From: a virus | Lineage: Duplodnaviria > Caudoviricetes | Length of the DNA stretch: 56,705 nucleotides | IMG/VR virus record: IMGVR_UViG_3300035162_003548 | Coordinates: 1 to 56,705 of that record | Strand: one strand, 5' to 3' | Translations under genes and position numbers: made by a program | Part shown: positions 1-56,705 of the stretch, in pieces | Numbering within the stretch: the stretch's first letter is position 1 | Layout: the number at the start of each line of letters is the position of its first letter | The notes under the pieces: model-generated | What the model saw: the letters and a program-made list of their open reading frames with translations, nothing else | Database searches by the model: none | Told to the model about the DNA's origin: nothing

Positions 1-1
1 C

Positions 2-298
2 ATCACCATACATTCTAGTAAGAAAAATTGATGTAGATATAAATCTATCAATTGGATTTCTAACAATTGTCATGTGAGGAATATCAGAAACATCCAAATA
101 CTTTTCATACATCTCTTTATGAAAGTGTGCTGGTTCTACACCATCAATACTTTTCCATACAAAAGAATCTTCAAGTTCAAAATTATTCGATTTGATATTT
201 TCTGTAAAAAATCTACCCGCAGTTCTGGGAATATGAATAAACAAAAATCTATTCTCAGGATTTGGAAAATTTCTAATTGTATGGCGATAGACTGGCAT
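2..298 (-). CDS. Sulfotransferase family protein (Sulfotransfer_2-like), 3' end runs off the window
   Basis: Not in the ORF track. Manual translation from ATG at 298 (TAATG overlap with the epimerase stop) gives MPVYRHTIRNFPNPENRFLFIHIPRTAGRFF...MTIVRNPIDRFISTS. This carries the 5'-PSB motif (FIHIPK/RTAG) and the 3'-PB motif (VRNPxxRxxS). Confidence 0.8.
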   Translation of the reverse strand, partial: MPVYRHTIRNFPNPENRFLFIHIPRTAGRFFTENIKSNNFELEDSFVWKSIDGVEPAHFHKEMYEKYLDVSDIPHMTIVRNPIDRFISTSIFLTRMYGD

Positions 299-1041
299 TA
301 ATTGCGATCATCAAGTTCAAACTCTTCATTAGCAGCATCCAAAATAGAAATACTTGGAAACCATCCTGTACTTAACATGATTGAAATGTCAGCAACATTA
401 TCATCAGATTCTCCTGGAGTATTTTCTTTAAGTGGAAGATCTCCTTGACCAAATACATCTGCTAGTTTCTTAACGGGAACAGATTCACCATATCCAATCG
501 GAACAGGGCCAGTCACATCACTTTCCGACAAGTAACGAATTGCCCGACAAACATCTTTGACATGAATCCAATCTCTTTTATGATTAGTTAAGTAAGTTGC
601 TTTTTTATCACGAAGTAATCCATACATCATATTAGGACGAACGTCTGGGCCATAAACTGTTGTAAACCTCATGCCCACTGAATTTTCAGGTGCCATCTGT
701 TCGTTCACCCACTTACTCATTGCATATGGGTTTTCCCAATAGTTCCCATCAACAGCACTAGATGATGCATATAAAAGACGTGTACCAGTCTTTGCACACC
801 AATCAAAAATAGGTTTTGCTTTGATTGCATTATTATTATAATACTCTTTGGGTTTTTCCAAACTCTCGCGAATGTCTGCCCATGCAGCAAGATGAATAAT
901 CAATTCATAATCACCACCATCAAATTGAGAAATATCATCAGGACGATCAAGTCCGTGAACATCGTATCCATGAGTTTTTCTCCAATCAGCAAAAACATGC
1001 CGACCAATAAAACCCCTATGTCCCGTGATTAATACTTTCAT
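298..1041 (-). CDS. NAD-dependent nucleotide-sugar epimerase/dehydratase (extended SDR)
   Basis: N-terminal LITGHRGFIG (GxxGxxG), HLAA, YASSS, catalytic YAMSK (YxxxK), RFTTVYGP, RDWIHVKD. Confidence 0.92.
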   Translation of the reverse strand: MKVLITGHRGFIGRHVFADWRKTHGYDVHGLDRPDDISQFDGGDYELIIHLAAWADIRESLEKPKEYYNNNAIKAKPIFDWCAKTGTRLLYASSSAVDGNYWENPYAMSKWVNEQMAPENSVGMRFTTVYGPDVRPNMMYGLLRDKKATYLTNHKRDWIHVKDVCRAIRYLSESDVTGPVPIGYGESVPVKKLADVFGQGDLPLKENTPGESDDNVADISIMLSTGWFPSISILDAANEEFELDDRN

Positions 1042-2750
1042 TTTACCATCCTACTAAATCCTTTAATTTTTTCAAATCGTATCACATCATCAAACCTATC
1101 CTCCATCCCACCTTTATGTGAGATGACAAATATATTTGCGTCTTTAACTACAAACCGAATAATTTTTAAGAATTCTTCTGTTCCTTGGCCATCAAGTGAA
1201 CTGTCAAATACTTCATCTAAAATCATAAGGTTAGTGGATATAGAGTTTTTAAACTTAGCAACTTCTCTCCAAGTGAATAAAAGTGCTAGATCAATTCTCT
1301 GTTTCTCACCTTCACTAAAAGAAGCATATGAAAAATCTTCATGTATCGGTGATTGGACGGTTTCATTAAACTCGTCATCAAGAGTAAAATTAATGTAAAA
1401 ATCCATCATCTGTAGATAACGGTTTACTTGCTGATTTATCAGCGGTATGTACTTCTTGATGATTTTAGTTTTAACTCCACCGTCTTTAAGTAGACTATAA
1501 GAAAAGTCGTAGTAGTTAATTGTGTCTTTTTTTGAGGCTAGTTCGTCGTATGTAGTTTTTAAATTATCTTTGAAGGTTTCTAGTTTCTCATGTTCAGTAT
1601 TTCTGTTTGCAAGTTGTTCGGTAAGTCTCTGAACTTCCGATTCCAGATCCCTGATCTGTCGGTGACATCCAGATATCCTAGTATTGTTTTGAGAAATGCC
1701 ATTGTTGAGTTTAGTAATCTCCTTTGATAGTGCAGTGAATTGACGCTCTCTTTCTTGTTCGTTTTTAATTGCCTCTTCTAGTTCTTGATAACCAGATTGC
1801 AACTCGTTAGATTTATTTTGTGCGTCTTCAATCTTATTTATTCTGAAGTCTTCGTCAATTGATTGCGTACAAGTAGGACAAACCGAATTTTCTGTAAAAA
1901 ATTTATGTTCCTTAGTAATACTTGATACTTTCTGCGATATTTTTCCTTTTATGTTACTTAACTTTTTTAATTTTTCTGTAGCTCCAGTAACACATTCCTG
2001 CTCCTTTACAAATTTATAAATGTCTTCTTCTGTTATAGAGTTCTCTTTCATGTAGAGAACTACTTCTTCATCTAATTTAGAAATTTTTAATTTTTTATCT
2101 TGAATATTATTTTTTCCTCTACTTTCAATTTCTTCAATAAAGTTGGTTTGCATTTCAACTTTATCATTCAGAGATTCTTTTTTTAATTCAAGAGTTCTAA
2201 TTTTTTCTTTTAATTGGCGAATTTTATCTTTAATTATATTATTCATTGAAGAGAAAATTTTGATATCCAAAAGATCTTCAATCACTTCCCTACGATTAGC
2301 AGCAGTTAATTGCATAAAAGGGACAAAAGTACTGCTACCCAGAATTACAATCTGAGTAAATGATTTATAATTCATTTTAATAACAGACTGCTCTAACCAT
2401 TTTTGTTGGTCTAAAGAAGCTGCTTTCTGATCTAGAAGAACATCATTTCTATAAATTTCAAAAATATTTGGTTTGATACCACGAACAACTTTCCAATTAG
2501 TAGTTCCAATAGAAAAAATAACTTCAACTACACAATCTTTTTCATTAGTGGAGTTTATAAGTTGTGGTTTATTAATTTTTCGAAATGGTTTACCAAATAG
2601 AGAAAAAGTAAGTGCATCAAGAACTGTACTCTTACCAGCACCATTTGTGCCTATAATGAGAGTTGTTGAAGTTTTTTGAAAGTTAACTTCGGTAAATTGA
2701 TTTCCGGTAGAAAGAAAGTTCCGCCACTTGACCTTTTCAAAGATTATCAT
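1038..2750 (-). CDS. gp46: Recombination endonuclease subunit, Rad50/SbcC-like ATPase
   Basis: Walker A GTNGAGKST, long coiled coil with zinc-hook CPTC, signature FSEGEK, Walker B ILDEVFD; lies near gp47. Confidence 0.97.
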   Translation of the reverse strand: MIIFEKVKWRNFLSTGNQFTEVNFQKTSTTLIIGTNGAGKSTVLDALTFSLFGKPFRKINKPQLINSTNEKDCVVEVIFSIGTTNWKVVRGIKPNIFEIYRNDVLLDQKAASLDQQKWLEQSVIKMNYKSFTQIVILGSSTFVPFMQLTAANRREVIEDLLDIKIFSSMNNIIKDKIRQLKEKIRTLELKKESLNDKVEMQTNFIEEIESRGKNNIQDKKLKISKLDEEVVLYMKENSITEEDIYKFVKEQECVTGATEKLKKLSNIKGKISQKVSSITKEHKFFTENSVCPTCTQSIDEDFRINKIEDAQNKSNELQSGYQELEEAIKNEQERERQFTALSKEITKLNNGISQNNTRISGCHRQIRDLESEVQRLTEQLANRNTEHEKLETFKDNLKTTYDELASKKDTINYYDFSYSLLKDGGVKTKIIKKYIPLINQQVNRYLQMMDFYINFTLDDEFNETVQSPIHEDFSYASFSEGEKQRIDLALLFTWREVAKFKNSISTNLMILDEVFDSSLDGQGTEEFLKIIRFVVKDANIFVISHKGGMEDRFDDVIRFEKIKGFSRMVK

Positions 2751-3201
2751 TGATGTATTGAATCATACTGTGGAGTGTGTTTGTATTTTCCTTAAGGAGG
2801 CCCAAACTTGTGTTGCAACTCCTACACAATAAACCACGAACCTTACCTGTAGTATGGCAGTGGTCTATTTGTGGTTTGTCTAGGTGACAACTACAGATTT
2901 TACAAACAGAATTCTGCTCTACAATCATAGTAGAAAATTGTTCTGTTGTCAATCCGTATTGAGTTTTAAGTTTATATGCCCTATGATATTCGGGGTCCCT
3001 TTTTCGTCGTCTATGCCTTTTTGTTTCTATCGGCAATTCGTGGTATTTTTCTAGTTGTTGTTTCTTATAGCATTCTTTACAATGTGCTTTATAAACATCA
3101 GTGGTTCGTGTATATCCATCCTTGCCGACATAACCAGCCTTCTGTGCTAGGTGATATTTAGAAAGTGGTTTTTCAATACCACACGACTTACAGACTTTCA
3201 T
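2737..3201 (-). CDS. Endonuclease VII-family (HNH) endonuclease with N-terminal zinc finger, probable free-standing homing endonuclease
   Basis: C-terminal CKIC...IDHCHTTGKVRGLLCRSCNTSLG (EndoVII motif); N-terminal CKSC...CKEC; inserted between gp47 and gp46. Confidence 0.85.
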   Translation of the reverse strand: MKVCKSCGIEKPLSKYHLAQKAGYVGKDGYTRTTDVYKAHCKECYKKQQLEKYHELPIETKRHRRRKRDPEYHRAYKLKTQYGLTTEQFSTMIVEQNSVCKICSCHLDKPQIDHCHTTGKVRGLLCRSCNTSLGLLKENTNTLHSMIQYINDNL

Positions 3202-3204
3202 AAA

Positions 3205-3250
3205 GTAGAATAACTTATTACATTATATAGTTATTCTACAATTTATGCAA
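3205..3250 (-). promoter_or_regulatory. Sigma70-like promoter overlapped by an 11-bp hairpin directly upstream of the endonuclease start
   Basis: Minus strand TTGCAT (3250-3245)-N17-TATAAT (3227-3222); inverted repeat GTAGAATAACT 3205-3215 / AGTTATTCTAC 3229-3239. Confidence 0.65.
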
Positions 3251-3255
3251 CTTTT

Positions 3256-3528
3256 TCAAATAAAATCATGATTAGGTATTGCTGGAGGAACTACAATATC
3301 GTTTTTTGTTATAATCGTATAATTATATCCTTTAACTTCACAAATTGCCATCATAGCATCACCTTCAATTTCAAGTACATTAGTATCAGGGTAGTCTTCT
3401 TCCATCAACATAGAATATCTATTGGCATCATCTTCTTCTTCAAAAATGTATAAAATTTGATTTCCATTTTCGTCCTGAACGGAATATACTCCAGAGGTTT
3501 CTTTATCCTCTATAGTCAGAATAAACAT
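3256..3528 (-). CDS. DUF3110-like protein (cyanobacterial family)
   Basis: GVYSV...ILYIFEEEDDANRYSMLME...C...GY...VVPP resembles the DUF3110 pattern (FExEDDAxRY). Confidence 0.65.
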   Translation of the reverse strand: MFILTIEDKETSGVYSVQDENGNQILYIFEEEDDANRYSMLMEEDYPDTNVLEIEGDAMMAICEVKGYNYTIITKNDIVVPPAIPNHDFI

Positions 3529-4568
3529 TATGTCAACTCACATGCCTCTTTATAAATTTCTTGAATTACTTTTTGAATAATAGATTTTTCCAAATTAACT
3601 TCAGATTCTTCAATATACCTATTCAAGATTGACAATGTGTCTTCAGATTCAAAGGCTTCAAAATCCTCATTTTCTTGAAGTTGAAAATTTTCAACAACTT
3701 TTAACTCAAATACTCCAACATTATACAACTTATCAATAAATTTTTCAAACTTTTTTGTATCTGTTTTTTTACGTACAATTACTTTAACAATTTTATTATC
3801 ATATTCGCGAACGTCAAATGTTTGATAGTTCGTATCTTCGTAATAGATATTATAGAACATTCTATTAGGATTATTGACATACTCCCATTCCAGAGTATCA
3901 GTGTCAAAAATTACAAATCCACGAGGATCATTCACATCATTCCAGAACATCTCATAAGGATTTCCTAGGTAGAAGATTTTTCCGTTGTCTGACCGTGTAT
4001 GGTAGTGTCCCGAAAACACTTTGTCGAACTTGTCAAATAAGTCGCACGCCATACCATCTTCCATGACGTGTCCACGATGCGCTCTGAATCCGTTGAGCTC
4101 AAGGTGCCCCATCGCACATATGCTATCAGTAGTTTTGACAGCCTTGACAGTATCCTCAAAGTTTTCTGCATTGATCCAAGGAATAAAAAGAACTTTAAGT
4201 TTATCAAGAACAATCTCAGTGCTTTTAGAATATATTTTTACATTAGCATATTCACGTAACAAAAGATCTACTGCATTTACATCATTCGTGTTTTTATAGT
4301 ATGCAGTGTGATTACCGACAACAGTGTGAACTTCAACTCCCATGTTGCAGAGTCTGTCATAATAATTATCTTTTGCCCAAGATAGTGCAGAAAAATCAAT
4401 ACCCTTTCTACTATCAAAAGTATCTCCCATGTCAATGACAGTGGTGATTCCTTCTTTCTCTAGTGTTGGAAAAAAGATTTCATTATAGAACTTTAAAAAA
4501 TAATCATGAAAATGTTTTGAGTTTTTTCTAGCTCCAAAATGTTGGTCTGTTATGATGGCAACTTTCAT
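3528..4568 (-). CDS. gp47: Recombination endonuclease subunit, Mre11/SbcD-like nuclease
   Basis: Metallophosphoesterase motifs TDQHFG, GDTFD, VGNH, GHLE, SGHYH; ATG at 4568 preferred over TTG at 4571. Confidence 0.97.
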   Translation of the reverse strand: MKVAIITDQHFGARKNSKHFHDYFLKFYNEIFFPTLEKEGITTVIDMGDTFDSRKGIDFSALSWAKDNYYDRLCNMGVEVHTVVGNHTAYYKNTNDVNAVDLLLREYANVKIYSKSTEIVLDKLKVLFIPWINAENFEDTVKAVKTTDSICAMGHLELNGFRAHRGHVMEDGMACDLFDKFDKVFSGHYHTRSDNGKIFYLGNPYEMFWNDVNDPRGFVIFDTDTLEWEYVNNPNRMFYNIYYEDTNYQTFDVREYDNKIVKVIVRKKTDTKKFEKFIDKLYNVGVFELKVVENFQLQENEDFEAFESEDTLSILNRYIEESEVNLEKSIIQKVIQEIYKEACELT

Positions 4569-4571
4569 CAA

Positions 4572-5108
4572 TTAATAACGTAATTTGCTGTGTACAGCAT
4601 CTTTGATTTGATTATAGTCCGAATAGGATCCACCGTCAACCCCGTCCTCACTGAAAACTTCACTGAATCCAGACCTTTCAAGAATTTTATTTTTAATTTC
4701 TAACTGTCTTTTCTCTCGCTGAATACGACGCAGAAAAGCATAATGAATAATCTGAGTGAAATACGCAAAGGGATTCTGGGATTTCTCTGTGTCAAAGTTA
4801 TGTATATACTGAACGCAGTTCTCAATTCCGTCAGAGATCATGTCCTCTTTGAACATATAGTTGACGAAATTTGGTTTGAATGATAGATGATTTGCAATCT
4901 TTAGAAAGCACTCACCAATATAACGTGGAATAGGGGGTTTAGTATCCCAACGTGATCCTCTATCCTTTTTAGTCGGCTCTCTTCCAAATTTTTTAATAAA
5001 TGTAATTTCAACTTCACTTTGATAATATGTAAGTGCTGCTAAAAATTCTTTATTATTAACGTAATGCTCTGATCTTTTACGTTTTGCCATAGTTCCCGAT
5101 TTAATCAT
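4572..5108 (-). CDS. gp55: Late transcription sigma factor
   Basis: HYVNNKEFL, IGECFLKIA, PNFVNY, MISDGIENC, NPFAYFTQI...AFLRRI. Confidence 0.96.
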   Translation of the reverse strand: MIKSGTMAKRKRSEHYVNNKEFLAALTYYQSEVEITFIKKFGREPTKKDRGSRWDTKPPIPRYIGECFLKIANHLSFKPNFVNYMFKEDMISDGIENCVQYIHNFDTEKSQNPFAYFTQIIHYAFLRRIQREKRQLEIKNKILERSGFSEVFSEDGVDGGSYSDYNQIKDAVHSKLRY

Positions 5109-5136
5109 AAAAAAATATTATCACTATTATGTAGAT

Positions 5137-5165
5137 AGTATAACATTTCCAATCTATAATAGCAA
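5137..5165 (-). promoter_or_regulatory. Sigma70-like (early) promoter for the gp55-gp47-gp46 operon
   Basis: Minus strand TTGCTA-N17-TATACT with an extended -10 TGn. Confidence 0.65.
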
Positions 5166-5167
5166 GC

Positions 5168-5196
5168 TTGACACACTATCAAATATTCACTATAAT
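5168..5196 (+). promoter_or_regulatory. Perfect-consensus sigma70 promoter oriented antisense to the uvsW operon
   Basis: TTGACA (5168-5173)-N17-TATAAT (5191-5196) on the plus strand; no credible plus-strand CDS downstream. Confidence 0.75.
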
Positions 5197-5224
5197 AACT
5201 CTGTTAGGGTTGATAAGGATTGTA

Positions 5225-5617
5225 TTAGCTCTTTTTGTAGAGCTTCTCTAAAATGTCTTTAGCATCATTAACTGTAGATATATACCCCATCTCTCTTGTT
5301 ATTTTTGGTTGACCTGTTTTTTCTCTATCGGAATCTTGTACAAATTGTTGATATATTGATATCATTTCAAAATCAGAGGATTCTGATAGGGTCAGTACAT
5401 CATCTAAATTTATAATAAACAAATCTTCTTTGGTTGTTTTTAACCATGGTTCTACTTTATATCCAGCTAAACCAGTTCTTGTCTTTACTTCAACAATAGT
5501 AATTGGATTAGAAATAAGAAGCATAGTTCTATTTTCTTCTTCAGAGGCTGCTACTTTAGCATAGATCTCTTCTCCAGATTTAAATTTAATCGTTGCGTAG
5601 AAATCGTCTTCAATCAT
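5225..5617 (-). CDS. Conserved T4-like phage protein between uvsW and gp55, possible Sm-like fold
   Basis: IKFKSGEEIYAKV...ISNP...VEPWL...INLDDVL pattern; ATGA overlap with uvsW. Confidence 0.7.
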   Translation of the reverse strand: MIEDDFYATIKFKSGEEIYAKVAASEEENRTMLLISNPITIVEVKTRTGLAGYKVEPWLKTTKEDLFIINLDDVLTLSESSDFEMISIYQQFVQDSDREKTGQPKITREMGYISTVNDAKDILEKLYKKS

Positions 5618-7089
5618 ACTTTTAATTGGATAGTTATTATCTCATAGTTAAAATTTTCTTCGTTATATATTTTAATTCTTTCAATGAGATGGTTTAGGGT
5701 GTAATTTCGTCTTGACTTATGTGTACAATCATCAGAGATGTCATAGAGGATTGCCTTAGTTTTATCTTTTCCTTTTCTAAGAACTCTTCCAATAGATTGT
5801 AGATTTCTTACTCTTGATTTTGATGGAGATGCAAAGATAACGTTATGAAGATTTTTAATATTAATACCAGTAGAAAAAGTTCCATAAGAGGCAACGATAA
5901 TTGCATCATTTTCTCGTTCAGTTATTTCTCTGACTAACTCTCTTTCCTCAGCATCTACTCCTCCGTGAATAAAAAATGCTTTTCTATTAGCCTCTTTGTT
6001 AGTATTTATCTTTTCAAAGAGTATGGCACCATGAGATTCAACTCTTTGAAACAGCACAAGAGTATTTCCTTTTAAATCAAGAGTTAAATTTTTTATAAAA
6101 TTATTTCTCTTTTCATGAGAAATTAAATACTGAATTTCATCTTCATATGTTTCAAATATTTGTGGATTGTGTTTGAGGATTAAACACTGAATATCAAGTT
6201 GAGATAGATGTCCTTGCCTCATCAACTCATCAGTTTTAGTGACTTTATATGATGGACCAAATAAACCTTCTAACACCCACTTATGAGTTTGTGTACCATC
6301 CAATGTTCCAGTAAATCCAAATCTATATTTTGCATGATGCAATTTTGTCATTATAGATATTAAAGATTTACTTTTAAAAAGATGAGCTTCGTCTCCAATT
6401 ATAACATTAAATTCTTCAAAGAATTTTCTATCTAGTTTATAAACTGATTGCCATGTTGTAATTGTTACTGGAGCATCATTACTCTTTTCTCTACCCGAAT
6501 AGATACGGTGGCAATATGAATCAGCATTCCAACCATAATCTTGAAAGTCCTTATACATCTGCTCTACAAGAGATGTCGTTGGAACAACTAGCAAGATTTT
6601 TTGACCTTTGTCAACGTAATATCTTACAAGAGAATAAATCATCAGAGATTTGCCGCTTGCAGTGGGTGATATCAATAGTTTTCTATTGTGTCTTAAAGCA
6701 TCGTATACTCCCTCAATCTGATACTTCCTTGGAGAATGAGAGCATATAGATTTCATATAATCTTTAACACCTTCATATGAAATTCCATTATTAACCTCAA
6801 ATGGAATTCCATAGAATTTATTATCTTCAAACTTATAACTATATCCGTAATTTTCACAGAACTGAACAATCTTATCTAAAAGACCAACATAGATCTGTTT
6901 GGACCGCATATCGTAAAGGTGAATCTCTCCGTTCCAGTTCCTTCCACGATACTGTGGCATAAATTTTGCATTCGGAACCTCAAACTTAAAGTGATCTCTA
7001 AGTTCGTACTCTATATGAGGTTCTGTATTGATCTTTAAAAATACTTCGTTTGATTTGGATATAACAAGATTGGCTGTCGTATCAATCAC
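5614..7089 (-). CDS. uvsW: UvsW SF2 DNA/RNA-DNA helicase
   Basis: SPTASGKS, VPTTSLVEQM, GDEAH, FGFTGT, YGTFSTGINI, QSIGRVLR. Confidence 0.97.
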   Translation of the reverse strand: MIDTTANLVISKSNEVFLKINTEPHIEYELRDHFKFEVPNAKFMPQYRGRNWNGEIHLYDMRSKQIYVGLLDKIVQFCENYGYSYKFEDNKFYGIPFEVNNGISYEGVKDYMKSICSHSPRKYQIEGVYDALRHNRKLLISPTASGKSLMIYSLVRYYVDKGQKILLVVPTTSLVEQMYKDFQDYGWNADSYCHRIYSGREKSNDAPVTITTWQSVYKLDRKFFEEFNVIIGDEAHLFKSKSLISIMTKLHHAKYRFGFTGTLDGTQTHKWVLEGLFGPSYKVTKTDELMRQGHLSQLDIQCLILKHNPQIFETYEDEIQYLISHEKRNNFIKNLTLDLKGNTLVLFQRVESHGAILFEKINTNKEANRKAFFIHGGVDAEERELVREITERENDAIIVASYGTFSTGINIKNLHNVIFASPSKSRVRNLQSIGRVLRKGKDKTKAILYDISDDCTHKSRRNYTLNHLIERIKIYNEENFNYEIITIQLKV

Positions 7090-7110
7090 ATAGATCCATT
7101 CATCTACAAA

Positions 7111-7117
7111 TATTTAT
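7111..7117 (-). promoter_or_regulatory. Late promoter (ATAAATA) for uvsW
   Basis: TAATAAATA on the minus strand about 20 nt upstream of the uvsW start; matches the gp55 late core. Confidence 0.55.
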
Positions 7118-7329
7118 TACATATTGTCAAACTTATATTCTAATATCATTCTATACAACGAATCTCTCAAGTACCAAAGATGTTGTTGTTCCATTGGAGG
7201 TCTTGAAGGAGATCCTTCCCAAGTTTCAATTCTTTTTAAAACACAGTGATGTAAGAGGTGAATATCCTCTATTGTCAGACTAACTGTGTAGTCAAAATCT
7301 TGACTTGGTTCAAACTCATCACCCATCAA
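7117..7329 (-). CDS. Hypothetical protein
   Basis: 70-aa ORF overlapping the uvsY stop and filling the uvsY-uvsW gap. Confidence 0.65.
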   Translation of the reverse strand: MMGDEFEPSQDFDYTVSLTIEDIHLLHHCVLKRIETWEGSPSRPPMEQQHLWYLRDSLYRMILEYKFDNM

Positions 7330-7763
7330 CCTAATCCTGAATTGAATCTCATAAACTCAATAGCATTTTTAATTTGATAAGTTCTATTGGTTATCTGCTT
7401 TAAGATATTCTCAATATATACGAGCACCGTGTCGTAGTAATCAATCTTTAAACATACTGTAGATAGTTTTTCGTCTGCATCTAGATACTTTTGCATTGTA
7501 TCTTTATCTCTAATTTTTTTGGGGAATGGAGAGTCAACATATACTTCAGGATCTGCTTTACCACTGAAATATTCATATCTTTCATGTCTTATATTTTTTC
7601 TTTGTTGCTCTGCTTTTTTTCTTAGTAAAAAAAGTGTATTATATAGATCAAAGTATTTTGCATGAAGAGATGGGATATTCAAAGATTCTGTATGTAAATT
7701 GTCTAGATCTATTTTTGAATCCTTTTCCCACATCTCTTGAATTGAATCAAGGTCAATGCTCAT
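7326..7763 (-). CDS. uvsY: Recombination mediator UvsY
   Basis: WEKDSKID...ESLNIPSLHAKY...YFSGKA...YLDAD...IKNAIEFMRFNSG; located between gp3 and uvsW. Confidence 0.92.
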   Translation of the reverse strand: MSIDLDSIQEMWEKDSKIDLDNLHTESLNIPSLHAKYFDLYNTLFLLRKKAEQQRKNIRHERYEYFSGKADPEVYVDSPFPKKIRDKDTMQKYLDADEKLSTVCLKIDYYDTVLVYIENILKQITNRTYQIKNAIEFMRFNSGLG

Positions 7764-8320
7764 AATTTTTTGCCAGTTAAGTCTGTCAAGTCATAGCTAG
7801 TATACTTGAGACTTACGTCTGCTGTAAAGTATTGAATATCCGTATCAGTAGCATCAAAGGTAAGAGTTGTCAATGAATATGGAAATAAGTCTTTGAAATT
7901 TACATTAAACTTTGCGACTAGATTACTACTTAGAATTTGAAGTGTTCCATCAGAGTAAATGTTTCTCTTATCTCTAGAGTAGTTTCCTCTATGATCGGAT
8001 TCAGCTTCAAGATCTCTAAATTCTTGATTTTCTTCAGGAAATCCTAGACCTCTCATCCAATTTTGTATCTCCATATAATTTTCAAGATTTTCGTCAACCA
8101 AAAATCTTAAAGTCAAATCACCAAAATCAAGTTTATCTCCAGGAGTTGGAATATCTCTTAGGTAGTTTGGTTGAACAGCAACTCCAAGATTTATGTCTGG
8201 AACATTTGCTTGATTACAAAAAAATGCTACCTTAGGACTTCTTCTCATAGAAAATTTGAAACCTACAGGTGCAAGAAAATTTCTATTTTCTATCTGACCA
8301 TATGGATTTGCTTTTGCCAT
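7760..8320 (-). CDS. gp3: Tail completion / tube terminator protein
   Basis: NFLAPVGFKF, NVPDINLG, PGDKLDFGDLTLRFLVDENLENYMEIQNWM; ATG at 8320 overlaps the stop of the upstream micro-ORF. Confidence 0.9.
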   Translation of the reverse strand: MAKANPYGQIENRNFLAPVGFKFSMRRSPKVAFFCNQANVPDINLGVAVQPNYLRDIPTPGDKLDFGDLTLRFLVDENLENYMEIQNWMRGLGFPEENQEFRDLEAESDHRGNYSRDKRNIYSDGTLQILSSNLVAKFNVNFKDLFPYSLTTLTFDATDTDIQYFTADVSLKYTSYDLTDLTGKKL

Positions 8321-8409
8321 CACCTATACCCCATAAATTGTTGAAATGTTCTTCTAAGTCTTACTGCAGTTTTTTGTGCTTCAGAAATGAAAGATTTAAA
8401 ATTTTTCAT
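8320..8409 (-). CDS. 29-aa micro-ORF with a capsid-targeting-like N terminus, putative internal head peptide
   Basis: Not in the track. MKNFKSFISEAQKTAVRLRRTFQQFMGYR*; start and stop overlap both neighbours (TAATG, TGATG). Confidence 0.65.
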   Translation of the reverse strand: MKNFKSFISEAQKTAVRLRRTFQQFMGYR

Positions 8410-8633
8410 TACTCACCGCCATTGCCATTCCCATTTCCATTACCACTATCATCATTCCCAGAGTCTCCGTTATTATTCCCATTACCATTTTTTGAACCTC
8501 CACCAAAACGGGAATATCGATATGAATTAGATTTAGTTGATTTCTTGGGTTGACAAGATTTTGACTTATCATCAAAATAATATCCCTTAGGGCATTGATT
8601 AGCCTCTTTAATAAAAGAATCTAACGTTTTCAT
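8409..8633 (-). CDS. Small protein with capsid-targeting-like N terminus, Cys motif and Gly/Asn-rich tail, putative internal head protein
   Basis: Likely start ATG 8633 (ATGA overlap): MKTLDSFIKEANQCPKGYYFDDKSKSCQP...NGNGNGNGGE. Confidence 0.7.
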   Translation of the reverse strand: MKTLDSFIKEANQCPKGYYFDDKSKSCQPKKSTKSNSYRYSRFGGGSKNGNGNNNGDSGNDDSGNGNGNGNGGE

Positions 8634-8788
8634 TTGTTTATGATGATTGTATACCACTCTTCACTCATACCAGAGATAATCTGATCCGCAGACTCTTGAT
8701 TCTGGGCATAACCCTCTTGAATTAAATGATCAACGACTAAATTATATTTTTCCAGAGCTTCTCTGGTTTCTCTAGGTGTTTGTTTCAT
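8630..8788 (-). CDS. 52-aa protein carrying a cyanophage-type L-x-x-EGYA...MSEEW motif
   Basis: Not in the track. MKQTPRETREALEKYNLVVDHLIQEGYAQNQESADQIISGMSEEWYTIIINK*; preceded by a late-promoter motif. Confidence 0.7.
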   Translation of the reverse strand: MKQTPRETREALEKYNLVVDHLIQEGYAQNQESADQIISGMSEEWYTIIINK

Positions 8789-8807
8789 TTTGGTTAATTT
8801 ATCCTTA

Positions 8808-8818
8808 TATTTATTTAG
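8808..8818 (-). promoter_or_regulatory. Late promoter (overlapping CTAAATA/ATAAATA) just after the gp23 terminator
   Basis: Minus strand CTAAATAAATA 20-30 nt upstream of ATG 8788. Confidence 0.55.
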
Positions 8819-8820
8819 AT

Positions 8821-8850
8821 AAAAAAAAGACCCCCTTTTGGGGGGTCTTG
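8821..8850 (-). terminator. Rho-independent terminator after gp23
   Basis: Minus strand AAGACCCCCC-AAAA-GGGGGTC hairpin followed by a run of T residues. Confidence 0.9.
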
Positions 8851-8878
8851 CACTTCCTTCACACGAAAGGAAATTATA

Positions 8879-10297
8879 TCACATGAGGTTCTTAACAGCA
8901 ACACGTCTGTAGTAGCGGTTCTGGTTAACGTGCAGAGCACCTTGACCTTGGTTGGTTCCTTCAGCAAATGGGTTTGCGACCATGCCGTAGCGGGTCTTAA
9001 ATCCAATTTTTGGTTGGAAGGAGTTCTCACCAACGGCGCGAACCATTTGGAGAGGAACATAAGGACAATAGAACAGTCCAGCGTCATAAGGTGAAATACC
9101 TTTATAACCAACAACATAGTACTGGTTGCCTGGAGTTCCGTTAGCAGAAGTCAGGTTTGCAGCATATGGGTCGATGTAGACGCGGAATTTGCCCATCAGG
9201 GTTCCAGCGAATGTACTACCGGTGTCATCAACGTTAAGGTTAGCGTTGAGTGCAGGGGTGTAATCGAGCACACCAGCCATGGTCAGTGCAGACGCTACGT
9301 CAGCAGAACACATGATGATGTTGCCCTTCCCGCGACGAGTTCTTTGTGCGATTGCGTTGGCATCGCGCTCGATTTGGAACAGAAGACCTTTGAACTTCTC
9401 AACGCTCCAGCGACCGTTGGAGTCAACGTCAAGGTCGAAGATACCAGCAGAAGCAACATTCTGTGCTGCGCCTTGTTCAGCGACCTTGTAGATCGTTCTG
9501 ATGACTTCTCTGTTGATTTCCGCAAGGATTTCAGTGGAGAGAATGTTAGCAAGTTCTGCTTCGGCATTCAAACCATGAATTGCCTTAAGGTCTTGTGCCA
9601 GTTCTAAACTGTACTCAGCCTTCAGGGCGCGTGACTTAGCAGTAACAGTGACTTTCTCGATCGAGAATGCCATCTGATTGAAAGCATTGTTGCCAGTGCC
9701 ATCAAGTGATTCTGCTTCATCGGTACGCATACCTTGACCAACTCTGTATCCAATGGAGGATGCAGAACCAACTGGGTTCAGGACCGCAGGATTGGTCTCT
9801 CGTGTTGCAGTAGTACCCATACCAGCGGTTCCATCAGAGAAACCTGTTTCGGAGTTGGATGCTTTGTCACGACCAGAGAATGCCGAATCAACTTCGTTGT
9901 AGAATGATTCGCTGCCCGACTGATTGGTATAACGTGAACGCATCGCGAAGATGAGTCCAGTAGGACCAGACATTGGCTGAACGCCAGCAAGGTCATATGC
10001 GACCAAGTTAGGCATTGAGCGTCTGATCAGAGAGATCAGAACGGGGTCGAAACCGGCAACAGGGCCAGTTCCAGTAGCAGCACCAGAATATGCCTGAGGG
10101 TTGCCACCAGAGTTGGTGGGTTGCTCAGTCAGGAGAGATCCTGATTCTGCAAAAGAGTTTTGCTCTCTTAAAAATTTTTCTTGGTTCTCAAGCAGGGTAG
10201 CGGTTACAGCTCTCTTATGTGAATCTTGGATTGTATCAAGACCCTCATAATTGAGGAGAGGTGCCCACTTTTCCTGCAACTGTTCGGAATTGAACAT
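8879..10297 (-). CDS. gp23: Major capsid protein
   Basis: LQEKWAPLL, GFDPVLISLIRRSMPNL, GVQPMSGPTGLIFAMRSRY, KSRALKAEYSLELAQDLKAIHGL, YCPYVPL, PKIGFKTRYG. Confidence 0.99.
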   Translation of the reverse strand: MFNSEQLQEKWAPLLNYEGLDTIQDSHKRAVTATLLENQEKFLREQNSFAESGSLLTEQPTNSGGNPQAYSGAATGTGPVAGFDPVLISLIRRSMPNLVAYDLAGVQPMSGPTGLIFAMRSRYTNQSGSESFYNEVDSAFSGRDKASNSETGFSDGTAGMGTTATRETNPAVLNPVGSASSIGYRVGQGMRTDEAESLDGTGNNAFNQMAFSIEKVTVTAKSRALKAEYSLELAQDLKAIHGLNAEAELANILSTEILAEINREVIRTIYKVAEQGAAQNVASAGIFDLDVDSNGRWSVEKFKGLLFQIERDANAIAQRTRRGKGNIIMCSADVASALTMAGVLDYTPALNANLNVDDTGSTFAGTLMGKFRVYIDPYAANLTSANGTPGNQYYVVGYKGISPYDAGLFYCPYVPLQMVRAVGENSFQPKIGFKTRYGMVANPFAEGTNQGQGALHVNQNRYYRRVAVKNLM

Positions 10298-10349
10298 TTG
10301 CTTTTTACCTAGTTTAAATGTTTACGGTTTGATTTAATATTAAATTCAG

Positions 10350-11486
10350 TTATTTGCTAAATGATGAAAGAGTTCTCAGGTATGCAGACATCGAACCATT
10401 TATTGATTCGGGTGAACTGTCAACACCTTCAGAAATATTCTCTCTTTTAGCTGATGGAGAAGTTCCTTTTGAGGGGAAATAAGATTCCTTCAATGTCTCC
10501 AACTTTTCACGATAAGATTCTTCACTTTCAAACTCCACACTTTCGGCAAGTGAGGCGAGCTTCTCTTTCTGAGTCTGTGCAAGACCATCAGAGACCTGAT
10601 CCACGATTCCATCAGCAACCGACTCTGCGAGACGCTTGTTTAGTGAAACGTTTTTCTCAATCTGCTCGTTGAGTTTTGTTTCCATGTCATCTAGTTTTTC
10701 TACCATGCTCTCAAGCACATCATATTTTTCTTCAGGGATAGTTACATAATGTTCTTCAAAGAGACCCTTCATTCCTGAAAGGAATGATTCGGTCATTTCA
10801 GACTTGAGTCCTGCTTCAACTGCGAGTTGGTTCTCAGTGAACCACTCTTCAGCTACATACTCAAGATAAGAATCGACACGCTCGTTTAATTCTTTTTTAA
10901 TATCCTCTACTTCTTCAGCAAGGACTTGAGAATAACGTGCTTCAAGAGATTCTTTGACTTCAGCAACCTTGGATTTGATTGCTGCTTCAAAGATAGTTTT
11001 TGCTTTTTCTTGAAACTCTTCAGAAAGTTCTTCACCTTCTAAAAGAGCATTGACATCTTCTTCGATATCAATTTCAGCAACAACTTCCTCTTCAACAACT
11101 TCCTCTTCAACCACATCTTCTTCAGAAGTTTCTTGTTCAGCAACTACTTCGTTAGTGGTATCTTGATCTTCTTCGACAACAGATTCGGTATCAAGTTCTT
11201 CTTCTTCTTTCATACCTTTAGCTGCTTCAGCAGGTTTAGCACCCTTGTTTACAACATCCTTAACTTGCTTAAGGGTTGTTCCCGGAGTGTTCAGTTTTGC
11301 TGAATCATCATCTGGTTTGTAGTTCTCGGGGGTAGGCCCACCGAGATCTTCATAACCTACTGATTGGCCATCAGGAACATTACCTGACAATCCCTTCATA
11401 GGATCCGCTGTGCCCCCTTTGGCATTTACAGCGGTTTTGGATTGCGTTGTGCCTACTTCCATTTCTTGTAAATCTCCACGAGACAT
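10350..11486 (-). CDS. gp22: Prohead core scaffold protein
   Basis: Acidic coiled coil, LSEEFQEKAKTIFEAA, VDSYLEYVAEEW; located between gp21 and gp23. Confidence 0.95.
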   Translation of the reverse strand: MSRGDLQEMEVGTTQSKTAVNAKGGTADPMKGLSGNVPDGQSVGYEDLGGPTPENYKPDDDSAKLNTPGTTLKQVKDVVNKGAKPAEAAKGMKEEEELDTESVVEEDQDTTNEVVAEQETSEEDVVEEEVVEEEVVAEIDIEEDVNALLEGEELSEEFQEKAKTIFEAAIKSKVAEVKESLEARYSQVLAEEVEDIKKELNERVDSYLEYVAEEWFTENQLAVEAGLKSEMTESFLSGMKGLFEEHYVTIPEEKYDVLESMVEKLDDMETKLNEQIEKNVSLNKRLAESVADGIVDQVSDGLAQTQKEKLASLAESVEFESEESYREKLETLKESYFPSKGTSPSAKRENISEGVDSSPESINGSMSAYLRTLSSFSK

Positions 11487-11526
11487 GTGAACTACTCCGA
11501 ACCTTTGTGCGAATTTAATCTATATT

Positions 11527-11534
11527 TATTTATA
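11527..11534 (-). promoter_or_regulatory. T4-type late promoter TATAAATA for gp22/gp23
   Basis: Exact TATAAATA on the minus strand in the gp21-gp22 gap. Confidence 0.8.
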
Positions 11535-11544
11535 AATTATTAAA

Positions 11545-12195
11545 TTACAATGAATTTAAAAAATTATTGAATAAATTTAATTTATGTTCATCCAAACTTC
11601 TTTGATGAACTAGGGTGTTTATTTTTTTCTTAGTGTTTTCCGCGAGTTCCTCACGAAGAATACCACCATCCCAAACCCATTCTTTACCTTCCATAATTCC
11701 CTGAACAAATGCATCAGGTGCAGATGGATCAGCAACAATATCAGCAGCAGTTGCTAACATGAAATCTTCTCCAACTTCCATCACCCCATTTTTGTTCTGA
11801 GAAATTGAACCGATTCCACGGGAAGATACTCCAAGAGTAACTCCTTCCTTTAAAAGGGACTCTGCAATCTTACCCATTGGTGTAGAAAGAATTTGTGCTT
11901 TTCCAATAAAATTATTGCCTTCTTGCTTAAGAGAAACAATTTTATGAGAAACTCTATCCAGGTTGACTGTTGGGCCATCAGGGTGACCTAACTCGCCAAG
12001 AGCACGACCTTTATTGATATAACTTTCAGCATATCTTGCAACCTCTTTTTGCATCGTCGGAAGACGATACATTCTTTGATTGCGATTTACTTTTTCAGTC
12101 TGAAGAAAAGGTCCCTGAATATAAAGATTCTTCTTACCATTTTTTTCTTCAATAATAACTTTTACTGCTTCAATGTCTTCTCTAATGAGTTTCAT
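11545..12195 (-). CDS. gp21: Prohead protease
   Basis: NRNQRMY, ALGELGHP, LGVSSRGIGS, DIVADPSAPDAFV. Confidence 0.97.
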   Translation of the reverse strand: MKLIREDIEAVKVIIEEKNGKKNLYIQGPFLQTEKVNRNQRMYRLPTMQKEVARYAESYINKGRALGELGHPDGPTVNLDRVSHKIVSLKQEGNNFIGKAQILSTPMGKIAESLLKEGVTLGVSSRGIGSISQNKNGVMEVGEDFMLATAADIVADPSAPDAFVQGIMEGKEWVWDGGILREELAENTKKKINTLVHQRSLDEHKLNLFNNFLNSL

Positions 12196-12776
12196 TATGC
12201 TTGCCCCGATTGTTGTACTTGTTGGATATGAAGAACTCCACTACCGCCATCTGGGTCAAAAGCACTGACTTTTAAAGTATTAACCAGACTTGCACTGCCA
12301 GTAAAATTGGTGATTATACCGGAAGTATTAGCATTGAGAGTCAATCTAGTAACAAAATAATTATCATCCGATAACCTTGCACTATCAACACTTAATACTG
12401 AAACATCATTGATAAGTGTTGCATAATTGGAATCTGCTGTAGTTCCACTTATAACAAGACTTACATGATCACCAACACCAAAGGGCATTTGAGTTCCTTC
12501 AGGAGCCGTAACAAGAGTTGTTGCTCCCGTAGTAATACCAGCAACTATTTGCGATGCTCTTGTCATTGCAAGAGTTGCAGTACCACCACTGGGAATATAA
12601 TAATCCGCAGCAGATACATTAGTCTGAGCAGTTGGTGAAGTATTAATTGCAACATTAGCACCAGTGCCTTTGGCAACTAATCTGATTACATTACTTTGAA
12701 CAGTAAATGCAGATGAGGTGCTTGCAGCTCCAGATAAGGATATAGTTTGTGCAAGTCCAACGGGTCTATGTGCCAT
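12195..12776 (-). CDS. Conserved beta-rich virion protein
   Basis: Ser/Thr/Gly-rich protein in the head cluster with its own late promoter; TAATG-coupled to gp21. Confidence 0.7.
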   Translation of the reverse strand: MAHRPVGLAQTISLSGAASTSSAFTVQSNVIRLVAKGTGANVAINTSPTAQTNVSAADYYIPSGGTATLAMTRASQIVAGITTGATTLVTAPEGTQMPFGVGDHVSLVISGTTADSNYATLINDVSVLSVDSARLSDDNYFVTRLTLNANTSGIITNFTGSASLVNTLKVSAFDPDGGSGVLHIQQVQQSGQA

Positions 12777-12797
12777 TATCGTCTAATCATTTATTTT

Positions 12798-12805
12798 TAT
12801 TTATA
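12798..12805 (-). promoter_or_regulatory. Late promoter TATAAATA
   Basis: Exact motif about 20 nt upstream of ATG 12776. Confidence 0.75.
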
Positions 12806-12808
12806 AAA

Positions 12809-12985
12809 TTACTCTTCAGTAGCAACTTCATCACTACCATTTCCAGCGTCAAACATCGAAAGAGCAACTTCGGGTCTGTGATTGTCAACTTTTCCAGAAG
12901 CTTTATTAAAGAGAATTTCTTTAACTTTATCACTAATGTCAGAGGGTGACTCATCAGCAACAATCATATCCATTAAATCATCCAT
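12809..12985 (-). CDS. Small acidic prohead-core-like protein at the gp67/gp68 position
   Basis: Not in the track. MDDLMDMIVADESPSDISDKVKEILFNKASGKVDNHRPEVALSMFDAGNGSDEVATEE* (58 aa), between gp20 and gp21, with a late promoter upstream. Confidence 0.75.
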   Translation of the reverse strand: MDDLMDMIVADESPSDISDKVKEILFNKASGKVDNHRPEVALSMFDAGNGSDEVATEE

Positions 12986-13018
12986 GAAAAATATGTTATA
13001 AGAGTAACATTCAGATAG

Positions 13019-13026
13019 TATTTATA
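13019..13026 (-). promoter_or_regulatory. Late promoter TATAAATA
   Basis: Exact motif upstream of ATG 12985. Confidence 0.75.
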
Positions 13027-13031
13027 CACGA

Positions 13032-13247
13032 TTAAAGTTTTCCACTCACAATACCATCACCAACAACTCTAGTATACTTGTCGAGAGTTCCATCTTGGAG
13101 ACATTTAAGATGCCACCGTGTCATTAGTAATACGTTTTCTCGTTCTAATCCATAAAGAAAATCTTTACCATCTTTCATTACACTTTTCCACATTGCAAAA
13201 CTTTTTTCCATATAAAAAGCATCGTCAATTAATTCTTTATCATTCAA
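13032..13247 (-). CDS. Hypothetical protein
   Basis: 71-aa ORF with TTG start immediately after gp20. Confidence 0.6.
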   Translation of the reverse strand: MNDKELIDDAFYMEKSFAMWKSVMKDGKDFLYGLERENVLLMTRWHLKCLQDGTLDKYTRVVGDGIVSGKL

Positions 13248-13248
13248 A

Positions 13249-14904
13249 TTAAATTTCCCCTCCTTTAGGTAATTCTGGTGCTTCTGTTGATTGTGCCTGT
13301 GCCTCTAGATCTGGTTCCATTATTGGTTGCCCTAAATCAGTTGGTTCTCCAGTACTGGGATCAACTTGCATTAATGCAGGATCTGGAATAGTACCATCTT
13401 TAATTTCTTTTTTAATAAGTTTATCTTGTTCAATAATTTCTTGATCTGTTTGACGAAGAATCTTACGTCTCACATAATCTTGAGAAAAATATTTGCCAAT
13501 ATATGGTTCTGCAGTTTGAAGACTACCAAGTCTCTCATTCAATAATTCAGATTCTTTAAGTTCTGAGAAGTGATTATCATAGAGGAAGTCATACTGGATA
13601 TGCTCACTCATTACTTCCCAATCTTCAGGAGTAATCACATTCTTTAGAATCAATTGAGTCTTCAGCATGTCATTAAACATGTTAGAAAATCTCTTTCTTA
13701 AACGACCAACAAACTTGGTAAATTTGAGTTCGTCTCTCAAGATCTCAGAAGATCTCCCCAAGTTAAACCCACCTTCTCCATCCATTCGTGATGGAGGGAC
13801 GTTAAGTGAACTGTAGAGTTTCTTTTTAAAATACTCAATATCAGTGATTTCACCCAAGTTTTGTCCGCCAGGAAGAGTGGTGATTTCGGTTCCTCTTCCA
13901 CCCTCACGCCTGGGAAGCCAGAAGTCTTCGAGCATTGCCATGTGCTTTTTATCATCACGAATTTCTCCAGTTTGTGCATCATAGACGAGTTTGTTGCGAT
14001 AACGCATCATTACGTCTCTTAAATATTGTTCTGCTTTGACTTTTGGAAGATTACCAACGTCAATATAGAAAATTCTACGTTCAGGAGCACGAGATAATCT
14101 ATAGATTACCAATGAGTCCTCAATCATACGAAGTTGATTGATAGATTTGATTGCTTTATGAAGATATGAAAGGACTGTTCCTTTGTTACGATCTACAAGA
14201 CCAGATGTACAATATGTAATTGCGTCTTTAGCAATTTTAATTCCCTGAGTTCCATCAGTGGCATTCATGTTCCCTGTCGGATATGACATTTTGGGATTGT
14301 AAATATAATATTCATCAATCTCTGGGAACTGATATGACATTGGATCTTCATTCAATTTAAAAACTGAAGGTCTTTGTTCATTTGGATCCTTCCTTTTCTG
14401 CATTCTAATGTGACGCATTTTCATTGCATCAATATAACGCAACTCTTGAATTCCCTCCTCAGGTTTTTTAAAGTCAATTACCTTATGATAGTAAATGCGA
14501 CCATCAACATACCAATTTCTGTAGATTTCATATGCCTTTTTATCAAAATCCAATAAATCTAAAATATATTTAAATTCTTTACGAATATTATTTTTAATAC
14601 CATCACTGGCATTTAAATTATCTAAATCAATTTCAATGGGACTATCGTTAGCATCAGATACAATAGCTTCATTGACTATATCTTCAATAGCACTGTCCGT
14701 TTCTGGATGGAGTGCCATCTCTCGATATCTTTTTATTAAATCAAATTCAGTTTTATAAACACCTTCAATATCAACATGAGTACCAAAAAAACCACTACTC
14801 ATGTAGTGAGATACCCCGTCCTCATTGTTAGGAGCAACGGGGGAAACTGCACTTGGAGATAGTGGTTCGGTGTCCTCAATAGAGAACCCAAATAACTTTG
14901 ACAT
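13249..14904 (-). CDS. gp20: Portal vertex protein
   Basis: YREMALHPE, WYVDGR, IEDSLVIYRLSRAPERRIFYIDVGNLPK, EDFWLPRREGGRGTEITTLPGGQNL. Confidence 0.99.
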   Translation of the reverse strand: MSKLFGFSIEDTEPLSPSAVSPVAPNNEDGVSHYMSSGFFGTHVDIEGVYKTEFDLIKRYREMALHPETDSAIEDIVNEAIVSDANDSPIEIDLDNLNASDGIKNNIRKEFKYILDLLDFDKKAYEIYRNWYVDGRIYYHKVIDFKKPEEGIQELRYIDAMKMRHIRMQKRKDPNEQRPSVFKLNEDPMSYQFPEIDEYYIYNPKMSYPTGNMNATDGTQGIKIAKDAITYCTSGLVDRNKGTVLSYLHKAIKSINQLRMIEDSLVIYRLSRAPERRIFYIDVGNLPKVKAEQYLRDVMMRYRNKLVYDAQTGEIRDDKKHMAMLEDFWLPRREGGRGTEITTLPGGQNLGEITDIEYFKKKLYSSLNVPPSRMDGEGGFNLGRSSEILRDELKFTKFVGRLRKRFSNMFNDMLKTQLILKNVITPEDWEVMSEHIQYDFLYDNHFSELKESELLNERLGSLQTAEPYIGKYFSQDYVRRKILRQTDQEIIEQDKLIKKEIKDGTIPDPALMQVDPSTGEPTDLGQPIMEPDLEAQAQSTEAPELPKGGEI

Positions 14905-14925
14905 GATTAATGGCTAACTTTTATC

Positions 14926-14932
14926 TATTTAT
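14926..14932 (-). promoter_or_regulatory. Late promoter ATAAATA for gp20
   Basis: Motif at the gp19 stop, about 20 nt upstream of the gp20 start. Confidence 0.6.
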
Positions 14933-15522
14933 TAACCATTAGGACCGCCAGCTTTTGAAAGAGTGAACGATTGAACTTGGAAAGTTACAGTAAACTCTTC
15001 AAGAGTATCAGAACTATCATATGAAAGATCGATTTGAGATACTTCTGTTGGGAAGATATCAATGAATTCATACTCTGCAAGGACTACGTTTGAGTCTCCT
15101 GCATTATTTCTACTAGAAGCAGTAGAACCTCTACCTAATTGGAATACAGACGCATTAGTCATGTATGATTCTGGAAGAGTAGCGCCAAGATTGTTATCCA
15201 ATTTGGCGATCTGATCCATCCAAGCTTCCATTGCTGTTCTGAGTGCGAATGCCTCATCATTAATAATAGTAATGGTCCAGGTATCAATTGTCCTGTCACC
15301 AGCTACTTTAAATATACGTCCTCTGAAAGGAACGTCAATATTAGCAATATTAGATGCAGGTAAAGCAGCTGCCTTACACATAAATCTAAAATTGTCAGCA
15401 TCCCAAGGGATTCCTCCCGGTAATGTTGTAAGTTCTACTTCAAATAGATTGGGGCGGGCACCGCCCCCAATGAGTGCAGATTTGAACTGAGAAATAGTTT
15501 TGTTCTCTCTAGATGTTGCCAT
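14932..15522 (-). CDS. gp19: Tail tube protein
   Basis: GGARPNLFEV, CKAAALPAS, VPFRGRIFKVAGDRT, FPTEVSQIDLSYD. Confidence 0.97.
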   Translation of the reverse strand: MATSRENKTISQFKSALIGGGARPNLFEVELTTLPGGIPWDADNFRFMCKAAALPASNIANIDVPFRGRIFKVAGDRTIDTWTITIINDEAFALRTAMEAWMDQIAKLDNNLGATLPESYMTNASVFQLGRGSTASSRNNAGDSNVVLAEYEFIDIFPTEVSQIDLSYDSSDTLEEFTVTFQVQSFTLSKAGGPNG

Positions 15523-15557
15523 TTTTTAAATCCTCCTTTTTTATTTAGATAATGTTA

Positions 15558-17810
15558 TCAAACTCTGCCTGCTACTTCTTCAAAACTAACGCCTGTGCGT
15601 GTAGCGACGAAGGTAAGCGTGACATAATTAATAGATTTCGCTGGTTTCAGGAAGATATCTGCCCTGAATTCATTATTATCGATAACATCTGGAGTGTTGT
15701 TTGTAGTATCGCAAATAACAAGGAATCCGTAAATTCCCCTCTTTGCTTCAACATCTCTCAAGAATGGTTCAACAATATTTCTAAAGTTTGCTCTTGTTAA
15801 CTCATCGTTGAGTTCAAAGAGTTGTGATTCAGCAGCACCTTCAAGTGCTTGTTCAATTGTTAGGAACAAACGACGTACATTGATTCGATCAAATGCTGAT
15901 GCAAAACCAAGTGCAGTTTTATCACCAAAGAGAAGTGTTCCTATACCTGGTTTGGTAATGATGGAATTAACTCTTGCAGTGTACAACCTATCTCTTTGAG
16001 CCTTAGTTGGATTGTATGAAAGTTTAACTACATTATTAAGAACACCTCTTTGCTGTCCTGCAGGTGAGAACCAAGGATATGCATTGATTCCTGTCCTAAC
16101 CATCAGACCAGCAACGTCACCATTAGTTGGGACATAGCGGAATTCATTATTGAATCTGTCATACTTGTAAGCATATCCAGAATCAAAAGTTGAATATGAT
16201 GAAGAACTCAATGAAGAGTAATACTGAAGTAGATTATCAGTTTGAGTTTCTGTATTAGTAACACCAATCAGATCAGTTCTGTGAGGTCCAATTGTTGCCA
16301 TACAATCTTTTCTCAGTTCTGCAATAGAAGTGAGATGATTTGCTTTTGCTTGTGAAAGATCTCTAGAACCCAATCCAGGGCCCATGATTAGATAATCAAC
16401 TTCAATCTCATCTTTATTCTTAAAGAGTTCGTATGAAGTTTTAAGATCTCCAAGAGTTGCGGTCATTCCGCCATTTGAACCTCTTGCGGGAACTCCAGCA
16501 CTATAGTCTTCACCACCACCAAGAGAATATGAAACGTTTCCAAGAGCAGAGAACACAGTATTCTGTGCGCTTTGTCCCCAAAGACCCTCACCAGTCGTAT
16601 ATGGTGTGAATGAAGTTGAGAATCCTGTTGCTCTAGGTTGAACAAGTGTCCCATCAATGGTTGTATGATAAGCATCTACAGTTGCAGATGGATTATATCC
16701 CGCATACAGATTTGTTGAGAAATCTGCAATATAATTTTTATAGTAATCTTTCTGTGGAGAATTTACTGAAGAAATAGAATCTTCTGACTTAGAAAGAGAA
16801 AGATGCTTTTCAAGCACATTTCCTTCAATTCCAGAAACAACACCATAGTCATCAATAACTACAACGTGAATCGCATCATTCTCACCTTGTCTATTCAAAG
16901 TGTAACGATTAGTTATTGGTTTTGGTGCAATTGAACTCCAATAAAGCGTAGAATTCTCTAGATTTAAAGTTTGCTCATTATACCAGTCTGTAACACTATC
17001 GGGAGTGTAAGTATCAACTGTTGCAGCTAATCCGGTATTAATGCCAGCATTGTTAACGAACATCAGACCATTTGTGGTGACAAATGATGCCTCAGGTGCT
17101 TTTTCTTTATAATCAATTCTAGTTTCTGTTCCAGTATCTGTTGATGCTCCAGATACTCTGGCAACAATTTTAACATCAATTGTACTGGCAGAATTTACGG
17201 TATCTGTTGAGACGCCAGTAATAATTCCTTTAAGGAAACCTGTGAAAGGAGTCGTTGTTCCAGCACCAGGAAGAACAACCTCTGAAAGTTGTGCAGTAAC
17301 ACCGTACCCAATAAGAGCACCGGCATTTGCTAAGTTGTTTGTATTAATACCAATTCTTTGATCGGCAAGATCATCAATTTGACAAACTTTTAATGAGTTT
17401 GCCCATGATCCTGGATTTTTGGCAGCATAATAGAAATCCGTAGCAGATGTATAATTCTGCTGATAATCATCATAACTTTTAATTTTCAACACTGATGTGC
17501 TAGCAACGCCAACTCCGGCATTTGCATTATTCAAGTTTGTTCCATCAGTTCTAACAACTTTCAGGACTCCACCATATGAAAGAAAGGATGATGCACTCAT
17601 CCAATATTCATATTGCGAATCAGTTGAAAGGGGTTTTCCAAATGTACTAATGAGGTCTGTCTCATTAGTCACTTCAATTGGATCGTCAACAGGTCCGATT
17701 CTAAAAGGACCAGCAATAGCTCCAATGTTATCAATTACATTATCAGCTCTTCCTACTGTTAAGTCAACCTCTCTGATTCTTACTCCAGGAGATAATTGAG
17801 GAGTCGCCAT
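15558..17810 (-). CDS. gp18: Contractile tail sheath protein
   Basis: LSPGVRIREVDLT, PWFSPAG, LFGDKT, SAFDRINVRRLF, KPAKSINYVTLTFVATRTGVSF. Confidence 0.98.
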   Translation of the reverse strand: MATPQLSPGVRIREVDLTVGRADNVIDNIGAIAGPFRIGPVDDPIEVTNETDLISTFGKPLSTDSQYEYWMSASSFLSYGGVLKVVRTDGTNLNNANAGVGVASTSVLKIKSYDDYQQNYTSATDFYYAAKNPGSWANSLKVCQIDDLADQRIGINTNNLANAGALIGYGVTAQLSEVVLPGAGTTTPFTGFLKGIITGVSTDTVNSASTIDVKIVARVSGASTDTGTETRIDYKEKAPEASFVTTNGLMFVNNAGINTGLAATVDTYTPDSVTDWYNEQTLNLENSTLYWSSIAPKPITNRYTLNRQGENDAIHVVVIDDYGVVSGIEGNVLEKHLSLSKSEDSISSVNSPQKDYYKNYIADFSTNLYAGYNPSATVDAYHTTIDGTLVQPRATGFSTSFTPYTTGEGLWGQSAQNTVFSALGNVSYSLGGGEDYSAGVPARGSNGGMTATLGDLKTSYELFKNKDEIEVDYLIMGPGLGSRDLSQAKANHLTSIAELRKDCMATIGPHRTDLIGVTNTETQTDNLLQYYSSLSSSSYSTFDSGYAYKYDRFNNEFRYVPTNGDVAGLMVRTGINAYPWFSPAGQQRGVLNNVVKLSYNPTKAQRDRLYTARVNSIITKPGIGTLLFGDKTALGFASAFDRINVRRLFLTIEQALEGAAESQLFELNDELTRANFRNIVEPFLRDVEAKRGIYGFLVICDTTNNTPDVIDNNEFRADIFLKPAKSINYVTLTFVATRTGVSFEEVAGRV

Positions 17811-17843
17811 GTTTTTCTCCGTGATGCTCAGTTTATCTGAAAA

Positions 17844-17850
17844 TATTTAT
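17844..17850 (-). promoter_or_regulatory. Late promoter ATAAATA for gp18
   Basis: TAATAAATA upstream of the gp18 RBS (GGAG). Confidence 0.6.
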
Positions 17851-17887
17851 TAAAAAGTTACTTTTCACAGGGGAAACTTGACGTGAA

Positions 17888-18112
17888 CTACCAATCTGGA
17901 TAATTCCATATCGTAGGATTATTTTTTCTACCCTTGATTATACGATTTTTTGTACATTCTTTGCATTCATATGCATAAGAGGAAGAAACTGCGCCCCTAT
18001 CCTTTCTTGTCCTATAGAAATCTTCTACTAAATTTTTAAAATTACCACAAACTCTACATTTTCTTTCTTGAAATAGTAGATGACCTAATTTGATTTGACC
18101 ATCCAAATCCAT
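17888..18112 (-). CDS. Small zinc-finger protein (CxxC...CKEC)
   Basis: Likely start 18112 (TAATG with the gp17 stop): MDLDGQ...RKCRVCGNFKNLVEDFY...YAYECKECTK...YPDW. Confidence 0.7.
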   Translation of the reverse strand: MDLDGQIKLGHLLFQERKCRVCGNFKNLVEDFYRTRKDRGAVSSSYAYECKECTKNRIIKGRKNNPTIWNYPDW

Positions 18113-19758
18113 TATCTGTATTCCCACATGAAAGATCTATCACCATATTCATCCGCAACAGACCACCTATCTCCATCCGAATCTACAAAAGTCTCCTCAC
18201 CGAGGCCATCATTCATAAAACCAAATGGTGCCATATCTTGCTCAATTTGATTTTTTTGTTCTTCATATAATCTTTTTCTTACATCTTGATCTGTAAGTTC
18301 TTTAAAATAATCCATCTGGACTAACCAGGCATAGATCACCAAACACATTGCAAGGTCATCATTACAACCTTCTTCCGCTTCAAATGAATTGCTCTTTGAA
18401 ATGAAAGTAGTTAATTCTGAGATAATTTCATAATCTTTAAATATAACTTTGTTTTCTTCAATCATTGTCTTAAGATTCAATGATCCAACTTTTTTAACAG
18501 TCTTACTCATCTTGACTCCAAGTTGAGTTTTCTTACCAGAAAATCCTTGGCCAACAACCTGTCCTGCTCTACCTCTCATAGAACACATTAATAAGTTTTG
18601 ATATTCAAGATCATATTGTAGGATGCTTGCTACTTGATCTCCAATATCATTTACCTCGCATAAGATAAATGCACTATTATATTTTTTTGCTACTTCATAT
18701 ATGATGTTTGGAAATAACATCGGTTTAATTTCATTATTTCTATATTTTGATACTACTTTGTGTGGAAATTCGGTTATATCTACAACTACAAATGCTGAGT
18801 AATCTTCGCCAACACCGCGAGCAACGTCCACAGTCATCACATAGTCATGATTCCTAGCAGGGTCCTCATATACATCAAGTCCAGCATTAGATGCGATTGG
18901 GCTATCATATACAAGTGCTCTTAATTTGCTTGGTGCAATCAGTGTGTCAACTGATCCTAGAAACTCACATTCAAACTCAATTTTAAATTGTTGTTCAGAT
19001 GTATTAGCAATCGTTTGTTCTTTCCAAACATCATCCCTACCAGGAACTTCACTCCAATGAACATCTGTGGGAACATAATCGTTTTTACTTTTTTCTGCAT
19101 CGTGCCATAGACGGTAGAAGTGATTCATACCATGTGGAGTTGATACAATGATTACTTTGGTATTTTTACCAGAAGTAATAGTAGGATATACAGAGGCAAA
19201 GAACGAATCAGCAATGTGATTTGGGACGAACGCAAATTCGTCTAGAAATAAGATATTAAACGACATGCCTCGGACAGCACTTGCAGACGTAGATGCTGCC
19301 AAAATTTTACTGCCATTTTCTAATTCAATATTTCCCTTATTCCATACTAAAATACCTTGCTGCATCCACTTGGGCAAATTCTCATATGCAGTCGCTAATC
19401 TTCCCAACAATTCTCTAGCAGTAGATGCTTTGTTGGCAAGAATACCAATATTTACACTATCATTAAAAAGTGCATAGTGTAAAAGATAAGACACACAGGT
19501 AGTAGATTTGCCGGTTTGTCTAGGCATCTTACAGATATTAAATCTGTTTTCATGGAAATTGTTAATTAACTTTTCTTGAAAGTCATATGGTCTGAATGGT
19601 ATAAGACCTTCATCCAAACTCACAATCTTAACGTATCTCCTAGCGAAGTATACCGGATCATCCTTACATTTTAAAAATTCAAGAACTTGTTCTTGAGTAA
19701 ACTCGATGGGGGTATTCGCTTTTTTTAATAAAGGATTACCAAGATATACATCACTCAT
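18112..19758 (-). CDS. gp17: Terminase large subunit
   Basis: YLGNPLLK, Walker A PRQTGKST, Walker B FLDEFAF, IIVSTPHG, nuclease VDVARGVGEDYS, DDLAMCL. Confidence 0.98.
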   Translation of the reverse strand: MSDVYLGNPLLKKANTPIEFTQEQVLEFLKCKDDPVYFARRYVKIVSLDEGLIPFRPYDFQEKLINNFHENRFNICKMPRQTGKSTTCVSYLLHYALFNDSVNIGILANKASTARELLGRLATAYENLPKWMQQGILVWNKGNIELENGSKILAASTSASAVRGMSFNILFLDEFAFVPNHIADSFFASVYPTITSGKNTKVIIVSTPHGMNHFYRLWHDAEKSKNDYVPTDVHWSEVPGRDDVWKEQTIANTSEQQFKIEFECEFLGSVDTLIAPSKLRALVYDSPIASNAGLDVYEDPARNHDYVMTVDVARGVGEDYSAFVVVDITEFPHKVVSKYRNNEIKPMLFPNIIYEVAKKYNSAFILCEVNDIGDQVASILQYDLEYQNLLMCSMRGRAGQVVGQGFSGKKTQLGVKMSKTVKKVGSLNLKTMIEENKVIFKDYEIISELTTFISKSNSFEAEEGCNDDLAMCLVIYAWLVQMDYFKELTDQDVRKRLYEEQKNQIEQDMAPFGFMNDGLGEETFVDSDGDRWSVADEYGDRSFMWEYR

Positions 19759-19780
19759 AAAAAATTACCTTTCAATTAAA

Positions 19781-21430
19781 TTAACAATTCCAAGCTCTTA
19801 GTGATTTATTGATTCTGCTATCTGGATCAGATGCAGTCTTCTTTGAAGTTAACTTCTTTTTCATTCCTTTCATTCTAGCGCAGAAGGATGCCCTCCTGGG
19901 ATTTCCAACCTTCTTGCTTGGTGCTTTGAGGTCAGATCCTGGATTTTCCTTTTCATAAGACTTTCGTCCTTTTTCGTTGAGGCCTCCTGATCTGCTTTTT
20001 CCTGATTTTTTAGTCCATGCTGCACCTTCTGCAACTTGGACAAATGCTTGTCCGGGTTCATAATCGGAAACTGTGAAATTTGATAGTTTTGAACCTGGGT
20101 AAACCTTCTCTATTTCTCTTTGAACGTCTGTTCTAGTAGGTCTTTTGGCGAATGGGAAGAACATTTTAATCCCATAATATTTTCCTTTCCAGACAAGTGA
20201 TACTGCAATAATATTACCAGTTTTTGCTGGAATGCGAATAGCCTCTTGGACTTGTTCGGTTCCTTTCCAAACACCTTCATCATTTACTACTGGTTTCATA
20301 TTAACAGGACCAACAATATCAATCACTTCTGCAAAGGCCTTTCCATCAGCGGTTTCGATGGAAGTAGTTTCTTCAGCCTTTACGCAGCGATTATATGTTT
20401 TTCCGAAAAGTTTTTGCGTTCCCTTTTTTTTATATCCCTTCCAACATTTTTTACCTGCTTCATCCAATTCAATTGCGTCAATAGATTCAAGAGCAGCAAC
20501 TTGTGCTGGTGAAAATCCCTCTTTCTTTGAACTATTTCCCCAATTGGCGGCACCCGCCTTACGGCATTTTACTAAGGCACCTGAAGCATATGCTGAAGGC
20601 CATACACTATATCGAGATTTGACTTTATGGTAACAGGCATCTTTAGATCCACTGCCTTTACTTTTTTTGTCTTTTGCTTCTTCAATATTTAACACTTTAT
20701 CACCGACTTTTACGTCATTGGCCTCAAACCACCCGCTATTTACTTCTAAAGCGTAGAGAACTTTTGCGTCAGATGTGATTGAGGATTCGTTTAATGGTTC
20801 TAATTTTTTAATAGTTTCAATTACACCATGTTCGTTGATAAATGCAATATCAAGGGAAATGGTGGTGTTCTTCATGTGGAATGCCTTTTCTCCAGATTCT
20901 TCAAATACGAAAAGCATACCACAGTTTTTGCCTAGACTTTCTCTGAACATCAACCCTGCGTTAAACGCATTTAAAGAAGATGGAACTTCTATACTTAAGG
21001 GTAGATTTACAAATTCTTCCTTTATTTTCTTTTTAGGGTCAGTTGATACGTAGGTTGGTTTTGCTGCACTAGACTTTGATTGTTGTCCGGGGTCTGCTGC
21101 TTTTTTTCTTCTAGCAGAAGATTTTCTTTCTGCTGGAGTCATACTTGCTCTTTTTGCAGATGATACACACTTAGGCGTACCTTCCCCTGGTTTATCGCTT
21201 GCACAGGTTCCACCTGTCACAACATTGACCCAACCACCTTTACCATCTTTTGATTTGGATTTACCAAACCAGTCACGAAGACCTTCCTCACTGATAGAGG
21301 CACCATTTTCCTTACGAAGCATTCCTTTTGGATCTACCATGAAACCCTTAGGAATTGGTTTACAAACTTCATCTGTATAGCAGTAATATGATCCTGCCTT
21401 ACATTTTCCGTTTTGCTTTTCCTCTTTCAT
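19781..21430 (-). CDS. Multi-module protein (DUF192-like domain plus several small basic Cys-containing modules), putative internal-head polyprotein
   Basis: DUF192-like GLMFR...GMLFVF...FHMKNT..SLDIAFI...ALEVNSG at about 20690-21013; Lys-rich modules separated by (I/L/V)-x-E linkers. Confidence 0.7.
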   Translation of the reverse strand: MKEEKQNGKCKAGSYYCYTDEVCKPIPKGFMVDPKGMLRKENGASISEEGLRDWFGKSKSKDGKGGWVNVVTGGTCASDKPGEGTPKCVSSAKRASMTPAERKSSARRKKAADPGQQSKSSAAKPTYVSTDPKKKIKEEFVNLPLSIEVPSSLNAFNAGLMFRESLGKNCGMLFVFEESGEKAFHMKNTTISLDIAFINEHGVIETIKKLEPLNESSITSDAKVLYALEVNSGWFEANDVKVGDKVLNIEEAKDKKSKGSGSKDACYHKVKSRYSVWPSAYASGALVKCRKAGAANWGNSSKKEGFSPAQVAALESIDAIELDEAGKKCWKGYKKKGTQKLFGKTYNRCVKAEETTSIETADGKAFAEVIDIVGPVNMKPVVNDEGVWKGTEQVQEAIRIPAKTGNIIAVSLVWKGKYYGIKMFFPFAKRPTRTDVQREIEKVYPGSKLSNFTVSDYEPGQAFVQVAEGAAWTKKSGKSRSGGLNEKGRKSYEKENPGSDLKAPSKKVGNPRRASFCARMKGMKKKLTSKKTASDPDSRINKSLRAWNC

Positions 21431-21462
21431 AATATTTCTAGAATTTGCTGGTTGACCAGGTT

Positions 21463-21484
21463 AGACTTTATTTAAATAAAGTCT
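21463..21484. repeat. Perfect 22-bp palindrome AGACTTTATTTAAATAAAGTCT
   Basis: The sequence equals its own reverse complement; intergenic, between CTAAATA (21490-21496) and ATG 21430. Confidence 0.85.
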
Positions 21485-21492
21485 CTTATTAT

Positions 21493-22062
21493 TTAGCAAT
21501 CATTAAACATTGATCCCACAGTAGATCCTGCAGATGACCCTGCTTTTTGACCTAAGAGTAGTGCCCAACCCGATACTAACCACCCAACATAAGGAATACC
21601 AACAACAGCAGGGACAACAAGCCCAGCACTAATTGCTGTCCCTGCCATTGCACCTTGTGACCGTGCTCCAGCGTCCGCCACGATGCATTCTACTTCTTTT
21701 ACAGACTTTCCCTCGCTGTCTAATCCAGCACCTCCTAAGTTGCGAGTGCCATCCATTGTGTATTCATCACGGCGATATTCAGTTCTCCTCTCATTACTAT
21801 TACCACCAAAGAATCCTTTTTTATTTTTATCTAAGTCAAGAGATCTTTCAGAATTAAGAACAGCAGGATCGTTTGCTTTATATTCTATACTATATCCGTC
21901 TTTACCTGCTTCAATTTTGTAAGAAGAATAATCTCCTCTGGGCAAATTAATAATTGGAACTTCTGGTGTTTTTGTTGCTTGGACGATGTGTCCCAGAACA
22001 CCGATGTGTGCTACGGCAATAACACCACCAACTCCTAATGCAGTCCATTTAAAGAAGTTCAT
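21493..22062 (-). CDS. Membrane-associated protein with N-terminal hydrophobic helix and C-terminal glycine-zipper-like segment
   Basis: WTALGVGGVIAVAHIGVLG and GAMAGTAISAG...GIPYVGWLVSGWALLLGQKAGSSAGSTVG. Confidence 0.7.
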   Translation of the reverse strand: MNFFKWTALGVGGVIAVAHIGVLGHIVQATKTPEVPIINLPRGDYSSYKIEAGKDGYSIEYKANDPAVLNSERSLDLDKNKKGFFGGNSNERRTEYRRDEYTMDGTRNLGGAGLDSEGKSVKEVECIVADAGARSQGAMAGTAISAGLVVPAVVGIPYVGWLVSGWALLLGQKAGSSAGSTVGSMFNDC

Positions 22063-22114
22063 AAGGTTACCAATTTTGTAATATTTTATTAAATTAATAT
22101 AATTATATAGAAAA

Positions 22115-24373
22115 TTAAACTTTTGTTAATATTTTAGATATTTTAAAGACTGTAGATGAACTGAATGCTGGTGTTGCTCTTACTCGAACATTTCCTGAGT
22201 TAATGTCTGCATCAAATGTTGCAAGTGTGGATCCTGTTTTTATAGTTCCAAATTCTGCCATATAAACATCCGTTCCATCATGTAATACATTTAAAGTTGT
22301 TACATGGTATAAAGATCCTCTTGTTATCTGTATTTGATATTGTGCGGATCTAAAGACTGAAGCACTAAAAGTGTCAATATTAGACTCGGATGTTGTTGTG
22401 GTTGTTGCTGTAGCAGCGTCAATTTTTATTATTGTAGTTATGCTTCCAGCACCAATTTCTAAACCACTTCTAGCAGTTGCAACACCAATTGAATCCAAAT
22501 ACTCAACATCATCATAAGTTATTGTGCCACCAACACTTAAGTTTCCTGTAAGAGTAAGATTAACTCCAGTTGCACCAGGTGTTAATGTTGAAGCTTCTCC
22601 GGTGCCAGAAAGTGCTGTACTAGCAATTCCTACCCATTGTATTCCATTGTATATAAGAAGATTGTTTGCAGCTAAACCAGTAGTTCGTATACCTACATCT
22701 TCCAAATCATCTAGACGGACTGCACCACCTCCACCAATAGATGAAAGTTGAACTTGAATTCTATTAATGAAAAGTCTATAATGATCTTGAAGTTGCTTCA
22801 GAGTCACATAGTTTTGATCTAATGGTGTAAGAGGATCTGAAGTTTTTGTGCCAGAACTACCTATTGTAATTGGAGAGTCTTCTGTTAAAAGTGTTTTCTC
22901 ACTAAACTTTGATAGCACATCTTCAATATGATTTACCTTCTCAATAAGATCTTGATTTTTCTTTTCAATTGAATCAATATGAAGCTTACTGATTACATCT
23001 TGAACTTCTTCTTTGATACTTTCAATATGCTTATTTTGGTTCTTGATATGAACTTCGTTGGTGTTCAGATTAACTTCAAGGTCTTTAATTTGTTCAACTA
23101 ATTCTTCTTCAAATTTATAAACTTCTTTTTTTAATTTTTCATGATATGCAGAAGTACTGATATCTAAATTAGATTGAAGTTCAAGAACATCTTGTACAGT
23201 AGTTTCCTCTATAGTTTCAAGTTTTTTAGAAAAATCTTCTAATCTATTTGAAAAATTTATTAACTTTTTGTCTTCGGTAACTTCTCTTTTTTTAGAATCC
23301 TTACATAATCTTGCATAAGAATCAAAAATTTCTCCGGTTTGATTTTTTGATTCTTGAATACTTATTTGAACTTTTTCTAAAAGAGAATCGATATCGGTTT
23401 CTTTAAGATTATTAATTTTAGAAAGATTTTCAATTTGCTCAGTTAGAGTATTGACTCTAATTAAAACAGATTTTTCTAACTCCTTAACTTCTTCTTCAGA
23501 TTTTAATTTATTTTCCACCAGCATTTTGCTGTATTTTGGAATTTCAACATCAGTAAATTCCTTTACAGTAGAATTTAATTCTTCTAATCTTTCATGATAA
23601 GTTTGGTTGACAAACTTAATTTGTTCATCAAAAATATTTTGGGCTTTATTAAGTTTTTCTTCTGTCCTAATTTCTGTTTCGGCAAAAAACTTTTTATATT
23701 CTGGAAGATCTTTTTCTAGTATAACGTTTACAGTTGATGAAATATCAGATACTTCTTCTTTTATAGAAGACAGTTTATCATCATTTAGAACTTCAACATT
23801 TCCTATAATTGTTTTTAATTCTTTATTAACATCTTCGTTAAGATTTTTAAAAGAAGACTCTATATTTGATTTAAAATTTGAAAGTCTTCCATCATTTCTA
23901 ATTTCAGATTCTGAAATTAATTTTTTATACTCTGGAACTTCTACATTTATAAACCCATTTACCATCTCAGATAGTTCTGAGAAATCATTAGTTATACGAT
24001 CTGTAACATCCTTATTAACTCCAGATATTTTATTTTCTATTTTTTCTATAGATTCTTCAACAAAGAACAGATGTGCCATCATGGCATCGTCTAGATCCTC
24101 TTTTTTTGTAAAGTTCTTAATATCTTCTTTTAATTCACCAATCTCTTTAGATATAGTTTCTACTTTATTAACATTTTCCTTAAAACTATCAAAAGTTGAT
24201 GAAAAGTCTGTAAGTGATTGAATATGATTCAGGTTATTTTTAAAAGCATTAAAAGCCTCTGAGATTTTTTCAATCTTCTCTGGTTTTGAGGAAGAAAGTT
24301 CCTCTTTTAGAGAATCGAAAGAACTCTCCTCTTTATCTTTTATATAAAAGTCAGAAGGCTTCTTTAGTGCCAC
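22115..24373 (-). CDS. Long coiled-coil protein with C-terminal fibre/beta domain, putative virion protein
   Basis: About 500 aa Glu/Lys-rich coiled coil, then LSSIGGGGAVRLDDLEDV and a C-terminal RSAQYQIQ...LHDGTDVYMAEFG module. Confidence 0.75.
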   Translation of the reverse strand: MALKKPSDFYIKDKEESSFDSLKEELSSSKPEKIEKISEAFNAFKNNLNHIQSLTDFSSTFDSFKENVNKVETISKEIGELKEDIKNFTKKEDLDDAMMAHLFFVEESIEKIENKISGVNKDVTDRITNDFSELSEMVNGFINVEVPEYKKLISESEIRNDGRLSNFKSNIESSFKNLNEDVNKELKTIIGNVEVLNDDKLSSIKEEVSDISSTVNVILEKDLPEYKKFFAETEIRTEEKLNKAQNIFDEQIKFVNQTYHERLEELNSTVKEFTDVEIPKYSKMLVENKLKSEEEVKELEKSVLIRVNTLTEQIENLSKINNLKETDIDSLLEKVQISIQESKNQTGEIFDSYARLCKDSKKREVTEDKKLINFSNRLEDFSKKLETIEETTVQDVLELQSNLDISTSAYHEKLKKEVYKFEEELVEQIKDLEVNLNTNEVHIKNQNKHIESIKEEVQDVISKLHIDSIEKKNQDLIEKVNHIEDVLSKFSEKTLLTEDSPITIGSSGTKTSDPLTPLDQNYVTLKQLQDHYRLFINRIQVQLSSIGGGGAVRLDDLEDVGIRTTGLAANNLLIYNGIQWVGIASTALSGTGEASTLTPGATGVNLTLTGNLSVGGTITYDDVEYLDSIGVATARSGLEIGAGSITTIIKIDAATATTTTTSESNIDTFSASVFRSAQYQIQITRGSLYHVTTLNVLHDGTDVYMAEFGTIKTGSTLATFDADINSGNVRVRATPAFSSSTVFKISKILTKV

Positions 24374-24400
24374 TTAATATTACCCCAGTTATAGTTATAT

Positions 24401-24832
24401 TTATTTTTTCTCTATATCCCCGTTTTGGGATTTGAGAAATTTTGATAGATCAGAAGTGGACCCAACAAATAATGCATTAGTTACATTAGTCGGACCTTTT
24501 ACAGATTCTTCTTTAACATCTTTTAATTTTTTTTGCAGATCTAATAATTTATCAGTTGCATCAGCTACATTTTTTATAAGTTGTCCAGCAACCTCATATG
24601 CTCTAGGCATCTCACTTTCTTGAGCTAATTCAAGAATTCCATTAATTGCTTCTTGACCTTTTTCAATTATAGAGTATAAGTTTCCTCTTGTGTATTCATA
24701 ATCTTTTTCAATATCATTTTTACTGTGCTCTATTTTTTTTGCTAGACTTTTTGATTCTTTCTCTATAGAAACAATTTCAGTCTCTACATTGAATGCACTA
24801 TCTAAACTATCATAATTTTTTGTCATATTCAT
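24401..24832 (-). CDS. gp16: Terminase small subunit
   Basis: DYEYTRGNL, AQESEMPRAYEVAGQLIK, NALFVGSTSDL. Confidence 0.93.
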   Translation of the reverse strand: MNMTKNYDSLDSAFNVETEIVSIEKESKSLAKKIEHSKNDIEKDYEYTRGNLYSIIEKGQEAINGILELAQESEMPRAYEVAGQLIKNVADATDKLLDLQKKLKDVKEESVKGPTNVTNALFVGSTSDLSKFLKSQNGDIEKK

Positions 24833-25836
24833 GTAATTGATCCACTAAATCCAAAATCATCTCCAAACTCTATAAGATCACTATCTTCTCTAGCAGTATA
24901 ATCAATACCTTTTATTTCATCACCTCTCAAATGACTAGAAATTGTAGTTCCATCTTTTCCTCTTTCAACAGTAATTTTATTTCCAGTAATTTTTGTAACA
25001 AACATTTCTTCTCCACCAACATCAATATATTTTTTAGAGATAATTGAAGATCCACTATCAACATTAAAGGATAAGTCTGTGGCATTTAGATCATCTGCAA
25101 GATTAGTAACGACATCTCCTGTGTAATCTTTTATAGCTCTTGGTTTAACACTATATGTGAGATCTCTAACTGTACTATTACTATCTCCAGAGTAGTAAGA
25201 AATTGAAGCTCTCTTGACAATATCTGAGGTTGCAGAAGAAATAGGGCCAAACAAATAAGTTTTTGCAGTAAATCTAAGGGTGTAGAGTAATACTCTACGT
25301 GAAGTAAAATCTCCCTCATAATCATCTTGCATAGTTATATTTTCTAATATAACAGGAATATCTCTTTTTTCGTTAATAGATCCGACTAAATTTACTGTGA
25401 GATTATATGCTGGTTGAAAATATGGTAAAATTTGTTCTAGTATTTGAAGAGCATCATCATTTAATTTAGCCATGATGCTAAGTTCAAACTGCAAGTTATA
25501 TGGAACTGGCATGTATGCTTTTTTGATCTCACTATTATCTGTGGGATCTTTTGTTATGAATTGTTGAGTAGTGGTTACTTTTCTAGTTTGATCATAAGTT
25601 AATCCAGTAAATTCGAAGGACATGCGCGGTAAAGAAATCGCAGTCGATTTATTTAAATCCGGAGATTGTTCTAATCTAGCTAAAAACTTTTGAGTAGGTC
25701 CATATGCAAGGGGAACTTTGAAAGAATTTATATTATTATCCGACGCATCAGTATGTTGAATTTCCAATCCATTAAAAAGAGTACCAAAAGAAATAATAGT
25801 CCTCCTTAAAATTTCGTTATAAAAATACTCAAACAT
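24829..25836 (-). CDS. gp15: Tail terminator / sheath stabiliser with C-terminal extension
   Basis: YFYNEILRRTIISFGTLFN, VPLAYGP, LPRMSFE, PVPYN, QILEQILPYFQP. Confidence 0.95.
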   Translation of the reverse strand: MFEYFYNEILRRTIISFGTLFNGLEIQHTDASDNNINSFKVPLAYGPTQKFLARLEQSPDLNKSTAISLPRMSFEFTGLTYDQTRKVTTTQQFITKDPTDNSEIKKAYMPVPYNLQFELSIMAKLNDDALQILEQILPYFQPAYNLTVNLVGSINEKRDIPVILENITMQDDYEGDFTSRRVLLYTLRFTAKTYLFGPISSATSDIVKRASISYYSGDSNSTVRDLTYSVKPRAIKDYTGDVVTNLADDLNATDLSFNVDSGSSIISKKYIDVGGEEMFVTKITGNKITVERGKDGTTISSHLRGDEIKGIDYTAREDSDLIEFGDDFGFSGSIT

Positions 25837-25860
25837 TTTTAGATACCTGTTATACTATAT

Positions 25861-27294
25861 TTAGGGCATACCAAACGGATTGGATTCACTGAAATCTAAT
25901 ATGGAGTCGGCTTCGGTTTCAAATCCATTATTATCCTCATAACCAGTGTTTCCTGGGACCTCATCAATAATTCTAATTATACTAGTTGCACTGGAAGAAG
26001 ATCCGGTGATTGTTTCACCTCTTAAGAATGCTCCACTGACATCATATACATCTAATTCTACCGTTTCAGCATTCCATTCTCTAACTCTAGCAGTTGATCC
26101 TGAAGTTCCACCAGTAATTGTTTCATTGAATATGAAATTGCCTGATGAGGAACTCCCAGGAATTTCGAAAGAAATTGTTGGTGGTACTGTATAACCAGCA
26201 CCGGCATTTGTTATGTAAACCGCTGAAACAGTTCCTGCTGCACTTATAATCGCTGTTGCAGCAGCAGAGACAGTAGATATCCCAGTGAAGGTAATTGTAG
26301 GTGCTGTAGTGTATCCTGAACCCCCTCCAGTGACCGTAACGATACCGATCGCACCATGGTTGGTAAGGATTGATGTTCCGGCAGCACCAGATCCCTTTCC
26401 ATCAGTATTGTTAGTGATGAATTGTATTGTTGGTGCTGAAGTATATCCAGAGCCTGGATTTATAAGGGGAGCACTCTGAACAACTAATTTATTGCCAGGA
26501 TCAGCTGCACCACTACAAACAACTATACCTCCCAAAGTGAATGCTGAGGCAATACCAGTTACTCCGCCAGCTGGTGCCGATGATATTCCAACTTTTGGTC
26601 TAAAGAGGTAATTATTACCTCTATTTGTAATATTGATAAATCTGATTGCCCCATTTACAACTGTTGTTACTGCAGTTGCAGAAGTGGCAGTTCCGACTAA
26701 TGTAAATTTTTGAATACCAATTCCTTGGAAAATAATATCTCCATCTGCCCCTTCAATCCCTTCCAAAGTATCATCAATCTCTTCAACTCCAGTATCAATA
26801 ACCTCATCTTCAATACGGAAGAGTTCACATGTCAACTCATAGACATAATTTTTTTGTAATTGATAGAATGGTTTTTCATGCTCAACATATTTTATCTCAA
26901 ATAAACGATCTCCAAGAGGAAAATAAATTAAATCACCCTCTTTTGGTCTAGTTGAAAGTTTAGTATTGCTCTCATTCTTCATCAATGGAGATATGTAAGT
27001 TTCAAACCTTTCCTTTGAAATAATTAAAGTTATTTCATTAGTTTGCTGTATTCCAAATTTTGAAAGTATACTTGAATTATCTCCATATCCATCAAAATTT
27101 TCAATATAAGCTTCAATCGGATATGCATCATCAAACTTTGATTCAATAACTTCTTTCATCAAAGTTTTTTCAGTCAGGTATTTGCGAGGCATATAATGAA
27201 CCTCTACACCATACATTCTTAGTTGTTCATTAATTATATCCTGAACAAGACTTTGCTCTCCAGAAGAACCTTGTTGAAAAAATGGATTTAACAT
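25861..27294 (-). CDS. gp14: Neck / head-completion protein with GSGYxxAP repeat insertion
   Basis: LNPFF, YGVEVHYMPR, RPKEGDLIYFP, FEIKYVEHEKPFYQL, C-terminal DFSESNPFG. Confidence 0.93.
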   Translation of the reverse strand: MLNPFFQQGSSGEQSLVQDIINEQLRMYGVEVHYMPRKYLTEKTLMKEVIESKFDDAYPIEAYIENFDGYGDNSSILSKFGIQQTNEITLIISKERFETYISPLMKNESNTKLSTRPKEGDLIYFPLGDRLFEIKYVEHEKPFYQLQKNYVYELTCELFRIEDEVIDTGVEEIDDTLEGIEGADGDIIFQGIGIQKFTLVGTATSATAVTTVVNGAIRFINITNRGNNYLFRPKVGISSAPAGGVTGIASAFTLGGIVVCSGAADPGNKLVVQSAPLINPGSGYTSAPTIQFITNNTDGKGSGAAGTSILTNHGAIGIVTVTGGGSGYTTAPTITFTGISTVSAAATAIISAAGTVSAVYITNAGAGYTVPPTISFEIPGSSSSGNFIFNETITGGTSGSTARVREWNAETVELDVYDVSGAFLRGETITGSSSSATSIIRIIDEVPGNTGYEDNNGFETEADSILDFSESNPFGMP

Positions 27295-27300
27295 AATTTT

Positions 27301-28143
27301 CTAACCGATCATGTCAAAAGGTGGAAGTTCATATGTATTTGACATTTGCTCTCTAATAACTTCTAGGTCTTTCATTCCATCATCGTAAATTTGCCTTCCG
27401 TTTAATTCAGTTCCCCCTGGAAGTTTTACTCCTTGGAATTTAATTAAATTTTGGCCCCACTGTTTTTTAATTAGAGCAGTCAAATATTTCTTTAGAAAGG
27501 AATCATTATAGACTCTTGAATAATCAGAAGGATCTATAATTCTGTAGCAATCAAGAACGAAATAATCATCTTTCGAAACACTAGCCCAATCAATATCCAA
27601 ATATAATCTATCTTGTCTTTGATTAAATCTTATTTGCTTCTCAGTATTTAGCATAAAATCAAGATCTGCTAAGTATCTTTTAGTCATACCAAAACTGAGT
27701 ACTTCAGTTGATCCTAATCCATAAATATCGTTTAAGAAAATTTGATATTTAACACTAAACATATTATTTGTTGTAGTGTTAGATCCATCAAAACGAAAAA
27801 TTTTAGTTATACCAATAACAGAAGGTGGAACCTTAATATAATTATTATTTTCAGTGTAACTAAATTGAGTTGTAATTCCAACACTTTCTGAAACTGTTGT
27901 GGTTGTTATACCGCTTACACCAGGAGTTCCTGGTCCCTTACCCCTATTAATGTCATCTTCAGTAACTTTATAATGTAAAAATGTTTGCAATACACCATCA
28001 AAGTGTCTTTCATGAAAATACTGAATAGCATCGTCCACCAGATCCTCGATCTGCTCATCTGCAACATTAATTTCCAATACTGGGGCACCGAGTTGCCTCT
28101 TACAGTAGGTAATCAGTTCTTGTCGGGTAGATGGTTGTGCCAT
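27301..28143 (-). CDS. gp13: Neck protein
   Basis: RQLGAPVLEINVADEQ, KKQWGQNLIKFQGVKLPGGTELNG. Confidence 0.95.
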   Translation of the reverse strand: MAQPSTRQELITYCKRQLGAPVLEINVADEQIEDLVDDAIQYFHERHFDGVLQTFLHYKVTEDDINRGKGPGTPGVSGITTTTVSESVGITTQFSYTENNNYIKVPPSVIGITKIFRFDGSNTTTNNMFSVKYQIFLNDIYGLGSTEVLSFGMTKRYLADLDFMLNTEKQIRFNQRQDRLYLDIDWASVSKDDYFVLDCYRIIDPSDYSRVYNDSFLKKYLTALIKKQWGQNLIKFQGVKLPGGTELNGRQIYDDGMKDLEVIREQMSNTYELPPFDMIG

Positions 28144-28165
28144 TTACAATATATTACCTTTTTTA

Positions 28166-28173
28166 TATTTATA
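28166..28173 (-). promoter_or_regulatory. Late promoter TATAAATA for gp13
   Basis: Exact motif about 23 nt upstream of the gp13 ATG. Confidence 0.75.
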
Positions 28174-28561
28174 GAGACGATATAGACGAAACTCCTGGAC
28201 GCACAAGAATGTTTCCATTTACTAGTGAATAATACGTGCTTCCAGAACTAATAATTACATCATAGACATATCTACCTTCACTTATATTTTTTGTTTGAGT
28301 TCCTCCAAGAGAAATCTGAACTCTTCCATCAACTGCACTTGTAAATCCGACAGCAAATGTAGCCGTTGGAAATGCAGTAGACCCAATAGAAACACTTTTT
28401 GTCATTTGAGATGATCCAGAATATCCCTCAAGATTGAATGATGTATTTGATGTTCCTACAATTTCAAAGTTTCCTTCAAAATTTGCACCACCGAGCATTG
28501 TAAAATTTGCGGAATATGATGCTCCAGCATCTGGATCAAATGTTATTTTTTTAGTCGTCAT
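28169..28561 (-). CDS. Small beta-sandwich virion protein
   Basis: GANF...FNLEGYSGSSQMTK...GRVQISL..TQT...EGRYVYDV...GNILVRPGV pattern, typical of phage structural accessory proteins. Confidence 0.7.
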   Translation of the reverse strand: MTTKKITFDPDAGASYSANFTMLGGANFEGNFEIVGTSNTSFNLEGYSGSSQMTKSVSIGSTAFPTATFAVGFTSAVDGRVQISLGGTQTKNISEGRYVYDVIISSGSTYYSLVNGNILVRPGVSSISSL

Positions 28562-28733
28562 TTGAAATACCTATCATCTGCATAGTCTCTTGTTGTTTAT
28601 AATATAATTTGCAAAATGATTTTGCAATATTTCTAATAGTCTCAAGATCATTACAATCATCTATCTCAGCGGCTATCTTTTGATATGCAAAACTCTTAGA
28701 TAAATTTTTGAGTTCAATAGTATCAGGATCCAT
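28551..28733 (-). CDS. Putative NblA-like (phycobilisome degradation adaptor) protein
   Basis: About 60 aa, predicted two helices: IELKNLSKSFAYQKIAAEIDDCNDLETIRNIAKSFCKLYYKQQE; size and L-x3-F...D-x-E-x-I/LR-x2-AK...Q spacing resemble NblA. Confidence 0.45.
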   Translation of the reverse strand: MDPDTIELKNLSKSFAYQKIAAEIDDCNDLETIRNIAKSFCKLYYKQQETMQMIGISNDD

Positions 28734-28944
28734 TTGCAATACTCCTTAATAAAGTTTTAATTTCATTTAAATCATCTTTCATACTAGCAACATCATTTTC
28801 AAGTTTTTTTACCTTTTCTATCTCACCGCTTTTTGCATTACGGCGAGATATATATTCGGTGTATTGTGATGCGCTAGTGTTAACAATCAAATTTGTATCA
28901 GTGTCTCTAACTAAATGGGTTTGCCCCTTAACTTTATGTTTCAT
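28723..28944 (-). CDS. Small conserved coiled-coil protein
   Basis: MKHKVKGQTHLVRD...IVN...Y...LNEIKTLL; directly after the DUF4815-like gene. Confidence 0.7.
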   Translation of the reverse strand: MKHKVKGQTHLVRDTDTNLIVNTSASQYTEYISRRNAKSGEIEKVKKLENDVASMKDDLNEIKTLLRSIANGS

Positions 28945-28945
28945 A

Positions 28946-31900
28946 TTATGCGGTAGCAATAACTCTCAAATCCCTCATTCTTGGTGGATAAGTTTGATCA
29001 GAACTTGTCAATAGAATTTTAATTCTAAATGATTTGAATGATGGAAGATCATCTGCAGTAAATGTATACTCTCTAAAGTCTAAGTCTTGAGAAGCAAATC
29101 CTGAAACATCAGAAACCGCATTAAAAGTATCTGATTTACCATTACTATCCTCAAGAGCAATAATCTCTCTACGATCATTTAAATTATCAAATCCTGGGAA
29201 TGGAACGAATATTGGATCAAAATTAGAAGATTCGCTGATAGCATAGAAAGCTCTAATGTCAGAGTAATTATTAATATGTGCATCAAGCACAATCTTGAGA
29301 GAAGATGCAGGATTTTCTAAAGTATTTTCTTTAGAAACATATTGGCAAGAAGTGGGATCCTCAGTTATACTATTGACCCTATTATCAATTGCATAATTTG
29401 AAATTGGAGAATCAACTCTATTTGATGTAAGAATGGCACTCATTCTTTGTGTGTCAATGACAGGTGATATAAATTCATTATCAGTAGTTAACTCAAGAGA
29501 AATATTCAAAGAACGATCTCCTGGAAGTTCTTGAGTTGATGCGTTTGATGTTTCATTAACTCTAGAAGCAATAATTCTAGGTGAAGTAAGATAGTTGCTA
29601 GTATTTAAAGCAAGTGCTTCTACATCTTGAACAACGAATGGTAGATCTGCTCCAGTTCCAGAACCATCATTTAAACTAGTACCTGAAATAGATCTCAATG
29701 TAGCATTAATATTTGTTCCTGGTAAAGTTAAGTTTTGAATCTGTGGAGTGATGATCTCATACTGCATGTTTTGAGTTGCTTTAACTTCAAATCCACCAGT
29801 TGATTTAGTTTGATTGAAGTAAAGAATTGGGAAACTTTCTCCAGTTGTTCTAGCAATTCCAGATGTTCCCATATCAACTTTGACATTATATGAATCAAAT
29901 GATATTGGATTTGACGTGGTTACATCACTTAAAGAATGTTCTTTGTTAATTCTTCTTAAAGAAACTCCACCAAGTTCGTACTTGTAAACAGCAGTTCCAG
30001 CTGGATAGTTTCTTGATGATGTTCCATCAATCTTTCTAACAATTCCACCAAGTGTATTTGCAGAAGTCTCTGTATATGATAAGATCTCATCACCAATTAT
30101 AAGATATCCAGCATTAGTTGTACCAATACCGACACTTTCAAAAGATCCAAATTCAGAGTTATCATCAATACTAATATCTGCAGAAGATGCTGAATCATAT
30201 GCAACAGACAGTTTTGTCGGTTGGATATCTGACTCTACATCAGAAATAATCACTTTGTTTGTTTCATGATGCATTCCATGATTTTTATGATCGACGGAAA
30301 TATGAAGACCATCAGAGATTGATACGACTGAACTAATCAGAACATTAGCACCAGTACCATTAAGAGTAGTTCCAACTCCAACACTATTAATGAATCTAAC
30401 AGTGTTTCCTGCACCTGTAATAAAATCACCTTGGACATTATCCAAAATTAATTGATTTGTAGAGCCAATCGATGTTACAGAGAATCTAGCATTTCTTCCA
30501 ACTTCTTGATTACCAAGACCTCCAGAAATTTCAAGAACATCGCCAACTGAATATCCTGTTCCGCCAGAATTTACAGTAGCAGCAATTGCAACACCATTAT
30601 TAATGTGAATATTTGCTGTCAGATTTTGTCCACTTCCTGTAATATTATTCAAAGAAACATTATTAAAACCTTCACTACCAGATGCTGGAGTAAACCCGAT
30701 ACCAGAGTTGATAAGAGTCAAAGAACCTGTTCCAGATCCTGCGCTTCCGACATAATTTCCAGTTGCATTAGATCCTTCTTGGAAAACAGTGTTTCCAAGT
30801 TCTAACTGATTTCCGGTGAAAAGTACACCAGAAGATAATCCAACCTTAATTCTTCTTGAATTGATATTGATAGGATCTGGCATCAAAGTTGGAATTTGAG
30901 AATTACCCTCTGAAAGAATTGGACTGTAAATTTCCATTGTTCCCGACGGGCTAAATCTTGCCCTGTTGAGAATAAACTTCAGATCTTCCCACTGACTTGG
31001 TTCCCAAGTAGATCCATTTTGAGATTTGAACAAAGACCCAAGATTTGGTTGATTAGAAACAAATTGATCAGTTATCAAATCATTTTCTCCAATTCTAGAG
31101 ATATAAACTCTATATTTTGTAGATGTAGATAGCAGGACAATAGCATACTCAATTTGATCTTCAACATAAACTGGAGAATCAAAGAACATCCTAGTAGCAA
31201 TGTCGCCGTCAGGTGATGTAGTGATATCAGCAGGACGAACAGTTACTTCAGAGAAAGGTAAAATAGTTTCGGTAGGAGTTCCATTTTCCATCGTCCTCAA
31301 CTGTAGAATGACGGGAATATCATTAGTATCTTTTTCTGCGAAGAAAATGTCTACACTAGTTAAGAATACTCCTCCAGCATCTCCAAACACTGTAAATGAC
31401 TGTGCAAGTGGATCTCTTCTTCTTCTACGTCTGTTTCTTCTTCTTCTTGCACTTCTCCTACGCCCTCTTCTTGGGGGTGGTGCTGGGCGAGGTGCTGGTC
31501 TCCCCCTTCTAGCGGATCTGTTAGGTTGTCTTGGAGTCGTTCCAGGCCTTGGAGCGGGGCTAGGAGCGGGTGAAGGTGGTCTCGGTGGTGGTGGGGGTGG
31601 TATGAATGTTGATCCAGTCAGAACAGTTGTAGTTTGTGTGTCGATTACTGCAGTAGATGTATCTGTTCCAGTAAATTCACGTCTAGCAACTTCTTCTCTT
31701 TCTGCAACAACTTCAATTTTTGCATTTCTTACCGAGACTATAGTCTCCTGTACAGTTTCTAGAGTTCCGCTTGCAGTGTAAGTTTCTGTTGCTGATGTTG
31801 TTGCATCTTCAGTGCTATTATTTTTATTATCAATTAAAGTAAATGTTTTTGTTCCCGTGGTAAATCTGGGATTTACACTTCTTGTTGGGGGAGGAATAAA

Positions 31901-34900
31901 GAAACTTCCTAAAACATCAGAACTTAAATCGGTGACAAGTCTCTTATTAACAATTCTAGCTAATGATCCAGAAGTTGTACCTCTTAAGATCATTCCACTC
32001 TCGATATATCCAAAGAAATCTCCGGCAGGTTGTTCAGCAAGAGACAATGTATCAACATTAAGTATTGAAGAAGTTGGGGAATAAGTTGCGGGTAAAGATC
32101 CTGAATCACCTTCGGAAAATAGTTCAAATTCTCCTCTTAAGGCTTCATCCGATTTGGATCCAACGGTAGAAGTATATGGATTACTTGCATATATTCTTGA
32201 TGGAGCATCAAACTCACCTTCCTTATGATTTGCTTGAGCGAGTCTAAATCTTATTTGATTACCAACTCTAAAAGAACCCCCTCCAGAACTTTGATTAGTA
32301 TTGACAGTTCCAAATATAGTTTCACCTACTCGGAAAGTTCCCTTGATCATTTGAACTTCTAATAGTTTTGGAACGATGAATTTAGATACATCAATTCCAT
32401 CAAAGAAAGCATGAACTTGAGTTAAAGGCTTAAATCCCTTACCAATAAATTCAATATTCCTAGATCTCATGAAAGAAATAATTTCTCTACTGATTGTTCT
32501 TTCGCCAAGATTAGTTGTTTCAATTTGAGGAGTGATTAATTGCCTTCTTCCATGTCTAAAATCAGTTCCAAGTCTAAAATTGTCAGTAAAAGTATCTTGG
32601 AAAGTTGTTCTAGTAGTACTTTGGAAACTGTTAATTCTTCTTCCGCCACCCTGAGCGGTGTTTGTGGAGAAGTTATTACGTCCAGTAATTTGTGATCTAG
32701 TAGCTCTACGAACAACTACATCAGTTCCTGTCCATTGAGTTTGCCATGCGTTCCAAAGAATTGGAGTTAATCCGGTTTGAGGATCAAATCCACCAAATTG
32801 TCTAGCAGCAAAATCTACAGTGCTTGCATAATTACCTTCAACATCAATTACTTTTGCTTTTATTTTAGCAGTATCAGTCCAGGTATCAGATGCTGGAGTA
32901 AGTTTAATGTTTGCACTCCAGAAATTCAATAGGAAAGGAGTTACATTTTCAGATCTAGTTGCATAAATTTGTGAAAGATATTCAACTTCTTCATATGCCA
33001 ATGTAATAACATCAGTTGATCTTAGAATATTATTTCCTTCTGGAGTCAAAAATCTAGGAGAAATTGCTATATTTACTCCATCAACTGGTCCAGTAACTAA
33101 ATCAACAGAATTTGTATAGTGAGATGCTCTACACTCTTTATTTTCTTTATCAATACTATTTTTAATAACTTTTCTATCTTCTTGTGCTAAGAAAGATGTA
33201 AAATTGTCAACAAAAAAACCTGACTTAAACTTATTGAGACCTGAATTATCTGGAACAAATAAATTTGCAGTTTCTGTCTCCAACATTGACAGAGATGTAT
33301 AGTATTCAAGATTTTTAATTCTATCTTCTAATTTTGCAATATCTTGCATCCTATATCTTTTATGATTTGGGAAAGATATCGAAGCATCATCTGCATCATA
33401 CAAATATGGTGGAAGATTTATTGTTGCAATCTCTAATGCATTGTTAATAGGATCTGGTTTTTCTGGATTTTCTGCAGGATTGCCAAGTTTTACATTAAGT
33501 TCTCCTTTAGTATTGATATACAATCTATCAATTCTTCCACCATAGAAAGAATAATTAGTCACAATGGACTCATCTGATGCTAAAATATTAGTCGCAGAAT
33601 TTCCAGAAGCAGTGAAAGTTCTACCTAAAAATTCTAGTGGAGATCTTGTAGATTCTGTTGTAGAATAATTTGATACTTTTGGTCTAATATCAATTATATC
33701 AGTATTTCTATTCCCATTTATAATTTGGATATCTTCTGAATAATCAAAACTTTCATAAGAATTTGTAGTTGTAATATCCCCTTCATCTGCAGAATCATAA
33801 TAACCACTTTCAAAATAAATTTTTATTTGTCTAGAAGGTTCTTTTACAGTAGATTTTCTAGTTAAGAATCCATAATCATAAAATGTTGCTTTTTGTCCAT
33901 TATTAAATGTATAGTTTGCAGAAATATCTTTACTTGGAATATCTAGAGTAGTTACAACTGCTTGTAATGTAGATTCTTCAAATTTGACAGTTTCTCCCTC
34001 ACTAAATCCTAAATCATTTATGTCAATATAATTTAATTGTTCATCTGCAACTTTTTCTGCAACAATAGCTATTGCACCTGATGTTTGACCTATAATCTTT
34101 TCACCAATTACCAGATCACTAGTTTTTCCAGTTGGACCATTAATTGAAGATAAGGTCATCTTTGGAGCAGATGCCTGAGCCGTATTATATGATTCAAAAA
34201 TTCCTAAAATTTTAATAATATCGCCAGTATTCAATACAATTCTTTCGTCTTGGACACGAGTTCCAAATGGATAACTTCCATACGAAAGACCGTCATTTAA
34301 CGTAGTTGCTCCAACACCAGATCCATTTAATTTAGATGTACTAACAATTAAAGTGTTTACTCTATTTTTTCTTTTAACTTTTTCTTTTGGTTTTATCTTT
34401 TTAATAGTAGTAACTAATGTTGCCTCCATGTTTGCACTGAGGTCATTACCAATATTATTGATTTGAAGTACTTTATTTCCGCTAGTGAATGCTAGTTTAT
34501 CTGATGTTAAAACCTCTGTAGTTCCGTCAGCTCTTACTAAAGCATATCTTTCTTCATCAAATGCCAAAAATGTTTCATTGTTTCCCGCATTGACAGCAGA
34601 ATTCAATTCATTATCTGTTGTGACGATGACATCAAAAGACTTTCTAATAATAAGTTGTGCATCTGAAAGATCAACATTTGAAATGTTTCTCTTTGGCATT
34701 TCTGTGTAAAGCCTATTCTCTTGAGCATCTGCTAAAGGAGTGCTTATAAATCTTAAATCAGATACACTTACAATATTTGAGGCTCCAACTTGAGGAATTT
34801 GTCCTTCAGATACACCCAATACTGTTGTAACGCCAGTTATTGTAACTTGAGAACTTCCAACACTAACAATTCTTGCAAAAGTTTCTGTTGATTGTATGGT

Positions 34901-36775
34901 TGAAATTCCAGTATTGGTAAATGCTAGTAAATTTCCAACTTTTAAATTACCTGGAAATAGTGAATTAATACTAGTTACTGTACTTATACCAGTTGAACTA
35001 ACTCTATCTGTTACTTGAGCTTGTCCAAAAAAGAATGAATTTTTTTGTATAGAGTCTGCAACAAAAGTTAATCCAACTCCAACATTACCTTCACCTGCAG
35101 TGACAGATGGTCCACCATAAATTGCTTTAACATCCGACATTGAATAGGATGTCACAGCAACAGCAACTCTAGAATCTTCTATTCCATTAAGAATGAATGG
35201 TTCATTTTTTAAAAAATTTCCAGTTGTATCATAGATTTTTAGTGAAGTACTATTTGATACAGAAGTTCTTAAAAATCCAGTTGCCCCACTATATTTTCCT
35301 TTTATAAAAGTTGGAGTGCTTAGAGTTGTTGTTTCATTTAATGTAACATTTGTCTGTAAACGAACGTCAAATAAAGAAACATCCCATTGATTTATAGTGG
35401 GAACTGTAGAGTCATATGAACCAGACTCTAGAGCACAATCATATATTCTTGCCAATCCAATTTCTTCACCTGGAGCTGCTGTGCTTAGACCAATTCTATT
35501 GTCACGCAAACTTACAATATATGTGTTTCCTATTCCAATTTTGGGAGATCCTTTAACGTTATTGACTCTTAAAGTTACTCCTGTATTATAAATTATTGCT
35601 TGATTTTCTAATAATGCAGTAGTTCTTGGTTTGGGGAAGTCTACATATGAAGTATCTAAAGTTGATACTTCATACCCTTTAACAAATGCTTTTCCAGGTG
35701 AAACTGAATATAGACCAAGGTTATCATTTACTAACTCTCCATCCTCAGTCTCTTGACCTTCGGAAAACACTCCATTATTTCCTATTCCATTATTGAGAGA
35801 TTCTCTTACTTCAATATCAAAAGGGACGACAGTATAGTCACCAGATTCAGCATAAGTTCTTCTTGCCAATTCATCTCTGATGATATTATATTGTGGGGTT
35901 GTAGTAGAGTCGCTTTCTAATACACCCTCTTCAATTTTTACTAACTCTACAAAATTTGCATCCTCAATATCATCAATAGGTTTTGCAGATAATATACATC
36001 TAATTCTTAATCTATCCGCTCCTGGTGCTGCATAATTATTAAATCCTTTTGAATTATCAGATAATGATAGATCTTCATCGGCATTAACAATGTCTTCTTG
36101 AACTGTAAACCCTATTCTTGCAGTTGGAATATTATCATATTGATCCAATATCAATGTTTGGGATTCAATACTAATAAAGTTCCCTCTTATAAAATAAACT
36201 CCATTTTCAATAGAAAAAGAAGCACCGGTAGTTACAGAGTTTTCTGAAAGTGTCGATGCAAAAGATTCTCCTGATGGAATAAAGATATTATTATCTGGAC
36301 CAGAAACAAGGTCTTCGTCACACAGTAAAAGTTCTCCATCAGAAAATTCGTCTTGATTATTATCAACCAGACCACTTGAAAGATATGTAATATAAATTGT
36401 TAATAAATCAAAGTCACTTTCTTCCGGCGTGATAAAACTAATTACCTCTGCAGTAACACCTGAAGTCTGACCAATTATTTTTTTGCCAATTAGTTGTGAT
36501 GCATATGACTCAACAGGGATTCCCAAATGAGTTACATTTACAGAAACTCCTGTAAAAGATGGATCATAAGTAGTATTTCCGGGAATTACTTTGGCACCCT
36601 CTTTAAACATATGAGAACCAAACTGGTCAATTTGGTTCTGTAGAATAGATTGGAGTCCAGTTAATTCTCTAGCTTGTACAGGATATCCTGGTTTAAACAG
36701 AACCTTATAATAGTTGTTAGATTTGTCAAAATCATCAAAATATGGTGATACATTGAGGTTAGTTTGTTGAGCCAT
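28946..36775 (-). CDS. Large virion structural protein, DUF4815 / VrlC-like (2609 aa)
   Basis: NLNVSPYFDDF, LFKPGYPVQARELT, APGADR, LARRTYAESGDY, RYRMQDIAKLEDRIKNLEYYTSLS, KSGFFVDNF, DPLAQSF, C-terminal DLRVIATA. Confidence 0.9.
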   Translation of the reverse strand: MAQQTNLNVSPYFDDFDKSNNYYKVLFKPGYPVQARELTGLQSILQNQIDQFGSHMFKEGAKVIPGNTTYDPSFTGVSVNVTHLGIPVESYASQLIGKKIIGQTSGVTAEVISFITPEESDFDLLTIYITYLSSGLVDNNQDEFSDGELLLCDEDLVSGPDNNIFIPSGESFASTLSENSVTTGASFSIENGVYFIRGNFISIESQTLILDQYDNIPTARIGFTVQEDIVNADEDLSLSDNSKGFNNYAAPGADRLRIRCILSAKPIDDIEDANFVELVKIEEGVLESDSTTTPQYNIIRDELARRTYAESGDYTVVPFDIEVRESLNNGIGNNGVFSEGQETEDGELVNDNLGLYSVSPGKAFVKGYEVSTLDTSYVDFPKPRTTALLENQAIIYNTGVTLRVNNVKGSPKIGIGNTYIVSLRDNRIGLSTAAPGEEIGLARIYDCALESGSYDSTVPTINQWDVSLFDVRLQTNVTLNETTTLSTPTFIKGKYSGATGFLRTSVSNSTSLKIYDTTGNFLKNEPFILNGIEDSRVAVAVTSYSMSDVKAIYGGPSVTAGEGNVGVGLTFVADSIQKNSFFFGQAQVTDRVSSTGISTVTSINSLFPGNLKVGNLLAFTNTGISTIQSTETFARIVSVGSSQVTITGVTTVLGVSEGQIPQVGASNIVSVSDLRFISTPLADAQENRLYTEMPKRNISNVDLSDAQLIIRKSFDVIVTTDNELNSAVNAGNNETFLAFDEERYALVRADGTTEVLTSDKLAFTSGNKVLQINNIGNDLSANMEATLVTTIKKIKPKEKVKRKNRVNTLIVSTSKLNGSGVGATTLNDGLSYGSYPFGTRVQDERIVLNTGDIIKILGIFESYNTAQASAPKMTLSSINGPTGKTSDLVIGEKIIGQTSGAIAIVAEKVADEQLNYIDINDLGFSEGETVKFEESTLQAVVTTLDIPSKDISANYTFNNGQKATFYDYGFLTRKSTVKEPSRQIKIYFESGYYDSADEGDITTTNSYESFDYSEDIQIINGNRNTDIIDIRPKVSNYSTTESTRSPLEFLGRTFTASGNSATNILASDESIVTNYSFYGGRIDRLYINTKGELNVKLGNPAENPEKPDPINNALEIATINLPPYLYDADDASISFPNHKRYRMQDIAKLEDRIKNLEYYTSLSMLETETANLFVPDNSGLNKFKSGFFVDNFTSFLAQEDRKVIKNSIDKENKECRASHYTNSVDLVTGPVDGVNIAISPRFLTPEGNNILRSTDVITLAYEEVEYLSQIYATRSENVTPFLLNFWSANIKLTPASDTWTDTAKIKAKVIDVEGNYASTVDFAARQFGGFDPQTGLTPILWNAWQTQWTGTDVVVRRATRSQITGRNNFSTNTAQGGGRRINSFQSTTRTTFQDTFTDNFRLGTDFRHGRRQLITPQIETTNLGERTISREIISFMRSRNIEFIGKGFKPLTQVHAFFDGIDVSKFIVPKLLEVQMIKGTFRVGETIFGTVNTNQSSGGGSFRVGNQIRFRLAQANHKEGEFDAPSRIYASNPYTSTVGSKSDEALRGEFELFSEGDSGSLPATYSPTSSILNVDTLSLAEQPAGDFFGYIESGMILRGTTSGSLARIVNKRLVTDLSSDVLGSFFIPPPTRSVNPRFTTGTKTFTLIDNKNNSTEDATTSATETYTASGTLETVQETIVSVRNAKIEVVAEREEVARREFTGTDTSTAVIDTQTTTVLTGSTFIPPPPPPRPPSPAPSPAPRPGTTPRQPNRSARRGRPAPRPAPPPRRGRRRSARRRRNRRRRRRDPLAQSFTVFGDAGGVFLTSVDIFFAEKDTNDIPVILQLRTMENGTPTETILPFSEVTVRPADITTSPDGDIATRMFFDSPVYVEDQIEYAIVLLSTSTKYRVYISRIGENDLITDQFVSNQPNLGSLFKSQNGSTWEPSQWEDLKFILNRARFSPSGTMEIYSPILSEGNSQIPTLMPDPININSRRIKVGLSSGVLFTGNQLELGNTVFQEGSNATGNYVGSAGSGTGSLTLINSGIGFTPASGSEGFNNVSLNNITGSGQNLTANIHINNGVAIAATVNSGGTGYSVGDVLEISGGLGNQEVGRNARFSVTSIGSTNQLILDNVQGDFITGAGNTVRFINSVGVGTTLNGTGANVLISSVVSISDGLHISVDHKNHGMHHETNKVIISDVESDIQPTKLSVAYDSASSADISIDDNSEFGSFESVGIGTTNAGYLIIGDEILSYTETSANTLGGIVRKIDGTSSRNYPAGTAVYKYELGGVSLRRINKEHSLSDVTTSNPISFDSYNVKVDMGTSGIARTTGESFPILYFNQTKSTGGFEVKATQNMQYEIITPQIQNLTLPGTNINATLRSISGTSLNDGSGTGADLPFVVQDVEALALNTSNYLTSPRIIASRVNETSNASTQELPGDRSLNISLELTTDNEFISPVIDTQRMSAILTSNRVDSPISNYAIDNRVNSITEDPTSCQYVSKENTLENPASSLKIVLDAHINNYSDIRAFYAISESSNFDPIFVPFPGFDNLNDRREIIALEDSNGKSDTFNAVSDVSGFASQDLDFREYTFTADDLPSFKSFRIKILLTSSDQTYPPRMRDLRVIATA

Positions 36776-36781
36776 GGTTTA

Positions 36782-38332
36782 TTAAAACTGCAGTATAATT
36801 TTAATATCTTCTTTTTGACTTGAAGATCTTGTAATAGATGGTCGGTTGTCGATATAGATTATATCTCCAGTGTATTTGGCAACCTCTGGATTTGACACAC
36901 CATTCGTAAACGATTGTCCAAGGTAATATGTTCTATTATTTAGAGTGGTAGAAACACCACTAAATGTAGTTGCAATATTCAATCCAGAAGTTGTACCAAC
37001 AATTTCTATAGAACCATTTCCCGATATTGAATCAGAAAATCTATTTAATGTATATCCATATTGTGGGTTAGTTTGTGCTGTTCCAACGGTATTAAATCCG
37101 GCAAGAGTTCTATCTTGCCAATATTTCAAAACTCCAGTTGTTTGTTCATAGTTAACTACTCTACCAACAGCAGTAACTCCTGTTCCAATAGTTTGAGTGA
37201 TAAAAGAATCTGCAGTAAAAGTCGCTGAACTATATCCAACCCCAGTCAATCTTAATGCATATACCGCACTAGCTTTAGATAATGAAAGGTTTGATGTAGA
37301 ATTATATGCTTTTGGATTTTTTACAATGCCAATTCTTGATATCTGGTTTCCAGTCACAAAGTCTGGATTTTCGTCATCATTTTCAATCCTAGCGTACATT
37401 AACGCATTTTTTGCTCCCAATTCTCTATAAATGTCTTTTCCATGTCCACCAGGAGGAGACATAATAACATCAAGAACTGGTTGAGGATTACCTATAGGCA
37501 CATTTCCAGCAACTAAATTTACATTACCAAAAGAATAATTTTTCCCTGGATTTGAAATTGTCACACTTTCAACTTGTTGATCATTATTAACTACAACTGT
37601 ACATTCTGCATCACTTCCGTCACCATGGATTGGAACTCTAGTATAAGTTCTATTTGCAGTTCCTAATCCAACACCTCTATTTTTGATAATGACTGTTTTA
37701 ATGCTCCCATCAACAGCACTATCTCTCACCGAAGCATTATTATTACTAGTTTCCCAATTCAAAGGGACTGGCATGTAATCTGTTGAATCAAACTTAACTA
37801 AATCGGAGGGTTTTATTGTATAAAGATATTTCCAAATATATCCATCACCAGTATTACCTGCCGATCTTGGTTCCAAATCAGTAAATGTTGGTTCATCTAA
37901 TGAAGGCCTTCCATCAGGATTTTCTGGATTTGTTCCATTATCTAAACAAATATACACTCTATAATCGCTGTTAAGTACATAATAATTTGCAGAATACAGT
38001 GAAGTTCCACTAGCATTTGAAGGAATATTTAATATACTATAATCATCTCTATAATAGTCATAGGTGGTTCCAGAACTCCAACTTGTTTTAGATACAACTT
38101 GTTTGATATCATCGGATGTTATTTTTTTCATAGCAATCATGCTATCCCAAATATCATTCGCTGCACTAAAACTATCGGTTGGACTAGGTGGATCTTCATT
38201 CCAATCTGGTTCAATATCTGTTGGGTTTGGCAATCCAACAAAAGCATAGTAAGAATTATCCGAAGTAGTTACACCCGCAACAAAGTTTTTTGCATTTAAT
38301 ATTCTAATTTGATCAGTTATAATTGCAGACAT
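36782..38332 (-). CDS. gp8: Baseplate wedge subunit
   Basis: AIITDQIRILNAKNF, YRVYICLDN, DGYIWKYLYTI, GGHG, GDIIYIDNR...QKEDIKIILQF. Confidence 0.92.
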   Translation of the reverse strand: MSAIITDQIRILNAKNFVAGVTTSDNSYYAFVGLPNPTDIEPDWNEDPPSPTDSFSAANDIWDSMIAMKKITSDDIKQVVSKTSWSSGTTYDYYRDDYSILNIPSNASGTSLYSANYYVLNSDYRVYICLDNGTNPENPDGRPSLDEPTFTDLEPRSAGNTGDGYIWKYLYTIKPSDLVKFDSTDYMPVPLNWETSNNNASVRDSAVDGSIKTVIIKNRGVGLGTANRTYTRVPIHGDGSDAECTVVVNNDQQVESVTISNPGKNYSFGNVNLVAGNVPIGNPQPVLDVIMSPPGGHGKDIYRELGAKNALMYARIENDDENPDFVTGNQISRIGIVKNPKAYNSTSNLSLSKASAVYALRLTGVGYSSATFTADSFITQTIGTGVTAVGRVVNYEQTTGVLKYWQDRTLAGFNTVGTAQTNPQYGYTLNRFSDSISGNGSIEIVGTTSGLNIATTFSGVSTTLNNRTYYLGQSFTNGVSNPEVAKYTGDIIYIDNRPSITRSSSQKEDIKIILQF

Positions 38333-38365
38333 TTGTTGAACTATTTTTTCTTTATTTAGTAGAAA

Positions 38366-41300
38366 TTAAGTAGAGTAACTTTTGACTTTTAAGGCCTTTT
38401 CTCTAATTATTACCGGACCAGTTTCAATTCCGGTAACACCATTGAGTGTATTGACACTATATGATTGAAGTTTATTTCTATCATTTAGTGTTAATTTGCC
38501 CCAACTGTACTCACCATAGAAATTGCTAAATCCTAGACCAGTCAATCCATTTAAACTATTAACGCTAACAACAACCTGAGTCACTGTAGTTGCCCCAAAT
38601 CCTATAGCATCTGTAGAAACTCCAATAGTAACATGTGCTGCTCTATAAATTCCATCAATAAATGTTGTTCCTATGCCTACAACAGCATTATTTTCATCTA
38701 GTGAAGTTGCCCCACTACCCACATTTGAATTTCTGATAACAAATAAATCACCAGTAGAAATTCCACTTGCAGTGATCGCTGATGGCTGAGTGATATCAGC
38801 ATCTCTAAGGAAAGAGTTCACAGGAATTACTAGATCTAGAACAAGACCTGTAGCAATACCTGACATAGATGTTGTTCCAATACCCGTTATGATTCCAAAA
38901 TCACCAGAATAAGAATCAATCGTGTTAGTTTCTGTTAAAAATGTTGGTGGTGAAATTAAAACAATAGGATGTGTTGTTTGTGCATAACCAGCACCTCCAG
39001 TATTAATAGAAATTGAAGATACAGATCCACCAGAAATAGTTGCAGTAGCAGATGCTCTGAAGGTTGATCCTAATCCTACTGGATTTTGTATTGTTACTTC
39101 TGGAGCACTAGTATAACCTTTTCCACCGTCAGAAATAATGATAGAAGTTACTGTCGTACCAGAACCAACAATAGAAGTGGCAGCTGCCGATACTTGTTCT
39201 GGATTGTCAACAATAATAATATCTTTTTGGAAATCAGTGCTAATGTCATTTTCATTTTTAGCATTGAAGAATGGCCTTACATTATCAACATTAATAATTG
39301 TAGATCCAATTCCGACAGATTTTATCATATTTGCCGTTGGGAAAATATTCGCTTTATAAAGATCGCGTGCTTTACTAATTACTTTTCCACCAACAAATCT
39401 ATCCTCAGTTTGTCTACACCATTTAACAGGTCTTAACATTCTTGAGTTATCATCAATTCCAGGACCAGAATATGGGTTTGTGTCCACAGAACTGGAAGAA
39501 GTTACCTCAGAAACTGTGCGAAGTTCTTCTTGTAAAAATTTAGTTTGATTTATATTAAGAGGAGTTTGTTTTAGTTTAGTATTATATCCTATTGTAAGAT
39601 CGTCTCCAACTTTTACAGTTTCGGTAATGTCTCTATCAACAACATCTGCACCACCTGTTCCTCTATAGAATATAAGTTTGAAAGAATCTCCCGCTTTTGG
39701 AGCTTCTTCAAAGGTTATATTGCTACCGCCATTAAAGAAATATGACAGGTCAGGAACTTGGAGTATATCATTTACAAATACTAATAATGTGTCTTGAACT
39801 GAAATAAGAGATCCTGGGGAAGATTGGATTGAAAATGAATTTCCACTGGCCGAAATTGGGAAAGTTTTTCTTGATCCATCGAATAATGAAGATACATCAT
39901 CAAGAACTTGAAGTTGACCTATAGACCATGCAGTAAAACTATCTCCATCAACTTCTTGAACTTCAATTCTAAACTCTCTATTTTCCGTATAACTTGATGT
40001 TGTTGGTATTCCAGTTGATCCTCCCACAGGAATGGTTAGTAATTGACTTACGCCATATCCATATCCACCATTGGTTACTTCAAAATCAATTACACTAGAT
40101 CCTTGCCCAACTACGACATCAACCTTACCTTGTGCTCCACCGCTTCCGGGTGATAAAGAACTATATGTTAATGGAATATTACTATAACTTAACGGTGAGT
40201 CAATAATTACCTTAAGTAGTTGATTTACTTTACCACATCTTGAATAATTGTGAGGTCTAGTAGAAATACCACTATTAACTTCAAATTTAGTCGAATTGAT
40301 AACCGTAAGAACAGGTGTTCCAGCAAAAGCAGGATCTTGACCGCTGGATGAATTATTATTTCCTCTAGGTGCAATTAATGCTGGTTGTGCAATACCACCA
40401 GAAACATAGAATGTGGGTACGGTAGAGATTCCTGCATTAACTGTAAATTGAGTTGCACTAGAAACACCAGTTACTTGAGTTCCACAATAAACCGGATCTG
40501 TTGTTCTAGGATATGTATGAATTCCAACTCCAAGGGCACATGTAAATCCAAGTCCAGTCAACAAAACATCACTACTCTTTCCAGTTACAGACAGGCCATG
40601 TGCCCCTGTAGTGGTAACTGTCATGATGCCTGTAACATTGTTATAAACTGCACTTTGAATGCCAACACCGGGTGCATAATCGCAAGTAAATGCAATTCCT
40701 GAAAGGACCACTTCATTACCAACAATTAATCCATGTGCAGTTGATGTTGTAATTGTAGTAATACCTGTGATAGAAGTATATCCTACATTTGAAATATCCC
40801 TAGGAACGTAAAATACTCTATTATCAGTTACAGCAACTCCGGTGATATGACCATTAGTAATTGCAGCAGTACCAATCGCAACAATATCAGCAGTAGTTAA
40901 ACTTTCTCTTTGAATTGAAACATTTACAGTCTGTATTCCAGATCTATATCCAGATCCACTATTTCCAATTGAAATAGATGCAATAGTTCCTGCAGCAGAA
41001 ACAATAGAAGTTCCTCCAGCAGAAACTAGAGGTTGGTAACCAAATCCTTCAGTTGAACCTACAGAAATTATAACACCACCAACAGGGATTTGTGCATTGT
41101 TGGGATCATATGCAACAGAACTTGCTGTTCCAGTAAATCTAATACTAGAAATTCCACCAACTTCTGTTAAAGAATAATTTGAAGTATTTCCTGGTTCTTG
41201 GAATATGCTGTTTATTAATAGTATTGCATTATTTGTAGCAACTCCTACTACATTAGATCCACTTACAGTTAAAGAGAAATCTTTATCCTGACCAGTAAAT

Positions 41301-44300
41301 TTCTGAGAAATATCATCATAAAGGTAGTTCTCAGAGTATGTTTCAGATGTAGATCCCTTCACTCCAGATCTAATAAAGACTCTTGCATTAAATGATGAGG
41401 AAGTCGTTATACCAATCCAATCTCTTTCTGAAGGAGGATTTGTTGTTGTTCCAATTGGATTTAAACCGTTGGGAGCTTCAGCAAAATTGATATAATTGTC
41501 AGTAATATTATAATTACCCCTAATCTTAGTTACTAATTCACCTGTAGAGTGGCCAACTACATTACTCCCCAACCATCCACGTTGGACTCTTAGTGCATTC
41601 GTACTCCCAATACCAACACCAAGAATTTTCATAATTTCTCCAGTGTCAGCAGCACCAACACGAACATAATCTGCACCAAAGAATGAAGTAAGTCCAACAA
41701 ATTTGACAATATCTGTGCTTGGAATCACAATGTCCGCCAAAGATGTAGTAACAGAAGTTCCTGCTACAGGTGATTGTATAACATTATCGATTGAAACAAG
41801 AATTTTTTGATTTTGATTCTTGGATGTAAAACTATGAGAAGTACCAACACCAACACTAGTAAAATTCAGATTAACTGCAATATTTTTAAGAGCATCTTCT
41901 GCAGATCTTGCTAATTTAATTTTATTATCACCTTCCTTAATTGCAAAGACTGATGATGGTAAGAATGTGGTAGACCCAACACCAACAAAAGTAGTTCTTG
42001 CAATACCGAGTGCATTAGTTGCAATTCCCGTAGACGGAGCATATACCAATTCTTCACCAGTTACGAAGAAGTGATTTGGAATAGTAATAGTGTCATTTGT
42101 GAGATTAACTATTTGAGTTGAAGATCCATCGACAACTCTTCTGAATACATCTAAAGTTTTATGTTGTAAATTAAATTGTCTCTTAATACTATTAAGTGTT
42201 CCAGTATATACTGATCCGGAATTTTCAATAGATGCATTTCCAAATTCAATCTCACTTTCTCCACCAACTTCTCTTCCACCACTAGGACTAGGGAATGGAT
42301 TGTCATTAATTTCAGGCCTCATGGCATTCATATAAGTTTTAACTTCAATATTGGCACCAGCATCTGGAGTAAATGTTACTTCAGTATAATTTGTACCATC
42401 ATTAGATCTTCTTGCGCTAATTGTCCCAAGTCCTACAAAAGCACCAGAACCTACCTGAGTATTTCCATATTCAACAATACTAACATTTTCTGGAGCTTCA
42501 TCATTATAATCGTCAATAACTACTACCTCGGAGATTTCATATCTACCATTAGTTGTATCAGAAACTTGAACAAAGCAGTATGCAGCATCATATGCATCAT
42601 TATAACTTGCAATACCAACAGCAACAGGCATAGTAGTTGATGCTATAGAAGTAGACTTTGCTTCTATTGAAGTATATGAAAGTTCATATGTACCAATTCC
42701 AGTATAACCCTCAGAACTTAATCCAACAGTTAAAGTATTAACGTATGCTGTAGTTAAACCTGCTATTGGTGTATATTTTACCAACACATCATTTCCACTA
42801 ATTGATGCTCCAAATTCTCCTATATTTGATCCAGTTGAAGCTGCATCAAGAGAATGTATCGATAATTGACCATATTCCATCAGTTGAACATTTGTTCCAT
42901 CATGAACTACGGTTAGTTCATCGTATTCAACACTTCCATCGCTACCTTCAACACTAACAAGAACTTTAGCAGATCTTGTTCCAGATACAGTAGTTCCAAT
43001 TCCAGCAAGAGTTACGATTGTTGTTTCTGCACCTCCAGCCATTTTAACTGCAGATGATGCAATACTAACCAAACCACCAGTAAATCCTGTTGATTCTCCA
43101 ATAGATGTACTTCCAACTGAAACTTCACTGGTGCTTACACCTAAAATATTTGTATCAATATTATATGAAAATATTCTTACATTATAATTATTAATCTCAA
43201 ACTTATTTGGATAAAACCTAAGAGAGGATTCTGTTCCTTCAATAACAAAATCAAATGATCCTAAATCAAGAACTGTATTACAAGCTCCATATTGGTTCAT
43301 CATGGAAAATCCACGGCCGCTGTCATGAACAGCGTCAATTATCATTATTTCTCTTTCACCAGTAAATAATCTATCTTGAATATATGCAATTATTTTTTGA
43401 GATCTTCCGTCAACTAATCTGTTTCTGTAAATTTCTTCAAAAGGAGTTGACCTAGCATTATTATTAAATTCGCTACTAACATCATCTATTGCCAATACTC
43501 TGTTTCCAATAGATTCTGCAAAATCTTGTAAGATACGAGTGCTGAAATTAATTTCATCAGAATAATTTCTAACACTACCATTTAAAAAGTTTTCGGAAAC
43601 TAAATCAAAGTTATTAACACAATTTAAACTACTTACACTTTGTAAAGTATAAATGAGGGAAACATCTTGATCTACAACTGGTCTTAATGTATTTGCATTA
43701 GATGGTAATAATAAAGATTCAACTTCAAGATTTCCAAATTTTCTAAATCCGGCAACATGATTTAATTTTGATACGGTATTTTCCCAAAGATCAAATGGGA
43801 TTTTTGATTTAATTGCATAAGAAAAACTTTGATAATATTCATTATCATGAATTCTCTGGGACTCATTGTTTAAAAATCCCTTATCATATTCCCAACCATC
43901 ATTAACTATAGAAAAATAATCTAAATCATACTTAGTTTCAAAAGAAATTTTTTCTTTAACAAGACCTTTTCTTCCTGTTTGATTTGATTTTACAATATCA
44001 CCAATATCAAATTCATCAGAACTTTCAACAACTAAGTATTTGTTGATAGCATCCCATTCAAATACATCTCCAATTTGGTCTCCATTGGAAACTTGCTCTC
44101 CTGCTTGGAAAATATTTGGTTTGAGTGTTGAGTCGAACTGTGGGAAATCTCTTTCTCTTACTAACACTGCAGATGAATTTATAGAATCAAATGTTCCAGG
44201 GGTTTGTCCATTAGAAACATATCCATCCACACTATAAGTAACAACACCAACCGAACTTAAGTTTTGAAAAACTTCAGTAACTTCAAATCTAGCATAATCA

Positions 44301-47300
44301 TAATTTTCGGAATTGAATCCAAGACCTGTAGATCCAACTCCAACACTTACATTTTCAACCAAAACTTTATCACCAACTTCAAGTGGGAAAGTATCATTGG
44401 TGCTAAAAGCATCTTTAAGAGTTACTGTTACTTCTTTAGACGATGAATCATAGGAAAAATTAGAAGCCCTTATTCCATTTGGATTTCCAACTGGAATAAT
44501 AGATGGTTGGGTATTTGAGAGGCTATTTGTATTTTCTAAAATATCTACACTGACTTTTCCTAAAGTATACTTCAATTTTACATCAGAGATGGTTTTTTTA
44601 GTTCTACCATCAATAACAACTAAACTAGGTGCAGTGTTATATCCCCTTCCTAAAGAAGTAACTCCAATAGATTCAAACCCGGTTAGAGGTTCAATTTTTA
44701 ATACTTGAGGGAGCTTAGCAGTTGGCCTTAGTGTAAAGTCTGCTGGATAATCAAATCCAATATTATCAATTGAAATTTTCTGAACTTTTCCAATACTCTT
44801 ACTTTCAGGTTCTAATATAGCTCCGTTGCCAACAGAAGATTGTATCGTTGAAATGCCTGGGATACTTTCATAAGAACGACCTTTATCAGTAATTCTGACT
44901 TGATTTATAGCTCCATAGGCGCTAAGTGAATTAGTCGTATAGGATAATTTTGAACTATCTGAAGTATATGAAGATGATTCTGGAAAAGAACTTAAATCAT
45001 ATCTAAAAGTATTATTAGAAGTAGAAATTATTCTATGATTACCATTATAATTACTATCTTCAATTAGTAATTCATTATTTGAATTTAAATTAGTATCAAC
45101 TACTATTCCTTTATTAATCGGTAAATTAGCAAGATCATTAATAGCAGTCAATTTATAATAAAGAACTCGTGGAGTATCTTTCTTAACCCTAAGAGTAACT
45201 TTTGCGTCTGTGGTTACTCCAATAATACCTTTTTTAGATACATCAAATGATCCATCATCATTGATAACACCTGCACCAAAGTATTCTTTAGTGAAATTTT
45301 TATCAATATAAAATTTCATATCAAATGCAGGGAAAGATGTTGCATTTTGAGTATATGATAATGTTGAGTCAGATAAATTAAAGTTGACAATAGAATCTTT
45401 ATATAATTTTATAGATGGATTGACTGGGAAGATCTCTCCATTAGATGCTGAAGTAATTCCAACAAAATTCGGTAAAGACTGTGCTGTTTGGAACTCATTA
45501 TCTGTTAATCTTATATTATTTCTATCAATAACATAAACAAAATATTCAACATTTGTCCCCAAACCTCTTGCTGGGTTGTCTGAAATATGAATTACTTTTT
45601 GACCAGTTACCAATCCATGATTGGTAAGATTTATAGAATTTTCAAATCCTGTTTGACTGGTTGAGGTTGTTATACCGCCAGAAGTAAAGGCTAAACCAGT
45701 TATTATAGATTTTCTATTTGCTTTATTGTAATAAAAATCTAAATTAGTTGTATTTGATGGATTTACATTTATTGAAACAAAATCTTCATTAGATAATCCA
45801 TGAGATGATGCCGTAGATACCGTTACAGTATTCTTTTCAACCTTTCCTTTTATTACAGGATGCGTCGTTTTAAAACTATGATAAACTCCAGTTCCTATTC
45901 CAAGAAAATATACCAAACCTTGATGAGAAGTAGTATCTGCGATTCCAGCGAGAGATCCTGTAGATCCAATACCAATTTTTACTGTAGAAAGTCCAATAAA
46001 ATCTACTCCCAATTTTGCGACAAATAATGAAGAGTGTTGATTCAATAAAGTCGTGTCCGGATCAGTCGCTCCATTACCAACTATAGAGTTTGTGGCGATT
46101 CCGATAGAGTCTCCACTATTTGGTTGATATGTTACTATATCTCCTGTGCTAAGTTGATGATTAGGTAAGTAAATTGATCTAGTTTCAACAAAAATTTGAG
46201 TTTTTCCTGATCCTGGATTAGAAATTGATAAAGTTGTTCCTATACCAACTCCAACAGATCCACTCTGAGCTAAACCAACAGATTCTGAAGGATTGAAATA
46301 TATTTCTCTATTAATTTTATTTGAATAATTGGTATTGATTCCAACATCAAAGAATATTTTTCTTGGCAATTCTTCTAAAGTAGTAGTTGTAGTATGAGAT
46401 GTTCCAACAGTAGAATTTTCTTGCCTTAATACTCTGATTCTAGAAGAAAATAAATCAACATTTAGAACCTTAACATTTTCATTTCCCAATTTAAAGATAT
46501 CGTTTTCAGTTACTCCTAAATCTCCTACAACAGAAAAATAGGTTACAATTCCAGTAGCACCAATATTATCAACATCTTTTCTTAATGCTAAAAATGTTGT
46601 ATTGATTCCAATAGAAACTGAAGTTTCTAATTCTGATGTTGTTGTAGTTAATCCTGTTATTTGAACAATGTCTCCATTAATAAAATTATGCGAAGATGTA
46701 CTTACTCCAACAAATCTTCCAGAACCTGCCAAATAAAACTCTACATTATCTAAATTAGTTGTTACGGCGCTTATTGTAGAAATTCCAGAACCAAAAACTC
46801 TAGTAACCGATGCAGAAGGTACAAACGAATTGTTTGGTTGTTTTTCAAAAATAATTTTATCGTCAACCTTATAACTTTGGCCACCTGTCAATATTCCTAT
46901 TGAGTCAACTTGCCCTTTTTTAACATTTACTATTGTTGCTTCTTGATCAACTTTTGTGTATGATTGATTCGCATAATCATATCCACTATATTTTTTTCCT
47001 AAAGAATATGGATAAACATTACGAACCCAACTAGTTTTATTTAAATCTAAATCTGTTTGATTTGAAATCGATTTAAAATTAAATTCGTTTGGTTTTGAAT
47101 AAAACTTATTACCTATCAAGTATGGAAACTTCGGTTTCTTAAATGATTTAAAAACTCCATCGCTTGACGAAATTTCATCAAGAGATGCGAAATATGCATA
47201 GGTTCCATTGGGGTATTCTGGAGTGACACAGAATCTTCCATTATTTTCGTCAAGGAAAGACTCATCTGTATTATCTAACCACAAAAAATCCTCAACAAAA

Positions 47301-50300
47301 AATTCTTGAGGAAACTCACTAACTGGAGGTCTATTTGATTTTAAATTTAAAGTATATCCAGATTTTAATTGAGTTATAGTTCCACCGGATTTTGTAGAGT
47401 ATCCATATGGACCATAAATTGGATGGCCATCATAAGACCAACCTATTATTGGAGAATGTGCATTTGAATTTGATTCTGCCCCATTAATTAATTCTAAATC
47501 CTTACTTCCATATAAAATAGTTCCATCTGAAGATGTAGAATATAAAGTTTTTCTTAAATTTCTAGGTGCATATGCATAAGAGCATTGCAATTCACTAGAC
47601 TTTTTAATCGAGTTGGAAATTATAACATCATCTGACGTTATATTCACCAGATTTTTTCTAAATTCATTAACTGTCCAAGTTTGAATATTTGGTTTTAAAA
47701 GGGCAGATTTTCCAGATTTTATTACTTCTATTGATGTTGTTGATGATCCATATCCAGCTCCTGAATTAACTATTGTTGCTGCAATAATATTACCTGATGT
47801 ATTTAATTTAGTTACAATTTGCGCCCCTGTTCCAATCCCGAGAATATTTACTTTTGGTGGAGAGTTATAATCAGTTCCGGCAGCACTAACAATAACATCA
47901 GATATTCTTCCATTGATTATGACTGGTGATATTTCTGCACCTCTTCCACTGTTTAAATCAATTTGTGGAGGTCTTTCATAATTGAGAATATTAGTAGCAC
48001 CATACCCAACACCATTATTTACTAAGAAGATTGATTCAATTACTCCCCTAAAAATTGGTTGAACAACAGCATCAAAAGTTTTACCTTCAATAGAGTTTAT
48101 TCCAACTATTCCAGATACTGTTACTGAGATATCCTTATAGTTAAATTCATGAGTTCCAGATCCAATAGAATCTAAATTTTGATATTGTTTTGTTTTATAA
48201 TAAAAATCTGTTTGAGTTGTCCCGACTCCAACAGAGGACAGTTTAAATTGATCATCATTTAATACTGTTACATAATATTCTGAAGAGTCTGTTAGACTAC
48301 CTATTGAGGTTCCATCCGTAGTGTATTTTAAAATTTCTCCACTACCATATCCATGATTTTTAATATTGATCAGATTTAATGATGTGCTTACTCCAGCTGC
48401 TGCACAGGAAGTTTTTTTATTTTTATAACCAATACCACTATTTGTTACTACGATTGATTTTAAAATAGATTTTCCATCAAAAGAATTTATAGATTGAATA
48501 CCTTCACCAAAGTCAGTGAAAGTAATAGTCCCTACACCAACGGAGGCATCTGATAAATTTTTATGAAGAGTTATTGTGTAATTATCTTTGACATTAACAT
48601 AGTAAGTAGCATCACTTGAGAGACCTACTAAGGCTTTCCTACCAAAAGTTTTATATACTACTCTTTCACCATTTCTAAATTTATGAGATGTTGTAAATCC
48701 AATTGTTGAAGTATCAATTCCAACACCTGCAGAACCAATTCCTGTAGCATCAAATGAAACTTTGTGAGGAATAGTTACTAATTTAGCTTCTGCTGTTGCT
48801 TGACTTCCAGACCCGCCATCAATTTTAACTATTGGAGTCTCAAGATAATCAAATCCAGAATCAAGAATACGAATTTCTTTAAGATTTCCCTCAACAGAAC
48901 AAAATCCTGTTGCAGCAGATCCAACAGAATCAGATATTCCTAAAATTGGAGGATTTATTACATCATAATCCTCACCATTGTTTATAACATCAATTGATGA
49001 TATTTCTCCATGATAACAAAGGTCTCTTGATTTATAATTTAAAATTTCAACTCCATTGATCATAATACCAGTATATCCGGCCTTGGTATCATACGAATGG
49101 CCATCATTAAGTGGACTCTTTATTTCTCTGAGTAATTTTTGAGGCCTAATTTTCTTATCATGAACACTCAATTTTTGAATACTATTACTAGTTATAGTAA
49201 CCGTATCAGAAGATCCCTCTACTTTAACAAAAATTTCGTTGAAAATATTAGACTTACTTCTTGCTAGTTTTATTCTATTTTCATCTATCCTTTTAACAAA
49301 GTAAACCCTTTCTTCAAATAAGAAACTTTCAATATAAGATTGCGTAATTTCAGTTGTAGATCCATCTGCATTTGAAATTTGTGTGTTAAATGATACTTTT
49401 TCAGGAGTATAATATACAGAATCTCCAGTATAAAGATTATGGTCCATACCAGAAATTATTTTTAACTCATCGCTACCAACTTCAAAAGTTCCACTAATGT
49501 CAAATTTCTGAAGTTTTGGGTCTAACTTTGTATCTGGTACTGACGGTAGGGATGAAGAAGCTACAAGAACTTTTGATGATTTTGGATCATCTTTTATCGT
49601 TTTATGTGGATATTGTGTATGTTTTGATCCAACCATACGAACACCCGTTTCTGGATGCTCATGATATAGTCCATAATATGGTTTTCCATCAACCAGACCA
49701 ATGTCTGGTTTTAGATAAACATTTTGTACGTTTGCAGTAAATGAATTTAAATCTGGATGTAAACTAGAATCAATTTTTGTTATATTTCTAGTTACTTTTG
49801 AGATAAGATCTGCATCTGAAATTCCAGTTCCTCTAAAAATACACGCAGTATCACTAAAAATATCAGTTACTAAAAATGAATTTGGTAAAGTTAAATTATT
49901 TTTATCGGTTAAAGTTAAAAAATCGCCTATTTTTAAAATATTAGAATCTTTTGTTTCTAATCTATACGTACTATTAACTGCGTCAACTAATTTTAGTTTA
50001 GAAACTTCATAATACTGTGCCGTATTGAAAATCCAATTATTCTCAATTATAGAAGTTCCAGTTTTTCCTAAAGATTTTATCTTTGTTTTTGATCCTTTTC
50101 TTTGATAATATGTTTCATTGGGAATATCGATATCACTAAGAACTGATCTAATTTTTAATCTAACATCATTATTTGACGAATCTCCTACATACGCGTAAGT
50201 ATTAAGGTCAATTGCGGTTTTGTCATTGACTGAAGTCGTTATTCCACCAGAAAACTCCGGGTCAACAATAGGTATATCTAAAAATTGATTAATAGTTTTG

Positions 50301-51376
50301 TCAAAATACACACAGGTGCCAGATGTTCCATTCTCATATTGAAAACTTAATGTTCCTTGGGGTGGAAATCCTATAGTACTGTCAACGTCTAAGAAAGATT
50401 GCCCTACTCCAACAGGTCCCACAATATAAGTTTTTGGGTGTGTTGAAAAATCTCCATATATTAATTCTGATGATCCATCTTGTTGTATTAAAGATCCATC
50501 GATAGCAACTTTATAGTACTTATCAGTAGAAACTCCAGAATATATTTTCTCTACACTCGATATTGGTGCATATGCTTTTTCAATTGATTCGTATTGGTCT
50601 TGAAAAAGAGTTCTATTTAATAATTTGTCAGGATCTCCTTCTATAACTTCAACAATTAAATTTCTATTTACTCTATAGTTGGCATCTGATGGAGTTACTA
50701 CAGAATCGATTGGCCTAACAATTTCTGCAGGTAGGCCATATAATGCATTAAAAAGAATATTGAAAGACTCATCAGTTCCTCTTGATGAATAAAAACTTTT
50801 CGAATTCTTAATAAAATTTCTTTCATTTAATTCTTCAAATAGATTAACGTCATTTAATCCATTTAAAAGTTGATTTTTTGTTTTCCTTAAGAATTCCGCA
50901 AAGAAGATATCTGATAAATTATCAACCTGAGAGTATGCATAATGATACTCTGCTTCTGTCGATGAAAAAACTAAATCTTCCGAATCATTTAAATTATCGA
51001 AAGAACTAACTCCAGAGAATCCCCTAACACAAGCATTAAAAGTAATATCTGATTTATAACGATAAAATATAATTTCATCGTCAATTCTAATTAATCCATC
51101 AGTGTCCGGAAACCCGTCAGTGCTTCTAACGTAAATGTCATCACTTCTATATTCATCTAAATCATATGTTGTAAGTGTAAAATCAGTTTGTTTTTCGTTT
51201 AATGTTCTTTTTAAATATGAATCAATATTTTGGAGTAGATCAAGAGTTCCCCCATCAAATTCTTGGGAGCGATAATATCTTGATAAAAACTGACTAATCA
51301 GAGGAAACTCTTCCCTTACATAAGAAGGTAATTGACTCTCAATGATGTAACTGATCTTGACTCTGTTTTCTGACAT
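38366..51376 (-). CDS. gp7: Giant baseplate wedge initiator (4336 aa) with many repeated beta modules
   Basis: N-terminal QLPSYVREEFP...FYSSRGT, HSPIIGWSYDGHPIYGPYG, LDENNGRFCVTPEYPNGTYAYF, DNEYYQSFSY...HVAG; located between gp6 and gp8. Confidence 0.85.
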   Translation of the reverse strand: MSENRVKISYIIESQLPSYVREEFPLISQFLSRYYRSQEFDGGTLDLLQNIDSYLKRTLNEKQTDFTLTTYDLDEYRSDDIYVRSTDGFPDTDGLIRIDDEIIFYRYKSDITFNACVRGFSGVSSFDNLNDSEDLVFSSTEAEYHYAYSQVDNLSDIFFAEFLRKTKNQLLNGLNDVNLFEELNERNFIKNSKSFYSSRGTDESFNILFNALYGLPAEIVRPIDSVVTPSDANYRVNRNLIVEVIEGDPDKLLNRTLFQDQYESIEKAYAPISSVEKIYSGVSTDKYYKVAIDGSLIQQDGSSELIYGDFSTHPKTYIVGPVGVGQSFLDVDSTIGFPPQGTLSFQYENGTSGTCVYFDKTINQFLDIPIVDPEFSGGITTSVNDKTAIDLNTYAYVGDSSNNDVRLKIRSVLSDIDIPNETYYQRKGSKTKIKSLGKTGTSIIENNWIFNTAQYYEVSKLKLVDAVNSTYRLETKDSNILKIGDFLTLTDKNNLTLPNSFLVTDIFSDTACIFRGTGISDADLISKVTRNITKIDSSLHPDLNSFTANVQNVYLKPDIGLVDGKPYYGLYHEHPETGVRMVGSKHTQYPHKTIKDDPKSSKVLVASSSLPSVPDTKLDPKLQKFDISGTFEVGSDELKIISGMDHNLYTGDSVYYTPEKVSFNTQISNADGSTTEITQSYIESFLFEERVYFVKRIDENRIKLARSKSNIFNEIFVKVEGSSDTVTITSNSIQKLSVHDKKIRPQKLLREIKSPLNDGHSYDTKAGYTGIMINGVEILNYKSRDLCYHGEISSIDVINNGEDYDVINPPILGISDSVGSAATGFCSVEGNLKEIRILDSGFDYLETPIVKIDGGSGSQATAEAKLVTIPHKVSFDATGIGSAGVGIDTSTIGFTTSHKFRNGERVVYKTFGRKALVGLSSDATYYVNVKDNYTITLHKNLSDASVGVGTITFTDFGEGIQSINSFDGKSILKSIVVTNSGIGYKNKKTSCAAAGVSTSLNLINIKNHGYGSGEILKYTTDGTSIGSLTDSSEYYVTVLNDDQFKLSSVGVGTTQTDFYYKTKQYQNLDSIGSGTHEFNYKDISVTVSGIVGINSIEGKTFDAVVQPIFRGVIESIFLVNNGVGYGATNILNYERPPQIDLNSGRGAEISPVIINGRISDVIVSAAGTDYNSPPKVNILGIGTGAQIVTKLNTSGNIIAATIVNSGAGYGSSTTSIEVIKSGKSALLKPNIQTWTVNEFRKNLVNITSDDVIISNSIKKSSELQCSYAYAPRNLRKTLYSTSSDGTILYGSKDLELINGAESNSNAHSPIIGWSYDGHPIYGPYGYSTKSGGTITQLKSGYTLNLKSNRPPVSEFPQEFFVEDFLWLDNTDESFLDENNGRFCVTPEYPNGTYAYFASLDEISSSDGVFKSFKKPKFPYLIGNKFYSKPNEFNFKSISNQTDLDLNKTSWVRNVYPYSLGKKYSGYDYANQSYTKVDQEATIVNVKKGQVDSIGILTGGQSYKVDDKIIFEKQPNNSFVPSASVTRVFGSGISTISAVTTNLDNVEFYLAGSGRFVGVSTSSHNFINGDIVQITGLTTTTSELETSVSIGINTTFLALRKDVDNIGATGIVTYFSVVGDLGVTENDIFKLGNENVKVLNVDLFSSRIRVLRQENSTVGTSHTTTTTLEELPRKIFFDVGINTNYSNKINREIYFNPSESVGLAQSGSVGVGIGTTLSISNPGSGKTQIFVETRSIYLPNHQLSTGDIVTYQPNSGDSIGIATNSIVGNGATDPDTTLLNQHSSLFVAKLGVDFIGLSTVKIGIGSTGSLAGIADTTSHQGLVYFLGIGTGVYHSFKTTHPVIKGKVEKNTVTVSTASSHGLSNEDFVSINVNPSNTTNLDFYYNKANRKSIITGLAFTSGGITTSTSQTGFENSINLTNHGLVTGQKVIHISDNPARGLGTNVEYFVYVIDRNNIRLTDNEFQTAQSLPNFVGITSASNGEIFPVNPSIKLYKDSIVNFNLSDSTLSYTQNATSFPAFDMKFYIDKNFTKEYFGAGVINDDGSFDVSKKGIIGVTTDAKVTLRVKKDTPRVLYYKLTAINDLANLPINKGIVVDTNLNSNNELLIEDSNYNGNHRIISTSNNTFRYDLSSFPESSSYTSDSSKLSYTTNSLSAYGAINQVRITDKGRSYESIPGISTIQSSVGNGAILEPESKSIGKVQKISIDNIGFDYPADFTLRPTAKLPQVLKIEPLTGFESIGVTSLGRGYNTAPSLVVIDGRTKKTISDVKLKYTLGKVSVDILENTNSLSNTQPSIIPVGNPNGIRASNFSYDSSSKEVTVTLKDAFSTNDTFPLEVGDKVLVENVSVGVGSTGLGFNSENYDYARFEVTEVFQNLSSVGVVTYSVDGYVSNGQTPGTFDSINSSAVLVRERDFPQFDSTLKPNIFQAGEQVSNGDQIGDVFEWDAINKYLVVESSDEFDIGDIVKSNQTGRKGLVKEKISFETKYDLDYFSIVNDGWEYDKGFLNNESQRIHDNEYYQSFSYAIKSKIPFDLWENTVSKLNHVAGFRKFGNLEVESLLLPSNANTLRPVVDQDVSLIYTLQSVSSLNCVNNFDLVSENFLNGSVRNYSDEINFSTRILQDFAESIGNRVLAIDDVSSEFNNNARSTPFEEIYRNRLVDGRSQKIIAYIQDRLFTGEREIMIIDAVHDSGRGFSMMNQYGACNTVLDLGSFDFVIEGTESSLRFYPNKFEINNYNVRIFSYNIDTNILGVSTSEVSVGSTSIGESTGFTGGLVSIASSAVKMAGGAETTIVTLAGIGTTVSGTRSAKVLVSVEGSDGSVEYDELTVVHDGTNVQLMEYGQLSIHSLDAASTGSNIGEFGASISGNDVLVKYTPIAGLTTAYVNTLTVGLSSEGYTGIGTYELSYTSIEAKSTSIASTTMPVAVGIASYNDAYDAAYCFVQVSDTTNGRYEISEVVVIDDYNDEAPENVSIVEYGNTQVGSGAFVGLGTISARRSNDGTNYTEVTFTPDAGANIEVKTYMNAMRPEINDNPFPSPSGGREVGGESEIEFGNASIENSGSVYTGTLNSIKRQFNLQHKTLDVFRRVVDGSSTQIVNLTNDTITIPNHFFVTGEELVYAPSTGIATNALGIARTTFVGVGSTTFLPSSVFAIKEGDNKIKLARSAEDALKNIAVNLNFTSVGVGTSHSFTSKNQNQKILVSIDNVIQSPVAGTSVTTSLADIVIPSTDIVKFVGLTSFFGADYVRVGAADTGEIMKILGVGIGSTNALRVQRGWLGSNVVGHSTGELVTKIRGNYNITDNYINFAEAPNGLNPIGTTTNPPSERDWIGITTSSSFNARVFIRSGVKGSTSETYSENYLYDDISQKFTGQDKDFSLTVSGSNVVGVATNNAILLINSIFQEPGNTSNYSLTEVGGISSIRFTGTASSVAYDPNNAQIPVGGVIISVGSTEGFGYQPLVSAGGTSIVSAAGTIASISIGNSGSGYRSGIQTVNVSIQRESLTTADIVAIGTAAITNGHITGVAVTDNRVFYVPRDISNVGYTSITGITTITTSTAHGLIVGNEVVLSGIAFTCDYAPGVGIQSAVYNNVTGIMTVTTTGAHGLSVTGKSSDVLLTGLGFTCALGVGIHTYPRTTDPVYCGTQVTGVSSATQFTVNAGISTVPTFYVSGGIAQPALIAPRGNNNSSSGQDPAFAGTPVLTVINSTKFEVNSGISTRPHNYSRCGKVNQLLKVIIDSPLSYSNIPLTYSSLSPGSGGAQGKVDVVVGQGSSVIDFEVTNGGYGYGVSQLLTIPVGGSTGIPTTSSYTENREFRIEVQEVDGDSFTAWSIGQLQVLDDVSSLFDGSRKTFPISASGNSFSIQSSPGSLISVQDTLLVFVNDILQVPDLSYFFNGGSNITFEEAPKAGDSFKLIFYRGTGGADVVDRDITETVKVGDDLTIGYNTKLKQTPLNINQTKFLQEELRTVSEVTSSSSVDTNPYSGPGIDDNSRMLRPVKWCRQTEDRFVGGKVISKARDLYKANIFPTANMIKSVGIGSTIINVDNVRPFFNAKNENDISTDFQKDIIIVDNPEQVSAAATSIVGSGTTVTSIIISDGGKGYTSAPEVTIQNPVGLGSTFRASATATISGGSVSSISINTGGAGYAQTTHPIVLISPPTFLTETNTIDSYSGDFGIITGIGTTSMSGIATGLVLDLVIPVNSFLRDADITQPSAITASGISTGDLFVIRNSNVGSGATSLDENNAVVGIGTTFIDGIYRAAHVTIGVSTDAIGFGATTVTQVVVSVNSLNGLTGLGFSNFYGEYSWGKLTLNDRNKLQSYSVNTLNGVTGIETGPVIIREKALKVKSYST

Positions 51377-51382
51377 TTGTTT

Positions 51383-53317
51383 TTATCTTACAATACTTCC
51401 TGCATTATAGCTGGAACTTACGGTATAATTTGATCCCGAAGGATCTGATCCTGAAGAAATTTGATCAACGATGGGTTCAACTAATGTCCTATCTAGTTGT
51501 AAATAAAGGTCCTGTAAACCTATAACGTCATTAGATAGTGGACATGCTGATATTTCTAAAACTTGTTGACTGTCTTTGGTTTTTCCTGCTATTATGTTAA
51601 GAGGATTTAAAGTTATCCTACCTTTTTCATAATCCACTAGGCCAACACCCTTTCTTCTTACAACTGGGGTTGTAGAATCTAAAGTTGGTAAAGAAATTAA
51701 ATTAATAACTCCAGTTTTTTTATCAGTGTTGGGGACATCAGTAAGGTACACATCATCACTAGTATCTATCAACCTAAATGCAGAGGACTTTATATTATAT
51801 CCATTCATAGATTTAACATAGAATGAATTTCCAAAATCAATAGCATATTCGGCAAATGTATTAAGTGCTAACCTCAAATCTCTTCTAATTTGAAGAGTTG
51901 TTATATTAGAAGTTATTGACACATGACTTTGATCTATAAGTCTTAAAAATTGACTATATTTGAATCTTGCACCATATCTATTTAATTCACTTGAATCTGC
52001 ATACTTTGTGATGTTTTCTTGTACTTTTGATGATACAGCAGATGAATTTGGTGATAAATTTGAGTTATAATACACTTTACTTTCAGATTCAATATAAAGA
52101 TATTTTAAATCTAAAATTTCAGGTATAATTCCTGCAACAGCATATTTTTTAAGACTTCTTTTTATATTTTCTTTAATTGCATTTGGAATGAAATCTCCAT
52201 TTCTAGGTTTTATACTAATAAAAACTTTTCCATATTGTGGTGGTACTAAGTCTTCCCCACCATACACAGAAATTGACTCAGTTTCTGGGTAAATTTTATT
52301 TGGAATTAATATTTCATAATCATTTGATGTCAATGCTCTATTTTGAGTTGCATAAATTTGTGGAGCATACTTTCTAACAGACTCTACACTTTCAATTTCT
52401 TCTCCACCACTAGATGAAAGTTCTGTTGAAACTAGAGATATTCCACTTGTAACCGGAAATCTACTACTACCTCTAGGATATTCTAAACTTCCACTAAACA
52501 CAAAGTTACTAATTCCATTAGCAGAATCACCGGAAGTTCTTATATAAGATGCTTCTATAATATTGCCATTTTCAAGTGCTTGGCCAAAAACATTATCTCC
52601 AAAAATTAATTCATATCTTTCATCTTCAACTTCTTGTATATAATATATTTTAGAACTTCCGCTAATTGCTGATCCTGTATTAGGATCAAAAAGATCATCT
52701 TGACGACTATATTTGAGGGAAACCGTTGAATTTTCTGATGGTTTGATTTTTACAACTAAAGTATCTAAATCAATTCCAGAATTTGACAGTACAAATTTTT
52801 GTTTGGAATTTGAAGTATCAACTTCAAAGGATTGATTAATAACAAATCCTTCATAAACTGTAATTCCATCAAAAAGTGCCACTCCATCAATAACAGATGC
52901 AGTTATATCCTCAGTAATACCGAAAACAAATGACTGATTATTAGAATTTCCAGATGATGATGCTACTGGACCTTTTTTTAATACTACGGTACTTGGTGGA
53001 TTTTTAATATTTGAAACATCTGCAAGGAAATTTATGTTTACTCTTGATGATTTTTTAGATCTAGGTACATATCCAATATTTCTTGCAAGTGATACTACAT
53101 TTTCTCTTAAAGTAGCACTATCAATAAACACCTCATTCGATACCATGTTGGCATTGTATGAGCTTATGTAAGTGTTATATGCTAATAAGTCAATAATAGT
53201 TGACAGATTAGACCCTTCAAAATCATAATCAGTAAAATTTGAATATGATCTTAGATAATCTTTGAGGGTAACCTTAATCTGGTCAAAATCCAGATTAGAA
53301 AAGTTTAAAAGAGGCAT
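51383..53317 (-). CDS. gp6: Baseplate wedge subunit
   Basis: LDFDQIK, FTDYDFEGSNL, LAYNTY, SATLRENVVSLARNIGY, QNRALTSNDY, YGKVFISIKP. Confidence 0.96.
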   Translation of the reverse strand: MPLLNFSNLDFDQIKVTLKDYLRSYSNFTDYDFEGSNLSTIIDLLAYNTYISSYNANMVSNEVFIDSATLRENVVSLARNIGYVPRSKKSSRVNINFLADVSNIKNPPSTVVLKKGPVASSSGNSNNQSFVFGITEDITASVIDGVALFDGITVYEGFVINQSFEVDTSNSKQKFVLSNSGIDLDTLVVKIKPSENSTVSLKYSRQDDLFDPNTGSAISGSSKIYYIQEVEDERYELIFGDNVFGQALENGNIIEASYIRTSGDSANGISNFVFSGSLEYPRGSSRFPVTSGISLVSTELSSSGGEEIESVESVRKYAPQIYATQNRALTSNDYEILIPNKIYPETESISVYGGEDLVPPQYGKVFISIKPRNGDFIPNAIKENIKRSLKKYAVAGIIPEILDLKYLYIESESKVYYNSNLSPNSSAVSSKVQENITKYADSSELNRYGARFKYSQFLRLIDQSHVSITSNITTLQIRRDLRLALNTFAEYAIDFGNSFYVKSMNGYNIKSSAFRLIDTSDDVYLTDVPNTDKKTGVINLISLPTLDSTTPVVRRKGVGLVDYEKGRITLNPLNIIAGKTKDSQQVLEISACPLSNDVIGLQDLYLQLDRTLVEPIVDQISSGSDPSGSNYTVSSSYNAGSIVR

Positions 53318-53719
53318 TTATCTTGTCGGTAGCAATACAAACTCTAATTGTTGCGGTGGAATATCGACACCAATAATGCGATATACAAGTTTTACATCAA
53401 AAGAATTGTTATCATAGTTGGGATTAGTCTCAACATCAATCAAAGCAACTCTTGGTTCATAATTATTGATTGAATTTTCAATCTCATCACGAATTGAAAT
53501 GGCACTTACATCATCCATATTTTCAAATAGTAACTTTGAGACATTTGATCCAAAATCTGGATCAAATAACTTTTCACCAGGAGAGGTTAAAATGATGTTT
53601 CTTACTGAACGGGCAATTGCAGTTGCGTTTTTAAGCGCAATAAGATCACTATTCAGGGGGTTAGCCTGAAATGTCATACTTATATCCTTGAAGGATTGGG
53701 ATACCCTTTCTAGAGGCAC
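53318..53719 (-). CDS. gp25: Baseplate wedge subunit, sheath initiator
   Basis: FKDISMTF, AIARSVRNIILT.PGEK.F.P.FGS, INNYEPRV. Confidence 0.95.
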   Translation of the reverse strand: MPLERVSQSFKDISMTFQANPLNSDLIALKNATAIARSVRNIILTSPGEKLFDPDFGSNVSKLLFENMDDVSAISIRDEIENSINNYEPRVALIDVETNPNYDNNSFDVKLVYRIIGVDIPPQQLEFVLLPTR

Positions 53720-53740
53720 TAGAATATAGCGATTATAACT

Positions 53741-53747
53741 TATTTAT
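53741..53747 (-). promoter_or_regulatory. Late promoter ATAAATA at the start of the baseplate operon
   Basis: Motif about 22 nt upstream of the gp25 start. Confidence 0.6.
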
Positions 53748-53750
53748 TCA

Positions 53751-53936
53751 CTAAAATTCAGTTAATATTGTAGGATCATTATTATCTTTGATTTGTTCAT
53801 CATTAATGACCTCATAAAGGTCTGTTTGAACCTTTGTGTCACGTTTTTTGGGTGTTAAATCATCATTTGCAATTTCACGAAGCATCTTTTGATGCTGATC
53901 GTTAGCCAAGTTGTCTAAAAAATCATGGTTTGTCAT
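53751..53936 (-). CDS. Hypothetical protein (61 aa)
   Basis: Likely start ATG 53936 (MTNHDFLDNLANDQHQKMLREIAND) preceded by GAGG; the track's longer version overlaps the upstream gene. Confidence 0.65.
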   Translation of the reverse strand: MTNHDFLDNLANDQHQKMLREIANDDLTPKKRDTKVQTDLYEVINDEQIKDNNDPTILTEF

Positions 53937-54609
53937 TACTTTCCTCTTTTTGTGGTAAATTTTCGCGTTCTTTTGCAGTTTTCCAAAAATACTCATCTTC
54001 ACGACCCATTCCGAGTCGGTCATAACCGTTTTCAACGCTATAGTATTGAGTGGAAACTTTAAAATCAGGCATTTTGGGGTCAACAGGAGTCAAACTGTTG
54101 TCAAAGATACGCATTCTATTGTTTGGATAGAGTGCATACTGACCATTCTCAAGTTCAATCAAGTTATGTGACTTATGTTCAGCTGGATTCTCACTCGTTG
54201 CATAGTCAATTACATCACAGTCCTGATGATAATTATCTATTGTACAGATATATTCACCTTTGACAATACCATGATCTCTGGTATAGCATTCAAAATCCAT
54301 TGAACCAATGAATTGCTTGTGAATTGACATAACACCATAATCCATACAGTTCCAGAACTGTAGGTTAGGAAGGTCCATATCGGGGTCTGGGACCCTCGGA
54401 GACGAGAGGAACGCGCTTATAGGTAGTTTGTCATACATTGCCGCATATTCGGGCAAATACGTCTCAAAATAGAAAGCACGTCCAGGTATCGACTTTGCCG
54501 AAATCCAGATACCTTTTACAAATTCTCCATGGCCTGATTGGTGATCAGTAAGGTATTCTTTTCTTACCCAGACCTCAACAGATGGGAGATTACAAATTAA
54601 TGCACTCAT
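53923..54609 (-). CDS. Conserved phage protein of unknown function
   Basis: MSALICNLP...WVRKEYL.DHQSGHGEF...LPISAF...WNCMDY...EHKSHN...NGQYALYPNNR; ATG 54609 overlaps the SET gene stop (ATGA). Confidence 0.8.
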   Translation of the reverse strand: MSALICNLPSVEVWVRKEYLTDHQSGHGEFVKGIWISAKSIPGRAFYFETYLPEYAAMYDKLPISAFLSSPRVPDPDMDLPNLQFWNCMDYGVMSIHKQFIGSMDFECYTRDHGIVKGEYICTIDNYHQDCDVIDYATSENPAEHKSHNLIELENGQYALYPNNRMRIFDNSLTPVDPKMPDFKVSTQYYSVENGYDRLGMGREDEYFWKTAKERENLPQKEESNDKP

Positions 54610-54974
54610 GTCCAAGTTCTCTCTAACTGAGAGTATCTATACAATAATTCTTCATCTTTTTTAATATCTTGAATTGCAATATAGAATTCATCATCATCAA
54701 TTCCTATATTTGGATTATCAGAATGATTTACATAGTATGCCTGATAGATTCTATCAAGGTCACAATCAATCCAGAATCCTTCATTATCACACCATGTTAA
54801 TGATGTAATGTTATCTTGCATCCATTCTGGTATTTGATTCCATAATATCTTTGTTGCTTTTTGACGTTTCTTCCAAATCATTGTACTCTTTGGAATATCA
54901 CACAAAGAAAAAACACCTACCCCGTCACAGACTTTGCTGGGAGCGAGATAGGTGTAAAGAGTTATATCATACAT
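54606..54974 (-). CDS. SET-domain protein-lysine methyltransferase (minimal, 122 aa)
   Basis: SET motifs PSKVCDGVGVFSLCDIPKST (GxG), YVNHSDNPN (NHSxxPN), AIQDIKKDEELLYRY (ELxxxY). Confidence 0.85.
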   Translation of the reverse strand: MYDITLYTYLAPSKVCDGVGVFSLCDIPKSTMIWKKRQKATKILWNQIPEWMQDNITSLTWCDNEGFWIDCDLDRIYQAYYVNHSDNPNIGIDDDEFYIAIQDIKKDEELLYRYSQLERTWT

Positions 54975-55120
54975 TAACCGCGGCCTTGACCACGATATAG
55001 TTTCTTTTTACCATTACGTGATGTTGGTGATAACTTAGTATTAACCGAGCGACCTTGACGAGTTCTTTTTGGTGCTGCTCTTTGAAATTCAAGTTTATTA
55101 CTACTGTACATTTTGGCCAT
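54974..55120 (-). CDS. 48-aa Lys/Arg-rich basic peptide
   Basis: Not in the track. MAKMYSSNKLEFQRAAPKRTRQGRSVNTKLSPTSRNGKKKLYRGQGRG*; GGAGGAG RBS upstream; TAATG overlap with the SET start. Confidence 0.8.
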   Translation of the reverse strand: MAKMYSSNKLEFQRAAPKRTRQGRSVNTKLSPTSRNGKKKLYRGQGRG

Positions 55121-55304
55121 CTGTATGCTCCTCCATAGAAATTAAATTGGCATCAAACATATCCTTACCTTCTGAAGGACTTTCATAATAACGTTCTGCA
55201 AGATCTTGCATTACATCAAGACATTCTTCATACGAGAGGTTTTGATGAATTTTCTCTCCTGCATAAAGAATGTCAAATCTTTTAGATAATACGAGTTTTT
55301 TCAT
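55101..55304 (-). CDS. Hypothetical protein
   Basis: 67-aa ORF (FDILYAGEKIHQNLSYEEC..VMQDLAERYY) between the glycosyltransferase and the basic peptide; start uncertain. Confidence 0.6.
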   Translation of the reverse strand: MKKLVLSKRFDILYAGEKIHQNLSYEECLDVMQDLAERYYESPSEGKDMFDANLISMEEHTDGQNVQ

Positions 55305-56049
55305 GACCTACACGAATACGAGGATCGCACCAAATTTCAAATCCTTCATCCTTGGCATCAAGACAGAATGAGACATCCTCACCACACATGTCTTGTACTT
55401 CACCAGACTCAAAGACTTGCATCTTAGGTGCAAACCATGGATACTCAAGATTCTCAAAGACACCCTTCTTAATTAATACCCATCCGAAACCTGTATAATC
55501 AACAGTAAAAGGCTTCTTACGCTTACTGATGGATTCGACAGTCTCGTGATTCATCACTCCACCATTCTTACGGAAATCATCTTCCTCTAACCAGTGCGCG
55601 ACAGATGTTGTGTGTCCATCCTCTGTGGCATACCATCCTGCAGCAATCTCTTTCTCCTCTCCTTCTGCACTCAGTGCAACATCACAAAGCTGCCAGAACT
55701 TGGTTGTGTCAAATACAATATCACTATCAATCCATAACTGATAGTCATACTCTAATTTACCATCCCATGGTACTTGCTTAGAACCACGTAATACATTTGC
55801 TCCTAGTACCTTACAACGTGCAAAGTTTACCATAGAAGAGTAATCTTGACTGATCTGAATGCTCATGCCATTCTGTACCATGTCAAAACATAACTGTACA
55901 AAATTCTTTAGAAAGGTATAAGAGCATCCACGCCCAGGAAGACAGAATACAATTGCTTTACCACGCATTCTCTCCTTAATTGCATCGATGTCCCACTCTG
56001 CTTCTTTTTGCTTTGGTGCAACAGTCTTAACTTTAAATCCTTTAGCCAT
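55282..56049 (-). CDS. Glycosyltransferase, GT-A fold
   Basis: IVFCLPG, ARC, YDYQLWIDSDIVF (DxD), VDYTGFGWVLIKKGVFE, GEDVSFC, IRVGHEK. Confidence 0.85.
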   Translation of the reverse strand: MAKGFKVKTVAPKQKEAEWDIDAIKERMRGKAIVFCLPGRGCSYTFLKNFVQLCFDMVQNGMSIQISQDYSSMVNFARCKVLGANVLRGSKQVPWDGKLEYDYQLWIDSDIVFDTTKFWQLCDVALSAEGEEKEIAAGWYATEDGHTTSVAHWLEEDDFRKNGGVMNHETVESISKRKKPFTVDYTGFGWVLIKKGVFENLEYPWFAPKMQVFESGEVQDMCGEDVSFCLDAKDEGFEIWCDPRIRVGHEKTRII

Positions 56050-56072
56050 AGTTTGAAATAACCTTCAATTCA

Positions 56073-56101
56073 ATTCTATCGTAGTATGTATATCTTGTCA
56101 A
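56073..56101 (-). promoter_or_regulatory. Sigma70-like early promoter for the glycosyltransferase-SET block
   Basis: Minus strand TTGACA-N17-TAGAAT. Confidence 0.75.
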
Positions 56102-56111
56102 TCCTTTCGGA

Positions 56112-56300
56112 TCAATAAGAATTTTCTTGATTGTCAATCGAGAGTTTTAACTCCTCATATGATAAATCCTCAAGTTGATAGTCAGTCTGCATTAGACCAA
56201 CCATCCCCTTGAGGGTATTCCATGTCTTATTAAATTGTGTCTCACTTAGATTATTATATAAGCATTCATCCTTTGCATATATGTGATATACCTTAGACAT
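56112..56300 (-). CDS. Hypothetical protein
   Basis: 62-aa ORF with GGAGG RBS (MSKVYHIYAKDECLYNNLSE...). Confidence 0.7.
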   Translation of the reverse strand: MSKVYHIYAKDECLYNNLSETQFNKTWNTLKGMVGLMQTDYQLEDLSYEELKLSIDNQENSY

Positions 56301-56495
56301 GTACCTCCAATCTTATAGTTCTTTGTATCTATAATAAAAAACCTATAGGGGCGTTTTTGGCCACACGGAATTTTTTTTTTGAACTTGGTATTACTCTCGC
56401 GTTTTGTCACCTCTGTAGGTTAGGGTAGTTAGACGTTTTTATCACGCCCCCCATAACGCAACAACGCCGCCATCAAAACACTGTCATTTCACTGT

Positions 56496-56524
56496 ATATT
56501 AGCACGGAGACTGATTGATGTCAA
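56496..56524 (-). promoter_or_regulatory. Sigma70-like promoter overlapped by an inverted repeat
   Basis: Minus strand TTGACA-N17-TAATAT; GCACGG (56502-56507) / CCGTGC (56528-56533) inverted repeat brackets the -35. Confidence 0.65.
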
Positions 56525-56579
56525 CCCCCGTGCCACTAAGTATCACATAGTAGTTTTAAGTCATACTTAGGACTGTGTG

Positions 56580-56705
56580 TTAGTTGTTAGATAGTGCTCG
56601 GAGTTCATCAAGGCACATCTTGAAGATATCTGGTTCGTCCATATCTTGCAAATCTTCTAAAGTCATATCCCCAGACATCGAATCACAAATAACTTGTGTT
56701 GCTTG
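56580..56705 (-). CDS. 3' end of an acidic hypothetical protein, start lies outside the window
   Basis: Open frame QATQVICDSMSGDMTLEDLQDMDEPDIFKMCLDELRALSNN* with stop at 56580-56582. Confidence 0.55.
   Translation of the reverse strand, partial: QATQVICDSMSGDMTLEDLQDMDEPDIFKMCLDELRALSNN

Follow-up and report, generated by a model that had tools for sequence, protein, structure and literature searches.

A stretch of marine cyanophage DNA of 56,705 nucleotides (IMG/VR record IMGVR_UViG_3300035162_003548, referred to below as the window) carries a gene of a minimal SET-domain protein. This gene, designated SET122, probably encodes an accessory methyltransferase that was inserted into a variable genomic island and is not part of a two-gene module, and the likeliest target of the enzyme is a basic protein of the host. 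The original prediction was that SET122 and the 48-aa basic peptide encoded next to it form a dedicated writer-substrate pair. This idea was not borne out: only 10 of 387 records with the peptide gene have SET beside it, peptide sequences show no adaptation to the presence of the enzyme, and the position of SET122 is shared with unrelated genes. We demonstrate here the gene structures, the identity and motif integrity of the SET protein, its distribution, the indel that distinguishes SET-bearing from SET-less loci, and the variability of the island.

SET methyltransferases are known chiefly as histone writers, and there are few bacterial and archaeal cases. According to our data, there are at least two lineages of minimal SET genes that are restricted to phages. 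Together these lineages, SET122 and the shorter SET94, occur in marine cyanomyoviruses as well as in phages that infect Pelagibacter and Pseudoalteromonas. No study of phage minimal SET lineages was found in the literature searched. Identification of the SET target would reveal the use that phages make of protein lysine methylation in histone-free hosts dominating ocean productivity.

Organization of the locus

The following features of the window are considered below.

53318-53719, minus strand: gp25-like baseplate wedge subunit gene (ORF; so annotated in relatives), the downstream border of the island
53751-53939, minus strand: 62-aa ORF flanked by the 228-aa gene and gp25, with homologues in related loci
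53923-54609, minus strand: 228-aa conserved cyanophage gene (ORF and phrog_3704 match)
54606-54974, minus strand: 122-aa SET-domain gene, SET122 (ORF and PF00856 match)
54974-55120, minus strand: 48-aa Lys/Arg-rich peptide gene (ORF and phrog_516 match)
55101-55304, minus strand: 67-aa ORF (phrog_3252), which at its 3' end runs 20 nt into the peptide gene
55129-55135, minus strand: Shine-Dalgarno-like GGAGGAG, 8 nt ahead of the peptide ATG (read from the sequence)
55282-56049, minus strand: 255-aa gene (phrog_1574, weak glycosyltransferase-like), the first gene past the sigma-70-like site
56073-56101, minus strand: sigma-70-like TTGACA-17-TAGAAT (11/12; consensus match only)

The TAA of the peptide gene overlaps the ATG of the SET122 ORF (TAATG), and the TGA of SET122 in turn overlaps the start codon of the next gene, that of the 228-aa protein, at 54609 (ATGA). 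A TTG at 54615 is an alternative start of the 228-aa gene and would extend its product to 230 aa. The ribosome-binding site of the peptide gene and both overlaps had been noticed beforehand, and they are indeed seen in the sequence. Such tight contacts of stop and start codons reflect ordinary phage gene packing, since SET122 has a contact of this kind with the unrelated downstream gene as well.

The 228-aa gene is located directly 3' of SET122 in all 12 loci having DNA there. It is a conserved gene, and its product matches phrog_3704 (E 1.7e-114), a family labeled "ferredoxin". Public records name this gene, also termed PurM-like here, variously: purM, ferredoxin, and others. An identity of the protein as PurM (AIR synthase) or ferredoxin was considered and rejected, as Pfam and NCBIfam give no match to either family with E <= 1. 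There are zero matches of the 228-aa protein among Pfam, NCBIfam, and PDB profiles, the Atlas search gave no usable match, and the AF2 model of the protein is poor (pLDDT 46.3). On the other side of the block, the phrog_3252 ORF is found directly 5' of the peptide gene in 34 of 80 loci.

The SET122 protein

Judging by its sequence, the 122-aa gene is an intact gene of a minimal SET-type protein methyltransferase with predicted catalytic activity. The recognition of its product as a SET protein, made initially from the sequence alone, is supported by a match to the Pfam SET family (PF00856; E 3.5e-10, 40.7 bits with a cut-off of 22.4), in which residues 18-114 are aligned with positions 1-104 of the 105 positions of the profile. 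The SET122 locus of the window is also recovered by the genome search.

Conservation of motifs was assessed in 26 homologues having 50-83% identity to the SET protein of the window. Residues G18, G20, V21, and F22 are invariant in these 26 sequences and are aligned with GLGLY of MLL3; we take this segment to be the N-terminal GxG SAM-binding motif of SET domains. In the stretch YYVNHSDNPN, which is opposite YINHSCAPN of MLL3, residues Y80, Y81, N83, H84, and N89 are invariant, and NHSDNPN is presumably the NHS/C-x-x-PN motif. Finally, E108, E109, and Y114 are invariant in EELLYRY, which is opposite EELCYDY of MLL3 and presumably represents the EL-x-F/Y-x-Y motif holding the catalytic tyrosine.

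The profile search gave the SET domain of MLL3/MLL4 (KMT2C/KMT2D) as the best match (E about 2e-6, positions 6-117), while the search of PDB with the single SET122 sequence resulted in chance-level matches only. The whole MLL3/MLL4 domain is aligned with SET122, the GxG, NHSxxPN, and EELxYxY motifs being in register; SET122 differs in being only 122 aa long and in originating from a phage of a histone-free bacterium. The AF2 model of SET122 has a pLDDT of 80.6, with low confidence at residues 71-80 and at the C-terminus. All 43 Foldseek matches listed (E <= 1.6e-3) are SET or SET-like PR domains with probability 1.00, and 31 of these listed matches have E <= 0.001. The model thus agrees with a SET beta-fold, though TM is only 0.41-0.49 and rmsd is about 11-13 A. 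Identity of SET122 to the solved SET domains found as fold matches is about 17-26%.

SET122 proteins are acidic (pI 4.3-4.6) and have no pre-SET, post-SET, or partner-binding regions; the chain ends eight residues past the presumed catalytic tyrosine. A scan of 185,579 representative genomes with patterns drawn from the SET122 clade alone, whose reach is thus close homologues, revealed no close cellular homologue: the only hits were a fragment of a MAG and a single short match.

The basic peptide

The 48-aa peptide gene, which was proposed from the letters, is real. Its product matches phrog_516 (E 1.5e-17; residues 5-47 on positions 6-48 of the 48 positions of the profile). It has a pI of 11.9, contains seven lysines, seven arginines, and one acidic residue, and two of the lysines, K18 and K40, are invariant. 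The mean pairwise differences between peptide cores are 0.226, 0.172, and 0.564 at codon positions 1, 2, and 3, respectively, and pN/pS is 0.27. These values indicate that the peptide is protein-coding and is not a chance ORF. They were obtained from 72 unique cores; 84 of 100 sources fit the motif used for picking the cores, and therefore some columns are fixed by this way of choosing the cores.

The peptide gene occurs in 387 phage records as well as in at least 574 stretches from IMG/VR, and four of four cyanomyovirus records hold one copy each. This small gene belongs to the baseplate module of cyanomyoviruses, where it is near-universal but often left unannotated, and it is now flagged. 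Searches of Pfam and NCBIfam with the peptide gave nothing, and the Atlas search gave clusters of hypothetical proteins only. A model of the complex of SET122, the peptide, and SAM scored 0.02 against a mark of 0.32; given the uncertain fold of the peptide itself and a run free of controls, this score speaks neither for nor against binding.

Co-occurrence of SET and peptide genes

SET stands beside the peptide in only 10 of the 387 peptide-bearing records (SET122 in seven and SET94 in three), i.e., about 97% of these records have the peptide without an adjacent SET. This confirms the earlier statement that SET genes lie outside the T4-like core. Among 80 IMG/VR peptide loci, SET122 follows the peptide in none and SET94 in one. 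The reverse relation is strict for SET122: it comes right after the peptide gene in all 13 loci, with SET identity of 47-99%, the junction is overlapping or spacer-free in 11 of the 12 loci with both gene ends, and every SET122 gene observed is accompanied by the peptide. All of these loci may stem from one insertion, so the 13 adjacencies may effectively be a single observation.

The genes of a dedicated pair should rarely occur without each other, which is contradicted by 387 records of the peptide versus 10 with an adjacent SET. Relatives of the enzyme, as evaluated on the SET94 lineage only, are not confined to peptide-encoding genomes. Peptide sequences do not differ where SET is present: SET-bearing peptide cores are interspersed among SET-less ones, and the core of one SET-bearing locus (L009) is identical to that of a SET-less locus (L038). 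Where SET94 and the peptide are both present, they are adjacent in 14 loci and separated in seven, and P-SSM7 has them at a distance of 113 kb. Unlinked SET genes, named in advance as an observation that would speak against the pair, were found among SET94 relatives but not for SET122.

The variable peptide-gp25 island

Relative to the closest SET-less relatives (loci L020 and L023), SET122 is a clean insertion of ~340 nt. In both relatives a spacer of ~25 nt separates the stop of the peptide gene from the ATG of the 228-aa gene, and the SET ORF of the window exactly fills this gap. Directly 3' of the peptide in the 80 loci we found the PurM-like gene (39 loci), unknown ORFs (25), gp25 (7), a 2OG-Fe(II) oxygenase (4), and, in single loci, heme oxygenase, HbpS-like, ATE_C-like, LtfC-like, and SET94 genes. 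The distance from the peptide gene to gp25 ranges from 69 to 1985 nt, and gp25 is downstream of the peptide in 76 of the 80 loci. The edges of the island in Kyanoviridae (cyanomyovirus) genomes are the peptide gene upstream and gp25 downstream. This interval is a hot spot of accessory genes; knowledge of it should aid annotation, and gene adjacency within it needs to be interpreted with caution.

The second phage SET lineage

The peptide-gp25 island is also used by SET94, a lineage of shorter SET proteins of about 94 aa (range 93-111 aa). Its examples are CPXG_00131 of P-RSM6, PSSM7_204 of P-SSM7, and gp27 of Pelagibacter phage Kolga. Both lineages are minimal and phage-restricted and have the NHSDNPN and EEL..Y motifs in common. 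SET94 does not have the ~30-residue insert that SET122 has between the GxG and NHS motifs; identity between the lineages is only about 30%, over the C-terminal half; and SET94 proteins are neutral to basic (pI 6.7-9.0), unlike the acidic SET122. The SET94 family occupies many genome contexts and host groups, and one sub-clade resides in the peptide-gp25 island.

In all 26 baseplate-slot loci SET94 is immediately 5' of gp25, sometimes with overlapping stop and start codons. Among the 21 of these loci that show the peptide, SET94 comes right after it in 14; in the other seven another gene lies between the peptide and SET, and SET still keeps beside gp25. In 54 of 80 SET94-family loci neither the peptide nor gp25 lies within 2.5 kb, and the neighbors are primase, DNA polymerase/Cas4, terminase, thioredoxin, or HNH genes. 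The peptide was not found in five of five SET94-bearing non-cyanomyovirus records, one of them complete (80,952 bp), with a positive control of 4/4; nor was it found in the SET94 carrier Kolga. A search for a small basic ORF upstream of SET in peptide-less loci found none, the K+R fraction being at most 0.20.

In the trees, SET122 is split by a long branch from the SET94 superclade, and SET94 of cyanomyoviruses forms a clade nested inside the SETs of peptide-less phages. A common grouping of both cyanomyoviral SET groups is not rejected by the AU test (p 0.329).

Comparison with known SET enzymes

A viral enzyme that is similarly minimal and has no post-SET cysteines, as in SET122, is vSET of Paramecium bursaria chlorella virus 1 (PDB 3kma). 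It is ranked seventh among the fold matches of SET122, with a TM normalized to the target of 0.52. Its identity is 17%, the nearest relative in sequence being another protein, and its host is eukaryotic. The known target of vSET is K27 of histone H3, which is absent from cyanobacteria.

According to the portions of PMC3980110 on which we rely, cpnSET of C. pneumoniae methylates Hc1 and Go1-SET of M. mazei methylates MC1-alpha, the substrates being small basic DNA-binding proteins. The two are like SET122 in being small SET enzymes of histone-free or histone-poor cells. They are cellular, whereas SET122 is phage-encoded, and adjacency of enzyme and substrate genes is not reported for them in those portions of the article. 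cpnSET and Go1-SET are the best precedent for a basic-protein target, of either host or phage origin.

Possible targets of SET122

SET122 would act as a minimal SAM-dependent protein-lysine methyltransferase, presumably methylating lysines of a basic protein in the course of infection. A conserved bacterial protein appears to be the most likely kind of target because related phage SETs occur in peptide-less phages of other hosts; ribosomal proteins, nucleoid-associated proteins, and translation factors may be suggested as examples. The neighboring peptide would then be one possible substrate and not the reason for the SET gene to exist. Host targets fit the distribution of SET better than a dedicated writer-substrate pair does. 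The strict and mostly spacer-free adjacency of SET122 to the peptide and the occurrence of SET94 in the peptide island as well count against this explanation.

These two observations are the main arguments for the peptide as the physiological substrate, co-translated with an optional SET modifier, whose methylation of lysines would tune binding to nucleic acids or partners. If there were two separate SET arrivals, the shared slot would hint at a link to something local. Moreover, the acidic SET122 would be well matched to a highly basic substrate like this Lys/Arg-rich peptide with its invariant K18 and K40, prokaryotic SET enzymes acting on small basic proteins are described (PMC3980110, in the portions used here), and protein-modifying classes (2OG-Fe(II) oxygenases, ATE_C-like) also directly follow the peptide in some loci. 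We nevertheless consider this reading rather unlikely. Most peptide genes have no SET beside them, peptides of SET-bearing and SET-less genomes are alike, and clearly unrelated genes such as heme oxygenase take the same position. SET94 keeps to gp25 even when separated from the peptide, P-SSM7 has the two genes unlinked, SET relatives exist in peptide-less phages, and the AU test allows one origin for both lineages, just as one insertion may explain all SET122 loci. A broader version, in which the conserved peptide is virion- or DNA-associated and is decorated in different lineages by interchangeable downstream tailoring enzymes (two separately recruited SETs, 2OG-Fe(II) oxygenases, and an aminoacyl-transferase-like protein), seems to us unlikely. 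If true, it would mean a phage-encoded histone-tail-like peptide with an optional layer of modification.

The location of both SET lineages inside the PAAR-peptide-gp25-gp6 block, with SET94 invariably abutting gp25 in the baseplate slot, might point to structural or assembly proteins of the baseplate block (gp25, gp6, or other virion proteins), whose lysines might be methylated, e.g., for stabilization or shielding from proteases. ATAAATA-like motifs at the peptide stop just ahead of SET94 presumably resemble T4-type late promoters, so that SET94 would group with late genes. However, SET relatives of other phages belong to blocks of replication or nucleotide-metabolism genes. In the window, a sigma-70-like site precedes the block, an ATAAATA-like motif being present only past the SET block, ahead of gp25; we regard such targets as quite improbable. 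It is still less probable that SET122 is inactive as a protein-lysine methyltransferase and serves as a binding module with a degenerate fold or has a non-protein substrate. The missing post-SET region with the end of the chain so close to the presumed catalytic tyrosine, the low-confidence segments of the AF2 model, and the TM of about 0.45-0.49 of structural matches would be consistent with this, but the 26 homologues show no change at any motif residue aligned to a SAM-binding or catalytic position of MLL3, and vSET of the chlorovirus is active without a post-SET region.

Promoter-like sequences and transcripts

An early sigma-70 promoter was initially placed upstream of the block. A site with 11 of 12 consensus positions does exist there, 24 nt before the 255-aa gene and ~950 nt 5' of the peptide gene, but sigma-70-like sites as a class are not above background (19 in the scan vs 13.5 +/- 4.0 in shuffles). 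An exact search of the window for TATAAATA gave four matches, which is below the chance expectation, and none of them is in the SET/peptide region. Two metatranscriptome runs yielded one contig each, at 55720-55894 and 56029-56200, on or beside the 255-aa gene. Neither contig falls on the peptide or SET122 genes, a result that carries no information on the expression of these two. A 1508-nt contig from one run of unrecorded type covers 53877-55384; the order of the peptide, SET, and 228-aa genes was thus independently assembled there.

Gene order around the SET gene

The SET gene and its neighbours are listed in transcription order:

55282-56049, minus strand, 255-aa gene, phrog_1574, weakly glycosyltransferase-like
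55101-55304, minus strand, 67-aa ORF, phrog_3252
54974-55120, minus strand, 48-aa Lys/Arg-rich peptide gene, phrog_516
54606-54974, minus strand, 122-aa SET gene, PF00856
53923-54609, minus strand, 228-aa gene, phrog_3704
53751-53939, minus strand, 62-aa ORF
53318-53719, minus strand, gp25 baseplate gene
51383-53317, minus strand, gp6 baseplate gene

The original prediction located and described the peptide, SET and 228-aa genes correctly. The peptide stop codon TAA overlaps the SET start codon (TAATG), a TGA/ATG overlap (ATGA) likewise joins SET to the 228-aa gene, and GGAGGAG lies 8 nt ahead of the peptide ATG. The early sigma-70 promoter proposed upstream is less certain: a site with an 11/12 match does lie 24 nt ahead of the 255-aa gene, but such sites are no commoner in the window than in shuffled sequence (19 versus 13.5 ± 4.0). 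The nearest named relative over the region is Synechococcus phage SynMITS9220M01 (Kyanoviridae). The IMG/VR completeness estimate for the window record is 27%.

The 122-aa protein is a minimal SET enzyme

The protein matches PF00856 across the whole domain (Pfam, E 3.5e-10) and has neither a pre-SET nor a post-SET region. Marine metagenomes contain about 196 clusters of homologues 120-125 aa long; we call this clade SET122. In an alignment of 26 homologues, 50-83% identical to the window protein, the invariant residues are G18, G20, V21, F22, Y80, Y81, N83, H84, N89, E108, E109, Y114 and W121. The alignment profile matches the SET domains of MLL3/MLL4 (E about 2e-6) with the SET motifs GxG, NHSxxPN and EELxYxY in register. 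All 43 Foldseek matches listed for the AlphaFold model (pLDDT 80.6) are SET or SET-like PR domains, 31 of them at E <= 0.001, including MLL3/4, S. pombe Set7, Plasmodium SET, SETD8 and EZH2, though TM scores are modest (0.41-0.49). Chlorovirus vSET ranks seventh. Thus the 122-aa protein is an intact minimal SET enzyme, presumably catalytically active.

The gene is named "SET domain-containing protein-lysine N-methyltransferase" in Sf-CH1b and "methyltransferase" in two other genomes, while in SynMITS9220M01 it is annotated merely as a 65-aa C-terminal fragment (SynMITS9220M01_078, 3305-3499 of locus L001). Our literature search on SET-domain lysine methyltransferases of cyanophages and bacteriophages found no study of phage SET enzymes; passages of PMC2938197 deal with cyanophage dioxygenase arrays and not with SET. 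The window protein is a known kind of enzyme in an unstudied phage setting.

The peptide gene marks a variable interval in the baseplate block

The peptide ORF belongs to phrog_516 (E 1.5e-17). It was found by tblastn in 387 phage records, cyanophages without exception, and in at least 574 IMG/VR stretches. The core reads PKK(T/S)RQG-x5-T-x5-S-R-N-x3-K-x-YRGQG. In cores chosen by motif matching (84 of 100 sources), which fixes some columns, variation at third codon positions is 0.564, compared with 0.226 at first and 0.172 at second positions, and pN/pS is 0.27. These values mark the ORF as coding for a protein and as being under purifying selection. All four cyanomyovirus records tested have exactly one copy. 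No functional match was found in any protein-family or cluster library searched. Some genomes list the product as hypothetical; in others the gene is uncalled or called in a wrong frame: SynMITS9220M01 has an ORF in another frame instead, and S-SM2, P-HM1 and S-T4 also have no call.

Downstream of the peptide, gp25 and gp6 follow in 76 of 80 IMG/VR peptide loci at 69-1985 nt (median 926 nt). PAAR is directly upstream in 13 of the 80, and the most compact genomes (S-RIM8, P-HM1) have the order PAAR protein, peptide, gp25, gp6. The peptide gene is thus a constant marker within the baseplate block. What lies between it and gp25 varies; this interval is an accessory-gene hot spot of cyanomyoviruses.

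Table. Gene immediately 3' of the peptide gene in 80 IMG/VR peptide loci
Gene, number of loci
228-aa "PurM-like" gene, 39
Unknown ORFs, 25
gp25 itself, 7
2OG-Fe(II) oxygenase, 4
Heme oxygenase, 1
HbpS-like, 1
ATE_C-like, 1
LtfC-like, 1
Short SET, 1

Cargo of the interval includes heme oxygenase (loci L057, L108), an HbpS-like haem-degrading protein (L089), 2OG-Fe(II) oxygenases (L053, L058, L092, L096, L106), an arginine-tRNA-protein-transferase-like ORF (L081; PF04377, E 3e-5), an LtfC-like domain (L074) and numerous unassigned ORFs. The 228-aa gene, conserved among cyanophages (window, L001, L014-L016), carries the public names ferredoxin, purM or phosphoribosylaminoimidazole synthetase, virion structural protein and transcriptional regulator. 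These names look unsupported: Pfam and NCBIfam gave no PurM or ferredoxin match, a PDB profile search was empty, and the structural model is poor (pLDDT 46).

Motifs of ATAAATA type, similar to T4-type late promoters, also occur here. In the window, one of them (53741-53747, minus strand) precedes gp25 by about 21 nt. In SET-less loci and in loci with the shorter SET described below, they sit at the peptide stop codon (CTAAATA, CATAAATAA, TTAAATAAG; about 2621-2630 in L086, 2474-2483 in L117 and 2645-2653 in L020). The SET122 insertion in the window removes the copy at this position.

SET122 is rare and adjoins the peptide gene in every locus examined

SET122 was found in only seven of 50,697 phage records (tblastn; SynMITS9220M01, the S-B05/S-B43/RN05-S/RB11-B group and Sf-CH1b) and in ten close IMG/VR loci. 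The adjacency that was predicted is seen in this direction: the peptide gene is directly upstream in 13 of 13 loci examined, two of which show its end alone at the locus edge. In the other direction it is not seen: SET122 is absent from all 80 of the peptide loci closest to the query alignment. Where both gene ends are present, the junction is a 1- or 4-nt overlap or a zero spacer in 11 of 12 loci and a 71-nt spacer in the remaining one. In each of the 12 loci whose DNA extends past SET122, the 228-aa gene comes next.

L020-L023, the loci with the closest peptide relatives (68-75% identical), show the same arrangement minus SET. In L020 and L023 the peptide stop and the 228-aa gene's ATG lie about 25 nt apart, and in the window the SET ORF replaces this spacer; in the DNA alignment the difference is a clean indel. 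Peptide cores from loci with SET are scattered among those without it, and the cores of L009 (with SET) and L038 (without) are identical.

A second SET lineage

Locus L086 has a 94-aa SET between the peptide gene and gp25 (PF00856, E 5.1e-10); its identity to SET122, about 30%, is confined to the C-terminal half. This family, SET94, is present in 157 IMG/VR stretches, of which the best 80 loci were surveyed. SET94 is directly upstream of gp25 in 26 of them, all cyanomyoviruses. Of these 26, 21 show the peptide, adjacent in 14 and with another gene between in seven (heme oxygenase in L108, for example); four end too near the SET gene to show it, and L106 carries a 2OG-Fe(II) oxygenase, with the peptide absent from the 1.3 kb upstream. 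Among cultured phages, peptide, SET94 and gp25 are consecutive in P-RSM6 and marine virus AG-345-P14.

In the remaining 54 loci neither peptide nor gp25 lies within 2.5 kb. Here the neighbours are DNA primase, DNA polymerase with Cas4-type exonuclease, terminase, thioredoxin, 2OG-Fe(II) oxygenase, HNH endonuclease and SAM decarboxylase, and no small basic ORF replaces the peptide upstream of SET in those examined. A profile search that detected the peptide in four of four cyanomyovirus records found none in five of five records of this type, one of them a genome of 80,952 bp that is complete and bears terminal repeats. In the cultured phage P-SSM7 the SET lies beside nrdA, nrdB and talC, 113 kb from the peptide gene; the peptide is missing from Pelagibacter phage Kolga, which has a SET, and Pseudoalteromonas phage PH1 also carries SET.

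Trees were built from about 100 columns, a quick one of 67 unique SETs and a careful one of 32. Both split SET122 from a SET94 superclade with 100/100 support and a long branch. Cyanomyoviral SET94 forms one clade in the careful tree (99/95), including two primase-context rows, and is nested among SETs of peptide-less phages in the quick tree, which has more rows. This topology suggests two separate SET arrivals in the same interval, but an AU test does not reject a tree joining both cyanomyoviral groups (log-likelihood 6.28 lower, p 0.329), so there may have been one arrival or two. Inside the cyanomyoviral clade fall SET94 proteins of three loci of non-cyanomyovirus type (L123, L125, L127; 55-57% identity to L086; the record behind L125 is 80,952 bp), which suggests that unrelated marine phages have exchanged SET genes.

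Possible targets

The original prediction paired SET with the peptide as writer and substrate. The gene identities stand, and the dedicated pair is not borne out. The distribution agrees better with an accessory hot-spot gene than with a two-gene module, because the peptide is nearly universal and SET rare, the peptide is unchanged where SET is present, unrelated genes fill the same slot, SET is coupled equally tightly to the unrelated downstream gene, and SET relatives occur in peptide-less phages of other bacteria. Since heme oxygenase occupies the same slot, adjacency to the peptide gene alone implies no functional link. We still give an enzyme-substrate relation a small chance: SET122-peptide adjacency is perfect, a second SET lineage uses the same interval, and SET122 is acidic (pI 4.3-4.6, versus 6.7-9.0 for SET94 proteins). 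There is also precedent, as the small basic proteins Hc1 and MC1-alpha are reportedly methylated by cpnSET and Go1-SET, respectively (PMC3980110).

For an accessory enzyme, the putative target would be a conserved, probably basic, host protein. The SET relatives in peptide-less phages infecting other bacteria suggest, at least for SET94, that the target is shared by many bacteria or by phages generally. Methylation of baseplate or virion proteins is a third, less likely possibility, with which the gene position and the ATAAATA-like motifs before SET94 are consistent.

Other SET neighbourhoods were also seen. In some peptide-less phages an S-adenosylmethionine decarboxylase gene (PF02675, E 1.1e-13) directly precedes the short SET (L173 2103-2483, also L180), which places two SAM-using enzymes side by side. 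A distant SET, 159 aa long and containing a Cys-rich insert, is encoded on a 216-kb viral contig (L012 1272-4781; L013 has the same SET match). The genes on either side of it encode a Hint/intein-domain protein and an ATP-grasp protein of the tubulin-tyrosine-ligase family (PF03133, E 3.6e-26), with a glycosyltransferase-like gene adjoining. This may be a protein-modification cluster of a large phage.
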